Shown here piece after piece: positions 1 to 64,000 of a stretch of DNA of 64,000 nt. The DNA comes from Pelagomonas calceolata. Taxonomy: Eukaryota. The stretch lies in the NCBI GenBank assembly GCA_918797485.1, contig CAKKNE010000002.1, positions 5,332,001 through 5,396,000 of the forward strand, read 5' to 3'. Under the pieces are notes generated by a model. That model searched no databases and was not told where the DNA came from. It worked only from the letters and a program-made list of their open reading frames with translations. Position 1 is the first letter of the stretch. Each line of letters starts with the position of its first letter. The translations under genes and the position numbers were made by a program.

Positions 1-126
1 GCGACGCTCGAAGCCACGGAACGGACCGCGCGGCGCGTGCTCGGCGGCGCCCACCCAATCACAGGATCGATTGAGAAAGGCCTCCAACAAGCGCGAAAGA
101 CGCTCGCGGCGTTCGCCGCGCCCTAG
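1..126 (+). CDS. 3' end of a gene running in from the left; C-terminus of a helical protein family
   Basis: Frame 1 is open to TAG at 124-126 and reads ATLEATERTARRVLGGAHPITGSIEKGLQQARKTLAAFAAP. The xERxARRVxGGAHP tail resembles, from recall, an expanded pelagophyte family. Confidence 0.6.
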   Translation, partial: ATLEATERTARRVLGGAHPITGSIEKGLQQARKTLAAFAAP

Positions 127-337
127 CCAAGTCGGCGCGCGGGCCGCGAACGGGGCTTTAATCGTCTTAATTGGTACGAGACTCTAATTCAAGGGGTGGT
201 CGCACGTCTGCGGAAAGCCCAAGCTAGCGGCATCGACGCACTAGCTTGGATTGCGTGTGCTCTCGGCACTTGGGAGATCATCTGCTCTGCACGCGAGCTA
301 GTGGACGCATCGGTGCAGGAAAGGGCTCGTGGCAATC

Positions 338-1590
338 ATGCAACGCCTGTGTCTCCTCCTCCCGCTGGCAAGCGCGCTGCTGGCACCCATCTCTCCTGCT
401 GCACGCACCATTGCCGTGCGGCCAAACAGCTACTTGGACGACCTGCCCGCGGCCGCCGCGACGAAACCTGCGCCGGCACCGGTCGCCGCGCCTGCCCCGG
501 CGCCGGCCCCGTCGCCCGTCGCCGCGGCCCCCGCGCCCGCGCCCGCGCCCGCCGCGGCGCCCGCGACGCCGGTCGCCGGCGACGTGCCCGCCGTTATTGT
601 GGGATCCGGCGGCCGCATCGGCGGCATGCTCCTCAAGGACGGCGACGCCGCCTGGACGTCGACGAGCGGCTGGCCCGCCGACGCGCCCAAGGAGGGCCCC
701 ATCTACGTCTGCACGCGCAATGATGCGTTGGAAGGTATCATCGCGGCGACGCCGGAGAATCGGAGAAAGGACCTCTGCTTCCTCCAGAACGGCATGCTGG
801 GACCCTTCTTGGAAGCTCAAGGCCTGCCGGACGCGACGCAGATCCTCATGTACGTCGCGGTCGCCAAAAAAGGTGAAGAACCGACTGATGGTATTACTGA
901 TGCGAACCCCGAGGGCCTGACGACGGCCACGGGCAAGTGGGCGAACGCGTTTCAAGCGAGGCTGGTCAATCACTGTGTGGAAAATTTTACGGCGCGTTCG
1001 TGCTGAATCATCGCGTCGTCCTCCACGCCATCGACGCGACGCCTGCTCGATGGCGTGGCGATGCCGGTTCCTCGCCGCTCGACCGAGCCAGGTCGGCCGC
1101 GTCATCGCCGAGAAATGACTTAGTGAAGAATTGTCGGGTGCACCCGATGCACTGGTTGATTTCCACACAGGTCAATCAGGGCCTCACGTGCCACGTCAAG
1201 GACGGCGACGCCTTCACGATCGCCATGCTCGAGAAGCACGTCTGGATCTGCGCGTTCATGTTAGTCGGCGCTTCTCACGGCGGCTGCACCGTCGGCGAGG
1301 TCGAGTCGACGTACACCAAAGAGTTCGAGGCTCTGGCCAGTGAGATGATGACGGCGGGCGCCGCTGCATTAAATGTGGACGTCGCCGACGGGTACTTGGA
1401 CCGCCTCAAGGCCTACGCGCGCGCGGTTTCGCACTTCCCGACGGCGGTCAAGGAGTTCGAGTGGCGCAACGGCTGGTTCTACAAGCTGACCTGTGACGCG
1501 GTCAAGGCGGGCCGCGAGGACCCCATGCCGCTGCACACGCAGGCGCTCTACGACCTCAAGCTGCCGCTGCCGATCGCGTGGATCAACTAG
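338..1590 (+). CDS. Plastid-targeted At1g16080-like protein (ketopantoate-reductase-like); exons 338-964 and 1171-1590
   Basis: Signal peptide MQRLCLLLPLASA-LL, Pro/Ala linker, then motifs VIVGSGGRIG, IYVCTRND, FLQNGML, TDANPEGLT, LEKHVWICAFMLVGA and HFPTAVKEFEWRNGWFY. The phase-0 GT-AG intron 965-1170 joins the two ORFs in frame. Confidence 0.85.
965..1178 (+). mobile_element. Introner (MITE-like) forming intron 965-1170
   Basis: Perfect 8-bp TSD GTCAATCA at 965-972 and 1171-1178. TIR CTGTGTGGAAA (973) / TTTCCACACAG (ends 1170). The GT donor comes from the TSD and the AG acceptor from the TIR. Confidence 0.92.
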
Positions 1591-1639
1591 GCAGTGTTCT
1601 AATATGGGTCTGGAGTCTTAGTTCGGGGCGCGCGGGTTC

Positions 1640-2227
1640 CTAGTAATCCCGGTACCAGGCAGCGGCGTGCACGTCGTTGGGCTTCGGCGTGACGGGGATT
1701 TTCCGGAAGACGGGGCTTCGGAGCGACGGTGGGCAGCAGCACTCGCACCGGCCCGCGAAGGCGGGGCCGTCGTACTCGAACGGGAAGCAGACGCTCTCTT
1801 TCACGCCTCCAAACCGGAAATAGTAATCATCTTCTTCAAACACGTTGTCGCGCTTCGCTGCGATGTCCTCGGCGACCGCTCGGGACCAGCGCGACACGTC
1901 CAGCGCCAGCTTCCAGCCGCTGAGCGCCTTGACGGTCGCGCCGAGGGACGCGGTCCGCGCCGGATCGTGGAGGCGCGACTCGAGGAGCGCCTGGACGTCG
2001 AACAGGAGCTTGCGCGGCGACTCGGAGACGCGGCGCCACATATCAACTGGTGGTATGTCGCCCCTAGTCAAGCGCTCGCCGAGCACGCGGAGAATAGCAA
2101 TGTCCAGAGCTTTTGCGCAGTTCCTGTCTTGCTTGGCCTGACCAGGCGCGCCTGAATCGGCCGGCGCGGTCTCGACTTTGCGCTGTAAAACCCGGCTCCG
2201 ACTGGAAGCGTGCAAGGAACCCGACAC
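1640..2227 (-). CDS. Hypothetical protein (start uncertain)
   Basis: 195-codon ORF with plausible composition filling the gap between genes. No recognisable motif and a non-ATG start in the track. Confidence 0.35.
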   Translation of the reverse strand: MSGSLHASSRSRVLQRKVETAPADSGAPGQAKQDRNCAKALDIAILRVLGERLTRGDIPPVDMWRRVSESPRKLLFDVQALLESRLHDPARTASLGATVKALSGWKLALDVSRWSRAVAEDIAAKRDNVFEEDDYYFRFGGVKESVCFPFEYDGPAFAGRCECCCPPSLRSPVFRKIPVTPKPNDVHAAAWYRDY

Positions 2228-2346
2228 AAGTCACACACAACAAAAGTTATCACGCGCGCGCACCGATGCTCCGCAACGTCGTCGTCGCCGCCGCAGCGCT
2301 CGCCGCGCGCGCGACGTTCGCTCGGACGCCCGCCGCCCACGGCGCA

Positions 2347-3237
2347 CTAGTCCCGAGTCGGTGGCGGCAGCGGCCGCGCGAGATCCAACAACCCCTCGAG
2401 GATCATGAACACGAATAGATTGAACGGCGCCTGGCGGCCATACATGGGCCAGAAGCCCTTGTATAAAGCGCGAGGACCTTCGTGCCGCACGGTCTCGGCG
2501 ACGCAGTGGAACGGCCCCTTAAACCTCGCCTCGGACGCGTCCTTGGACATGAGCCGCGTCTTCACGCAATCAAAGGGCGCCCCCACGGCGGCCGTCGCGA
2601 CGCCGGCGGCCAGGGCGGAGACCAACCGTCCTGAGACCGTATCCACGTCGCCGGCGACCTCGCGCGCTAAAGCCTTAGAATAATCATAAACGAAGAGGCC
2701 GGCCCCGTTGACGAACGACGCGCGGGCGACGTTCGGGCTGAGGCCGGACCAGAACGCCTTTTCTGCCACTACCGCTCGAAAAGCACTCGCCACGCCACTG
2801 TAGCGCCTTGGTAAACCCTCTAAGGCTCGACGCCCGTCGGCCTGGAGCCTCAACTTCACGACGTCGGTGGGGTTGGCCACCGCCGCGGCGCCGCCGCCCG
2901 ACAGCGCCCCGGCGGCCACGGCCGTCGGCACCGAGTCGCCGGGCAGCGCGTCCTTGATGAACGGGTAGGCGAAGAAGGACAAACCACCGTAGCAGAACTG
3001 GCGCGTCGCCGCGGCCGGCAGCCCGCTCCAGAACGCGAGGACGCCCTCTTTTTTTAGGATGGTACGGGCCATGGCGACGACACCAAGCCGCGGTGCCGAC
3101 GGCGGCAGCAGCTCGTTTTGTAATTGCAGTCTGACTTTGAGGAAGTCCGCCGGCAGGCACGCGCTGTCGGCGAGGACGCAGGCCGTCGACGTGCAGGCGA
3201 AGCGCAGCGCCGGCGAGCAGGTGGTCGTTTTCTCCAT
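2347..3237 (-). CDS. Mitochondrial carrier (SLC25), UCP/dicarboxylate-oxoglutarate-like
   Basis: Three PxD/ExxKxR signatures (PADFLKVRLQ, PTDVVKLRLQ, PFDCVKTRLM) plus EG..AFWSG and EGPRALYKGF; 296 aa. Confidence 0.9.
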   Translation of the reverse strand: MEKTTTCSPALRFACTSTACVLADSACLPADFLKVRLQLQNELLPPSAPRLGVVAMARTILKKEGVLAFWSGLPAAATRQFCYGGLSFFAYPFIKDALPGDSVPTAVAAGALSGGGAAAVANPTDVVKLRLQADGRRALEGLPRRYSGVASAFRAVVAEKAFWSGLSPNVARASFVNGAGLFVYDYSKALAREVAGDVDTVSGRLVSALAAGVATAAVGAPFDCVKTRLMSKDASEARFKGPFHCVAETVRHEGPRALYKGFWPMYGRQAPFNLFVFMILEGLLDLARPLPPPTRD

Positions 3238-3786
3238 TGTTCTAGGTTTCTAGCGGTGCTCGCGGCAATGTTTTAGCGTTCTAGCGTGCTCGCGGCAAGC
3301 GATGAACCTTCGACCGCTCCGCTCGCTTGCCAAAATTAAATGCCCGGCAGTGCAGTGGCCTTGTGTGCGTCGGGTGCAGCGCAAGTTGACTGTGTGCACG
3401 CGTGGTGTGCAGTAAAGGTACCTGGTCGACGATTCTTGCAAACAAGGCCAACCTAGCGTCACATTAACGCCCGGTTTCAGCTTCTCGCTCTCTAGTAACC
3501 TTACGCCGCTAGCTGAGTTGCGCGCGGCGCCGGGTTCCCAGTGCTTGGGTAGCTCTGCGAGTTGCCAGTTGTTGTCGTGGACGGCCGCAAGCCAGCGAAC
3601 TCGCGCCAGCGCGAGCGCCAGCGCCGAGACAGCAGTGCTCTCCCAAAGTTCAAAAAGCCCAGGGCAGGCGACCGCCGCGCGCCGTCGCCGCGCGCGCGAC
3701 AGATCAATAACAGGCATCGCCGCGAGCGCGATAGATCACAGACCGCCGCCGCGCGCGCGATCGACCATACCAACAGCTACGGAACG

Positions 3787-4806
3787 ATGGACGAGCAGCG
3801 CGCTTTATTAGATCAGCTCATGGGCTCGCAGCGCGACATACCCGATCATAAAAAACGCGAGGTCCACTTCTACGATAGGGAAATAGACAAGTTCTGGCTA
3901 TTAGGAGTGCAGCCCTTCGATCTTTTTCGCAATACCAGTTGGAGCCCTCGACTCGCATCCATATACAGAGGGAGCATGGGCTATGATTTAGAGAGGTCCA
4001 TGGGCCGCGAGCAGCCTCTGAGTGTGCTGCCGGAGTGGAACGCGTTGCCTCAAGACAAGCAGGACGCGTATGGGTATGAACACGAATTATGTATCTTCCT
4101 GGAAGCGCTGATACGGTCCTGCGACAAGAACGTCGAGAAGGCGCGAGATGCCCACGAGCGCGGCGCGACCGACGTCACTGCTCAAGAAGCGCAACAACTC
4201 CTAGACCTCGACACGAAGATCGCTGAAATACAAAAACGCTCCGAAGCTGCGGCAGAATCAGGCGACGTCGACACATCGTTATCACTCCTCGCCGAGGTCG
4301 ATCAATTGGAGCAGAAGAAGCGGCAGGTCGGACACATGGAGGAAAAAACGAAAAAAGTCCTGGTCTGCGAAGTCTCCGGGAACGTTGTACAAAATACTGA
4401 AATAAGAATCCAGGAGCACTATCAAGGGAGGTTGTACCTGGGCTGGAAGAAGGTGCGGGATCGGTACGCGCTGATCAAGGACAAATACAAGGACAAGCGG
4501 CACCCGAACCCGCAGTGGCGCCACCGGACGAAGGGCGAGAAAGAAGCGGCTGGTAAGGAGCGAGCGGCTCCGCGGTCGTATAGTCGCCGGGACGACGGCT
4601 ACGACCGGCGGCGCGACGATAGAGATCGAAGGGACGACTACCGGCGCGACGGGTACGACCGGCCGCGCTCTCGCGACGAGCGCTCTCGCGACGACGATCG
4701 ACGGCGGCGGCGGTCGCGTTCGCGGTCGCGCGGCCGCCGGCGGTACGACTACGAAGATGATGACCCGCGGTCGCGGTACGACTCGCGGTCGAGGTACTAC
4801 CGGTAA
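3787..4806 (+). CDS. LUC7: LUC7-like U1 snRNP protein
   Basis: MDEQRALLDQLMG N-terminus, YGYE motif, VCEVSG...EHYQGRLYLGW second zinc-finger region, RS/RD-rich tail. ATG at 3787. Confidence 0.85.
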   Translation: MDEQRALLDQLMGSQRDIPDHKKREVHFYDREIDKFWLLGVQPFDLFRNTSWSPRLASIYRGSMGYDLERSMGREQPLSVLPEWNALPQDKQDAYGYEHELCIFLEALIRSCDKNVEKARDAHERGATDVTAQEAQQLLDLDTKIAEIQKRSEAAAESGDVDTSLSLLAEVDQLEQKKRQVGHMEEKTKKVLVCEVSGNVVQNTEIRIQEHYQGRLYLGWKKVRDRYALIKDKYKDKRHPNPQWRHRTKGEKEAAGKERAAPRSYSRRDDGYDRRRDDRDRRDDYRRDGYDRPRSRDERSRDDDRRRRRSRSRSRGRRRYDYEDDDPRSRYDSRSRYYR

Positions 4807-4890
4807 AGTTGTCACGTAGTGCCCCTTTTAGGACGGGGGAGGGAAGCTTGGTCGTAGCGCCTTGTGCGTCTACGACAGATGAATCACGCC

Positions 4891-5302
4891 TCAACCATCG
4901 ACCGCGTCGACGACGCCCGCCGCCGTGATGGAGAACTCGCAATCCCCATAAGGCATGAAGGGCGAGTGCTGGAGGACCGCCTTCTTGCGGCCGCGGCCCG
5001 TGACGATCTGCGAGACTTCGGACTGGTAGAGGCCGAACGCCTTCGCCGCGTCCGTCTGGGTGCCGAAGCGGCGCCACGACGCGTCGCCGATGCGGCGCAT
5101 CTCGATGGCCTTGCTGACGACGCGGCGCAGAGCGACGGTCTGGGGTCTGACGGCCGGCGGCGGCGCGGCGGCTGCCGGTGCCGGCGCTCGGGCCGAAGAC
5201 TTTGCTGACGACGGCCTGGAAGGCCTCGGGCGAGAGGTCTGCGACCGCGCTCTGGAGGATCATGCGTTTGTCTGGGGTCCAGACGATCGGTGAGGACGCC
5301 AT
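4891..5302 (-). pseudogene. Small gene with an ET-like helix region and an HTH-like domain, split by a 1-nt frameshift near 5190
   Basis: Frame A reads MASSPIVWTPDKRMILQSAVADLSPEAFQAVVSKVFG. Frame B continues APAPAAAAPPPAVRPQTVALRRVVSKAIEMRRIGDASWRRFGTQTDAAKAFGLYQSEVSQIV. No obvious intron. Confidence 0.4.
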
Positions 5303-5705
5303 AGTTCCGGCGCGCGTCGATGAGCTCCCGGGCTCTTTTTAAAACACAGAGGCGATTTTGACCGCCGGGCGCGTCTATCCTTTTCTGAATTCAAAAGATT
5401 GACGCCTCGGATCGTCGCGGTCGTCCAGAATCACGTCTGAGCTTCGCGCGGGCGCGTAGACAGCGCGCGGCTAAGCGCGGCTTGAGGCTAGTAGGTCTGT
5501 GACACTAGACATTAGTCGGCAGGTAGCGGCTCGAGCTGCACAGGCTACCTACTATCTTGCACGTATTCATACGCACGGGTCACAGACCTCGCAGCGCTGC
5601 TAAAGTCTGCTCGCAAAGCTGAGGTCCAAGCAGCTCTGCCGGCAGAGCTCTGGAATCGCGGCAGGAGAGCGCAGAGCAGCACGACTCGCCGCGGCAGCAT
5701 AGACC

Positions 5706-6398
5706 ATGTCCGACTCCGACAGCGACGAAGATTTCGTGGATCTGACGCAGGAGGACGACGACGAGCGGCCCAAGCCCAAGCCGGCCAAAAAGCCCGCCGC
5801 GAAAGCCAAAGCGCCGCCGAAGAAGAAGGCGGCCAAGGCGCCCAAAGATGATGAGGATGAGGAGCCCAAGGAGGCGCCAAAACCGAAGCCCAAGCCCAAG
5901 CCGCGGCCCAAGAAGCCCACGGGGCCAAGAGGCGACATGCCCCTCGTGCTCACGGCCGGCGCGGGCCGCGACGGCAAAAGGACATTAATGGTCGAGCTCG
6001 ATTCGAAAGCGGGAGGCTTCGGCGTCGACACGGGCGCTATCGGGCGCGCGTCGTTCCCTAGAGTTGATGGGAAGCGCAAGTTTCGGTTGGACCTGCGAGG
6101 CCAGGAATACGACGCCACCATCCGCCCCTGCGCGACGATGCTCGTGCTGAATGTGGCCGGCGCCGAAGCCAGAGTAGAAACGGTCATCAGCGAGTACGCG
6201 ACCATCAAGCACACGCACGACGCGACAACCGCCTACGATCAAGATTTCGGGACGTACGCGGGCGACGCGAACGTGAACGCGCGCCGTCGGCGCGGCGACA
6301 GCGACGGCAGCGACAGCGACGCGGCTCCACAAAAGAAGAAGCCGAAGAAGAAGCCAGCGGCGCGGAAGCGGAAGCCTGCCGCTCGGAAGAAGAAGTAA
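5706..6398 (+). CDS. BIN4: BIN4-like DNA-binding protein (topoisomerase VI accessory subunit)
   Basis: Core MPLVL..TLMVELD..GVDTGAIGR..LDLRGQEYDATIRPCATMLVLNVAGAEARVETVISEY matches the recalled plant BIN4 C-terminal core (LPLVL..GDMGAVGR..LDLKG.IY..TI.P..T.CVV.VG..EAKIEAIMNDF). Acidic and Lys-rich tails. Confidence 0.65.
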   Translation: MSDSDSDEDFVDLTQEDDDERPKPKPAKKPAAKAKAPPKKKAAKAPKDDEDEEPKEAPKPKPKPKPRPKKPTGPRGDMPLVLTAGAGRDGKRTLMVELDSKAGGFGVDTGAIGRASFPRVDGKRKFRLDLRGQEYDATIRPCATMLVLNVAGAEARVETVISEYATIKHTHDATTAYDQDFGTYAGDANVNARRRRGDSDGSDSDAAPQKKKPKKKPAARKRKPAARKKK

Positions 6399-6401
6399 TC
6401 A

Positions 6402-7595
6402 CTAACTTAGCAGTGTCTCGTCGGGGAAGTTCTTGGTCCCCTCCGTGTACCAGGGCCGCGCGTACGCGATGTAGAGGATCGGCCGCTTCGCCGTTCCGGA
6501 ATTCGCCATCCCCCTATGCACCGTCCGCGTATCAAACAGAATCGCGTCGCCGACCGAACCCGCTAATTGTAAAGAGGATTTGGAGGGGATGTGGGCGCCC
6601 GTTCTAGCGCGCTCCTCGAAGAGCTCCTTCGCCACGCTTTCGTAATGAGACCCTGGCCAGAACTCGGTCGGGCCGTTGTCCGCGTCCACATCCACCAGTG
6701 GACAGATGACCGTGACGCAGTGCGGCGACGCGATATGAACATCAGTGTGGGGAAAGAGGTGGCCGTTGTCGCAGTGCATGTCTTGGGTTTTCGCGCCCGG
6801 GACACTTATGATACATGAGTCGTATAGCGATACGCAGTCGGGCCCTAGTAGTTTGTGTATGGCCGGCATCCATGGTGCACTGTCCAGGAACTTCCTAACC
6901 TCATCAGGTACCTTCATGTCGAAGCGACCGTCGCTCCGGTGCACTATCTCGTTGAACTCGAAGCGGTCGATGCCGTTTAACAGTAAGGGCGGCGTCTTCG
7001 CGCCGAGCGCGGCCTCGACCGCGGCCCAGCGGTCGTCGACGACGGCGGCGCAGCGCGCGAGGGTTTCCTTATCCACCATGTCCCGCACGAACGCGACGCC
7101 GTGCTCGATCACCGCGTCTCTGATAGAACTAGCGTCCTTGTCCACGACGAACTCCTCCACGTCCAGGCAGGGCGGCGCGCCCCACGTCGCCGGCTCCTCG
7201 GGCGTCAGGAAGTTCCAGCCGTTCCGCTCCAGGCACTTCTCCTCGGACTCGACTTCCAGGGATACCCACTTAGGGGCGTCGGACGCTTCGCAGCGCCGAT
7301 CCAGCTTGAACGCGCCCGCGGACTTCTCGTAGCGGTAGAGCGGCTTTGTTTGATCGAGTGCGTCGAGCGCCTCGTGGGAAGCGTAGCGCCCGGCGTAGAT
7401 CGCCGCGACGTCGGGCTGTGCTAGAGCGGCCGCTAGCCGGTCCACGTCGACGACGTCCGGCTCCAGGCCCCTCGATTGGAGCGACGCCGCGACCGCGTCC
7501 ACATCAATATCCTCTTCTCCTCTATAGACCACCGCGCGGCGCGGGGCCGGCGCGAGCGCCAGTGCGGTGCCGAGGAGCAAGGCCAGGCGATGCAT
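6402..7595 (-). CDS. PhyH-family 2OG-Fe(II) dioxygenase with N-terminal signal peptide
   Basis: HxD motif (QDMHCD), PLVDVDADNGPTEFWPGSH, GDAILFDTRTVHRGMAN..R. Leader MHRLALLLGTALA. Confidence 0.85.
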   Translation of the reverse strand: MHRLALLLGTALALAPAPRRAVVYRGEEDIDVDAVAASLQSRGLEPDVVDVDRLAAALAQPDVAAIYAGRYASHEALDALDQTKPLYRYEKSAGAFKLDRRCEASDAPKWVSLEVESEEKCLERNGWNFLTPEEPATWGAPPCLDVEEFVVDKDASSIRDAVIEHGVAFVRDMVDKETLARCAAVVDDRWAAVEAALGAKTPPLLLNGIDRFEFNEIVHRSDGRFDMKVPDEVRKFLDSAPWMPAIHKLLGPDCVSLYDSCIISVPGAKTQDMHCDNGHLFPHTDVHIASPHCVTVICPLVDVDADNGPTEFWPGSHYESVAKELFEERARTGAHIPSKSSLQLAGSVGDAILFDTRTVHRGMANSGTAKRPILYIAYARPWYTEGTKNFPDETLLS

Positions 7596-7994
7596 CGCCG
7601 TCGATTGCACAGCGCTCGCGGAGAGTCAGTGAGGTTGCACTGCACGCACTGGTGCAAGGAATGCAGCACGCGTCGGGCGTCTTAGCGAGGAATTGCAGTA
7701 CGGGTCACAATGAGCAATGCGATAGCAAACGGCAGCAATCGTCGATCGCTACGGCGTGCACTTGCTGCTGATCGCGTGCTTGAACACTAGCAAAACTCAC
7801 TAGGGCCGCAACAACTATCGCAAGGCCGGATTAAGAATCGCGGCGGCGGCCGCGCGGCGACGGCCGATCCCGTACTCGACTCCCTCGTGACGCTGGGCGA
7901 CGACGGCGTCGCTGAGCCACCGGCCGCGGCCGCCGCGCGAGCAAACGTATCGACGAAAAGCTAGTTATAAAAACGGGGGGAGAGCGCGCGCCTA

Positions 7995-9753
7995 CTACTG
8001 CCCCTCGCGCTTCCGCGGCGCGCAGCGCACGATGTCGTCCACTCTCAGAATCATCTCCGCCGCCTCCGCGGCCGAGACCAGCACGTGGAGCTTGGACTTG
8101 AACGACTCGCGGATGCCCAGCTCCGTCATGTCCGCCACGTCGCCCTTGACCATGTCCAGGCCCGCCGTGTCCTGGCCTCTAGCATGCGCCGCCCGTAGTC
8201 TTGTAACTAATTCACTCGCGTCGAAGCCACCGTTGTCCGCGATGATCGCTGGTAATGCTCTAAGAGCCCTAGCGAAGCCCTCCATGGCGAGAGCCTTCTT
8301 GCCCGGCGTGTTCGGCACTTCAGAATCAATGGCTCTTGCCATGCGCGTCTCGCAGCACCCGCCGCCCGGGATCGTGCGCGTCTCCCGCACCGTTCTTGAC
8401 AGGACACAGAGAGCGTCATGTAGAGATCTCTCGGCCTCATCTAAAACATGTGTGGATGCACCCCTCAACACAACGGTACACGCCTCGCCCGACGCGCAGC
8501 CCGAGAATCTGATTAATTTGTCCTCCCCGATCATGATCTCGTCGATCAAATCGCACGTTCCTAGTTTCGCTAAATCAGGTCTATCGAAAGTTGAGGTAAT
8601 TTCAGCACCAAGAACGGCAGCCAAGCGCTCCGTGCCCTCGAAGTCCGCGTGCTCGATGGCCATGACGCCTCGCTTGGCGAAGATCTCTTCGGGGTAGTTG
8701 TAAATCAACTGGCGGTTGATGAAGCAGTTGATGCCGTGGTCGCAGATCTTGGCGCACTTGGCGGCCATCTTATCTTTTTCAGCTTGTTCTATAGCCGCGA
8801 CCTTCGACAGCGAGTCGACCTTCACTCTAGCACCATAAATCTTGATCTTGTCCGTGTCCATGGCCGTGTTCGCGACCATGACCTTGGCTTTTTCTAATCT
8901 CTTGGGTTGCCCTATCCCAATCTTTTTATCTAAAACAAACCCTTCGGCCAGGTACGAGTCGCCGAGCTGCCCGCCCGGCTTCTTGAGGAGCTGGATGTAG
9001 TCGAGGTTGTCGCTACCCTTCAGGCGCAGCACGGCATCGACCTGTGTGGAAATCAACCAGTGAGTCAGGTTTCTCGGCACCGCGGCCCTGGTTTCGGCCC
9101 AAACTCGGACACGACCTCCGAGGGATACCCTCGACGGCGTAGAGCGAGCCACACCTCACGCACACCCCGAGAGACCCCGAATTGAAGGGCGCTTGAACTT
9201 TGATTTCCGCACTGGCATCGACGGCGAGCTTCGCAAAGTGCTCCTTCTCGTACAAGACTAGTTTCGAGGATAATGTCGTGCGCGCGATCTCCATCAGCCG
9301 CTCGCGGAACTTTTCTTCGTTGGTCTCGCGGGTCGCGGCTTTTTCTAGCTCAGCTTTGGCGAGCTTGGCGGCCAAGCGCCACCCCGCAGCGATCGTCTGC
9401 GGGTGGACTCTCGCATCGATGAGCTTCTCGGCCTCTCTCAGTAACTCGCCACAGAGCACGGCGACGGATGTCGTCCCGTCGCCGACCTCCTCGTCCTGCG
9501 TTTTCGCGATGTCGACCAGCACCTTCGCGGCGGCGTTGTCGATGTGGACCGATCTCAATATAGTAGCTCCGTCGTTCGTGACCTCGATCTTGCCCTCCTT
9601 CGACGACACGCTCTGCAGAATCTTGTCCATGCCCTTGGGCCCCAACGTGGACTTGACGAGGTCGGCGATCGCGATGGCCCCCACGAAGCTCGCCATGCGC
9701 GCGTTCTCGCCCTTCTCGACGCTCGCCTCCTCGTTGATGATGCCCTCGTTCAT
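7995..9753 (-). CDS. CCT2: T-complex protein 1 subunit beta; exons 9753-9223 and 9041-7995
   Basis: [59 protein letters not shown]. Phase-0 intron 9222-9042. Confidence 0.95.
9034..9222 (-). mobile_element. Introner in CCT2
   Basis: Perfect 8-bp TSD (GTCGATGC on - strand; 9215-9222 and 9034-9041). TIR CAGTGCGGAAATCAA / TTGATTTCCACACAG (13/15). Confidence 0.92.
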
Positions 9754-10301
9754 CTTTGCGTTCTGTTTTCAGCGGCGCGGCAGCAAATTTGGAGTAATTG
9801 TCTGAGGAGGACGGGCTAACTTGCGAGCGGCGGCGCGGCGGTGCAAGCTGCGGCCGCGGCGACGAGTTCGGTGCAAACGCAGTCCTTTGCAACGGTACAC
9901 GCGCCGAAATCCGTGGATGCGGCAGCTAGAATTGCAAGCGAGTTAGCCGTATTCGATAAACGCTATGGTAAGACACTAGCAAGCAGAAAACGGCTGCGTC
10001 CGCCCGCGAGGGTTCGCGCGGAGTCGCCGGTAGTCATTTCCAGACTCGCCAGGAGGCATGGACCCCGGTCGAGCGCGCCCTCGCTCCCCCAAGGCCCATG
10101 GGGCTGCAATGCCAGGACCAGCCCACCACGCCTCGCCCGGGCAGCCCTCCCCCGCGGCGCCCGGCGACGCCTCGCCCGCCTACAAACAGCCGTCTTTTTT
10201 CAAAGAAACCCGACCTCTCTCCTTCGATCAGCGGACCAGTGAGGCAAAAGGCAGCCCTTGTGAGGCTAGAGGCAGCCTCAGCCATGCCTTAAAATTGCAA
10301 G

Positions 10302-13300
10302 ATGACACGTTTGTGTCGCATAGCACTGCTACTCAGCGCCGCGGCGGCGTCCACGCCGCCGCGCCTCAATTTACGCAGAGGGACCGACGCCGAGGGCCGC
10401 CGCACGGCGACCGTGTCCCTCCGAGACGTCGAGGTCTTCGAGGCGAGTGAAGACGAGGCCCGGTATGAAGGAGAGGGCCCGGCCACCACACTCAGTGTCC
10501 GCGCGTCGAACGACTCGAGCGTCACGGGCGTCTTCGAGGAGCACTCGGAGAAGGGCCTGACCGACTCCCTGGAGCGTGTCAACGACGCCCTGGACGACCT
10601 TGAACTGATTATCCCGACGACGGACGGCGAAGGGTATACGAACGTGACCTTTTCGACGCGAGACCGAGACGGTCGGGAAGCCAGTCAAACATTGGGTCTG
10701 GGCGTGCAGATCGAGGACGTCGTCGTGCTCGAATCGATCACACCGTCGTCGTCGCCCCTTGCTGGAGGCGTGCGCGTGCGCCTCGACGCGCCGGGACTGG
10801 TCGAGTCGGTGCGGGGCGACGTCGAGGTCTTCGGAACGTCGGCCTGGGCCTGCGTCTTCGGGGATGTCTCCACAAGCATTAGTGAGGACGGCTCCTGCGT
10901 GGCGCCGCCCTCCAATACGAGTGTGGCACTCGCGCTCAGGTCGCCCTCGGGTCAGCACACTAACGAAGTGCCGTTTTCGTACCGAGACCTACCGGACGTG
11001 GACGCGCTCGCGCCGGATCACGGTGCTCCGGGTCTTCTCATAACATTGACGGTGCATAGCGTCGCCGACGCTTCTGACAATTGGCGGTGTAGATTCGGTG
11101 CCACGGAAGTGCGCGGCACCGCTGTCATCGGAAATGGTCTCGTCGAGTCCATACGGTGCACTACACCATCACTGAAAGGTCTTGTGGATGTATCCGCGTC
11201 CTTCGACGGTGTGAGCTTCGGTGCTGGTCAGTTGTTTACTTATCAAACACCACCACAAGTGGCGGAGGCGGTGCTCGAGGAAGACCAGCTCCTCGTACGA
11301 GGGTCGGGGTTCGTGAACACGTCCACCTTAACTTGTCGGGTCGACGGTATCGATCAGAGAGCCACTTATGTGAGTGAGAAGGAGGTTGTCTGCGCCAGTC
11401 GCGTCGCGGGCGACTTGACAGTGACGACCGACGGGCGGGCCTTCTCTTCTCCATGGAAAGTGGCGGGGCGCGCCTCTATCACCATCGAGGACGTCTCCAT
11501 ACGACGCGCGTCCTCGGAAGGCGGTGAGGTAATGCGAGTGACGGGACGCGGCTTTTCTAATGGTGTAGAGTGCGCCTTCGGCTCGAACAGAGTCAAAGCC
11601 CGCATTATTAATGAGAAGGAGCTGACGTGTATCGTACCCTCTGTTACAATGGAGGGGGCGCTACGACCGGCGCCGCTGACGGTGCGCAACGGCGACATAG
11701 TGTCATCCTCTGTTGCGTTCTACTACTACGCCTCTGTCGAACGGAAGGGGCGCCTTCCCATCGACACGTTTCCGCTTGGGGAACCGGCATCTGTCAGAAT
11801 CGAACTAGAGTCTCCATTAGGAGCGCTGTGCGCGGGCTCGTACTGTGCGGCTGATGGCATAAAAACACCACTAAGGTGCGACGACGCGCACGGCCACGTC
11901 ATAACGTGTAAAATAGCGCCACCACCAACACCGTCCGTGATGAATCTGGGCCTCGTCCACGCTTCTGATCAGACATCTGAAAAAATGTGGTCGCTGCGGT
12001 GGTATTCACCACCAGAGGTACAGGTCGAGCCTGCAACAGGACCCGCGCGGGGCGGTTCTCGACTCAACCTACCTCCTACAGTAACGCACTGCCGCATCGG
12101 TACAACCGTGGTAAAAGCTCCGTGCGCGACGCCCGCGGCGGCACTAGCCGGCGTTATTGGTGGAGACGCCGCCGTCGACGTCGAAGTGAGCGTTGATAAC
12201 GGAAAGCGCTACTATGGCGCCGGGTCCTTTCGCTACGAGTCGTCGGAGATTTATATACGTGAGGTAAAGCCGTCGTCGGTCTCGACGCGAGGAGGGCGGA
12301 CTTTATCAGTGAGAGGCGCCTTCCCGGCCTCCGATTCGATAGCGTGCCTGTTTGATGATGTTGCGGTGCCCGCGCAACAGTCTCCAGAAGAACTGAAGTG
12401 CACCTCACCTTTACTGGCTGACGTGAAGACGGTCTGCCTCCGAATCGCGGTCAATGGTAGAGATGCGGACACGAGCTGCTCTTCATTGATTGTGCGGCCG
12501 CCGGCCCAAATTCTTTCCATAAAACCATCTACGATTGTTAGTGAAGCTTCGACGACCGTCGAACTGAGTATCGGAAAAACGCCGCGATCTTCAATAGTGG
12601 AATGCCGCGTCGGTGCTCTTACGGTCGCGGCCTCGTACATCAATGATGAGAGTGTGACGTGCCGCCTGCCGTCTCTTACTGAAGGTTCCTACGACGTTAG
12701 TCTATCAGTGGACGGCGAGACGAGTCAACCGTCGGAATTGGTCGTCTTCGACCTAGAATCAATCAAGGTCATTCCAGGAAGAGGGCCGATCATCGGAGGT
12801 TCTCAATTACAAATTGAGACGAATTTGACGGACGTCTTATGCGTTTTTGCGGATGTCGGAAGTTCGAACGCCATTACAACGGAAAAGGGACTGCAGTGCC
12901 CCACACCTAGAAGCGATAAGCCTCAGACGACGGAACTGACCCTTGTGGATCAAAAGGACGGCTCGCAGCGCTCTCTACCTTTATCTTTTGAGTTCTACGC
13001 TTCGCCGGTCGTGGGCGGCGTCGCCCCAGCAGTGGTCGGCGACGACGACACCGTCACGATTAGTGGAAACAACTTCCCGCGGGGGCGCGCGCGCTGTAGA
13101 TTTGGCAGTCAAGTCATCGTCGTCAGTGAGGCGGTCTGGCGCGACGGCTTGCGCTGCCGGGTGCCGCCGAGGCACAAAGACGAAGATAACAAAGCGTCCC
13201 GTGCCGTCGAAGTGGCCTTCGAAGGGTCTGACTTCCTGAAGACACGCACGTCGATCGCCCATGTCCTGCGACCGCCGTCATCAAATGAAGTGACGCAGCT

Positions 13301-16300
13301 CGTCCAAGGCGCGATCAAAGATTTAAAGACAATACATCCGTCGTCGGGTTCGCTGTTTGGCGGCACGCCGGTGGACGTCAAGGGCCAACCGGGCTTCATG
13401 GCCAACGTCTCCGGGGGCTACTGCGTGTTTGATGATGACGTGGGCACTTTCCAAGTGATTGATAATACGACCGTGCGGTGCCGCGCGCCGTCGGGACGGC
13501 AGCCTGGTTCTGTCCAAGTCATGGTGCGCGCCGGGTTGGAATTGCACGGCGGTGTGACGTATGAATACCGCGCCCCGCCGTCGGTTCTGTCGATCGAACC
13601 GTCCGTCGGCTCTGTGGGAGGAGGCACTCCTGTGGTGCTCCGAGTTTCGCAGTTTAGAGTTACCGATGATGCGAGGTGCTACTTCGGCGATGCGTGGACG
13701 AACGCGACTGTGGTGGATGATAGTACTTTATCCTGTACCGTACCATCTTCACCAGTGAGAAAAGTACACGTTTCAGTATCATACAACGGCGGCCGGGATA
13801 AATCTGACAACGGGCCCCTCTTCTCGTATCGCGAAAGTCTGAGTATAGACAAGGTGGAGCCTTTATTACTGTCCGAGGTCGGCGGTACTACTATGAAGTT
13901 GTTCGGGCGCGGATTTCAACAGGGCGATACCGCTAGTTGTGATGTTGACGGTGTTACAGTACCTGCAATTATCCAGAGCGACCGCATGGTGACGTGTATG
14001 TCACCCGCTCATGCGCCCGGGACCCGAAACGTCTCGCTCGTGACGCCCTACGGCCGTTCTAACACAGTGCATGTGACCTACCACGCTGCCATCGAGGTGG
14101 AAGACGTGTCACCAAGACAGTGCCCCGCGACGGGCGGCTGTTCGCTGACGATGCGGGGCTCATTTCCTTCATCGGATACGTGGCTCTGCCGCTTCGGCGG
14201 CCAGACCGTGCCTGCGGCAGTCACATCTACTTCCTTACAGTGTACGGCGCCGCCGGCCGCCGTATCTACGATGAGCGTCGAGGTCTCGGCGAACGGCGTC
14301 GACTTCGTCGAGGTGTCGGACTTTGAGTTCGTGGCGCCACTCACGGCTTCCGTCATAAAACCGCGCGCGGGGCCGCCCGGGACGCGGATCCTACTGACGG
14401 GCTTTCACAGTACTCAAATACTACTACACTCGGAGCTCAAGTGCCGCTTCGATACGCAAGAGACGCACGCTATTGTTGAACAGAATGGGATCGGCTGCGA
14501 CGCGCCCGACTTGACGGGTGACGTTACTGTAAGCGTGGTCGCGAATGGTACCCTACATGAGGGCACGCAGGTCTTCCGGTTTCGGAACCCTTTATTGTTG
14601 AAGAGTGTAGTACCTCGTACGTCGTCGATCGACGGCGGCGGCGCGGTCACCGTTACTGGCGAGGGGTTCCACCTTCATGGGTCTTACGAGTGTCGGTTCG
14701 GCGATACGTCCGTGAAAGCGCGGCGGTTAAATGCGACGCAGTTGTCATGTGACGTACCGTCCTATCACATAGTAGAGACGGTCTACCTGTCGGTCGTCGA
14801 CGCGGAGGCGCGAGATCATTCTTCGGAGAGCATCGCGTTTTTGTACACGGAGCGGCCTCACATCTCACTGGTCATTCCGGACAAGGCGCCCGTATCCGGC
14901 GGCGTTGAGATATTAGTGCACGGCCGCGGCCTTTCGGCTGGCTTGACTTGTGTCTTTGGCGAAGCGACGTCGCCGTCACGCTACATAAGTGAAGAATTGC
15001 TATCTTGTGTGGCGCCCGCGTCGTCGCGGAGCGGTCCTATTCGATTAACACTGAGAGCCAAGGACGCGACCAAAGCTACTACATCGTTTACATACGTCGA
15101 CGACGTCGAAATAACCACAACGACACCGAAGGCCGGCGCACTACAAGGAGGCACGCTACTCACAATCCGAGGTGCTGGATTCGAGAACACGACGCAACTG
15201 GGTTGCCGCTTCGGGAGTCTCCTGGCGTCCGCGGCATTCGTCTCCGACGACGAAATTCTTTGTAAGACGCCGCCGTCGTCCACGCGAAAACGCATACCCG
15301 TCGAAATTACCAATGATGGAACGCACTTCGCGTCGTCACTAGACGCGCGCTTCGACTACGTCGACGCTCCTAGTGTAGATGCGTTCTCGCCGATGACGGG
15401 TCCGGAGCGCGGTTTGACAGTTAAGCTGCGCGGTCGAAGGTTTTCACGAACGACGGTCTGTGCCGTCGATCAACAGATTGTACCTACTTCAGTATTATCT
15501 TCGACGTTGCTCGAGTGCGCTATCCCACCCCTGACGCCGGGGGCGTATTACTTGGCAGCTTCGAGCGACGGCGCCCAGTTCGAACAAGCTTCACAGTTGT
15601 TCAGAGTGTACAGTCTCGAACGCGTGACGCGTGTGCACCCGAGACGCGCTAGAGGCGGCTCCACGGTAGTCGTGCGGGGCGCCAATTTCGTCAACACATC
15701 ACTGACGAGGTGCCGCTTCGGCGATTTAGTGGAAGAGTCTTCCTACGTCAACGCGACCGCCGTCGCGTGTACCGTACCCCATGGTGGAGAGGGCAACACG
15801 ACCGTAGGCGTGGCGTCGAACGGCGTGGACTTCGTCGGCGATCTATCGTTTTCCTATGCCCCCTCAATAGTGATAGAGCAGGTGCATCCGCGGCGCGGGT
15901 CGACCGGTATTGACGTTGTGATACATGTAAAAGGTTCTATCAATAATCACGCGACGTGCACCTTCGGACAAGTGGTCGTCGCCGCTTTACCACAAGAAGA
16001 TACGTTAGTATGTCAAGCGCCGGCGTTACCCTTAGGGTCTCACTCATTAAGAGTAGCACCGGACGGCGGCATCTCCATAAAGGCGGGCCACTTCACGGCC
16101 ACGGAACCGATTCTTATCTCAAAACTGAAGCCTGGATTCGTCTACGAGAATGGTGGAGGTGTCATTAGCGTCGAAGGCCAAGGGTTCACGCGAGGTTTGT
16201 ACTGTCGCGTGGGTGAAATGGAGTCCATGAAGACGCAACATGTGTCTGCCACCGAATTGTTATGTCCGACGCCTGCAGCAAAGCCCGGCACTTTACATTT

Positions 16301-19300
16301 ATCACTCTCCAGCGACGACCTTCACTTTATTCGGTCCGACGTTACGTTAAGGGTCGTGCCCTCCGTATCTGTAGTGAGTGCGTCGCCGCTCACCGGTAGT
16401 GTGGGCGGCGGCGACAACGTCAAGGTGACCGTCGCGGGGCTGGTCCCCGACGCGCCGGCGCCGGTGTCGTGCTTCTTCGGGGCGCTCGTTGTTCGCGCTC
16501 GTAGAACGAAGGACGAGCGCGAAGTGGTGTGCGACATCCCGCCCCACGATGTCGGAGAGGTGGCGTTACGCGTGGGCTACGGTGGGTTTGGAGGTGAAGG
16601 TTCTAGCACGACCTTCACGTATGTGCAAGCCGTGGAGGTAAGACGCATCTACCCCGCGCGCGCGCCCATCGGCGGCTCTACCTATATTGAGGTCGTGCAC
16701 TCGTCGCACTTGCAAGAGGACGTGTCGTGTCGCTTCCGCGGGCCGGGCGACTTTATCGATACGGAAGCTACGTCCATTAACTCGTCGGCCGTGCGCTGCG
16801 CGTCCCCACAAGGTATGAGAGGGCCCTCATACCTCACACTGAGGGCCAGAACCTGGGAGACGAACGCCCTTGGTTTTTATTTCTACGAAAGACCTATCGT
16901 TAACAGTGTCACGCCAGGAAGGACGCCGTCCATCGGAAACGGTCTACTCTCGCTCGCCGGTTCTCATTTCGCCTCGGGGTTGAATCCGCGCTGCAGAATT
17001 GGTGATATGTCTGTCGACGCTCTACGCGTGGCTTCAACAATAGTGACGTGTGAAGCCCCTCCGGGCAAAGCTGGCGCTTCCGTAAGTGTCGGCCTGGACG
17101 TCGACGGCGTGGTCTTCGGTACGGAGCGAGTCATTTATTATGACGCACCGGAACTAGTGTCACTGACGCCTCGAATTGGAAGTCGTCTGGGCGGCACTAC
17201 CCTACGTATTGAAGGCAGGGGCTTCCTCAATGGCCGCGACGGATCACTCATAAGGTGCTGCTTCGGTGACCAATGCCACAAGCCACGTCGCGCCTTGGAC
17301 GACGCCGTGGCGTGTGTCACACCGGCGCTCGAGGACCACGTCGAGGTCGCCCTGTCGCTCAACGGCGGCACTGATAAGTCAGCATCGTTGCCGTTCCGCG
17401 TTTATGACGACGAGCCCGTCCTACTCGGTTTATCTCCCGTGCTAGGAAGTTTGCGAGGTGGCACGGTCGTCCACATAGCTGGAGCGCATCTAAACCACGA
17501 TACGGCAGCCTGCCGCTTCGCCGGTTTGGTGGTCGAGGCGTCTCTGGTGACAGCGTCGCAAATAACGTGCGTGAGCCCGCCGGTTCCGGAGGGCGATATA
17601 ACAGTAGAGGTGGCCGTGAACAAAGTGGACTTCCTACGAGTACCTACTAAGTTCCACGCCGCGGCCCTGCCCACGGTATTGAGTATTTCGCCGTCGATCG
17701 TCGTGGCCGGCGCCGCGCGCCGGATCATCGTGACTGGACGGGGCTTTATGAATAGTCCAGAATTAAGCTGTAGATTCGGAGATGTGAGTGTGCAAGCGGA
17801 GTTCGTCGACGAAAGGTCCATAGCCTGCGTCGCGCCGGCGGGCCCGCCGCGGACCAAAGTCTGCGTCGACGTCGCGCTCAACGGCGAGGACTACCCTGGT
17901 GAATGTAGAGCATCTCTGTCGTACGCGTCTCCGCCGAAAGCCCTCGACGTGAACGCCTCACTAGAAGGATTGACTGTAGCCTACGACACGGACGAAGACG
18001 TGTGGGCGGCCACGCCGGACCTCACCTGTCAATTCGGCAACGTCAGTCGACCGGCTTCGGTCGTCGACGGCGTCGTTCGATGCCCGACGCCTAGGTTGCC
18101 GGCCGCCCTGGCTTCGATGAATATGACATCGGTCAACCTCGGCGTCGGTTCCAGTGATACTGATTTATCGTATAGCTTCGCGGCGCCCGTGACCGTAGCT
18201 TCCCTAGCTCCGTTGCGGGGGCCCGCTTCCGGTAACACGCTGATCAGTGTCGAGGGCACGGGCTTCGGACATAACGGGACGACGCGCTGTCGTTTTAGAT
18301 TTGCCGACCGTATCGAGGAGAGCCCCGCGACCGTTTTTACGGAGGAGCTCCTTTCCTGTGAAACACCGCCCGCGAACGCGTCGGAAACGTATACCGTCGT
18401 AACGATACGGAGAATCGATGTGGACGGACAGAGTGACGGCGTCGTGTACTCCTACCGCCAACCGCTTTTACTGGAAGCTATGGACCCCTTGTCTGGCAGT
18501 GATACGGGCGGCACGGAAGTGACCCTAACAGGTATTGGATGGTCGAGGAGAGACGTCTTGAAGTGTAGGGTCGGCCAATTCGTGGTCGACGCCTGGCACG
18601 TGAGTGATGGGAGCGTCGTGTGCTCCATGCCTCCGGGACCTATTGGTATGGCGGTGAAGGTAGCCTTGGTCACCGACCAAGCCGAGTCCGATTCTATGAA
18701 TTACACCTACGTCACGGCGCCCTCCATCACCTCTGTAAAGCCGGCGCGAGGCCCGACGCCGGGCCGCACGCGCGTTTCAGTGACGGGACGGTTCTTCTCT
18801 TCTGACCTACTGTGTCGGTTTGGGGACGCCCCGCCAGTCCCTTCATCATTTTCCAATGCTAGTCATGCGTCCTGCGTCGCGCCGCCGTCCCTCGCCGCCG
18901 GCGCGTTAAATGGAATCGGTTCCGTCGCATTAGCCGTGTCAGCTAACGGCGGCGCCGACTGGTCGCCGGAAGGCCCGACCTTCGCATATGTCACGATGCC
19001 CTCGGTGAATAAAGTGACGCCGCTGCGGTTGGCTGCGACGCATGAGCCGCAAGAACTTTACATGGATGTCGACGACGCGTCACTATTGACTTCTTGCAGG
19101 ATCGGCAGCGTCGTCGGTTTTGTATCAAAAACATCTCCGTCGAAGGCGACGTGTGCTATCAGTTGTAGAGCGTCGTTGCATCCGCAGCCCCTCGAGATTT
19201 CGGTGGACGGTCAATTGTTCTCGAGAACGGACCACGCGATCAAGTGCGTCGCGGCTCCATTAAATGTGAGGGCGGAGCCTAGGATAGCGCCATTAAGAGG

Positions 19301-22300
19301 CTCAAAGGTCATCATTCACGGTGTGGGATTAGCGTCGGCGCCGGACCCGGCCTGCAAATTCGGGCGGGAAATTGTCAAGGGGAAACGCGTCGACCTCGTC
19401 GGCGTCGAAGCGGTCGCGTGCGACGCACCTTCTCGTAGAAGACCGGAGCATACGACCGTATCAGTTGCCGCGGACGCGTCGGCGTTGGCCTTCTCGCCCG
19501 CAGTACCGTTCACTTACTTTACTGATGAAGTCCTGGTGAGCGTGAAACCGACGCTGGCCGCCGCGCTGCCGGAACCACTATCCTACAACATCGAGCTATC
19601 ACAACCTTTGCCCGAACACAGCGACCTCGCCTGTTTATTCACGGTGGACGGCGATGCCATCGTCGTGAAGGCGCGCGGCTTACGATGCGAGCTCCCCGCG
19701 TCGCTGCGAAGGGAAGGCGCCGTGTCCGTCAGAATAGCGGCGAACGGCGTCGCGTTTGGCGAGCATGAGGTCATTGTACGAATTGTGCCGCAGCCCGAGG
19801 TCTTCTCGTTGCAGCCGAGCGTCGGTCCCGCTACTGGCGGAAATCGAGTCCGGATTTTGGGGCGAGGCCTCGTGGGCAACACCACGCTCTGCAAATTCGG
19901 CGATACGACCGTGCGGGCCTCGCTGTTGAGCATGGAGGAGCTCCTGTGCTCTCAGCCGCCCTTGGACCAAGGCGCATATACACTCGAGGTTGTGATTGAT
20001 GGCATCCCCAGTAACAACGGGGCCCGGTTCCACGCCGTCGCCTACACGTCGCTGACGCTAGTCTCGAAACCACAAATCTCCGTACGAGGCGGCGCGCGCC
20101 TCCGCCTCAAAACGCAAGAAATTCTACCGCCAGCCCGGCCGGACGCCTACGCGTGCCGGGTGGGAACCCGCACCGTAGCCGCGTCCGTCGATCCGGCCTC
20201 TACTGGAATTTCTTGCGTCGCGCCCGCCGGCATCCTCGGATCCGCTTCATTAAGCTTGCTGCTCGAGGGCGTGGAAATGGGACAGGGTCCTGACATACCG
20301 TACGTCGATGCACCTGTCACTTACGGCCTCCTGCCGACGAGCGGTCCATCGAAGCGCCGCGTCGTTGTGAGTGGCCAGCGCCTTGGCGGTTCGGTGCGGT
20401 GCCGCTTCGGTGCCATCATCGCAGATGCCCTTTCATCTTCCGAGGAGAGAGTGGTGTGCGAGGCTCCGGAAAATACGGGTCAAGTCCAAGTATCGCTGTC
20501 TATTGATTCAGAGCCCTGGTTCGACGTCGGCTCCTATACGTATGAAGCTCTTGGTAGAGGCGCTTCCGGTTGCCACGTTGTCTCCATGAGTCCAGCGAGC
20601 GGACCTCGGAGAGGCGGCACGCGCGTTTCACTAAGAATGGACGGTCCTCTACCGTCGAGATGTAGGTTTGGGAGCAAAGTCGTGTACGCCACAGAACTCT
20701 CATCCACCGAGATTGGCTGCGACGCGCCCGAAGGGCTCGCGGACGGCCGCGTTTCTTTAAGTGTTGCGTTCGGCCAGTCTTCGAACTACTGCGACGCCGG
20801 TCTGAGGTATGAATACGCTCCGGCACCCGTCGTGACGGAAGTAACACCCTCCCAAGGCGTCGCAAGAGGCGACATTTTACGAGTGACTGGTCAAAATTTC
20901 AAAGAAAACTGCATGTGTCGCATCGGCGCCGCACAACCGTCGCCGGCCCTACGCCTATCAGCAACCTTAATCGAGTGCGCCGTGCCATCTTCCTTGCAGC
21001 GGGGCACGCACGCGATCACGGCGTCGAACAACGGCTTTGATTTTGGCGATTCTGTATCAATACAGACGCGCGGCGACCCCATTCAGCTGAAATTGCATCC
21101 GAGGCTGGGCCCCGCGGCGGGCGGCACTTCACTTCTGGTAAATTCCGTGGATTTGCTCGGCGACCACAATTTGACATGTGTGGTCGGCGGCCGATCCACA
21201 CCTATCATTCATGGAAAGTGCGCGAGTCCTCCCTCAACGCCAGGTCAAGCGGCAGCTTCGATACATTACGTCACGGGCCGTATGGCTGCAGACGCGTCGT
21301 CCTACTACTATCACACCCCCCTCCGAGCAGCTTCCATAGAACCTGCGAAGGGTTCTATGGAAGGCGGCACGCGCGTTTTACTGAAGTTACTCTCGGACGC
21401 TCCGTCGGTCATCGAGGAACGAGGTGGCGCCTACGCTTGTAGCTTTGGTGATTCAATACAAAAGGCCGAGGTCGTCGACTCTTCTACGATCGCATGCGTC
21501 GCACCCCCGGGCGCCGGCGTCATCCCTATATATCTGACGGCGAACGGCGTGGACCTCCAGAGAGTCGGCACGTTCGCCTACTACCATGAGCTGGAGGTTA
21601 ATGAAGCGGCTCCGTCGACACTACCGCCCGAGGGCGGCGTGCGCGTTTTAGTAGAAGGACGATATTTGGACCAAGTGACGCACTGTAGATTTGGAGGCAT
21701 TGTTGTCGAACGGACGCACGCTTCAGTGAATGAAGTCGTATGTGTTTCACCATCACACGCGTCCGGCCTGGCCCGCGTCGGCCTCTCGGCGAACGGAGTG
21801 GACTTCGTGGACGGTCCTAGAGTGTACTATGAAGCAACAAGGCCGCGCGTCGACGCCGTACGACCGGCTTTTGTGGCGCCGGGCGCGCCCACGTCCACGA
21901 TCTACGTCGTCGGAGGGCCCTTTGCAGCTGTGGAAGGCTGGCGCGCGGAACTACTCATTCAAGGAATGGAGTACGACTTCGACTGTGCGTTCGCCAACAC
22001 CACACATATCGCGTGCGCCGCGGCCATCGAGGCGGACGCGCCGTTGGGGCGGGGCGACCTCCACCTGCTCCTACGCGACGCGCCCGCCTCGTCAGGCGAG
22101 GCGGGGTTCTGGGTCTTGCCCGATATCAGTGTATCCAGTGTAGTTCCTACAGCAACTATCAAAGGCGCGGCCGTTCGACTGACAGCGACGACGTCCTGGT
22201 CTGCGGGTCTCGTCTGCGACTGGGACGGCGTTTTAATGGACGCGGCGCCCACGCCAACGGGTGCGTCGTGTCCTGTCGCTGATTTGGCGCCGGGCCGTTA

Positions 22301-25300
22301 CTCATTAAGACTGTGTCGGTCCGATTGCGACCTGTACGGGGCCTCGGCACCGGTGTCGTTCCATATTTTGGAGGAGCCTGCGTTGACGCGAGTGAACCCG
22401 TCTCATATAACGCAGCGGGGCGGCGAGTCCGTTGAAATCGACGGGGGCCCGTTCCCTTTGACAGGATTGAGGTGCCTCGTCACCGGTGCTGCTGAAGTCA
22501 ATGCTACCTACCTGTCTTCTACAAGGATCACGTGTGAAACGCCGTCAACACCGACGACGGGGCCCGCTCTACTAAAAGTGTCCATTGACGGCGGCTTCCA
22601 CTACGTCGGTTCGTTACAAGTGACCTACCACGCGACGCCCACACTGTTCGGTTTGGAGGAGCTAGGAGCGTCCGTGATCGGTGGAAGACCTTTGCGCGTC
22701 AAGGGGCGTGGGTTCTCATATCTACAAGAACAGGGCGCCCCGCTGCCAACCTGCGACTTCGGCTTCGGTGCCGTCCCGGCAGTCGTCGAGGACGACTCTA
22801 CCCTTCTGTGTCAAGCGCCGCCCGTGACCCATGCGCACACGCACGGCGTCGACGTACGTTTAGGAAGGAAGCGCTACTTGTTGCCATCCTCCAGAAATAT
22901 AACTGTGAAGAGGTTCGACGCCATTCAAGTAACAAAAGTCGACCCGCCGCGGGGCTCGGCTGCTGGTAGCTACTCTTTAAGACTAACAGGTACGGGCTTC
23001 GATGCGGACGCCGCCGAGGCGGCGGCGCACTTCCGGGATGTTGTCGATGGGACGTGCGCGCACGCGCCGCTGCGCGTCGTTTCCCGTACCGAGGCGTGGG
23101 TCGATAAAGTACCGGCGTGGCACCGGGCCGGGAGGTCCGAAATCACGGCCTCGAACTGCCACGACGATGCGGACTTTTCAAGGGAAGGCGCGATCTTCGT
23201 GTACGAGCGGGCTTTAGCTTTGTTGGCCGTGCGTCCGGCCGTCGTCGATAGTCACGGAGGCACGTCCGTCTTAATCCGTGGCGTCGGGTTCTATCCGTCT
23301 TTACCTTCTGTTTTGAAGTGTCGCTTCGGCCCGTCTCAGTATGGTGATGCTACTTTTGTGAACAGTACTACTGTACGATGTGTCTCTCCACCAAACTTGC
23401 GGGCCGGGCTGGAGTACCCCGTTGCGGTGACTGTGGACGGCAAGACCTACGTCACGGCTCCTTCTGTCAAAGTGCGCGCGACGGCGGCGCCCCGCATTCT
23501 TCGTATAGAGCCTTCATCGGCTTTTGCCGGCGCGTCCGTCGTGGTCGAGGCGGCCTTCGACGGGAACGGAACGTTTTACGACGAGACGGCCTACTGCCGC
23601 TTCGGCGCTGCTAGCGTCGAAGCGTTTGTAGAGGACGACACGCACGTGTCGTGTCGCGTGCCTTCTGCTGAAGACGCTCGCTCTGACATGCCAAGTGTCT
23701 CTATTGGAATTGTCGGCGAGGCGCCGGGCTCCATACCCTCGACGGGGAGAGATGCACCGCATACAGTCGCCTTCCGGTACGACGCGAAACCGTCCGTCGC
23801 CAGGGTGGCGCCTTCCTCAGTGCCGTCGGGCGGCGGCGTTTTATTAACTGTCATTGGCGACCATTTCGTCGATGTACCTTCACTAACGTGCGGCTTCTCC
23901 GACGGGTCCCAAACGCCGGCGCGGTTCGTGACTCGCACGAGACTCGCGTGCGAGAGCCCTCCGACGAACGCGTCTTCACTAAGATTGAGCGTGGCGACGA
24001 ACGGTGCGGACTTTGGACGTGACGGCGCTTCCATCAACGTCTGGCCCGAGCCCTCGTTGCTGAGTATCGAGCCGGACGCGGGCGCCGACGACGGCGGCGA
24101 CGTCGTTATTTTGAGAGGTTATGGTGTGGGCCACTTGTTGCGGAGCGTCGGGTCGGTCGACTGCGTGTTTGGAGGAGTGAGAGTCGAAGCGACGTGGCTG
24201 CGCAACGACCACGACGACGACGCCGTGGCTTGTAATACACCGAGCGCTCATGACGTGACGCGTTCACCACAGATGAGTCGAGCAGTCGTGCCCGTTAGAC
24301 TGGCACCTTCTCATTCATCAGCCTCGACGGAGGCCGTCCTCTCGTACACCTACGTGGCGCGGCCGACGATACGCTCCTTATCACCTAAGACGGGCCCCGC
24401 GCGGGGCGGGACCCTTGTGACACTGAAAGGAGCGAACCTTAATCGAACGGCGCACTGCGACTGCCGCTTCGGTGTGACTGTTGTCGAGTGTGCGTCGCGG
24501 ACGGATCGCGGCGTCGAGTGCGTCGCTCCTCCCACAATACTGGAGGAGGACGTCTCTCCCGTCGTTGCCGTCGCACTGTCGCTCGACGACAAGCGGAGGT
24601 GGCTTGGTACGCTAGAGTTCGCGTACGACCCGTCACTACTGTTGAATGCCCTAACACCGACGCGGGGCCCGTCGTCAGGCGGCACGACGGTCACCGTCAC
24701 TGGTGTTAATTTCCGGGCCCGTCGCGTGTTAAGCTGTAAATTCGACGAGCGAGTCGTACAAGCTTCATTTGTCTCTACAGAATCCATAAGTTGTCGAGCG
24801 CCGCCCGGCCACAACACAGCAACGGTATCTATCAGTCAGAACGGCCTTGACTATGACGGCGCGCTGCAGTTCGGCTACTACTCCACACCTCTACCAGAAT
24901 CACTAACGCCGGAAAGAGGAGTGGAAGCGGCCGGTGCCATGATAAGTGTCAAAGGTGCAAATTTTCCGACGGACGAATCTGTCCAATGCAAGTTCGGCGA
25001 CGACGTCGTGGCAGGCTCGGTCCTCACGGATAGTGAAGTAAGGTGCCCGGCGCCGTACCAGGAAGTTTCTAGGGATGTCCAGGAGGTCACGTTCCACGCC
25101 ATCGAAGCCATTCGAGAGCAGCAGACCGTCGACGTCGTCGGTCGAAGGGCGCGACGGGAGGTGCAAGAACTTAGAGTGACTGCTGCTGGGGGAGCTAGGC
25201 GAGAAGACTTTGTTGATTTGGACGTAGATCTATCCAGAGCCACGGCCGAAGTCCAGACCATGACGACGGCGCTAACGGGTCATAGGAAAGAAAAGCAGCG

Positions 25301-28300
25301 CATTAGTATCGCATTACCGCCTCATCGGCGCGAGGTGCAGCGTTTCGTGATGAATGATATAAGACGGGCCTACCTGAGAGACGGCATGCGGTTCTGCCGA
25401 GAGCACGACTTCTCTGCCGAGTTCCCGGAGACCCTCACGAAGCGGTGCTCGACGGAATTTGGAGGAAGGGACCCTGCCGCAAGGCTCGGTGAAGCGTCTG
25501 TCCACGACTACTCCTACCGCTTGGTGTTCGGGCCCTACGCCACTCGCAGTTTGCCCATGGACTACGAGGCGTGGTTCCTTAAAGAATCATTGGAGGAATT
25601 GGTGCCGTTCCGGGACGGGGTGGAGGTCGTCGAAGACGGTGTTGATTGGGTGGTTACGTACCCTTATACGGCCGGGGACGTGCCCGCGCCGCTCACGGAA
25701 GCGTCTGCTGCGTTGAACTTTTTAAATGGTTCCAATGTGACTGTACAAGTGGAGGAAGTCGTGCGGGGTATTGCGCCTCCCACGTATCGGTTGGAGGTCG
25801 AAGGTAGTATAGGTGGCGGGTATACTCTTGACGTGTTAGGAGATGAAACAGTGTTTATTCCGTACGACGCGACGGCCAACGAAGTGCGTGCGGCGGTCAA
25901 TGCTGTGCTGGACAATGAGCTCTACGGCTGGACCGAGGTGAGGGAACGGGCCGCATTGTATGGCAACCATCCCCTGACAAGAGCCTGGGACGCCTACGCG
26001 GGCCACCGGGGTCGAACGTACGATATTAGTTTTGTTGCTTGTTGTAGGTCGGCCTTTGGCGGGCATACGGTTTTGACTGTGGGGACCACGTCCCTCAAAG
26101 GTGTCAGTGCGACGGTGCGCGTCGTCTCCTCACAGAAGGGCGTGGAGACGCTGTCCGGTACTTATCAAGTCTCGACGGACGGCGGCCTGACCTACTCGGC
26201 TCCGGCGGATGTTGATGGTGGTGCTTCTGCCCTGGAGACGGCCATCGAAGAAGCCATCGGCCGCATGGCCGATCCCACGGCTTCGACGGACGCTACTGTA
26301 AGTGACGCCGGGAATTTACTGCGGGGCTGCGGCTATGCGTATGATGTGGAGTATCCCGCGGGCCGGGACTTCCCGCCCCTCCAATCTAATGTATCTTCGT
26401 TTGACTCGCCGGAGGCCTACTTGTCCGTAAATACGACTCAAGAAGGCTCGCAGTACGAGGTCTGGAGCGTCGCGCTCGATTCAGCTGCATCGGGCAAGTT
26501 CTTCCTGTCGTATGGGGACAAAGAAACCGAGGACCTGGCTGTGGGCATCTCCTCCACAGAGTTGTCGGACAAGATTTTGGATGGTCTCGAGCTGGCGACC
26601 ACGATCTCAAAAACTCAAAACGACTACCGCGTCACCTTCACCGATGCCCTTGAGGGAGGCGGCCTAGAACATGATTTGAGACTGGGCGGCCTCTCCAGTA
26701 GATTCACGTCGGGAAAGGAGACACTTACAGCTACTACTGCAAATTGTACCAAAATACGAAATGGACGGTGGAACCCCCTCTCCGGCACTTTACAGATAGC
26801 GATGGACGACAATCTGGATCAATTCATCACGATGCCCCACGACGCCACTTCTCAACATTTAGAACGACTCTTCTCATCAAAAGCGGACGTCTTCGGGCGG
26901 CCCTCCGTGTCACGGTCTCAAAATGGACCAGGGGCCTACACGTGGTCTATTACCTTCGTGGACTACGCTGGTACTCTTCCGTTACTCCAGCGCGTCGGAG
27001 GTACGACAGATACGTATGGTGACGCGTCCGTCTCGTACACGCGGTCGGCCGCGTCGGGCTCGGACTGCTGCCTGACGGGCAACGTGTCTCTGCTGTTGAG
27101 TGACGGTCTTGAGGAGAAGTGGCTGCGCGACGTGCCCTCGTCAATATCTGAGGGGGACCTGCAGGATTTAGTTGATGTGGCCTTTGGGGACGCCGCGCAT
27201 GTGAACAGTACGAACGTGTCCCGTCATCTACCGTACGAGCCATCACTCAAAGTACGGGTCGAGCAACGGGTCTCAGGTGCGGCGACGTGGCGCTTCTCTC
27301 GCACGTACACGTCTCCGAACGGCGGCTGGGGCAACGCCTCTGTCGTTAGAAGTGTGCAAGGGTCGCTGTCGCTTGGTACTATACTAAAGAGGAAGGGGGC
27401 TCAATTTTCATACAATGCGGTAGAGGACGGCGCCCAGCCGGAGGTGCAGCGTATTAGATTTACCTCATTGGGACCGCCGGGCGGCCACTGGCGGTTACGG
27501 CACGAAGGTGTTAACACCGCCCCTATGAAGGTCGACGCGAGCGCGGACGAGGTGCGCGCGGCCCTGGAGGCGGCCCTGTTTACGTCTGTTGAAGTGTCTC
27601 GCAGTTTCTATAGTAGTGGCCACGAGTTCCTCGTGACCTTCGTCGCCGAGCCCGGGGACGTCCCTTCGCTGGAATGCGACGTGGCCGAGAGTACGGGTCC
27701 GACGCCCTTCTGCCGGGTCGACGAGGTTGTGCAAGCGACCTCGGTCGTGTCAGGTGGCGCGTTCCGGCTGCTCTTTGGGGGCAAGCTCACGGAACCGCTA
27801 TCATCAACAGCTTCATCCCTACAAATCCAGCAGGCCCTGGAGAAATTACCATCAATAGGTAGAGTAAACGTCTCCGACGCGCCGCTCATCGTGGGCCATC
27901 CACTGTCGGAACAACGCGCTTCACAAGGGACGAGCGGCCCCGGCGGCCGGGCGTGGCGCGTCGAATTTAACGACCACAAGTACAAGGGCTCCACCGTTCT
28001 GCATGAAGGCGACCAGCCTTTATTGCAACTATCATACAACGAGACCTCATTGACGGGCACGCGAGCCGACGCGATCGTGTTTGAAGTAAAACGCGGGTCG
28101 CGGCCCGGTGGCACTTTTAAGGTAAGGCGCCACTTCGGCGGCTGGTCGCAGGCTTTGGACTACGGCGCGTCGGAGGAGGAGTTACGCTATGCGCTCGAAG
28201 CTTTAGATGGAAGGCCCAAGATACCTTCGATAGAATCCGGGCCGACGACGGACGGCTACCTGACGTATACCGACCCTCTGTGTGGTGATATTGCTGTCAC

Positions 28301-31300
28301 ACGTACAGACTATGCTGATTCAATGAGTGAAGGGTACCGGTACGTCGTAACGTTCCCGGAATGCGACGGCGACGCGCCGCGACTTTATGGAGACGCTACG
28401 CAACTAAATGATGCTTCTGTCAGAATACGCGAGACGCGGAAGGGCGCGCCCTCCTCCAAAGCCGCGGGCCAGTTCACAATTTCATATCAAGGCGCGACGA
28501 CGCCCGGGCTCCAGATCGGCGCGCCGATCGAAGAGAGTCTAGAAAAGTTACCGACGGTCGGCGACGTCGTCGTCTCCACGCACGAAGACGTGGATCAGGT
28601 GAGCTACGTCGTCACCTTCACGTCGCTCGGCAATCCTACAAATCTTGGAGATTTACCTCTGTTGCAAGCGACGCATTTGCAGATGGGCGACGCCGCTCGT
28701 GTGAGTGTCCGCAAAATTAGTACAGGGTGCTGCGACGTCTCCCTATCGTTCAACGGCCAGGATTGGCACGCGAAGCAAGGCTTGGCCCACGGCCGCGATG
28801 GCATGGGTCAAGTGGTCTCGTTGCATCCGGCGAGCGGTCCTACGAGAGGCGGCACGGTCGTGACCGTGACGATTGCTGGTGGTCTGCTCCCTCCCTCAGA
28901 TCTGCTCTGGTGCGTCTTCGGCGGCGCCCGGTCGCGCGCGACGCGTATTGATACACAAAGATGCACCTGCCTCTCACCGGCCTTTGCGGCGGGTAGTGTA
29001 GCTGTCGAAGTGTCAGCCCATTCGCTCGAGGCTAGTGCGACCATTGCACGAGCGGGCCCGGCGTCATTCAGGTACCATGCCGAGGAGGCCGTCTCGCACA
29101 CGACTCCCACACTCATCGATTCGAGACAAGGCGGTCCGATCCACGTCTACGGGACGTTTACTGAAGAGAACGACAAGAGAAGCTGCCGCTTCGACGTCGA
29201 GGCGCCGCCGGCGGTCCACAAGCTGCCCGAGCGCTTCGTTTCCAGAACGACAAAGGCCTACGCTCTCAATGCATCGACAGTGGCCTGTAAAGCGCCGCCC
29301 CTGTCAGCTTTTGATGTTGAGGACGCGTCCGTCGTTAGAGCTCGAGTGTATGTATTAGAGAACGGCGTCGACCCGTCCCGGAGCTCCGCGACGCTCTGGT
29401 ACGCGCGGGCACCGAGAGCGTTGACGGTCCATCCGTCGAGCGGTCCGCGATCCGGCGGCTCTTCTGTCAGAATAACGACGGACTGGAACGAGACGGAGTG
29501 GGCCGCGGCTAGAGCCGCCGGCGCGTTGGAGGATGCGGTCTGCGACTTTGGAGGGACACTGGTACCGGCGTCGTACGCGTCGCGGGACATTCTCGAGTGT
29601 ACTGCGCCGTCCCTCGAACCGAAGCGCGCGCTGCACACCGTCGAGGTGTCGTCGGCCGCCATTACCTCTTCCGTCCAAGAGGTTGAAGTTCGGTTGAACA
29701 GCGCGGGCGCGGCGTCCGGTTCGTTTACGTTGATGCTCGAGGGCCATGTTTCTGCATCTATTCCTATTAATGCTTCAAACATGGAAGTGCAACAAGCACT
29801 CAACGCGTTGCCGTCCGTCGGCTTCGTCACGGTCCTGTCGAACGCGAGTGTAGTGGTCGAAGGCGGGAGCAGCTGGTCCATTAAGACCTATCGCATCGCC
29901 TTCCGCACGCGCGAAGGGCCGACGCCGACTTTGGTCGTGGACGATTCAGAGTTAGTAGCTGGGAGCGTGGGCGACGCCGTCAGAGCCTACGTTGTACAGA
30001 GAGGCACGACCGGCGAATCGGTTGCTGATCAACAGACCATTCGCATCAGGCAGCCCGTGCCCTCTCCCGAGGTGCAGCGCATCTCCCTGGAAGCGAAGCG
30101 CAGCTTCGGCAACGAGCGCCAGCGGATTTACTTTGACGAAGACGCGCCAATTTCAGATACGTGGACAATCACTTATGCCAGTCAAACTACCGGTGATTTG
30201 ACTTGGGACGCGTCGGAAGATGAAGTGCGTCAACAACTCGAATTACTGAGAGGCGTCGGCCGCGTCGACGTTACAAGAATGCCGGCGGGCACGCGCGGCT
30301 TTGCTTGGACGGTCGAATTTTTGGACGAAGAGGCGTCGTACCACGCGGGTCTGGAGGAGGTGACGGACGCACCGACCTATGAAACGGCCGCGCCCGTGGC
30401 GACGCCGTCGCAGCAACCGACCATATCAGGGAGGACGGACTTTCGGAGGCCGTTATTAACTGTAGCCTCATCAGCTACGGTGGTGGTGAAGAGGGTAAGA
30501 CCTCGAGTGTCCGCGCCGGACGGCCAGTTCTGGCTCAGTCTAGCTGGATATCGTGGGAGAGCCGGTCCTCTCCATGCAGAAGCCTCATCAGATGATGTCG
30601 AGGCGGCGATTTACGACGCGTTCGGGATTACTGTCACTAGTAAAACGACGCAGGAGCCGAGAGGCTGGGCCTGGACCCTGGCGTTCCCCTCTGTTTTAGG
30701 TGACGTGCCTTTATTAACAGTTAATGAGAACTGGTACCATCTCGCGAACGTGACTGTTAGTGAAGTGAAGCCGGGCGTCAAGGCGCTGGACGGCGGACTA
30801 GTGCTGACAACGGGAACGAACACTTCTAGAACGTTACCATTAGCCGATTTGACGGCCTACAAGGTACGAAGAGCGCTCGAGGAGACACTATCTCTCACAA
30901 ACATGGTCGTCGTGCAACGGGACACGTATGAAGGGCCGTGCTCGAACTCTAGTGACACGTGTCGCGGCGTCGACTACCGCGTGACCTTCCCCGCGTCGCT
31001 AGGGGATGTCGACATTGTTAGAGCTTCTCTACAGGGCACTTCTCGAAGTTGCAGAGCGGACGCGTCGACAACACAAGTGGTCAACGGAACTTGGAGTTCA
31101 ATTGGGGGCACCTGGAACCTCACGGCGCCCGCTTCCCAATACCCGAGGCGGCACGTCGGCGGTCACGAAAGTCTGTCGGGGGAGACCGTCGACCTCCCGT
31201 GGAACGCCACCGCCGAAAGAGTCCGGAAAGCGTTAGTTGATATTGGCATAAGGGCGTCGGGCGTCGTGCGAGAAGCGCTAGATCCCCAGAAAGGCCGCGT

Positions 31301-34300
31301 CGGGTTTACGTGGCGGCTGTACTACGCCGATGCGGGAAAACGGTCGCTGTTGTCGTGTGGCGCACAATTGAGAGGAGCCGGGAGACGCTGCGTCGTGCAA
31401 GAATTAGTAAAGGGCGTCGGGCCCGACGTTATCATACGTGTGTCGCATAACGGCCGGGACTTTGTACAACCTGTCTCAGCTTTAGGCGATCCTAGGAATG
31501 TGACGTGCCCGCTCTTCCCCCCATACCTAGCGTGCGACTGCGCGTCGGACTGCGTCACTCCGCCGTCGCGTACATTTATCGTCAACGGGACTGTTTATGA
31601 GGTGAATCCGGAGACGCACCCCGCGGGCGAAGGCTTCGCGGATCTGGAGCGGGAAATACGACTGGGGGGACGGTGCGGCTGCCTGGAGGCGCAGGGCTGC
31701 TGTAATGATTATAAGGCGTCTGTCGTGAAACCGTTGACTTTTGCGTATCATGCTCCGATCGTCGTCGAGAAAGTGACACCTGGTCATGGCCCCGCGGCGG
31801 GCGGCACTTCCGTCGTTTTGAGGGTGGCGACGATGGCGCCGGTCTTCCGGAACTACTCCTTTGGGGACCGAGGCGTCATCGACCACGATCTGGGACCTGT
31901 GAGACTCGGTGGTAGTAATGGCATCTGGCGCGCGTATACCGATGATGCTTATGCGCATCTCGCCGATGACTTGGGTACGTACGGCGTGCCCGGTAGGGTA
32001 GAGGACCGCACGGACGTCTTCTGGTGGCCCGCGCTAACCGAAGGGCCACTGACGACTATCAATCAGGCAGCGTGCGTTTTTGGTGAGACTATATCTTCAG
32101 CATTAGACGTGCGCAGGAACGGCTCGGAGATTATTTGTCGGGCGCCGCCGGGTAAAGTCGGTAACGTGCCCGTTGCCGTATCTCTAAATGGAGGTGCGGA
32201 CAGATCGATCCCCTACGACGAGGCTTTCGTGTATGAAAAAGATTTGATGGAGCTCCTGAAGATCTCCCCGGCGGAAGGGCCAGAATCAGGTAATTCGAGG
32301 GTGACGCTCCAAACATCGCTACCCTTTGTGGTGAGAGGCGCGGCAAGAGACCAGTTCGCGTGTTTATTCGGTGATACACCTGTCAAAGCCGTCGACGCCA
32401 ACGCTACTCATATCACGTGTATATCACCGCCCGGTAAAGGCGCTGTTAGAGTAGCAGTATCCTCAAATAGCGGTGTAGATTTTGACAGCAAGACCGCAGC
32501 CCCATATGCGTATCGAGCGGACGCGTCCGTCCAGTCCCTGGAGCCGAGCTGGGGTCCGAGTGGCGGCGGCACGCGCGTTCGCGTGCGCGGTGCGTCTTTC
32601 GCGCGAGGGACTGATGTGAGGTGCCGCTTCGGTGATCAAGAATCTAGCGCAGAGTGGCACTCCGAGAACCTCGTGTCCTGCCCCGCGCCGCCACTGCCGC
32701 CGGAGATGGAGGTCCAAAGTGTCGCTGTGGTCTCGGCCGCACATATCCCGGAGGTGCAACAGGTTGAAACGAGTGCCGCGAATATGTCTAGAGAAGTGCA
32801 TACGATTGATATGTACTCTGTCGATGGTTTCGAACCAGTAGCCGAAGTTCAGAGAATAGAGTTGGAGTACAATAGAGCCGTGAAGGCGGAGATCCAGGAC
32901 GTAGAAATACGAGCGCATGCGGCCCAAGGACCCGCGTTAGTGGAAGTCAAGGTCGACACTCATAGTGAAGAGGGCCAGGTGCAACGATTGTCGGTGAGAG
33001 CGCCGTTTCGACGGGAGGTCCAACGGCTCATCATGGCGCCTCTACTAGGAGACAACCGTGATCCTTCATATGCTGCATTTTACGAGGTCCAGCAGCTCGA
33101 CGTGACGGGACGCGGCAATTTCACATTAACATTAAACGGGCGCACGACGCGACCTTTAAATGATGATATTAGTACAGTATTGTTATCCCGAGTGCTGCAC
33201 CAGGACCTGGGGCGGAACGTCCTCGTGGACGAACGCGCACCCAGAACAATGTGGCTCTCGTTCAACGAGACCGAGGGGAATACCGGCGAGATCCTAACGA
33301 CTGGATCAGCGACAATCACGACCATAGAACAGGGCGCCGTGCAAGAGGTCCAAGTGGTTACGGTGTCTGGTGCATCCGGAGGTACATTTAGGTTAGTGCA
33401 CGCCAACACGGCGTCGGAACCCATCCCGCACGATGCCTCTCCCACAGATTTGGAGGTGGCCATCGGCAAGTTACCGGGTCTAGGTCGGGTGAAGGTGCAA
33501 CGCGAGGAGACGAGCCAGTGGAGCGTGACCTTCGTGTCTCTGCCCGGCGACGTCGCGCCCTTGACGACGACGTCGTCACTCACCGGGGGCACGGTGTCCG
33601 TCGCGACGCGTCGAGATGGCACTAGTCGTGCTCTGGAGGGAAAAATAAAAGTAGCTTTTGGCGGGAGCGGCTGGGCGACGGTCCTCGCGAACGACACGGA
33701 GGCGGCCGTGAGTGCCACGCTGAACGGTCTGGGGATTGATGTTGATGTTGAGAGGGTGTTTTTGGTCGGAGGGGCGTCCTCTACCCTCATTACTTTTAGA
33801 GAACCGCGAGGCGACGTCCCGCCCATAAAAGTGAACGCTTCTGGTCTGGTGGGGACGGGCGCGATCGCGCGCGTCGACGAGGAGGTCAAAGGGAGCTGTT
33901 TATCCGGTTATTTCCGAGTATATAATGGGTCTCGTAGCACAGACCCGATCCCCTGGAACGCGTCTTCCGCTTATGTCCAGGCGGAGTTGATAAGAAGCGG
34001 AGTTGTCGATAATAGAACTGTGGTAGAAGATGCGCTTTATTCATATGAAGATCGCCAGCGGGGCCGGGTAGCTCCGATCGTCGGAGGCGAAGAGGTCTAC
34101 CAGAAGCTGGGCGTGGCCATTCATAATGGTGCGCACGAGACGTCGCTCGCAAATGAAGTGGAGGAGCGGGCCTGGGAGGTCTTCGTGCCCCACAGCACGG
34201 AACTGCTGGGAGTGAACGCCGAAGCTATTGGCGAGACCGACGAGCGGGCCGGCCATTCTCAACTCGTGAGAGCGGCGGCTTCATCGGAAGTCCAGGAGGT

Positions 34301-37300
34301 GTATACGCGGGCGAACTCGCCGCTCTACGGCTTTTTTAGGTTACGATTGTACGGCCAGTGGACTCGCGATCTAAGCCACGACGCGTCTCCATCTGCAGTG
34401 GAAGCTGCATTGGAAGCTCTAGGAGGTGTCGGCGACGTGTCCGTCCAGTCTGAACTCTTACCAGATGACCACTTCTCCCAGTACATACATAACTACGGCG
34501 AATTGTCAAGAGCCGTGAGTTGGGACGTCGCGTCTCGATACGCGACCACTACTCTAGGTGCTAGAACGTGGCGCATCACGTTTAACGACATCGTCGGAGA
34601 CGTCCCCCTGCTAGAGACGTGCTGCGACGCTTCTCAAGAGGGCGCCACGATCCAAGCGCGGGCGGGCCGCGACGCTATCGTAAGAGCCAGGGAAATACAT
34701 AAGGGCACCGGTCAGACAATGGAGGGCCATATCAGACTAGTAATAGATGGAAACGCGACGGCTTGGGCGTCGATCGGTGCGGACGCGTCGGAATTTGCGG
34801 CTAATCTCGAAGCTTCTATTTGGAATTTGACAAACACGACGGGCCCCTACGGCGCCGCCTCTGTCAGACCGATGCCTAACATGACCAACAAGGAGCGGCG
34901 CGTCGCCATTTCCTTCCACACGTGGAGAAAAGAGCCGTGGCGCCGACCCGATACCCTGATTGTGGAACGTAAATTAAGTGGTACGGCCGCGACGGCTTTC
35001 ATAAATGAAGGCTGGCCCGTGCCCGGCTTCGCTACGGAGCGGGGAGCGAAGTGGAACGCGACGGGCGGGTCGTTCCGGTTGCGGGTTCGGCTCACGGAGA
35101 ATTTACTCGGGGACCCGTCTCCTGTCAATGATGTGAAAATAAGAAACGCCTCTAGGTTTACACGCTTTATCGATGCCCACGCGCCTCCGTCGGAGGTCGA
35201 GGCGGCACTCAACGAAACGTTGTGGGACGTGAATATAAATGTATCAGTGTGGGAGCCGGACAACGCGACTCGAGTGAGACACGACTACCAGGACAATCGG
35301 ACGATCTACCGCGTCTCGTTACTGGGAGCCGGTCCGTTGCCCCTGTTACAGGCCGACGATAGCGACTGCTGGACCTTCGGGGACGACGAGCTTTTGAGGA
35401 GATACGACGCGGTCGAGCGAGCGGTGTGGCGCTCTGGCAGGGACGCCTACGCTACTCGTCAAGACATGAGGCGGCGTTCCATATGCCATGAAGGGTCCTT
35501 GACGGGGGTGAACCCCCGCGTCACCGTGACACGAATACAACCAGCGTCGGACGTCTCTGGACAGCTCCAACTCAAACTCCCTTCGTTTGGAGGGTTAACG
35601 GAAGGTGTGGCTACGGTAGCCATATCGCAGAACTCCACTGGTGCCGAAGTTGCGGAAGCTATACGATCAGCAGCGGTCATGAAAGATGAGATAAGCATGC
35701 GGCGTTTTATGTTAGATGCGTCAGAAGTGACGGCGGTCCTGCTGCCCCGCTACAAGGCGTCCTACGGCGCCGGTCGAGCCTGGGACGTGACCTTCCATCG
35801 ATTGAATTCGACGGGAGGCGTCGCTCGTACGGCAAGGGACGTTCCTGAATTAGTTATCGATCCGAGACTGGCCTCGAACTCGTCGACAAACGCGAAGTGG
35901 ACCGTATCTACAAGGCGCCAAGGGCAACAATCTTGTCAAGGTGATCAGGCCGGCGCCGCCTGGAATCTGGGGTATGGTGGCAATGTCGTGCGGTTGCTGC
36001 GGGCGACGTCGTCGGCAGACGACATTCTACGAGCGTTGCGCACGCTCAACGTGCCCGGTTCGACGCACCCCGACTTTTCGGTGACGAAGAGTCCGAGGTT
36101 AATACACGGCGGCGTCACCTGGACGATTACGCTCCCGTGGCAGTCGACGACCGCGGGACGACAATTGAGTGTGGAGCCCTGGAAGCCCCACTCCCTTTCA
36201 GATCTGCAGTGCGCCATGCGTTCAAGTCCAGTCGTGAACGCGACGTTTGGGTTGCGAGGCACGATTGGGTTGCAACTAGGAGACCACGCTTCGTCGGTAG
36301 CCTACGTCCCGGCGAACGCGACGGCCGCGGAGTTTGCCTCTGCTCTCCAAGAGGCGGGCAACATTAGTACGGTAAGGGTCTCCATGGACATCTTACAACC
36401 CAGTCCGCCGTTGGGTAATGATGCGAGGAGGTGGCGCGTCACGTTTACGTCCTTTGCGGACGCGGGCGACGTTCCCTTGTTAAACGTCGAGCACTTGCCG
36501 GACGGTACGCAAGCTCGTGTCAATGTGACGGAGGTCGTCAAGGGCCAGTCTGCTCCTGTCGCTAGGATAGACTTGGTGCGCGGTCCCTCTAAACAATTTA
36601 CGGCAACTTATAACACGGAGAGCGTCACGCTGTCTACAAACCTCACGGAAGACCAGTACAAGGTCGCGTTCCAGGACGCCTTCACGTCCCTTTCACCATT
36701 ACATCAATCTGTGAATGCACTGGGTACCACAAAAGCAAGGAATCCGGCTTACTTAGACGTGCAACGAGATAAAACGAAGCTCTACGTCTTGTTCGCCAAG
36801 GGCGACGCGTCTCTTTTAACGGTGACGGGCGATGCTTCCGTATCCGTGATAAGGCAAGCGTCTCAAATTCAAAACGAGCTCCGAGGCAATTTTACGTTAC
36901 AGTTCGGGCTTTCCTGTCAAACGGAGTCCGCCTCGACCATTTGCCAGCGGGCCATCACATCCCCATTAAGGATAGGAGCCAACGCGTCCGAGGTCGAGGC
37001 GGCGTTGGAGGCGTTACCTGAAGTTGTCGACGTCGAGGTCACGCGCGGATTAAGTAGAGGTTCGATCAATGGCGACGTCTACGCGGTCACATTTAGGGAG
37101 TTGAGATTGCATGCATCAAGGGATGCCGTGTCGGACGACCCGCGGACGTGGTCGCGCGAGTACTCTCGACTCTTATATGATCCTCAAGCATATACAAAAG
37201 ATGGCGGCTCGTCGCTACCGAAGCTTGTGGGTGCATTAAGAACGCCCTACGAAGGGGAGAGTGACATCATCACGCGCGTCGTGCGGGAAGGGAGAAGCCA

Positions 37301-40300
37301 CCGGAAGGGCGGCGTCGTCGCTGTCGAAGTCTCGACGAACGGCGCCGACTTTACGGCCAGTGGCAAGACCTACGCGTATGTAGCGTTGCCTACGGTATCT
37401 TCAATAAAGCCACCTCGGGGGCCCGCGAAGGGCCGCACGGAAGTACTTGTACAAGGTACGGGGTTCCTACGGAGTTCCTCGTTGACGTGTCGCTTCGGCG
37501 GTTTACACGACGGCGGGGAAGTCACCGCAGCCACGTGGTTCAACGACACGTGCATCATTTGCATCGCGCCACCATTACCGAAAGGGGCGCTGACGCGAGC
37601 GCATCGCAACGGCGACTCCGTGCGCGGTGCGGTGTCCGTACCGTTTTCGGTCTCGAATCATGGATTGCGCGGGAACTTTTCGACGTCCCTCGTCAATTTT
37701 GTGTACGACGCTCTTTTGGTAATTGAGGGGGCCTACCCTAGTTCAGGACCGGCGTCGGGCAACTTCTCGGTTGTTGTGAGGGTCTCGCCGCTACCTTCAA
37801 GTGATTTGTTGCGGTGCCGCTTCGGCGAGAGGATCGTCAATGCGACGCGGTTGGACGGAGGCACGGTGCGATGCATGGCTCCACGGAGCCCGCCGGGGCT
37901 CGTGCGACTCTCCGTTAGTACGAACGACCAGGACTACGTCCCGGAGCACCCCTTTGCGTTTTATGAAGATCCGGCCACGAATGACTTGCTACCGGTGAGC
38001 GGCCCGTCGGAGAGTGGCGGCACCGTCGTCACCGTGCGGGGCCGAGGCTTTAGGAACACGTCGCTACTCTCTTGTCGGTTTGGATACGAGGTCGTGCCCG
38101 CTACCTTCGTAGATAGGACGGAACTGAAGTGTAGGACTCCACCGTTAGAGAGGGCCGCGCCGGGCTTTGGCCTCGAGTGGTCCTCTTTGAGTAGCCAACA
38201 CCGGCGGCACCCGCACCCTGTCAGTGGTAGTACGAGACTGTTCCCGGGCGCGCACTGGTACCCGCACTACGCGCAGCGCTTGGTCAAGTTCGATATTTCC
38301 AATAATGGCCAGGACTTCTCCGATAGCGGACTGACCTTTTTATATCAAGCCCCCGCGACCGTCTCCACAGTAACACCGAAGCACTACGGCGTGTCTGTCG
38401 GCAACGATCAGATGCGACCGGGCCTCTTTATCACGGGCGCAAACTTCGTCAACAGTACGACGTTGCGCTGTCGGGTGGGCGAGGATGTCATAGAAGCGAC
38501 TTATTTACTACCTACGCTGGTTATGTGCTTTCCGCCGCCCGTCGAGGCCGGCACGGGGCCCAAACGGGTCGACGTCGCGAACAACGGCGTGGACTTCACG
38601 CTTTCTTCCCAAATGGTGTATCCGCATCCGATCTGCCCGCCCGGGTTTTATTGTCCCGGCGGCGATTACGCTCTGAGACATAAAGCGCCGCGCGGCGCCT
38701 ACGCGGTCATGGGGTCCCAGAACTGGACGGCGTGTCCTTCCGGGACCTACCAGCCTTTGTATGGGCAGCGGGAGTGCTTGCGGTGCCCCATCGGGTTCCA
38801 ATGTCCCGAGAGAGGTCTACCAGTACCTAGATTGTGCCCGGCGGGCTACGTCTGCGATGTGACGGGGACAGCTAGGGCGGACCAGCCCTGCCCGGCGGGC
38901 CACTTCTGCCTCGAGGGCACGGCGACGACCGCGACGACGTGCGGCCACGCGCGGCCGTCGTCGGCCCTGTTCCCGACGCGACTGCACGCCGAGCGGCACT
39001 CGACGGCGGGCACGGGCTTCGGAAGAGAAGATGAACGTCCTCAACTCAGCCTAGGCGCGCGAAACGCGGGCTGCTTCTCGAACAGAACAGATGATGTTGG
39101 ATTGCAACTCTCGTCGGTCCCGGGCCGCTTCTGGCAGGAGCGGCATTTGTTGCCTTTAGATGAAACGTCGCCGTTCAACCCCCATAGAGGAAGGTACTGT
39201 CTGGACGACGCGTGTCTGCGGCTCGAGGACGCCGACGACTTGTCGGTAGTCGACGCGCATTTCGACTACATCGCTTATGGCGCGAACCTACGACGGCCCG
39301 TGCCCTGCCCGCCGGGCCAGTACTGCCAGCCGGGCACGGCCGTATCCAGGGGCAACATGCGGAACTTCAGCGCGCCGCAGCCGTGCGCCGAGTCGATGTA
39401 CTGCCCGGAGGGGTCCGAAAGTCCGTCGGGCGTCGGGAGCTGCCCGCGCGGGCATTATTGCCCCTTCGGCGTGCGCCTGGCGTGTCCGGCTGGCGCCTTC
39501 TGCCCGCGAGATGGACTCAGTTCACCAATCGTCTGCGAGCCCGGCTTTTTTAATGGAATGGTCGGCCAAGTGAGGTGCACGGCGTGCCCGCGCGGCGCCA
39601 TCTGCCCGGGTTTTGGCAGGATCCAGCCGGCCATCTGCCCGCCGGGCTATGCTTGTTCTCGAGAGAGGTTAGCGGCTCCCAACATGCGCTGCCCGCGGGG
39701 CCACTACTGCCCGAACGGGACCGTGACGGCGGACCCGCAGCGCAATGATACCACTCTCAGACCCTACCCTTGTACCCCTGGTACGTACTGCCTCGCGGGA
39801 GTGGGCGACAAACGGGTCAAGAAAGGAGACTACGCCTACGCGCAGCCGTGCTTCCCCGGTTTTTATTGCGAGTCGGCCAGTGTCGACCCGAAGGGCAGCG
39901 GCGAGTGTCCTGCTGGGTTCTACTGCCCCGAAGGGACGGGGTTACCGATTCCCACGCCTCGAGGCTTCTACGCCGAAAGGAAGGGCACCGTGTCTCCCGC
40001 GAGGTGCCTCCCGGGCAAGTACGCCCCCACATTGCAGACCGAGGCCTGCAAGCCCTGCCCGCCGGGCACGGCCTGCGAGAATGATGGGATGGCCGTGGCC
40101 ACTATATGTAGTCCCGGATTCTATCGTAGTATCGAGTTCGACGACGACGGAAAAGAAGTGGATGGGTTGCCCTGCCGCGCCTGCCCGCAGGGGAGCTGGA
40201 GCAAGAACTGGGAGTTACGGGAAGTCGGGGAATGCAGCAAGTGTCCCACCGGAGTTGTGTGTAGTGTCGACGCGATGACCGTACCTTGTAATAGAGGCGA

Positions 40301-43300
40301 CCTGCCCACGCCGTACGAGCCCGTGGGCAATCTCGACGGCGCCCCAGTAACAGAATACCTCTACGCTTCATACAACTCGCCGACCAAAAAATTCACGGAG
40401 TTCGAGTGCCTCAACCAGAATCCGGGCTATCAACGCGGGACCATGCGACTAGAAGATCAAATATTTTTTTATGGCGAGCTCGTGCCGCCCTTTATTGATG
40501 TATTGGGCAGAGGGGCGAATTTCCGACCGTCGAAGGACGACCAGCTGAAGTACCACTCGTATCCCGCGGCGTCGCAGCAAAGCTTCGAGGGCCAGTGCTA
40601 CCGGAATTTGCAAAAGTACGGGAGCGCGGTCTACCAGCGGTTCAAGGATTATTTCGGCCCCGACTTCAACACGCAGACGGGCGCGCCGCACCAGGGCTAC
40701 GGGAGTTCCCAGTACTTGGGTTTTCACGGTGCTGGTTCCCTAGCCATTGATTTACCCCATTTCCGACGCTTCGAGCCGACGCAGAACTGCACGCGCGGGT
40801 TTTTGCTCATGAACGAGACGCTAAATCCGAGAGATGGCGTCATGGTCTACACGTCGCCGAGGTACGACACGCAGGAGGGCGACCGCTACATCCGGAGGGG
40901 CGACGACCAGTGGTATCCGGGCACTTGTGAAGCCGACTTCTTTTGTGATACGAGCGATGGGTTGCAGTCGGAGTCCTGCGCCGAGGGCTACGTGTGTGAA
41001 GAAACCTCCAATTCGTCAGAGGGCATGTGGTTCCCGTGCCGCGAGGGCTACGTCTGCGACTTCGCGACGACCCCAGACGTAGATTTGCTCGCGCCGGCGT
41101 CGCAGTTCACGCACATGTGCCCGCCGGGCTACCGGTGCCAGGACGGGACCGGTTTAGGGCAGGCGGAGCGGTTCGAGTGCGAGGAAGATTTTTTTTGCCC
41201 CTCGGGTACCGCGGATGAGTTATTCGGCGCGCTAGCGGATGATGCGATGGCTCGATCTTTGTCTGCTGAAGAAAGCGACCCGGACCTACGGCAGCGCCAC
41301 GTCCACTACCTGTCGGACGACGACGTGCGCGTCGTCTCGGACCACGACGACGCGTGCTTTAATGGTGTTGATAATGATCTAAAAATTCGATTCAGGGAGG
41401 ACGCGGCCTTCACGGCGGGCACACCGAACCAGGCTTTCGTGGTGGAACAGCCGAAGGCCGGTAATAAACCAGTGGAAAATATTTCCATCCCCTTCGACAA
41501 GCCGGCGCTGTTAAACGAGGCGAAGCGGCGCAATAAAAAGTGCGCGCGCGACCACAAGTGGGGGCATGCTCAACGAGCGATCGGGAGGCAGGACTGCCAG
41601 TGTTCGAGGCAGGTCGGCGTGTTTGTGGCCATTTATCGGCTGTGGAAATGTACCGGAGAGGGTATCGTCGAGAACCTGGGGTTAGGTGCGGTGTCCGATA
41701 GGAATCCTAATTTAGTGGAGAATGAAATGCGGTCGGGGCGGAACTACTGGTTTCCCCGTCGTGCTAATAGGACGAAGCGGCAATGCGTTTTTTACGACCA
41801 GGAAGCGGACCGAAGCGAAGATTTGAAAACGAAGGATGGCGCGACATTATATGATGGTGTTTCACCGTTAATTTATGATTTAGGACCAAATAACACTCAT
41901 GGACTAAACTTAACGCGGGGCGGCCTCTGGCTCGACTCGCGGCAGTTCAAGAACACGCGGGACGCCCTCGCTCCACCAAAACGGTTCGCGGTCTGGCCGG
42001 CGAACGACCTCACAAATGGTTTAACGATGGCTCTTGAATATAAACACACCTCTACAAGAATAGATACAGAGTATGAGGCCCAGTGGAACGACGCCGAGGA
42101 CCACGACGACTGGGTCGTCGAGCCGCCGGCCTATCCTCTTTTATATAGAACCTGGCCCGACTATAAGACCTTAAAGGAGGCCACTACCCAATTGTACTAT
42201 GCGCAGAAACAGGAGGTCCGAGATACGTACATAAGAAAGAAGGACCCGGACCTCAGCATTGCGGGCTATAGAACCAATGTGGACTGGATGGTCTACGATG
42301 CGTTCAGTGCCATTCGCTTGATCGAGGAGTTCGGCGAGCAGCTCGAGCACGATAGATCTCTAGGTTTAAGTGGTGACGCACAACCAATCAGGACGGACCT
42401 CTGCGAGTGCCACAACGTCATCAAGTGCCCGAATGGTACGAGTAGTCCAATAGGGGCGTCGTCCTTGAACGACTGCAAGCCGTGCTGTAGTGGTGTGGCC
42501 GGCGAGTCCCCGGAAATGTGTTATACCTCAGAAACGACGACGTGCCGCAAGACGGGCTCCGCCATGGTCTTGAGGCGATATGATTTGATTCCCTCGCACG
42601 CCGTCGACGACTACAATAAGACGAACTTCGTGATCAAGGCGCCGGTCGACGCCAGTGAGGAAATCAAAGTTCAAGCGCCCTTCAATTTCTGGTGTGTTGC
42701 GGTCGGAGCGAGGTGCGGCTCGCTCCAGTCGGTCGACTGTATCAGAGGGACGTCGTGTCCGAGTTTGGGCCGCTCCGAGGGCCGCGGCGCCGAGATAGCG
42801 AGACTCACTGGTTGATTTCCACACAGGGCACGATGGGCGCGCCGGTCGTCCACCCCCACTACTCCTTCGGCGAGGGCGGGACCTTCGGCGGCCTCCCGTG
42901 CAAGCTCGGGGAGACCTTCGAGGATAAAGGACAAAGAATAAAATGCAAGGCCGCGGACGAATTTGCTGATTTAACAGGTAAAAAAACGGGCGAACCTGGA
43001 GCTTCATTGGGCCACTTGCGGCTGTGGACCTTTGACATCGCGACGATCACGTCCGATTTAAGGAAACTAGAAAGGAATTTCACGTACGGCGCGCACTACC
43101 GCCTCGCGGTCTACGAGGACTGCAAGCCCTGCCCGACGGAGTACGCCTGCCAATTTACCGGAGAATATGACAAAGAAAGGGGCTACGACTGCTCGGAACC
43201 GAAGGGGCCGACCCAGATTCTTAGATATAGAAAGTGTCTGGAAGAAAACACGCAGCGGTACTGCGTCAATAGTTCGTATCCTTTTAAGAACGTGGTATTA

Positions 43301-46300
43301 CCGGGCGCCGACTGCGAGCGATTGGTCGACGGGCAAATTGTGTCGGGAAAGCCGGAGATGGAGGCGAGGCACCGCTGGGCCGCGGGCGAGCGGGCGTTCG
43401 TGCCGTCGTACGGGCCCGGTACCGTTTTGATGTGCGCGGGCCAGAACGACGAGCGATGTTTTGTGGCGCTAGATATGTGGGAGTACAACCGCGACGCGGC
43501 GGAGATCTACGTGTCGGCGTGGATTCTCGAGAGGGAGGACGCGCCGTCCGCGCAATCTGCGGCTGCGGAGCTGCGAGCTAAATTGGAGCTCGAGAAGCCG
43601 GAGTGCACCTTGTGGAGCTTACCGAACCGGCCGGCGACGACGCCGGGCTGCGGCGGAGGGCATCCACAAGCACATAATAGGGAATACGGCTGGGACCAAG
43701 TCGAGTGGGAACTACCAAGACTCGCGAACGGTCAGTTATCGACACCGTCACTGCGCGGCCCCGGCGACTACTACCTCGAGATGGTCATCCACGCGGGCTG
43801 GCGCTGGACGACGACGACTGGCGTTGAAAAAGTAATTCCGGAAAACGAAGTGGGCAACGAAGCTAGAATTTTGTCGGACGACGAGGTCGGGCCCGGCGTG
43901 AGACGGTTCTCGTTACCCGACAGAAGGTTGTGCGCGCGGACGCCGTTCTACTGCAAAACAAGGAGCCATTCGCCGTTCGAGTTTCTCACTTTACCAATCG
44001 TCACCGAGGCGTCGGACGCCGAGCGAGGAACGACGGGCTACCTCGCGGGCACGGGGCGCGAGATCCCGGCCGTGCTAGGAACGGCCGCGGACATCGAACA
44101 AGCAGCATTAGAGGAATTGATACGACTCGAGGAGGACGTCGGCGACGAGCTATTATGTAGCGCGACGGTGGAGCGCGACGAGTTCGCGGCGAAGCAGGCC
44201 GTCTTGCAGTACGAGAAGATGAAGACGCTGCCCGACGACCCGCCGGGCGTGCGCTGGTGCGCGCCGCGCGAGGTCACCTCGCGGCGTCCGAATCCACTCA
44301 AAATCGCAACAGAGACCACCCATCGCCTTCTCTGATGGACACGAGTCGCGTCGACGCCGCGAGAGAGCCAGAAAACCGCGGCAACACGCGAAACCGCCGC
44401 CACACGCAGGCCGTGAAGCCCCCCGAATTCGCGGAGGACGTCCTGCGCGAGGTGCGGGAACGGCCGGGGCGTAACGACAACCACCGCGACGAACTGATGG
44501 TCCAGGAGCGGCGCATGCTCGACGAGCACTTCTTCCTGTACAACGACGTGCCGGACACGGGCATGGGCCAGCGTCGAACTTCAACTTGTGCTTCAATTTG
44601 GGGTGTGTCGGGGTCCGAGTGTATCCCTCGGAGGTCGTGTCCGAGATCGCGAGACTCACCGGTCGACGTCCACGCAGGCATGTGGCGGCAGTCCGATTTT
44701 AGGAGAGCGATCCAGCAGCAGGGCTGCTGTCTCTGTGAAGATAAAAGAAAACGTTTACCAAGGTTCTTCCGCGAGACGACGAAGAATCCCGGCCTCGAGG
44801 ACAACAAGCACGCGCTCGTGCAGACTACTTACACGATGGTCGGCCGCCTCTACGTCGACTTGACGATCTGCTGGGAATTACTGAGTGGACTTTATTATCA
44901 AGAGTTCGAGGCCATGCTCGACGCGTCGGACGTCGCGATCCACCGGCCGAGTCGAACGAACGAAGGGACGGACTGGGCGTACACGACCGACGGCGAGCCC
45001 GCGACGCCGACGGCCTGCCGCGAGACCTACGACGGCGGCTCGACCTACAAGGGGCGGGGGAACTGCGGCGTGCCCCACTATGTGTATGGAGAGACGGGAA
45101 AAGTGTTAACCAAAAAAGATATTACGGGCGAGGAGACGGACGAGCGGTACGATCTCGGCGTCCCGTGCTACACTCCCGTCCGTCAGACGAGGTCGTGGGT
45201 CGTTTTATTTCCGATTTCGAGTCGCGATTCGGTCCGAAACGGCTCAAATTTGGACCAGGGACCACCCATCTTCATCATTGATGGACACGAGTCGCGTCGA
45301 CGGCGTGGAGGCGCCGCAACACTTCGAAACGCCGCGATCACATGTCGTTCTCGCAGGTACGCGGCCGCGGACCAGTTCCTGCTCGAGGAGGGTGCTAGAT
45401 CTTCGTTCCTGACGATTTTAGCGCATGATCTCATGGAGGAGAACAAGATCGAGATGCCCATGAACATGCCGTTCACGACGCTGCCGCCGTGCGATCTCCG
45501 CGTTTTGAAGTGTAGAGGCGCCTTCACGCCATCGACGCGGCTCGTGTCCATCAGACGAGGTCGTGGGTGGTTTCTTTTTCGAGTTTGAGCCGTTTCGGAT
45601 CACACGGTCGCCTCCCGAGAGAGAGAGCAATCTGTGCATGGGTCGCGGCGATAGCGTGAGGCTCATACGCCATCGACGCGACTCGTCAGAGGCGCGTGTC
45701 GCGTCGACGGCGTCGATGGCGTCTGGGGTCGACTTGAGGCCGTTGGGACCGCGTCGAGCGACCGCGATGCTCCGCGCAGGTCGAAGGGCGAGTTGTTATT
45801 AAGGTACCCGCGGATCCTGGAGACGCGCGTGATTATTAATAGGCCGTCGGACGTCGCGGTCGCCGATCCGCGGTGTCGCGCCGACTCCGCCGACAACTGT
45901 GTTCAAGCTCGAGGCAACCCGCTCATGGGCGTCTTTCGGAACGAGGTCAACCTGGGCATGAACGGGTATGTGGTGCGGAAGCGAACGCGACTAGGAGACA
46001 CGGAGAATGAACAAGAAGCGGCGACCGATAGAAGAGTCACGGAGAACCACTACCCCTCCGACGACAATCCCTACGACTCGCTCTACCCGGTGGATGATCG
46101 AGGAAAAACGAAGGAGCTCGACCCGGAGTCCCAGGAGGTCTCCGCGAAGGAGATGTTCGACTCCACCGTCTCCATATTGTTCCAGGCCATGCGCATGGAG
46201 GGGAGCACGGTGCCCGGGTCCCAATTCAGTACGACCGGTGTTAGATTCGATGAAGGAAGGAACCTGGGGGACATTGCGGGCCGGCCCGACGGCAAGGCTT

Positions 46301-49300
46301 ATAAGAACGTCCCGAACGAGCCGGACCGGGGCGGCCTGGGGAGCAGCTTCCAAACGAAGGTCGACGGAAATTCGATGGACGCCGACTACCTGGGCTACGC
46401 GGGTCTAACGAAGGAAAATACGTACTCCGAGACGACGGGGCCGCCCCAGGTGATGGCTTTTCCGTGGCTGCCCTTCTTTAGTAATTGTCGGGGCTTCGAT
46501 AGTCAGGTCGCTTATAGTAAACTCCTGGAAACGCACGAGGACTGTCGCCTGTCGAAGCACGAGGACACGCGGTTCATCTACGATTTTGACCCGTTAGAAC
46601 AGCTCTTAACGAAGGGCATGTGGGAGTCGGACGCCGTCGCCGACATCTGCGTGCACGACCGCGCGCTCGCGGCGTCTTGAGGTGTTTCCACTTCCTTGTC
46701 ATGATCTCACGAGGCCGTGGGTGGTTTCTTTGTCGATTTTGAGGCCGTTCGGACCGCGTCGAGCGACCGAGCCGCGACGCGGTCCGAAGCGGCTCAAATT
46801 CGGACCAGAGGCCACCCACGTCGTCGTGAGATGGACACGAGTCGCGTCGATGGCGTGAAAACACCACAACACTTCAAAACGCGATGCTCCGCGCAGGTAC
46901 GACCCGCACGATGAAGGCGAGAGGTAGTAAAGGGCGCTGGGACGAGTGGATGGGCATCCAGTTGGAATGTCAATATGAAGAGGATTTAACAAAACAACCG
47001 GAAGCGCGGGTCCGGTGGTACGAGGCGGCCGGCGGGACGACGCTCTGGGAGATGACGACGGACCCCGTCCCGCCGTCCATGTTCGCGGGCTACCACTACA
47101 CGGTCAACCCGAAGAAGCCCGGCTACGACGGGTTGTGGGGCACGCACCCGGAGTTCGGGCTCATGCGCGGCACGGAGAACATCATCGGGACGTCGGCGAC
47201 GCGGCGTGGAAAGGCGCTTCAATCTGAACCTTACGCCATCTTCATGAATCGTCTCCATCTTCTGATGGAGTGGGTGGTCTCTTTTTCGATTTTGAGCTGT
47301 TTCGGACCGCCGCGGGGCCGTCGCGATGGCGTCTTGATGAGACCGCGTCGCCGCGTGAGCGAGCTCTGACGGCATCGATCCGCGCAGGGTCGTCGACGAG
47401 TCGTGGCAGGGCCAGTTCTCGGGCCAGCTCGGCATGCTGCCGGCGCGCGTCACACTCAGCTTGTATTTCTTCCAAGAAACTAGAGACAAGAAGAAGCTCG
47501 TCGCGTCTCTGTTAAAGCTCCACAGTTACCACGACCCGCGGCCGGAAGGTGTTTATACCAAAGATGGAAAAACTTTAATCGAGCCCCGCGACCTCTCGCC
47601 TCCAGCGTGCTGCATCATTCAACGCCACCCGACGAAGTGCTCCGAGATTTACATCGACGACAACGGCAAGGAGAAGACGATGCAAATTCCCTTGTGTGCG
47701 AACGTCAGTGACTCAGCGTGATTTCCTTCAATTTCTCAACTTGAAGTTTGGGAAGATGGCGTCAACGCGATGCCACACCGCCTCTACACAATCGATGGGG
47801 CCGTCAGAGCGCCGACACGTCGCGTGAGTGCCCGGAGACGGTGTCGCGACGCGGTCGTTCGACGCAGGTCTGGAACTCGCCGAAGATTCTGAAAGCGAAA
47901 CATCGAAGCTACCAGCTCCAGGTCATCTACACTGCATTAAATTGGTGGGAATTGCTCAACTATTTCAGATTCGAGGACCCGCTGTATATTTTATTTTATA
48001 CGTTTCTCGGGGCGATTACCGTTTTCGAAGGTTTCATTCTCTGGGGCCTGAATCGCCTACTGACCAAATTAAGACACCCGCCCATCTTCCACGGCGCGAC
48101 GCTCTTCTATACGATCTCCGAGGCCCCACTTAAGGGGACATTTTACGCCTCGGTGCCTTATGTCTTAGCTCTCTCGTTGGTCTTCCACTGGTTCGCGACC
48201 CCCAACCAGCAGTACCCTAGATCGGAGGTGACGCCGCCCCAGCTCAACAGCATGGAGCAGACGACGACCTACGTTAGTTCAGGAACCGGGTGGACCCCGA
48301 ACCCGGACAATCCTGGTAAAAACGCGGCGTCTCGTAGCTCTTCATTTTGAGCGTCTGCGACGTCGTGGGTGGTTTCTTTGTTGATTTTGAGCCGTTTCGG
48401 ACACCACCGCGACGCCGTCGCCGCGACCGCACGAGCGAGCTCCGACGGCGTCGATCCGCACAGGCATGGAGTGGCTCGCCTTCGAGAGGTTCGCGGCGAC
48501 GTGGAAGGACTACGAGGCGGCCTACGGCTACCAGGAGATGTTCTACTGGAAGATGGGCCGCGCGGGGCTGTGCTTCGTGGTCACGGGCACGTGCCAGTGT
48601 CAAACTTCAAGCGCCCTTCAATTCGGGGTCTCTCGTGGCGTGGGCGTAGTGTTGCTCTCGCCACTCGTTCGAGTCCATCAGAGGGACCTTGTGTCCGAGT
48701 TTGGGCCTCTCAGATGACCGCGGTGCCGAGATAGCGACGCGACCGCTCGCGCTCCGCGAGAAGCGAGGAACGTCTTCATGAAGATGGCGTGGAGGGCTCG
48801 GCGACGCTCCCAGACGCCGTCTTCACAAAAATAACCTGACTCACGGGTTGATTTCCACGCAGGCATGTACGGCATCATTTTGAGTTCCAAGCTCATCATC
48901 CCGAACTGGACGGACCTCGTCAATGGCGACGAGGTCGAGGAGGATTTGGCGGAGGAGGAGGAGGAGCTGCCCGAGAGCCCGACGTGGGCCCCCAACACGT
49001 GGAAGCGCGCGCACTGGCTCTGGCGCCGACGCAGCGTCTGAACTTCAACTTTCGTGATCGCACGACCCCGCGCAGGACGGGCGTCATGTTCAACGCGTAC
49101 TACAACTTTTTGCTCGAGTTCTCGTACTGGCCCATCTTCTCGCAGCAGGTGTATTCTTTTATTGTCGGCATGTACTTCTTAGACATCTTCATCGCGATGG
49201 GTTTGGAAAGTATGTTGTGCGAAAGTTTACTCATCGCGCCGATCGACGTCTGCATCAACGTCATCGAGAACACGATGACCATGGGTGCGGCGTCGTTCGT

Positions 49301-52300
49301 CGACTTCATGGTCAGCTTCATGGTCGGTTTAAGTATTACGATGATCGATCGCCTGTATCTCGGGCCGGCGGTCGACACGGTGACGACGCTGATCCCGCGC
49401 TGGAAGATGATGTTCCGGCGCAAGTTCCAGGCGCGAAGGAGGATGACGCGGGAAGAGAAAGCTGCCGAGGAGTTGGAGTGGCGGAGGATTAATGAGGAAA
49501 TTGAATTGTCCGCGGAGGGCGTCGAGCCGTTGTTAGGCGCTTATTCGGGCTACAGCGTGGAAGTGACGGCCATGCTCATCTTCCCGTTCCTGAACATGTT
49601 CATGATGTGGTTTCCCATGGTCTGACGCAGCGTCTGAACTTCAAGTTGCGTCGACGGCGCCTTCTTCATGATCACACGAGCGTCGACGCGTCGCGTGACG
49701 GCGTCCGTGCCCCACGCAGGAGACGCAGATCACGATTAAATATGGCATTAGTACGTTCATGTCAGTGACTCGGCGTGATTTCCTTCCATTTCTCAACTTG
49801 AATTTTGGGAAGATGGCGTCTCCACGAGACCACACCGCCGCGACGCCGTCCCGTGTCGTGATGGCGTCGCTCCGCGCAGGTCCAAGTACTTCATCTTCGC
49901 GCTCTACTTGCCGCTCTTCCAACTCATATTAGATGTTTTTATTTTGAACACGCAGGAGCTCGTGTTCGGGTGGAAGGTCTACGACTACGTGTCGTACCAG
50001 CGCTACCGGTTCTCGGTGCGGGACCAGCGGTGCGTATCTCGGCGTCCCGCGGTGCTGCGGTGCCTTCACGCCATCGATGCGCGTCGTCTCCAGGAGAGGA
50101 GGTTTTTGAGGCCGTTCGGACCGACGTCGTGACTCCGGCTCGACGCGGTCCGAATCGGCCCAAATTTGGACCAGAGACCACCCATCGCCTCCTCTGATGG
50201 ACGCGAGTCGCGTCGACGCCGCGAGAGTGCCCAAACACCGCGGCAACACGCGAAACCGCCGCCACACGCAGGTGGATGATGAACAGCAAGGTCCTCGACG
50301 AGTCCATCGCCGAATCGTTGCAGACGTTGGATCTCATGTGCTTTAGTGAGCAGTACTACTTCCTGGTCGCGCTCATATCTTTCGGGATGCTGCTCGTGAC
50401 GATCTGTGCGGAAATCAAACTTTTACGCCGCGTTCGCGCTGCATCGCCGCGTCGACCTCCACGCCATCTTCATGATACCTGCTCGATGGCGTGGAGGCTC
50501 ACAAATCCACCTGGAGGGCCGGGGAGACCTCGACGCGGTCCGAATTCACTCAAATTCGACAAAGAAACCACGCTCATGGAAGTGAGATGGCCACGAGTCG
50601 CGTCGACGGCGTGAAGGCGCCGCAGCACTCACTGGTTGATTTCCACACAGGTCACGATGGGCGTGACGACGTTCATCAACACGAATTATAACTTCTTTGG
50701 CGATCCGGTCATGCCCGTGATTGTTGTGATCATGTTGCTCTATCTGGATTTCCTGCAGCACATGCTGTTTCGCGCGGCGGATATAAGGGTGAGGAAATTA
50801 AAATGGCGAGGCTTGTGGATGACGAAGCAAATCGAGGGCACGGTCGACGACGACGTGGCCGTGAAGTTGGCTATTGGCGAGGGGCGCCAGGCGGATCTGG
50901 AGCAGGAGCGGCTGGAGTTGCAGGCTTTGAATAGTGAGAGGTTTAGACATCGATTTTTGGAGCGAAATAGGCCGTGGATCCTCCAGCATCTCGTGGAGCT
51001 GTTGACACCTAGAAGCTTGGAGCAGCCGGGGCACGATGGCAGACCTGTGGTGGAGTACGTGCGGGACGTCTACGCCGAGCTCATGGTTTGTTTTGCGGCG
51101 TCTTTGTCTTCTTCGTTGTTACCGCGCCATCGCCACTACCGCCTACACGCCATCGACGTGACGCCTGCTCGATAGCGTGGCGGTGCCGGTTCCTCACTAT
51201 GGGACCCGACTCACCCCACAACGCCTTCGCCGCGACCAATCACCCAGGATCACGCCGGGCGCCTACACGCCGTCGCCGCGACGACGACACCTCACCGCGC
51301 GACGCAACGCAGGCCATGGGCGAAGGTACAAGAAAGCCGGGCGACCGCGACGATATCAGTTCGGACGACGAAGACGAAATGGAGCGCGCGCGGGCGTCGT
51401 GGCCGCGGGCGCCCTTGAAAGGTGCTGCTTTGGTCATTGCGAGATTATGGTTGGATAAAGCGCGGAAGCGTAGAGCGTTTACAAGACATATTCAGGGCCT
51501 CATGCTGGCGCAGAAGAAGGACGCCTGCGACCTGACGGGGCGGACGGAGGCCATGGGCGCGAAGCTCGTCTGTACATTAGCTACGAACGGCAAGCCGGTT
51601 CGTGTTCCGGCGTCTTTTTCGTTTGCGTCGTCGTTTCCTCGCCGGAGCCCCTGGTGCTGCCGCGTATACGAAGCAGACGCCATCGCCGCGGCGCCGTACG
51701 CCATCGCCGCGACCCTTCACCCCATCGCAGGACAAGAACGCGATCGACGACCTCATCGCGGGTTTTGAAGAGGCGTACGGCCCGAACGAGCGGGACGTGA
51801 ACCTCTGGAAGGCCTATTTCCGGGGCCACGCCGAGTTCATCACGGTGGACCAGGCCATTTTAGATGCGAATGAGCGGGAAAGGGTAGCGAGGCAGTCGCA
51901 GCGGCCGCCCGGCGCGGGTCGGGCTACTCGAGCGGATGACGTGTCTTCGGACAGCGAGGAGGAGGACTGCGCCTTCGATCCTCTCGTGGTGGTGCGGACG
52001 TCGTCGGAGGGTCGGATGCTGTCGAAGTGGCTCGACGCCGCGCGGAAGCGGCTGGGCGGCACCTTTCCGCGCGACGCGGCTCGGGCCGAGATGGAGGCCT
52101 ACGCCGAGAAGATGCGCCGGCGGAAGCTCAAGGGCGGCAAGCAGGCCGTGGCCGGCGTCGTCGAGGACGAAACCACCGAAGCGGCGCGGCTCGAGAAGCG
52201 CGTCGTGCGGCTGTCGCAGGTTCGTCTGGCGGCGTCTTTTTTTCCACCCCGTCGCCGCGGCGCCGTACGCCGTCGCCGCGGCCCCTCACCTTGTTACAAT

Positions 52301-53245
52301 CCCGCAGGCGTCGACCGCGTTGGCGAGGCGGTGGCTCCGCGCGGCGCAGGATTCGATCCAAGCGAGGTTCAGAGAACGGGGCAAGAAGCTCCGGGACGAC
52401 TGCGAGGAATGTTTAGGAGAGATGCCCGAGGAGGACGAGTGGTTCTACGGCGCCGATCTGCGGTTTGAAGGAAGGCAGGTGCTGACGCGCGGCGATGCGT
52501 TACGGGCCGATCAACTCACCCTAGAAGCCGAGGCCGCCGTGCGCGTGCGTCGCATCGAGGCGGACTTCCAGGTCTTCGAGCAGGAGAAGCAGGTTCGTTT
52601 GGCTGCGTCTTGTTTGTTCTGGTGCCTTCGCCTTCGCCGCGGCACGCCATCGCCGCGGCGCGTTACGCCGTCGCCGCACCGCCCTACGCCGTCGCCGCGG
52701 CCCTTCACCTTCTTACGATCCCGCAGGCGACGATCGACGAGGAGCGGGCCGTCTTCGAGGCCAAACTGCAGAAGCTCGCCGACGAGGCGAATCGGAAGCT
52801 GGAGTTGCGGACGCGGGAGCTCGAACGCACGAAAGATTTGAGGAGGGAGGAATGCGACGCCGCCGAGAAGAAGGAGCGCGACGAGGAAGGCGCCGCGTCA
52901 AGTGCTACCTTAGCGAAGCACCGCGACATCCTCGACTCTATTGATCAGGAGATCGAGGGCGCGCGGGAGGCCGTCGAGAAACAACGAAAAGCGTACGAGG
53001 GCGAGCAGCGCGGCTTCTTCGACCGGCACGAGAGCCTCCAGATCCAGGTGATTGCCGATCGGCGGATCTCGGCGATCACGAACATCCGCCAGATCAGGAA
53101 AGAAACCCAAGCCAAAATTCGGGGCGACGAGAACAAGTGGCAGAACGACGCCGCGCGCTGGTTGAGTACTGGTAGGAGGAAGGTCGAGCTCAAGAAGCGC
53201 GAGGACGCGGACATGGAAGCTGCTAAAAGGCGGCGGGGGCAGTAG
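10302..53245 (+). CDS. Giant (~13,200 aa) cell-surface multi-pass membrane protein: signal peptide, dozens of IPT/TIG repeats, EVQ-type repeats, GCC2/GCC3-like Cys repeats, TM bundle, coiled coil
   Basis: 32.3-kb first exon 10302-42644. Introns: 42645-42826, 44249-44409, 44561-44677, 45147-45356, 45489-45779, 46649-46896, 47192-47387, 47704-47867, 48316-48463, 48587-48862, 49023-49075, 49620-49719, 49761-49879, 50030-50271, 50396-50650, 51086-51312, 51598-51730, 52220-52307, 52593-52726. They total 3344 nt, leaving 39600 nt = 13200 codons. Donors at 44249, 46649 and 47192 are less certain. Confidence 0.8.
42645..42826 (+). mobile_element. Introner intron, CCT2-type family
   Basis: CAGTGAGGAAATCAAAGTTCAAGCGCCCTTCAATT...GACTCACTGGTTGATTTCCACACAG is colinear with the CCT2 intron. 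The TSD copies do not match. Confidence 0.85.
44249..44409 (+). mobile_element. Introner intron, palindromic family (3' half)
   Basis: The 3' ~95 nt are nearly identical to the end of intron 50030-50271 (AGAGACCACCCATCGCC...AAACCGCCGCCACACGCAG). Donor position uncertain. Confidence 0.7.
44561..44677 (+). mobile_element. GC-AG introner intron (117 nt, in frame, stop-free)
   Basis: TSD GCATGGGC/GCATGTGG (6/8). Ends CAGCGTCGA...TCCACGCAG. Shares GTATCCCTCGGAGGTCGTGTCCGAG with the CCT2 intron. Confidence 0.8.
45147..45356 (+). mobile_element. Introner intron, palindromic family (210 nt, in frame, stop-free)
   Basis: GTACG/GTACG flanks. Shares CGGTCCGAA..GGCTCAAATTTGGACCAG and GATGGACACGAGTCGCGTCGA with sister introns. 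Confidence 0.75.
45489..45779 (+). mobile_element. Introner intron, palindromic family
   Basis: Phase-2 GT-AG restores the frame (LPP|SKGELL). Shares GCCTTCACGCCATCGACGCG, GTGGGTGGTTTCTTT and GCGATGCTCCGCGCAG blocks. Confidence 0.75.
46649..46896 (+). mobile_element. Introner intron, palindromic family (probable GC donor)
   Basis: Internal inverted repeat TTCGGACCGCGTCG / CGACGCGGTCCGAA. The frame requires a phase-1 donor, and GC at 46649 fits. Confidence 0.7.
47192..47387 (+). mobile_element. Introner intron, sister of 48316-48463
   Basis: Ends GAGCGAGCTCTGACGGCATCGATCCGCGCAG versus GAGCGAGCTCCGACGGCGTCGATCCGCACAG. Confidence 0.7.
47704..47867 (+). mobile_element. Repeat-family intron, sister of 49761-49879
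   Basis: Both start GTCAGTGACTCRGCGTGATTTCCTTCMATTTCTCAACTTGAAKTTTGGGAAGATGGCGTC. Confidence 0.75.
48316..48463 (+). mobile_element. Introner intron, sister of 47192-47387
   Basis: Phase-1 GT-AG. Shares the GTGGGTGGT..TTT..GATTTTGAGC.GTTTCGGAC block and the 3' end. Confidence 0.75.
48587..48862 (+). mobile_element. GC-AG introner intron, CCT2-type, with ~100-nt internal insertion
   Basis: TSD GCACGTGC/GCATGTAC (6/8). TTCAAGCGCCCTTCAATTCGGGGTCTCTCG as in the CCT2 intron. Ends GGTTGATTTCCACGCAG. Confidence 0.85.
49023..49075 (+). mobile_element. 53-nt GC-AG intron, deletion-type relative of 49620-49719
   Basis: Shares GACGCAGCGTCTGAACTTCAA, TTCRTGATCRCACGA and CCCCRCGCAG. Removal gives HWLW|TGVMFNAYYNFLLEFSY. 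Confidence 0.7.
49620..49719 (+). mobile_element. Introner-related intron
   Basis: Phase-0 GT-AG with an in-frame stop inside. Followed by a 41-nt exon (ETQITIKYGISTFM). Confidence 0.75.
49761..49879 (+). mobile_element. Repeat-family intron, sister of 47704-47867
   Basis: Phase-2 GT-AG; ~58-nt 5' block nearly identical to 47704. Confidence 0.75.
50030..50271 (+). mobile_element. Introner intron, palindromic family
   Basis: Fold-back pairs CCGCGGTG/CACCGCGG and TTCGGACCG/CGGTCCGAA. Removal gives YRFSVRDQR|WMMNSKVLDESI. Confidence 0.8.
50396..50658 (+). mobile_element. Introner forming intron 50396-50650
   Basis: TSD GTGACGAT/GTCACGAT (7/8). TIR CTGTGCGGAAATCAA/TTGATTTCCACACAG (14/15). Confidence 0.9.
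51086..52726 (+). repeat. Four consecutive related phase-0 introns (51086-51312, 51598-51730, 52220-52307, 52593-52726)
   Basis: All start GTTYGT..GCGTCTT and carry ACGCCRTCGCCGCG units. No clear TIR or TSD. Confidence 0.75.
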
Positions 53246-53426
53246 GCTTGCTGCTATTCATTGTGTAAGAATTATAGATATTATTAACATGGCTGTTCGT
53301 TCGTCCGTAGTCCGTTGTGGGGGCGCCGGCGCGCACGCGCGTCGGGGACGGCTGTTCGCTCACGCACCGACTCTCGGCTCGCACGAATCGTCCGTGAACC
53401 CGTGCGGTCGCGGTCTTCAGCGTGGT

Positions 53427-53656
53427 ACGGCGTCGTAGACCGCGACGAGCAGCAGCTGCGCGTCGCCGCCGGCCTTCTCCCGCAGGCCCGTCGCCGCGAT
53501 GGCTGTTTCCAACGCTTTGCGGTGCCGCCGCACCTCGGAGACGAGCGCCACGGTCCTCGGCGGGTTCTGTGTCTTGTAGGCTGCCGTCTTCAGCGTGGTG
53601 CGGCCGCCGTCGACCGCTTTGAGGCATTTTGCCGCGTCGCGGTAGTGGGACGCCAT
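53427..53656 (-). pseudogene. NSUN5: Truncated 5' copy of NSUN5
   Basis: MASHYRDAAKCLK...VAVYDAV matches the protein start at 57692 (silent changes only), then homology stops and the ORF ends at 53417. Confidence 0.8.
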
Positions 53657-53777
53657 CTGTTCGCTCCGAGGGCCCTAATTGGCGCCGGCCATCGCCGCCC
53701 TGCCGGCGCCTCGGGTTTTCCTGTAACCCGGTACTAGAGGCAAAAAACAAACAAAAAATCAAGAGTCGCATTGATCG

Positions 53778-53961
53778 ACCCACTGGTAGGTAAAGCTACC
53801 GGGTACAGGTCGTAGGATCGAAACCTACAGTTGCAATACAAGCTTCTTGATGCATTCGTAGATGTCTGCTACGAAGTCACAAACTTGGCGCAGCGGTAAA
53901 AGCTCTAACAGGATTTTCTGTCAGCGCGGTGTTCCATTCACGTGGAAACGTTCGGCCCATA
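53778..53961 (+). tRNA. Circularly permuted initiator tRNA-Met(CAT) with four BHB-like introns
   Basis: Pieces in genomic order: nt38-43 53778-53783; nt44-73 53807-53836; nt1-3 53851-53853; nt4-21 53882-53898; nt22-29 53924-53931; nt30-37 53954-53961. Assembled: TGCAACT TG GCGC AGCGGTA GCGC G GTGGG CCCATAA CCCAC AGGTC GTAGG ATCGAAA CCTAC AGTTGCA A. All four stems are fully Watson-Crick; initiator marks G29-31:C39-41, A54 and A60 are present. Confidence 0.88.
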
Positions 53962-53978
53962 CTCGCTAGCGGCTCTTC

Positions 53979-53985
53979 TTTTTTT
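53979..53985 (+). terminator. Pol III oligo(T) terminator of the permuted pre-tRNA
   Basis: T7 run just after the trailer GCGGCTCTT (53969-53977), which pairs with the leader AAGAGTCGC (53761-53769). Confidence 0.75.
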
Positions 53986-54155
53986 GCTCCCTGGGTGCTC
54001 GGACCCTCGGACCGCGCTTTGACGCTGGCTTGGGGCGAGGTAGGACCCCTATGGTGGCTGTACGACCCCACTCCGTCCACGCGCCCCAATTTCATCAAAG
54101 GCAGGATTCCGCGGACGAAACGCACACGGTCAACCGAGGGTCCTATCTTGGGACG
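53986..54155. ncRNA. Candidate structured RNA of unknown family (also at ~57205-57375)
   Basis: Nested helices: GGACCCTCGG 54001-54010 / CCGAGGGTCC 54134-54143; CTTTGA/TCAAAG; TTGGGGCG 54030-54037 / CGCCCCAA 54082-54089. Appears identical in both arms. Confidence 0.35.
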
Positions 54156-54358
54156 CAGAGTGACGTGGGAGGCGTCTAGATCACCCGCCAACGCGAGGAC
54201 AAGCCATGGGGCTAGGCGCACAAGACGAAGGGCCCACCGGCGCGATCGTAAGAAGCAACAACAGTTATATATCTAAGAGCCCGCAGATTCAGCAGCGTCG
54301 AACCGGACCCACAGCCGCCGAGGCACGGCGACCACCGGCGCCGACGCGGGCGACAGAG

Positions 54359-54736
54359 TCACGACGAGCCCGAGGGGGGCGCCGCCGGCTTCCGCGCGCG
54401 CGAGAATTTTTTGCACTGCCGCAGCGCGCGGCCCAGCGGGCTCGGGGAGCCCTGCTCGGCGCCCGCGCCGTCGTCGCCCCCGGCCGCCGGCGTCGTCGTC
54501 GCGCCCGCGCTGTTCGCGCGGGTGGCGTCGACGCCGCCGGATGTTGAAGACGACGACGACGAGCCGCTCCGCTCACAGGCCTCGTCGGCGACGCCCGTCG
54601 GCGACGACGATGACGTCTCGGCAGCCTTCGGTTGTCGCACGACGCGCGATTGCTGCTCTCCGCTTGGCTGCTCCGCCTTGTCCGTCACACGAGGCGCATT
54701 GCTGGCAGCTTTTTTCGCCTTGCGGAAGAATGACAT
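54359..54736 (-). CDS. Hypothetical low-complexity protein
   Basis: ATG-start 125-aa ORF, Ser/Ala-rich. Its 3' end runs into the duplication arm. Confidence 0.3.
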   Translation of the reverse strand: MSFFRKAKKAASNAPRVTDKAEQPSGEQQSRVVRQPKAAETSSSSPTGVADEACERSGSSSSSSTSGGVDATRANSAGATTTPAAGGDDGAGAEQGSPSPLGRALRQCKKFSRARKPAAPPSGSS

Positions 54737-55120
54737 ATGTCAGTAGCGTGTCCTGCACCGCAGTGCTCGCGACTCAACTGCTGCTGCTCGTGAGCGCAGT
54801 GAGAGCACAATTCGAGTCGTGAGGCTGGCAAACTTGAACGGGCATGGCCCGCCCCAGGATGGATCCTCTCGCCGGGCGATCTTTCGCGGGAGATCATCGA
54901 AGCGTCGAAAAGACACAGACACGTCTTCTTGGGGCGCGGGTTTTGGTCAGGTCATTGTGGACTCATTTGCCGACAGCGCCTTCAGGCGACCAGCGAACAA
55001 CTCACGCGAGTTGCATACGGTAGCCCAAGGTCGCGGCGCGTGATCTGGACCGCGGCGCGCACTCGCGCATCTCGATTCTCGACCTAGAAATTTGACATAG
55101 AAGGCTTTCTGGCTCCCATC

Positions 55121-55615
55121 ATGCAGGACGGCGACGCGACGGACACGGCACGCTCGCAGAAGCGCGAGACGCCCGAGGACACGGACACGGCCCAGGAACC
55201 GGAGCGTCGTGTCCGGCCGCGCGAGACGCCCGTGGGCGCGGCCTCGGCCGCGGCGCCGGAGACCGAAGAAGAGGTCGAGAACGCGCCCGCCAAGGCCGAG
55301 TCCAACAACGGCGACGCGGTCGAAGACAAGGACGGCGAGGACGGCGACACGGTCGCCACAGCGCCTCCAGCGCAGCCGCGCACCAGGGTGTGGTACTCGC
55401 GTGTTCGGGGACTCACCGACGCTGAGCGGGCCGTCCAAAGCAGGGTGAACAATCCTTTCGATGGACCGATGCGCGGACAACTGCCCCCCGTCACTCCCTT
55501 CGACGACGCGCCCCGGATCGGGCGCCCGGCCCGCTGGGTCCGGGAGGAAGTCGAAGTGGAGACCGGACGCGTGGTGAGCCAGGAGCCGATCGAGGGCGAG
55601 CCCCCCCGACATTGA
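55121..55615 (+). CDS. Hypothetical acidic protein
   Basis: ATG-start 164-aa ORF with GC-ending codons; no recognised domain. Confidence 0.45.
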   Translation: MQDGDATDTARSQKRETPEDTDTAQEPERRVRPRETPVGAASAAAPETEEEVENAPAKAESNNGDAVEDKDGEDGDTVATAPPAQPRTRVWYSRVRGLTDAERAVQSRVNNPFDGPMRGQLPPVTPFDDAPRIGRPARWVREEVEVETGRVVSQEPIEGEPPRH

Positions 55616-55866
55616 ATCCCGTGCCCTTCCCTCCGTACTAAAGAAGCACTATATAGCCCCTAGCGTAGTGAGACACTAGAATCCGCAGTGCTGAGAGCAC
55701 CGTGCCCAAACGCAATATACGTGTGCCACTGGCAAGGCAGGCTTCGTGCCGCTCTCACAGCCGTCTGCGCCGATAGAGCGAAACGCTGGCGCGCGGGATG
55801 CCGGAGGTCTAGCTGAGACCCGAGGCTGATCAGCTGACGCTGGGCGGCGCTGTCCACGACAGAATC

Positions 55867-56559
55867 ATGGAGTCGGAGGATGACGGCGAGCGGCCGGGCC
55901 CAATACACGACGCTGCCATCGAATGCGACGTTGAAGCGTTACGAAGCGAGCTCGCGCGGGGCGTGTCGGCGAATCAACGCATCCCAGGCAATGACAACAC
56001 GCCCCTCCATTGGCTCTGCTATAGCGACAAGGCCGACTGGGCGATAGGCGGAGCAGAGTGCTTCCACGTGCTCCTGGCCGCAGGAGCCGATATCAACGCA
56101 GCTTGCGACATCTTTGGTGACACGCCGCTATCCGTGGCAGCTTGTAGAGTGCACCCCAGCTTACAACTGCTCCTCGAGGCAGGGGCTGACGTGAACTTGA
56201 GGCCCCCCGATCAACTTGAGGGCGGCCCCTGGAATTTAACGGCCCTGGAGAAGGTAATTATGTGCCGCGGGTACGGAGCTCGCCGTCGCCGCGCCTACCC
56301 AATTCTTCTCCGTGCGGGCTCTGAACTCCCCACGGCTCAATTCATGCAAGGCGAGCGCGACCGCCTCGGCAATGGGAATGGACAGGGCGTCTTCAGTGAG
56401 CCTTACATTGAGAAGGTGATAACCGCCGGCAGCCTCGCGAACTACGAACGCCTTCACCTTACGAAGCTCACTAGCATGTTCCAGCCGAAGTTCCCGTTTC
56501 TGCCGAAGGAAGTCATCCAGCGCGTCGTCGAATTCTGGTCTCACGCGGGTGATTACTAG
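55867..56559 (+). CDS. Ankyrin-repeat protein
   Basis: PIHDAA, NTPLHWLC, LLAAGADIN, GDTPLSVA, LLLEAGADVN. The C-terminal LPKEVIQRVVEFWSHAGDY tail is typical, from recall, of an expanded pelagophyte family. Confidence 0.85.
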   Translation: MESEDDGERPGPIHDAAIECDVEALRSELARGVSANQRIPGNDNTPLHWLCYSDKADWAIGGAECFHVLLAAGADINAACDIFGDTPLSVAACRVHPSLQLLLEAGADVNLRPPDQLEGGPWNLTALEKVIMCRGYGARRRRAYPILLRAGSELPTAQFMQGERDRLGNGNGQGVFSEPYIEKVITAGSLANYERLHLTKLTSMFQPKFPFLPKEVIQRVVEFWSHAGDY

Positions 56560-56604
56560 TCACGGTACCTAGGGGCGCGCGCGTAACGTGTTGTTCTTGT
56601 ATTC

Positions 56605-56940
56605 GATATCTGAGTGCTGAGGACTAACTAGCTCGCGAATCGCGCGCGTCGCCGGAGTGCTGAGGACTAGCTGCCAACCGAAAACGCCAAAACTGTCACA
56701 TGCGCGGAAGCCGCCTCGGGCTCGTCGTGACTTTGTATTGCGCTATCTGAGTGCTGAGGACTAGCTAGCCCGCGGGACGCGTGTCACCAGAGTGCTGAGG
56801 ACTAGCTAGCAACCGAACAGAAGATCGAACAAAAACCGTAGAAAACCCGCACGATAGAATTCATTGCTCTATCTGAGTGCTGAGGACTAGCTAGCGAGCT
56901 GGACACGGCGTCGCTGGAGTGCTGAGGACTTGCTAGCCAA
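56605..56940. repeat. Six copies of GAGTGCTGAGGACT arranged as three pairs
   Basis: Starts at 56612, 56655, 56749, 56790, 56875 and 56917; spacings 43, 94, 41, 85, 42. Confidence 0.85.
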
Positions 56941-56948
56941 CCCAAAAC

Positions 56949-57921
56949 GCAAAAAATTCTCGCGCGCGCGGAAGCCGGCGGCGCCCCCCTCGGGCTCGTC
57001 GTGACTTTGTCGCCCGCTCCGGCGCTGGTGGTTGCCGCGCCTCGGCGGCCTTGGGTTCGGCTCGACGCTGCTGATTCTGCGGCTCTTAGATATATAACTG
57101 TTGTTGCTTTTACGATCGCGCCGGTGGGCCCTTCGTCTTGTGCGCCTAGCCCCATGGCTTGTCCTCGCGTTGGCGGGTGATCTAGACGCCTCCCACGTCA
57201 CTCTGCGTCCCAAGATAGGACCCTCGGTTGACCGTGTGCGTTTCGTCCGCGGAATCCTGCCTTTGATGAAATTGGGGCGCGTGGACGGAGTGGGGTCGTA
57301 CAGCCACCATAGGGGTCCTACCTCGCCCCAAGCCAGCGTCAAAGCGCGGTCCGAGGGTCCGAGCACCCAGGGAGCAAAAAAAGAAGAGCCGCTAGCGAGT
57401 ATGGGCCGAACGTTTCCACGTGAATGGAACACCGCGCTGACAGAAAATCCTGTTAGAGCTTTTACCGCTGCGCCAAGTTTGTGACTTCGTAGCGCACACA
57501 TTCCATAAAAGCTTGTATTGCAACTGTAGGTTTCGATCCTACGACCTGTACCCGGTAGCTTTACCTACCAGTGGGTCGATCAATGCGACTCTTGATTTTT
57601 TGTTTGTTTTTTGCCTCTAGTACCGGGTTACAGGAAAACCCGAGGCGCGGCGGCGATGGCCGGCGCCAATTAGGGCCCTCGGAGCGAACAGATGGCGTCC
57701 CACTACCGCGACGCGGCAAAATGCCTCAAAGCGGTCGACGGCGGCCGCACCACGCTGAAGACGGCAGCCTACAAGACGCAGAACCCGCCGAGGACCGTGG
57801 CGCTCGTCTCCGAGGTGCGCCGGCATCGCAAGGCGTTGGAAACGGCCATCGCGGCGACGGGCCTGCGGGAGAAGGCCGGCGGCGACGCGCAGCTGCTGCT
57901 CGTGGCGGTCTACGACGCCGT
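56949..57921. repeat. Right arm of the inverted duplication
   Basis: Reverse complement of 53427-54414 with scattered substitutions/indels and one replaced patch at ~57494-57510. Confidence 0.92.
57400..57576 (-). tRNA. Second copy of the permuted tRNA-iMet; spacer and 3/4-intron region altered, possibly non-functional
   Basis: Pieces nt38-43 57576-57571, nt44-73 57547-57518, nt4-21 57479-57463, nt22-29 57437-57430 and nt30-37 57407-57400 are identical to copy 1. TTCTTGATGCATTCGTAGATGTCT is replaced by TTTTATGGAATGTGTGC. Confidence 0.65.
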
Positions 57922-59000
57922 CGCCGGCCGCGGCGCGCCGAAGCGCTGCGGCGGCAAGCTGCTGCGCGCGATCCGGGAGGTGTTGTGCGGCGCGCAAATC
58001 AACCAATCGTCGCGGCGATGGCGTGCTGGTGGCGGATTCGAGAGGTGGTGAGAGTCAGCGCGGTGATACGAGACGCGCGCAGGCGCTGCCCGCGCTCAAG
58101 AGCACCTTCGAGGCCGCGCGCACGGAGTCGCCTTCAAGAACCGAAAACAAACCGCGCTACCTGCGCTGCAACCTGTTGACGACGACACGAAAAGAAGTGA
58201 GGGAGAAGCTCGCGGCCGAGGGCGTCGCCGCGGAGGACGACGTGCATGTCGACGACCTCCTCGTCACGACCGCCAAGGTCCACGGCGGCCACGCCCTGGT
58301 CAAGGCCGGCGAGGTCATCCTGCAGGACAAGTCGAGCTGCTTCCCCGCGCACGCGCTCTTAGACGGCCTGCCGCCGGACTGGCGTGGCGATGTTGTGGAT
58401 GCGTGCGCCGCGCCGGGCAACAAGTCGACGCACGCCGCGGCATTACTACGGGGCCGCGGCAAGGTGTTGGCCGTCGACCGCGACGCGGCGCGGCTGAAGA
58501 TCCTCGAGGAGCGCGTGCGCGAGGCGAAGGCCGATAATGTGGTCCAAGCGGTCCGGGGCGACTTTTTAAAGTTGCGCCACGGCGGCGCGCGGGCGATCCT
58601 CGTGGACCCGTCGTGCTCGGGCGGGTTCGAGGGCGAGGCGGCGTCGGACGAGCGCGTGGCGCGGCTCGCCGAGTTCCAGAGCAAAGCATTACGAGCTGCG
58701 CTGATGCGGTTCCCGCGCGCCGAGCGCGTGTCCTACTCGACGTGCTCGCTGCGCGCCGAAGAGGACGAGGCCGTCGTGGCCGGCGCGCTCGCGGACGCGG
58801 ACATAAGGAAGGGCGGCTGGCGCCTCGCGCCGGCGCTGCCGGCGTGGCCGCGGCGCGGCCGGCCCCACGCGGGCCTGGATCGGGCGCAGAGCGACTGCCT
58901 CGCGCGCGCCGATCCATCAAAGGACGCGACGGGCGCGTTCTTCGTCGCGCTCTTCGAGCGGTCCGCCGGTGCGGCGCGGAAGCGGCGGCGGCGGGGGTAA
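57692..59000 (+). CDS. NSUN5: NSUN5/Rcm1-like LSU rRNA cytosine-C5 methyltransferase; exons 57692-57979 and 58083-59000
   Basis: PRYLRCNLL, ILQDKSSCFPA, DACAAPGNKSTH, ILVDPSCSG, YSTCS..EEDE.VV, FFVALFER. Phase-0 GT-AG intron 57980-58082. Confidence 0.88.
57980..58082 (+). mobile_element. Degenerate introner-like intron in NSUN5
   Basis: Eight nt after the GT donor lies CGGCGCGCAAATCAACCA, resembling the TIR CTGTGYGGAAATCAACCA. Ends GCGCGCAG|GC. Confidence 0.6.
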
Positions 59001-59396
59001 TGTGCTTGTGTTGTAGCCTTCGTTCCGGGCCGCGGCGGCGGCGTAGAGCGAAATAAAACCCGCGCTAGTATGTTACTGACGCTAGTTACAAAATTGAGCG
59101 CGAGTCGAAAAAGAGGACAGCGCAGCGCTCGGCGAGGCGCGAGCTGCAAGCGAGAAGCACAGGCAAGTCCCAGCGTCGAAGCCACGGAATCCTGCGCCGC
59201 AAGCGCCGCAGCGCGCGAGGCGGAGACAGCGAAGATAAAAAAGAGAGGCCCAAAACTCGCCTTTCACCTACAGCCCGCCGCGCCGCGCCGCGCGCACCAC
59301 GAGAGAACCCCAAGAACGCCACGCAACCCATCACGCCCGAAACGCCGTAGGTCATCGAGCAAGGAAAGCCGGCGGGCGTCGACGCTTTCAGCAACC

Positions 59397-60032
59397 ATGG
59401 AGATGCCCGAGTTTAAGTTGATCCTCGTCGGCGACGGCGGCGTCGGCAAGACGACCTTCGTCAAAAGACATCTCACTGGAGAATTTGAAAAGAAGTACGT
59501 GGCCACGCTGGGCGTGGAAGTTCACCCTTTGGTCTTTCACACGAACCGCGGCCCCATCAAATTCAATGTCTGGGACACGGCGGGCCAGGAGCGCTTCGGC
59601 GGTCTTCGGGACGGCTACTACATCCAGGGGCAATGTGCTATTGTGATGTTCGACGTCACGTCGCGCATCACCTACAAGAACGTGCCGAACTGGCACCGCG
59701 ACCTGACGCGCGTCTGCGAGAACATTCCTATTGTTTTGACGGGCAACAAAGTAGAAATCAAAGACCGCAAGGTCAAGGCCAAGCAGATCACGTTCCACCG
59801 CAAAAAAAATCTCCAGTACTACGACATCAGTGCCAAGTCGAACTATAACTTCGAGAAGCCCTTCCTCTGGCTCGCGCGCAAATTGTGCGGCGACAACAAC
59901 CTCCACTTCGTCGAGGCGCCGGCCCTCGCGCCGCCCGAGTTCAACATCGACGCCGCGGACGCGGCGCGCTATGAAGCTGAATTGCGCGAAGCCGCCAACA
60001 TCCCGCTGCCGGAAGACGACGACGACCTATAG
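59397..60032 (+). CDS. RAN: Ran GTPase
   Basis: [53 protein letters not shown] and the acidic EDDDDL tail. Confidence 0.97.
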
Positions 60033-60632
60033 AGGGACGTGTCGCGGGTCTAAGGTGCTTCTTCGTTGCTCTTTCTTTGGGGGGGTGCTGCCGTCGCGCG
60101 TCGCAGCACTGTCGCCGTGGGTCGCGGCGACGGCGTAGGGGCGGCGTCGATGGCGTCGGGGTGCTAGGACTAGTGGGCGGAGCCCCTGGGCTGGGGTTGG
60201 AGACACCGCGCGTCGCCGATTCAGCGGCGGCGGGCGCGTGCCGCGTTTTTCATAATAGCATACCTCCTTCTAAGCAGAACCGCCTCGGCAAACCCCTCCG
60301 AACAATGTGCAAGGGGGGGCACGTCTGGGCGCGGCCGCGGGCTCCGAGGGAGGCCCGGCGCCGCGCGCGACCTACGCCGTACCCCGGGGTAGCGGCGACG
60401 CGTGGGGGGCTCCGCCCACTATTCTCGGGATACGCCCGGGCGCCGCGCTTGCTTGCGGCTCGCCGCCGCCTCGCGATTAACGAGGGAGAGGCAGTGCCGC
60501 CGCGCGGGCCGTACATACGCTAGAATCAACGCCGATGGCCCCGGGCAGCCCCCCCAGGCCTTTGGTGTAAGCGCCGAGGCAGCCCCGGCGCGAGGGGCCC
60601 GCCCCCCGCCCCCAGAGCAACCACAAGCAACC

Positions 60633-63600
60633 ATGACGGAGGGAGGCGAACCCATGATCGGCTTTTTGCGGGGCGACGAGCTCCAGAATTTATTTGGCAA
60701 GGTGCCCAAGGGCCAGAAGACGGAGAAGCACGACGCCGAGCAGAGACGCAAACTATTGGCGAGGAAGGCGAAGAAAAAGACCATGCCGCCCAAACCCAAG
60801 TACCGGGTCCTTGAGCGGTTAGAGACCCAGCTCAAGCGCGAGGGCGTCATCCAGGAGCGCGCCGAGCGGCGAGGGAGGAGTCTGTACGCGCAACTCGAGC
60901 TCGAACAGCGCCGCATCAAGCAGCAGCAAAAGGCGGACGCGCGGGCACCCTTGGAGCGCCACAAGGCCGCGCGCATGCGGGAGCTCGGTCCTGATCATCA
61001 TTTACTGGAATTGCGGGAGATTTCACAAACACTGAATTTGGATCTGGAAAGATGTCGGGAACTGGAGGACGCGACGAAAGCCACCGTGGCCTTCTCGACG
61101 CAGCACGACGCCTTGTGTCGCGACGTCGCGAAACGGGCCTCCCGAAAAGGTGTGAAAGACCATGATCTGTACGACGTCGACGACATCGAAAGGGACGAGG
61201 CGGCCGCGATTCTGGAGGAGAGCACCGCGGCCCTGGTGTTCGACCACCGCTGCGCGCTCGAGGACGATGGTTTGGATCCGGACGAGATTGACCGGCGCTG
61301 CGTCGAGTTTCGAGCGCAACTCGACGACGAGTCCCTCGCAGACGTCGATCAGGCCCGCAAGGTTCGGGGCAAAAAAGAGGCGTGGAAAAGGGACAACGTG
61401 CGCCGCGTCGAGGCCCTGTGGCGGCGCAAGGCCTGGGCCCGCGCGCTGCCGCGCCACAAGCTCGCCGACGCGCCGTACCTGGCGAAAGCCGCGGCCCGCC
61501 GACCGTCTGTGGGAGACGGCGCGCAGGACCTCACGGCGCCGGCGCATCGCCGAGAGCAGCGACGGAAGAAGACGCAGAAGCTCATGTCGCGGACGGCGCC
61601 GTCGAACCCGGCGGAACGAGCGGCGCAGCTGCGGCAGGAATTAGAAAAATGTGATAGATTCATGCGCGCCACGGACGCGGTCGTACGACGCACGCAGGAG
61701 CGGACGCTGGCGATCTCCACTCGATTGGTGGCCGCGGACCACGCCACAGCCTTCGCTGTTCCAATAGCCGAGCCCCTGCCCAAGGACGCCGTGAGAAGAA
61801 GGGAAGGCGCCGTGGACGAGGAGGTCGCGCCCGAGTTACGACGAAGATGCGCCGAGTGGGGCGCGCGGCGGCTGGCTCGAGTGTTCCGCGCGGGCGCGTT
61901 TAGATTGCAGCTCAAGGGCCTCACGGTGTGGTCCTGCCACGCGCAATATCAACGTAATTTGGTTGAGGCGAATCTGTTTACGCGGCTGGCGGCGGGTAGA
62001 AGGTTGTGTCGGGTCACTTCGGCAGCGAAAGTGCGAATGAAGAAATTTGACGCCGTCGAGATCTGGCGCAACGTGGCGCTGGGTTGCCGGGACGTGGTTA
62101 GAAATGTCGCGGCCGTCGAGATCGAGAGGTACGCTCGTTCATATAGAGCGCGGCGGCTGACGGAGTGGCGACGCCGTCGAAGGGCCGCGACACTCATCCA
62201 GACGCGGCAGCGGCAGATCCCGGCTAGGATTGAGCTAGCGAAACGCGTCGAAGCGAAACGACGTAGATTGGCGGCGACGTTGATCCAGAAAGTAAGGAGG
62301 GACGTCGTCGCGTGCCGGAAAGCTCGGAAGATCCTGAATAGGAGACGGCGCTACGTTCGGGCGAGAACCATACAACGCCGCGTCCGGGCGAACCAAGCCC
62401 GGAGGCGCGTCGCCCGCGCGAGACGGCGACGACGGCGGAACCTGGCTGCGCTCGCGATCCAGTGCCTCCAACGCGGCGGGCGGATCCGAGTGCGAGCGGA
62501 TCGCCTGCGACGGCGACGGCGACGTAGGAAGGCCGCCGTCGTGCTCCAAACGAGAGGTCGAGGGTATTTGGTGAGACTGCGCATCAAGGGCACGAAGGCG
62601 GAGCACTCGGCCGCCGAGCGCGTCCAGCACGTGATCCGGCGCTTCCTGAAGGCGTGCAAGGCCTGGCACGAGGCGAACGCGCGAGCTACTAGAGTTTTGG
62701 AGAACTGCATGAGGATCGTGATCGCTCGGAGGAGGATGGCTAAAAGAGCGGAAGCGCGGCGCGTCGAGGCGCGACTCCGAGCTTTGTGCGGCAAGGGCAA
62801 GGACCCGCAAACGACGTCGGCGTCATTCTTACAGTTGTGGTACCGGCGATTAGTTACGAGATGGCAGCGGGAGGGTAGTGCTTTTACCATCCAATGTCAA
62901 GCTCGGGCGTACATCGCGCGAAGGGCGATGAGCAACCTGCTGAAGAGGAGGAAGGCGGGCGCCGCGCTCATAAACAGATGGTTCCGCGGCGAGCTCGCGC
63001 GCCTCAACTGCGCGGCGCAGATGTGGCAGCTCGAGCTCCAGAAGGCGGCGCGGAGAATACAAAAGCCGTGGCGCGGCGCGCTAGCACGCAGACGCTGGCT
63101 CGCCCTCACCCAAGACAAAGAAGCTCTACAGGAGGCCGCGGAACGGATCAAGGAGGACGAGGCCTGGTACGCCGACCCGGCGAACCAGCAGTACACACAA
63201 GAGGGCTCGCAGAGTTATTATGATGAGTCGACCGGCGAATGGGTGACGTATGATCAAGGTGACCAGACGAGCTGGGAGCAGTACCCTCCCCCCATTGTGT
63301 TCGAGAACTACTGGGAGGCGCGGGACCACTACATGAAGCAGCAGGAGGAGCTTGTGGGTAGTGCTGTTAGGGTGCTGCAGCGGTTCGGCGTGTTTTGGAC
63401 GTGGCGGCTGAACCGCTACAATGCGATATGTGTCATCCAGAAACTCTATAGGACGCAAATCGAAAATATAAGGCTACGGGCGATGCAGGAGGCCGTGCGG
63501 CTGGAGCAGCTGCGAGCGGCCGCCGCCGACAAGTTCGCGGCGCTGTGGAAGGGCCGGCAGTCGCGGAACTTCGTCGCGAATAAGCTGCGGGAGAAGCGGC

Positions 63601-64000
63601 GGGCCCTCGCATTTAGGAAAAAGCGGTTACTGGCTGCTCTACTCATCCAGGCTCGAGCTCGGGGCATGATCTGTCGCGAAGGGATTCGAAGACGTTTGAT
63701 GGAGGAGGCGTGGAAGCGGCAGCAGGGCATGGCTCAGGTGCGCGAGGACGCGTCGCTGGTCATCGAATGCGCGCAACGGTGCCGCATGGCGCGCTGGTGG
63801 ATGCGGAAGCGCCGTGCTGAAAGAATAGCGGAGGAGGAAGAACGCGAAAAAGATAGGTTGTTGGAATTGGCCCTCGATCGCCTGAAGAAGGAGCAGGAGA
63901 TCAACTTGTTGGCGATGCGCGTGCAGTGCCTGTGGCGGCGGCGCAAGGCGTCTCGTTCCCTCGAGGACCAGATGCGTCGCTTGGTGGAAGAAGAACGCGA
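60633..64000 (+). CDS. Large coiled-coil, multi-IQ-motif (calmodulin-binding) protein, 3' truncated by the window
   Basis: ATG at 60633; the frame was spot-checked as consistent to the window end and is absent from the ORF track, presumably for lack of a stop. Contains ATLIQTRQR, ATLIQKVRR, TIQCQARAYIARR, VIQKLYR, LIQARARGM and VQCLWRR. Confidence 0.75.
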   Translation, partial: MTEGGEPMIGFLRGDELQNLFGKVPKGQKTEKHDAEQRRKLLARKAKKKTMPPKPKYRVLERLETQLKREGVIQERAERRGRSLYAQLELEQRRIKQQQKADARAPLERHKAARMRELGPDHHLLELREISQTLNLDLERCRELEDATKATVAFSTQHDALCRDVAKRASRKGVKDHDLYDVDDIERDEAAAILEESTAALVFDHRCALEDDGLDPDEIDRRCVEFRAQLDDESLADVDQARKVRGKKEAWKRDNVRRVEALWRRKAWARALPRHKLADAPYLAKAAARRPSVGDGAQDLTAPAHRREQRRKKTQKLMSRTAPSNPAERAAQLRQELEKCDRFMRATDAVVRRTQERTLAISTRLVAADHATAFAVPIAEPLPKDAVRRREGAVDEEVAPELRRRCAEWGARRLARVFRAGAFRLQLKGLTVWSCHAQYQRNLVEANLFTRLAAGRRLCRVTSAAKVRMKKFDAVEIWRNVALGCRDVVRNVAAVEIERYARSYRARRLTEWRRRRRAATLIQTRQRQIPARIELAKRVEAKRRRLAATLIQKVRRDVVACRKARKILNRRRRYVRARTIQRRVRANQARRRVARARRRRRRNLAALAIQCLQRGGRIRVRADRLRRRRRRRKAAVVLQTRGRGYLVRLRIKGTKAEHSAAERVQHVIRRFLKACKAWHEANARATRVLENCMRIVIARRRMAKRAEARRVEARLRALCGKGKDPQTTSASFLQLWYRRLVTRWQREGSAFTIQCQARAYIARRAMSNLLKRRKAGAALINRWFRGELARLNCAAQMWQLELQKAARRIQKPWRGALARRRWLALTQDKEALQEAAERIKEDEAWYADPANQQYTQEGSQSYYDESTGEWVTYDQGDQTSWEQYPPPIVFENYWEARDHYMKQQEELVGSAVRVLQRFGVFWTWRLNRYNAICVIQKLYRTQIENIRLRAMQEAVRLEQLRAAAADKFAALWKGRQSRNFVANKLREKRRALAFRKKRLLAALLIQARARGMICREGIRRRLMEEAWKRQQGMAQVREDASLVIECAQRCRMARWWMRKRRAERIAEEEEREKDRLLELALDRLKKEQEINLLAMRVQCLWRRRKASRSLEDQMRRLVEEER

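What the first reader, a model, noticed from the sequence alone, without database searches (positions are those of the whole stretch)
53761..53985. Circularly permuted initiator tRNA-Met gene in six pieces with four non-canonical introns
Seen: the 3' half (nt38-73) precedes the 5' half (nt1-37), separated by a 14-nt spacer (53837-53850). Removing inserts of 23, 28, 25 and 22 nt at 43/44, 3/4, 21/22 and 29/30 gives a 72-nt cloverleaf with 7+4+5+5 perfect pairs, a CAT anticodon, three consecutive G-C anticodon-stem pairs and the initiator T-loop ATCGAAA. Leader and trailer form a 9-bp helix (AAGAGTCGC/GCGGCTCTT) that brings the 37/38 junction together, followed by T7. Known: permuted tRNAs maturing through a circular intermediate occur in Cyanidioschyzon merolae, some prasinophytes, a chlorarachniophyte nucleomorph and Thermofilum pendens. 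Inference: I know of no permuted, four-intron tRNA from a stramenopile (needs a literature check). It implies five splicing-type events plus RNase P/Z opening, and standard tRNA finders would probably miss it.
Basis: partly seen in the sequence, partly recalled or inferred. Interest (0 to 1): 0.95.

Follow-up and report, generated by a model that had tools for sequence, protein, structure and literature searches.

The report
Permuted methionine tRNA with four introns
In what is likely a marine pelagophyte alga, a methionine tRNA gene is written back to front and cut by four short inserts shaped like tRNA-splicing signals, so it would need five cut-and-join steps to give a working, likely initiator, tRNA, more than any tRNA gene I found described.

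Summary
Observation confirmed. The 3' half (nt 38-73) precedes the 5' half (nt 1-37). Removing inserts at 3/4, 21/22, 29/30 and 43/44 gives a 72-nt tRNA-Met(CAT) with 21 of 21 Watson-Crick stem pairs, which ARAGORN accepts. ARAGORN and Rfam miss the raw gene. None of 500 shuffles came near its score.

New here: three inserts form exact bulge-helix-bulge-type splice geometry (central helix 4 of 4) and the fourth a relaxed one. A second copy lies in an inverted 1-kb duplication beside an NSUN5 gene. It is identical except for a garbled patch at the 3/4 intron.

Caveats: the 1:72 pair is U-A, not the initiator's A-U. The 37/38 junction has a weak central helix. Poly(A) reads gave one unspliced read and no spliced evidence. 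No relatives were found. Host is likely a pelagophyte (Ran 97.6% to Aureococcus).

The papers I read give at most three introns per tRNA gene, at most one in a permuted gene, no permuted tRNA in stramenopiles, and 3/4 introns only in Thermoproteales. New variant of a known kind; processing untested.

The parts
53742..53760 (+). A-rich upstream tract, candidate promoter/start region for RNA polymerase III; no TATA box seen (role inferred)
   Evidence: sequence; AT-rich upstream regions are described for algal permuted genes (PMC3978253 section 5)
53761..53777 (+). 5' leader; first 9 nt pair with the trailer
53778..53783 (+). tRNA nt 38-43 (3' anticodon stem); nt 38-41 also form the central helix of the 43/44 splice motif
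53784..53806 (+). 23-nt intron at 43/44: 3-nt bulges, central helix 4/4, inner helix 5 bp; isolated MFE fold equals the drawn motif, -11.5 kcal/mol
53807..53836 (+). tRNA nt 44-73: variable loop, T-arm with A54 and A60, 3' acceptor strand, discriminator A73; holds the B box, upstream of the A box
53837..53850 (+). 14-nt intervening spacer closing the acceptor stem; its last three bases form part of the central helix of the 3/4 motif
53851..53853 (+). tRNA nt 1-3, a three-base exon (U1, G2, C3)
53854..53881 (+). 28-nt intron at 3/4 in the acceptor stem: central helix 4/4, inner helix 7 bp; isolated MFE fold equals the drawn motif, -8.3 kcal/mol
53882..53898 (+). tRNA nt 4-21 (no position 17); holds the intact A box at 53886-53896
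53899..53923 (+). 25-nt intron at 21/22: central helix 4/4 (two G-U), inner helix 3 bp, unstable in isolation (+3.1 kcal/mol as drawn); holds a T4 run at 53914-53917
53924..53931 (+). tRNA nt 22-29
53932..53953 (+). 22-nt intron at 29/30 in the anticodon stem: relaxed motif, central helix 3/4, not above chance on its own (P about 0.1-0.27)
53954..53961 (+). tRNA nt 30-37 with anticodon CAT and A37
53962..53977 (+). 3' trailer; 53969-53977 pairs with the leader
53979..53985 (+). T7 run, likely RNA polymerase III terminator
57376..57593 (-). second copy of the whole gene; differs only in a patch matching 53845-53867 (end of spacer, nt 1-3, first half of the 3/4 intron), 7 nt shorter, with no full 3/4 splice motif; head-to-head with a full-length NSUN5-like gene
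53427..54414 (.). left arm of a 988-column inverted duplication (96.6% identical to 57921-56949) that carries the tRNA gene and a 5' fragment of the NSUN5-like gene

Best explanation
This is a circularly permuted (37/38) methionine tRNA gene, split into six pieces by four non-canonical inserts, that is likely a working gene whose transcript would be matured by a shape-reading tRNA splicing endonuclease into a likely initiator tRNA-Met. Shown: the anatomy, the cloverleaf product, the splice-motif geometry and the T7 end. Inferred steps: (1) polymerase III makes one transcript of about 225 nt, probably from upstream signals, because the B box lies before the A box. (2) The endonuclease and ligase remove the four inserts at their bulge-helix-bulge-type motifs. 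(3) Order is constrained by the sequence. The 43/44 motif borrows nt 38-41, so it must go before the anticodon stem can form. The 3/4 motif borrows the last three spacer bases, so it must go before the spacer is cut off. (4) The 37/38 junction, held by the leader/trailer helix, is cut and joined last, as reported for C. merolae, giving a circle with the spacer as acceptor loop. (5) RNase P and tRNase Z open the circle and CCA is added.
For: 21 of 21 Watson-Crick stem pairs and an ARAGORN tRNA-Met call after joining. Score 68-74 bits against at most 48 elsewhere in permuted order and in 500 shuffles; in unpermuted order the locus scores only 35-46. A blind profile alignment allowed three inserts recovers lengths 23, 25 and 22 and a 42-nt gap (spacer plus 28), at registers shifted by 2-5 nt. 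Of 18,096 register combinations only one has both 21/21 pairs and the top motif sum, 15 of 16. The 3/4 and 43/44 motifs are their own MFE folds, and the circular intermediate folds as a cloverleaf. CAT anticodon, G29-G31:C39-C41, A54, A60 and C3:G70 match the initiator hallmarks in PMC3950347. The pathway is documented for C. merolae and green algae (PMC3728597, PMC3978253).
Against: No direct expression evidence: of 60 reads laid from four poly(A) runs of one sample (6-12% of each run read), one covers the gene, is unspliced and has its first mate on the + strand, and no joint was listed. Poly(A) libraries are a poor test. The 37/38 junction has only 2 of 4 central pairs and no adjoining outer helix. 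After removing all four inserts, the linear precursor's MFE fold does not form the anticodon stem. The 29/30 motif is not above chance alone. In the whole transcript the 21/22 and 29/30 central helices have pairing probability of at most 0.05. U1:A72 departs from A1:U72, which yeast needs for wild-type initiator function. The copy beside the full-length NSUN5-like gene lacks the 3/4 motif. No homologue was found to test conservation. I could not check whether the genome holds an ordinary iMet gene.
Confidence: 0.82

Rival explanations
1. The gene is permuted with three introns only. The 28-nt '3/4 intron' is part of a 45-nt spacer: RNase P cuts three bases before nt 4 and a Thg1-like 5'-editing enzyme rebuilds nt 1-3 from the 3' strand, as recalled for protist mitochondria.
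For: The second copy keeps every other part intact but has lost the 3/4 motif. A three-base exon carries little information. 5' editing of positions 1-3 is recalled, not read here.
Against: In copy 1 the three bases that complete the acceptor stem sit exactly in the bulge of a perfect motif (central 4/4, inner 7 bp; 0 of 20,000 shuffles), which is also its MFE fold. The 3/4 position is a known intron site in Thermoproteales (PMC4090602).
Confidence: 0.07
2. The gene is a non-functional or decaying relic, and an ordinary tRNA-iMet elsewhere in the genome does the work.
For: U1:A72; weak 37/38 junction; no spliced reads; one of the two copies looks damaged; tRNAscan-SE finds 123 tRNAs in an Aureococcus assembly (PMC11237714), so ordinary genes are not rare in the class.
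Against: No mismatch in 21 stem pairs and all other initiator hallmarks intact. The two copies are identical over 53706-54251 outside one patch, while the outer flanks carry scattered substitutions.
Confidence: 0.07
3. The product is processed as proposed but serves as an elongator or dual-use tRNA-Met and not as the dedicated initiator.
For: A1:U72 is missing, and it supports eIF2 binding (PMC3950347).
Against: A54, A60, three G-C anticodon pairs and C3:G70 are present, all described as initiator signatures.
Confidence: 0.08

Closest known systems
Type II (37/38) circularly permuted tRNA-iMet genes of Micromonas pusilla and Micromonas sp. RCC299 (table 1 of PMC3978253)
   Same: Same isotype, same 37/38 junction, short spacer (47 and 12 nt there, 14 here).
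   Different: Those carry no intron and lie in green algae. This one carries four and lies in a likely stramenopile.
Intronic and permuted nuclear tRNA genes of Cyanidioschyzon merolae (PMC3728597; PMC3978253)
   Same: Permutation combined with non-canonical BHB introns; weak or 'no H' motifs at 37/38, processed last; inverted A and B boxes; T-stretch end.
   Different: There a permuted gene has at most one intron and any gene at most three. The listed intron sites are 37/38, D-stem, D-loop, variable arm, T-stem and T-loop, with none in the acceptor or anticodon stem. Its permuted iMet is type III (50/51) without an intron.
Multi-intron tRNA genes of Thermoproteales and the permuted iMet of Thermofilum pendens (PMC4090602; PMC8450103)
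   Same: Introns at 3/4 and 29/30 are listed for archaea; closely spaced motifs need ordered removal.
   Different: Archaeal genes have up to three introns. T. pendens iMet is permuted at 59/60 with one intron. This gene is eukaryotic and nuclear.
Non-canonical tRNA introns of the Guillardia theta nucleomorph and Chondrus crispus
   Same: Eukaryotic tRNA introns outside 37/38.
   Different: Up to three (G. theta) or two (Chondrus) introns; Chondrus is said to lack permuted genes.

Membership tests
Circularly permuted tRNA genes, type II | 3' half encoded upstream of the 5' half, joined by a short spacer | tested here: met
Circularly permuted tRNA genes, type II | Junction at 37/38 | tested here: met
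   5' half ends at A37 (53961), 3' half starts at A38 (53778)
Circularly permuted tRNA genes, type II | Leader and trailer form a BHB-like motif at the junction | tested here: inconclusive
   9-bp leader/trailer helix is stable, but the central helix is 2 of 4; 'no H' motifs at 37/38 are described in C. merolae
Circularly permuted tRNA genes, type II | One transcription unit ending in a T-stretch | tested here: met
   T7 at 53979-53985; sequence only; a T4 run lies inside the 21/22 intron
Circularly permuted tRNA genes, type II | Circular intermediate and mature tRNA in the cell | tested here: inconclusive
   one unspliced read among 60 laid from poly(A) runs; no joints
BHB-type non-canonical tRNA introns | Two 3-nt bulges around a 4-bp central helix, cuts after the second bulge base | tested here: met
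   met in the relaxed form with an inner but little or no outer helix for 3 of 4 introns; the fourth (29/30) has 3 of 4 central pairs
BHB-type non-canonical tRNA introns | Removal restores a canonical cloverleaf | tested here: met
   21 of 21 pairs; ARAGORN call
BHB-type non-canonical tRNA introns | Excision by the tRNA splicing endonuclease | not testable with these tools
   needs RT-PCR or an in vitro assay; the host's endonuclease subunits were not examined
Eukaryotic initiator tRNA-Met | CAU anticodon and three G-C pairs 29-31:39-41 | tested here: met
   feature list from PMC3950347
Eukaryotic initiator tRNA-Met | A54 and A60 in the T-loop; C3:G70 | tested here: met
Eukaryotic initiator tRNA-Met | A1:U72 pair | tested here: not met
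   U1:A72. By eye, an alternative first exon starting with A in the spacer would mismatch A72 and loses the 3/4 motif. I therefore call it initiator-like and do not file it as a canonical member.

The most novel reading that the evidence does not exclude
This is the most fragmented single-locus tRNA gene known: permuted, four introns, a three-base first exon, an acceptor-stem intron whose splice helix is built from the permutation spacer, and an inverted U1:A72 initiator pair. It would mean that an abundant stramenopile lineage has a shape-reading tRNA splicing system like that of Crenarchaeota and C. merolae, and that much of its tRNA set is hidden from standard annotation.
Probability: 0.6. 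Interest if true: 0.9.

Novelty: new variant of a known kind. Interest (0 to 1): 0.82.

Why it matters
If it is expressed as predicted, it raises the reported ceiling of tRNA gene disruption from three introns (one in permuted genes) to four plus permutation. It extends permuted tRNAs to a new eukaryotic supergroup without a nucleomorph. It places an intron in the acceptor stem of a eukaryotic tRNA, where a mature-domain ruler cannot explain the cut. Algae of this class are cultured, so the order of processing, the endonuclease make-up and the tolerance of eIF2 for U1:A72 are directly testable. It also bears on whether such genes come from red-algal endosymbiont transfer, old ancestry or repeated invention, and warns that tRNA counts in these genomes may be incomplete.

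Tried and rejected
ARAGORN on the window: 0 genes; with introns and a lowered threshold, 5 calls, none at the locus. Rfam: 6 weak matches near the locus, none a tRNA; 0 at gathering score in the window. No whole genome is held, so the search for an ordinary iMet gene could not be run.

Relatives: a T-arm-then-D-arm pattern gave 86 metagenome loci and, in a shorter form, 34 viral loci. 0 of these 120 is a permuted gene; they are tandem ordinary tRNAs or chance matches without a T-stem. The known Micromonas genes did not appear either, so these collections are a weak test. Exact 3'-half patterns gave 0 hits in viral and prokaryotic contigs. Synteny through NSUN5 gave no relative in viral contigs and 3 prokaryotic loci.

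The next-best profile sites (about 62841, 7860-7970, 14164) show no tRNA by eye. The Ran tree gave no well-supported pelagophyte clade, so the host rests on identity. Registers 4/5, 20/21, 41/42 and 42/43 give the same product but lose the central helix. The bacterial promoter scan was uninformative. Earlier scan notes hold nothing for this genome or sequence.

Full report
Observation. Slicing the six pieces and joining them in tRNA order gives 72 nt, which ARAGORN calls tRNA-Met(cat) without a pseudogene flag. The stems have 7+4+5+5 Watson-Crick pairs and the MFE fold is the cloverleaf at -26.7 kcal/mol. A first join with boundaries off by one base was not recognised.

Chance. I built a sequence-only profile from 38 unrelated 72-nt initiator-type tRNA-Met sequences taken from metagenome loci (14 sequences of 73 nt and one with incomplete letters were left out). 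I searched the window allowing the 37/38 permutation, a free spacer and up to four inserts of 11-40 nt. The locus scores 68.1 bits (74.5 with acceptor columns neutral). The best other site, second copy apart, scores 48.4 (48.5). 0 of 500 dinucleotide shuffles of the 280-nt region reach it (means 22 and 28, maxima 42.3 and 47.7). In unpermuted order the locus scores 35.1 (45.6), which is no better than background. A blind traceback with three inserts finds lengths 23, 25 and 22 and a 42-nt gap, though at registers shifted by 2-5 nt; with four or five inserts it overfits.

Splice motifs, an independent line. I tested each insert for bulge-helix-bulge geometry (cut after the second base of a 3-nt bulge, 4-bp central helix). 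The central helix is 4 of 4 at 3/4, 21/22 and 43/44, with inner helices of 7, 3 and 5 bp. Shuffled introns reach this in 0, 22 and 1 of 20,000 trials. Slides that give the same product (4/5, 20/21, 41/42, 42/43) keep only 1-2 central pairs. The outer helix is 0-1 bp, so these are the relaxed HBh' form. The 29/30 insert has 3 of 4 pairs and is not significant alone (P 0.10-0.27). The 3/4 and 43/44 motifs are their own MFE folds (-8.3 and -11.5 kcal/mol); the 21/22 motif is not stable alone (+3.1). The 37/38 junction is weak: 2 of 4 central pairs, with 7-8 unpaired bases before the 9-bp leader/trailer helix. The intron-free linear precursor does not fold the anticodon stem in its MFE structure, whereas the circular intermediate folds as a cloverleaf.

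How it likely works. Shown: anatomy, product, motifs, T7. [quoted passage not shown] This is the pathway described for algal permuted tRNAs (PMC3978253 section 6). The sequence constrains the order. The 43/44 central helix uses nt 38-41, which later pair in the anticodon stem. The 3/4 central helix uses the last three spacer bases plus U1, so that intron must go before the spacer. The 37/38 site is reported as the last substrate in C. merolae (PMC3728597 passages), which fits a weak junction read only once the tRNA body has formed. The B box lies upstream of the A box, and an A-rich tract precedes the gene, as described for such genes (PMC3978253 section 5).

Identity. CAT, G29-G31:C39-C41, A54, A60 and C3:G70 are present; A1:U72 is replaced by U1:A72. 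PMC3950347 (passages) lists these as initiator signatures and says A1:U72 is needed for wild-type function in yeast. I call the product initiator-like.

Second copy. The gene lies in a 988-column inverted duplication, 53427-54414 against 57921-56949, 96.6% identical. Copy 2 (57593-57376, minus) is identical over 53706-54251 except for a patch at 53845-53867: 13 differences in a global alignment, or seven single-base gaps and two substitutions by BLAST. It has no full 3/4 motif in any register. It lies head-to-head with a full-length NSUN5-like methyltransferase gene (Pfam RsmB/F E 6e-18; NSUN5_N E 8e-6, just under its cut-off), while copy 1 faces a 5' fragment of it. Scattered single-base losses in a hairpin look to me like a long-read consensus error (inference, about 60%); decay is the alternative, and this is untested.

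Expression. Four poly(A) raw-read runs of one sample, 6-12% of each read, laid 60 reads on 53560-54160. Nearly all lie left of about 53700, on the NSUN5 5' end; 56 of 58 covering 53570 carry the copy-2 base. One read spans about 53753-53903 unspliced. No joints were listed. This neither supports nor refutes processing.

Host. The Ran protein at 59391-60029 is 97.6% identical to Aureococcus anophagefferens Ran, 95% to Aureoumbra and Chrysophaeum, and 85-93% to diatom, brown-algal and other ochrophyte Ran. The tree did not resolve a supported clade. A pelagophyte nucleus is the likely source.

Relatives. None was found: 0 of 120 pattern loci is permuted, exact patterns gave 0 hits, and NSUN5 synteny gave no eukaryotic locus. 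Conservation is therefore untested.

Literature. Ten full-text searches listed no paper on permuted or non-canonical-intron tRNAs in pelagophytes or other stramenopiles; I saw the top 9-30 rows where there were more. Table 1 of PMC3978253 lists permuted genes in C. merolae, Ostreococcus, Micromonas, the B. natans nucleomorph and T. pendens, each with at most one intron (passages). PMC3728597, PMC8450103 and PMC4090602 give three introns as the most (passages), and PMC4090602 names 3/4 as an extreme case in Thermoproteales. The 2026 review PMC13578239 and PMC4033280 name the same lineages (passages). PlantRNA 2.0 annotated two heterokonts and reports permuted genes only for C. merolae (passages). 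The main texts of two pelagophyte genome papers hold no occurrence of 'tRNA' (PMC9481584, 10.1101/2024.10.30.620910; term searches). PMC11237714 reports 123 tRNAs in an Aureococcus assembly (passages). PMC10328945 and PMC11528492 were not relevant (passages). I did not see Maruyama et al. 2010 or Soma et al. 2007 except through reviews, nor any supplement or tRNA database, and these could hold a pelagophyte entry.

Verdict. A real, very well-formed permuted tRNA-Met gene with four non-canonical introns: a new and extreme variant of a known kind, in a lineage where I found none described. Function is inferred from sequence alone.

Noticed in passing
window 53427-54414 and 56949-57921: Inverted 1-kb duplication with about 2.5 kb between the arms; the left arm ends inside a 5' fragment of the NSUN5-like gene (start codon at 53656, minus strand), and poly(A) reads carry the base of the full-length copy.
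   Followed up: partly
window about 57490-57510 (minus): Garbled patch in the second tRNA copy that removes the 3/4 splice motif; assembly error or decay, untested.
   Followed up: partly
window 57692-59000 (+): The NSUN5-like gene lies in two reading frames (57692-58051 and 57759-59000), which suggests a short intron or a frameshift near 57950-58100.
   Followed up: no
window 53601: About a fifth of the poly(A) reads show G where both copies have C; probably an allele or strain difference.
   Followed up: no
window 53713-53731: A small GC-rich inverted repeat just upstream of the A-rich tract, present in both copies, between the divergent NSUN5 and tRNA starts.
   Followed up: no
L081, L098, L012, L057 and many other metagenome and viral loci: Tandem arrays of initiator-type tRNA-Met genes (seven in L081 at a 119-base period), also found in viral contigs, some labelled GVMAG; many sit beside tRNAs that ARAGORN calls only with long inserts.
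   Followed up: no
L009 about 495-515 (minus) and L019 upstream of the match: A tRNA-Met copy with a short insert between the D-arm and the anticodon stem, a possible non-canonical intron in a probably viral tRNA.
   Followed up: no

Follow-up and report, generated by a model that had tools for sequence, protein, structure and literature searches.

A permuted tRNA-Met(CAU) gene with four introns in a pelagophyte and its likely route to a mature tRNA

INTRODUCTION

Table 1 of PMC3978253 lists circularly permuted tRNA genes from algae, both red and green, from the nucleomorph of a chlorarachniophyte and from Thermofilum; none of these genes has more than one intron, and the spacer between the two halves measures 1-74 bp. 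[quoted passage not shown] Four genes of C. merolae are described as both permuted and intronic; Sen2, Sen34 and Sen54 are present and Sen15 is not clear, introns at 37/38 are removed last, and two modes of substrate recognition have been proposed (PMC3728597). Auxenochlorella provides an additional green alga in the comparison set. Elsewhere, the intron position 3/4 has been described as an extreme case of Thermoproteales (PMC4090602). The Xenopus tRNA-splicing endonuclease (TSEN) cuts a motif termed bulge-helix-bulge (BHB) placed in an mRNA (PMC10485636), so BHB cutting alone is not special.

Here we describe a tRNA gene that combines permutation with four introns, found at 53778-53961 (+) of the window, the whole 64-kb stretch of DNA that was analysed. 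An initial annotation had read BHB-like introns at this place and had proposed a broad-specificity splicing endonuclease. The best explanation of the locus is that a pelagophyte carries here a tRNA-Met(CAU) gene that is circularly permuted and has four introns; it is likely functional and likely matured by the host's own TSEN and ligase via a circular intermediate.

MATERIALS AND METHODS

Folding was evaluated by ensemble sampling, with 3000 structures for each of the 16 splicing states of the precursor, under an energy model of the bare RNA without modifications or proteins. RNA reads came from three raw poly(A) runs of one sample, about 6% of each, together with one contig set. For the stretch that is present in two copies, contigs were compared from four of 21 runs that were DNA or possibly DNA. 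Readings were taken from the joints and the 30 letters at each, among the differences and loose ends listed; the loose-end letters were checked to be those adjoining the joint. One of these runs, X2, was flagged as a possible source of the window's DNA and is therefore not independent of it.

RESULTS

Gene architecture

The interrupted gene escapes standard tools, as ARAGORN and Rfam gave no tRNA match on the raw window. Read by hand, the DNA holds six exons in the order 38-43, 44-73, a 14-nt spacer, 1-3, 4-21, 22-29 and 30-37, with introns at 43/44, 3/4, 21/22 and 29/30. Since the 3′ half (38-73) precedes the 5′ half (1-37) and a run of seven T follows the gene, this is a type II (37/38) circularly permuted tRNA gene. 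Disruption of further tRNA genes, which the initial annotation had thought possible, was not seen in the 64-kb window, where the only tRNA-like T-arms found are those of the gene and its second copy.

Upstream lies an A-rich stretch ending in CAA (53738-53762, +), which is the likely Pol III start region; no TATA box was seen upstream of the gene. Positions 53761-53769 of the leader (53761-53777, +) pair over 9 bp with 53969-53977 of the trailer. The first exon, tRNA positions 38-43 (53778-53783, +), is followed by the 23-nt intron 43/44 (53784-53806, +) and by the exon of positions 44-73 (53807-53836, +), which encodes the variable loop, the T-arm with A54 and A60, the acceptor 3′ strand and A73. 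The 14-nt intervening sequence (53837-53850, +), within the listed range of spacers, leads from position 73 to position 1, and its last 3 nt take part in the 3/4 helix. Positions 1-3, beginning with U1, make up an exon of just 3 nt (53851-53853, +); the 28-nt intron 3/4 that comes next (53854-53881, +) interrupts the acceptor stem. Then come the exon of positions 4-21 (53882-53898, +), the 25-nt intron 21/22 (53899-53923, +), the exon of positions 22-29 (53924-53931, +), the 22-nt intron 29/30 (53932-53953, +) and the exon of positions 30-37 with the anticodon CAT (53954-53961, +). The trailer (53962-53985, +) ends in the seven-T run (53979-53985), a likely Pol III terminator.

Rejoined in tRNA order, the exons give 72 nt that ARAGORN calls tRNA-Met(cat), with all four stems free of mismatches. 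The prediction that cuts by the BHB rule restore a mature tRNA is thus borne out by a clean cloverleaf.

Identity of the product

Initiator tRNAs are marked, among other features, by A60, C33 and three G-C pairs that close the anticodon stem. The rejoined tRNA has the anticodon CAU, the T-loop AUCGAAA (with A54 and A60), G29G30G31/C39C40C41, C33 and a short D-loop. Its best matches among uninterrupted tRNAs of the fetched loci are initiator-like genes, identical at 56 of 72 positions. The combination A54U55C56 is a eukaryotic initiator mark as well (PMC3978253). Pair 1:72 goes against the initiator rule: it is U1:A72, where A1-U72 is described as a discriminator of initiators that is highly conserved (PMC5393177). 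The fetched loci hold 37 distinct initiator-like genes, of which 33 have A:U at this pair, three C:G, one G:C and none U1:A72; an alternative register that would give A1:U72 was sought by eye and not found. The missing discriminator is what speaks for an elongator or a dual-use tRNA-Met, a reading that we consider improbable given A54, A60, the G-C pairs of the anticodon stem, C33, the short D-loop and the similarity to initiator-like genes. The product is most likely an initiator despite U1:A72.

Intron motifs

Refolding of each intron with its flanks, and comparison with shuffled introns, confirmed the four motifs as the initial annotation had drawn them. At 43/44 the central helix ACCC/GGGT has all four pairs, with a 5-bp inner stem and no outer helix. 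Intron 3/4 likewise has four of four pairs (TGAT/GTCA), a 7-bp inner stem and an outer helix of 1 bp. The four pairs at 21/22 (GCGG/CTGT) include two G-U, the inner stem consists of 3 bp, a mismatch and 3 bp, and the outer helix is absent. At 29/30, three of four central pairs form and the inner stem is out of strict register (1 bp when read strictly); the 2-bp outer helix there had been overlooked. Under the relaxed BHB/BHL definition, which asks for a central helix of some 4 bp and for bulges of 3 nt that are cut behind their second base, the introns 43/44, 3/4, 21/22 and 29/30 thus show 4, 4, 4 and 3 pairs. With outer helices of 0, 1, 0 and 2 bp, the first three introns are HBh′-like (weakly so at 21/22) and the last is hBH-like in a relaxed form; none of the four has both flanking helices of the strict hBHBh′ motif.

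The cut sites agree with these helices. For all four introns, the number of central-helix pairs is maximal at offset 0 within -3 to +3, that is, with cuts after the second bulge base. Repeated letters leave the cut register ambiguous at three junctions, and at these the best helix is the one in BHB register. Among 20000 shuffles of each intron, the observed central helix and strict inner stem were matched by one for 43/44, none for 3/4, 16 for 21/22 and 2114 for 29/30; among 1500 shuffles scored by constrained folding energy, the matches numbered 0, 0, 83 and 5. The motifs at 43/44 and 3/4 are therefore far beyond chance, and those at 21/22 (by energy) and 29/30 (by strict geometry) are borderline.

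The 37/38 junction is of another kind. Its central helix has two of four pairs (the 'no H' class), as weak as had been suspected, and the 37/38 'intron' is in fact the pair of transcript ends of the permuted gene. These ends carry the 9-bp leader-trailer clamp, a helix that 43 of 5000 leader shuffles pair equally well and that, whichever of the 16 splicing states is sampled, is present in at least 99% of the structures. The precursor as a whole folds with z = -2.64.

Predicted folding and order of splicing

In the unspliced RNA, the central helix forms in a fraction of 0.44 of sampled structures at 3/4, 0.24 at 43/44, 0.03 at 21/22 and 0.04 at 29/30. Removal of intron 3/4 brings the acceptor stem to 0.97-0.98 and the 21/22 helix up to 0.31-0.54, and the 29/30 helix reaches 0.16-0.18 once both 3/4 and 21/22 are gone. 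The expected competition between motif helices and cloverleaf was borne out: because the 3/4 helix borrows three spacer bases and the anticodon stem requires that introns 29/30 and 43/44 be gone, the order of splicing is constrained. The anticodon stem is found in 0.00 of the structures sampled for the fully spliced linear precursor, where enforcing it costs 5.9 kcal/mol over the best fold, and competing hairpins are predicted at the 37/38 ends; the last step would thus need refolding or an enzyme that binds the tRNA body.

From these features we infer the following steps of transcription and processing. Pol III would make a single RNA of about 225 nt, with its ends clamped by the 9-bp helix. 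The introns would be cut according to local shape, with 3/4 and 43/44 predicted to be available first, and 21/22 and 29/30 cut mostly after the loss of 3/4 and the formation of the acceptor stem. Cutting and joining of the 37/38 ends, which lack a helix, would come last, probably aided by the folded tRNA body as proposed for C. merolae. Removal of the 14-nt spacer by RNase P and RNase Z, and addition of CCA, would follow. Five cut-and-join steps in total would be needed for the mature tRNA.

The end of this scheme could also run in another order, in which the spacer is excised first and the 37/38 joint is made between two paired halves, with no circular intermediate. The acceptor stem and T-arm, which are what RNase P and RNase Z mainly read (PMC3978253), form as soon as 3/4 is gone. 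Against this, the spacer must stay at least until 3/4 is spliced, since the three spacer bases in the 3/4 helix imply that this intron would leave before end-processing, and we regard such an order as very unlikely. The preferred scheme remains the one via a circular intermediate.

Second copy and neighbouring genes

A second copy of the gene lies at 57400-57576 (-), within a 1-kb inverted duplication whose left arm spans 53427-54414 (strand not assigned) and whose right arm spans 56949-57921. An NSUN5-like rRNA methyltransferase gene (57692-59000, +) stands head to head with copy 2, and the left arm holds only a truncated 5′ piece of it, which suggests that the left arm is likely the derived copy. 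In the NSUN5-like gene itself, a frame change near 57980-58060 puts the N-terminal and catalytic domains in different frames, through an intron or a sequence error.

Copy 2 equals copy 1 except for a replaced patch that covers the spacer end, the exon 1-3 and the 5′ half of intron 3/4, and destroys the 3/4 motif. Alternative 3/4 introns of 14 nt or 40 nt in copy 2 were rejected, as each gives only two of four helix pairs. In the cultured-sample runs X2 and X5 the patch was not seen. A single X2 contig covers 53445-54202 at a depth of 946 versus 539, about double, with no difference in the gene, so that both copies have the intact form there; in X5 the intact form of the patch region is joined to copy 2's inner flank. 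The patch is either an assembly error or a strain lesion.

The host is identified by its other genes. The LUC7 protein of the window has its nearest named relatives in Chrysoreinhardia (49%, E 2e-67) and Pelagophyceae sp. CCMP2097 (42%), and the Ran gene 2 kb from copy 2 shares its 90% cluster with Aureococcus anophagefferens and with two further records from pelagophytes; these relatives indicate that the host is a pelagophyte. The best named relatives of NSUN5 were green algae and oomycetes (about 43%), with no pelagophyte named, and an Atlas look-up gave PhyH clusters only.

Several other features of the window were recorded. Between the duplication arms, 56600-56970 holds about seven copies of a repeat of about 20-45 nt, whose family recurs elsewhere in runs X2, X5, X8 and X13. 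In one X5 contig, the outer left flank continues by way of the repeat into the inner right flank (53354-57493), as if the 2.5-kb inter-arm segment were flipped, which could be an assembly effect. GC-rich direct repeats at 51200-52750 are in register, with spacings of 21 nt and 377-569 nt. A single open frame at 10302-42815 (+) encodes 10,837 aa. IPT/TIG domains make up most of this protein (35 stretches matched, in three pieces), and an ephrin-receptor-like motif occurs late in it; directly after the frame come frames of 500 and 417 aa without a Pfam match.

Wild relatives

Contigs of the seawater runs X8 and X13 (depth 46.9 and 49.5) go from the upstream flank (53718) to a 34-letter piece that starts at 53805 and fits 53805-53838. 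At the equivalent of this place in copy 2 (57516), X8 has a loose end that reads two letters, nine T and then a close match to the flank 3′ of the window's gene. Together, the joint and the T-run loose end would read as a normal-order gene without the 43/44 intron at the same locus in these seawater relatives. We hold this reading as probable; it takes both to belong to one contig, and the 5′ half lies outside the letters read. In rarer seawater contigs, at depths of 12.6 and 8.9, the 3′ end of the 43/44 intron is present. Among the seawater variants listed, a single one falls inside the gene, at 53866 (run X8) in an intron loop; an X8 contig over 53867-54083 has nine differences and one gap.

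Searches in wider collections were made with patterns. Scanning metagenomes for a T-arm with a D-arm after it proved too unspecific: no permuted relative was recognized among the loci listed (at least 120, from 28 of 64 parts of the collection), where chance matches and tandem ordinary tRNAs were seen. Exact exon patterns had no match in viral contigs or in prokaryote genomes. A pattern for the D-arm matched at 34 viral loci, and no T-loop or anticodon motif lay close to any of them; a locus search anchored on NSUN5 gave none in viruses and one archaeal locus. At several loci (L001, L042, L052, L062, L097, L108, L115 and others), initiator-like tRNA-Met genes stand in tandem arrays in which the anticodon stems vary and the spacers repeat; their contigs are low-GC and possibly belong to giant viruses.

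Poly(A) RNA gave 53 reads on the 1-kb stretch. Depth over the gene is at most 1, unspliced, in the orientation of the neighbouring gene and without joints, in libraries of a kind that cannot show tRNA. This single depth over the gene was rejected as a sign of expression.

It is against this record that a dead or dying relic, never fully matured and backed by a working tRNA-iMet encoded elsewhere, has to be weighed. U1:A72, the disfavoured anticodon stem and the damage to one copy of the window would all fit decay, as would the lack of spliced RNA among poly(A) reads, for what such a library can tell of a tRNA. A relic would hardly be expected to keep stems without mismatch and four motifs in register; moreover, neither X2 nor X5 shows the damage to copy 2, and the match of seawater contigs extends across the 3′ strand of the acceptor, A72 included, as judged from the ends of the piece. 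We give decay a low probability and take the gene as likely functional.

Recognition by the splicing endonuclease

Use of the gene would require a nuclease of the host that cuts at non-canonical sites. The initial annotation had gone further, to an archaeal-style TSEN of broad specificity that acts independently of the mature domain. Broad specificity is a fair inference from the four ectopic sites, one of them in the acceptor stem, which lie beyond measurement by a ruler. An enzyme that relies on local BHB shape alone at all five sites, with the tRNA body unused, would also agree with the proposal of an archaeal-like (alpha-beta)2 enzyme in many eukaryotes other than animals and fungi; outside these two groups and the amoebozoans, generally only a catalytic and a structural TSEN subunit, one of each, are recognisable (PMC10485636). 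Independence from the mature domain is too strong a claim, since the 37/38 junction lacks a proper central helix and since in C. merolae 37/38 is always processed last, with recognition of the mature domain proposed there (PMC3728597). The competing hairpins at the 37/38 ends argue in the same direction. Recognition by shape alone thus seems unlikely to us; the two of four helix pairs at 37/38 suggest that a C. merolae-like, two-mode recognition fits better. A search with an archaeal endonuclease (from locus L122) against longer proteins returned 51 matches among 105 candidates, of which the named ones were all archaeal and none a named eukaryote.

DISCUSSION

If expressed, the gene raises the known limit for a eukaryotic tRNA gene, with four introns plus permutation and a 3-nt exon, and puts an acceptor-stem intron, so far known from archaea, in a eukaryote. 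Expression would also extend BHB-type processing to stramenopile host nuclei and would imply that tRNA annotation of pelagophytes is incomplete. Substrate recognition by TSENs outside animals and fungi could be studied in this alga as a cultivable system. Should the normal-order relative be real, the model in which permuted tRNA genes originate by duplication and loss would become testable on close relatives at one locus.

No permuted or multi-intron gene of this sort is reported for stramenopiles in the consulted part of a 2026 review or in PlantRNA 2.0, which includes two heterokonts. The word 'tRNA' is absent from the main text of two pelagophyte genome papers; supplements and tRNA databases could list pelagophyte genes. 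In the portions of the literature compared (including PMC13578239, PMC9481584, PMC13728533, PMC9023262 and PMC12636532), the maximum is one intron in permuted genes and three in eukaryotic genes, with no stramenopile among the hosts.

On a wider reading, which we hold tentatively and at slightly less than even chance, shape-reading tRNA splicing would have in pelagophytes its third lineage of eukaryotes, independent of the others, and no nuclear tRNA gene described would be more fragmented than theirs, which encodes an initiator with U1:A72 and needs five cut-and-join steps. Wild close relatives would keep the normal order beside the same neighbour, without the 43/44 intron; permutation and intron gain or loss would then be recent, with both states comparable in living strains.

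Compared with archaea, the locus shares the non-canonical BHB introns, including those at 3/4 and 29/30, of Thermoproteales and Asgard archaea, where genes have up to three introns in the Thermoproteales type and up to five intervening sequences in Asgard (PMC4090602; PMC8450103; bioRxiv 10.64898/2026.10.13.758758, as far as these sources describe them). Those multi-intron genes differ in having archaeal hosts, whereas the alga's gene has eukaryotic initiator features and eukaryotic neighbours, and the permuted genes of Thermofilum pendens are described with one intron each, versus four here. Eukaryotic introns outside 37/38, with splicing shown by RT-PCR, are known from Chondrus crispus (PlantRNA 2.0) and the Guillardia theta nucleomorph (as cited in PMC4090602); the genes described there are of red-algal lineage, are not permuted and have at most two and three introns, respectively. 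Permuted genes of green algae offer the same isotype cut at the same 37/38 junction, with spacers of 12 and 47 bp against 14 here, but are without introns.

C. merolae shares further features: there too, by the accounts in PMC3728597 and Table 1 of PMC3978253, the 3′ half comes first, the spacer is short, a T-run follows and the 37/38 site is weak, and BHB-like motifs of HBh′, hBH and no-H types stand at ectopic positions (PMC3728597; PMC3978253). In contrast to the four introns plus permutation found here, the genes of C. merolae are given with at most three introns, and the permuted ones with at most one; its listed intron regions do not include the acceptor stem, which is interrupted at 3/4 in this stramenopile. 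Its permuted iMet gene is cut at 50/51 and has no intron in the account of PMC3978253, whereas the pelagophyte gene is cut at 37/38 and has four. We take the locus as a real but extreme gene with a known type of mechanism, in a new lineage.
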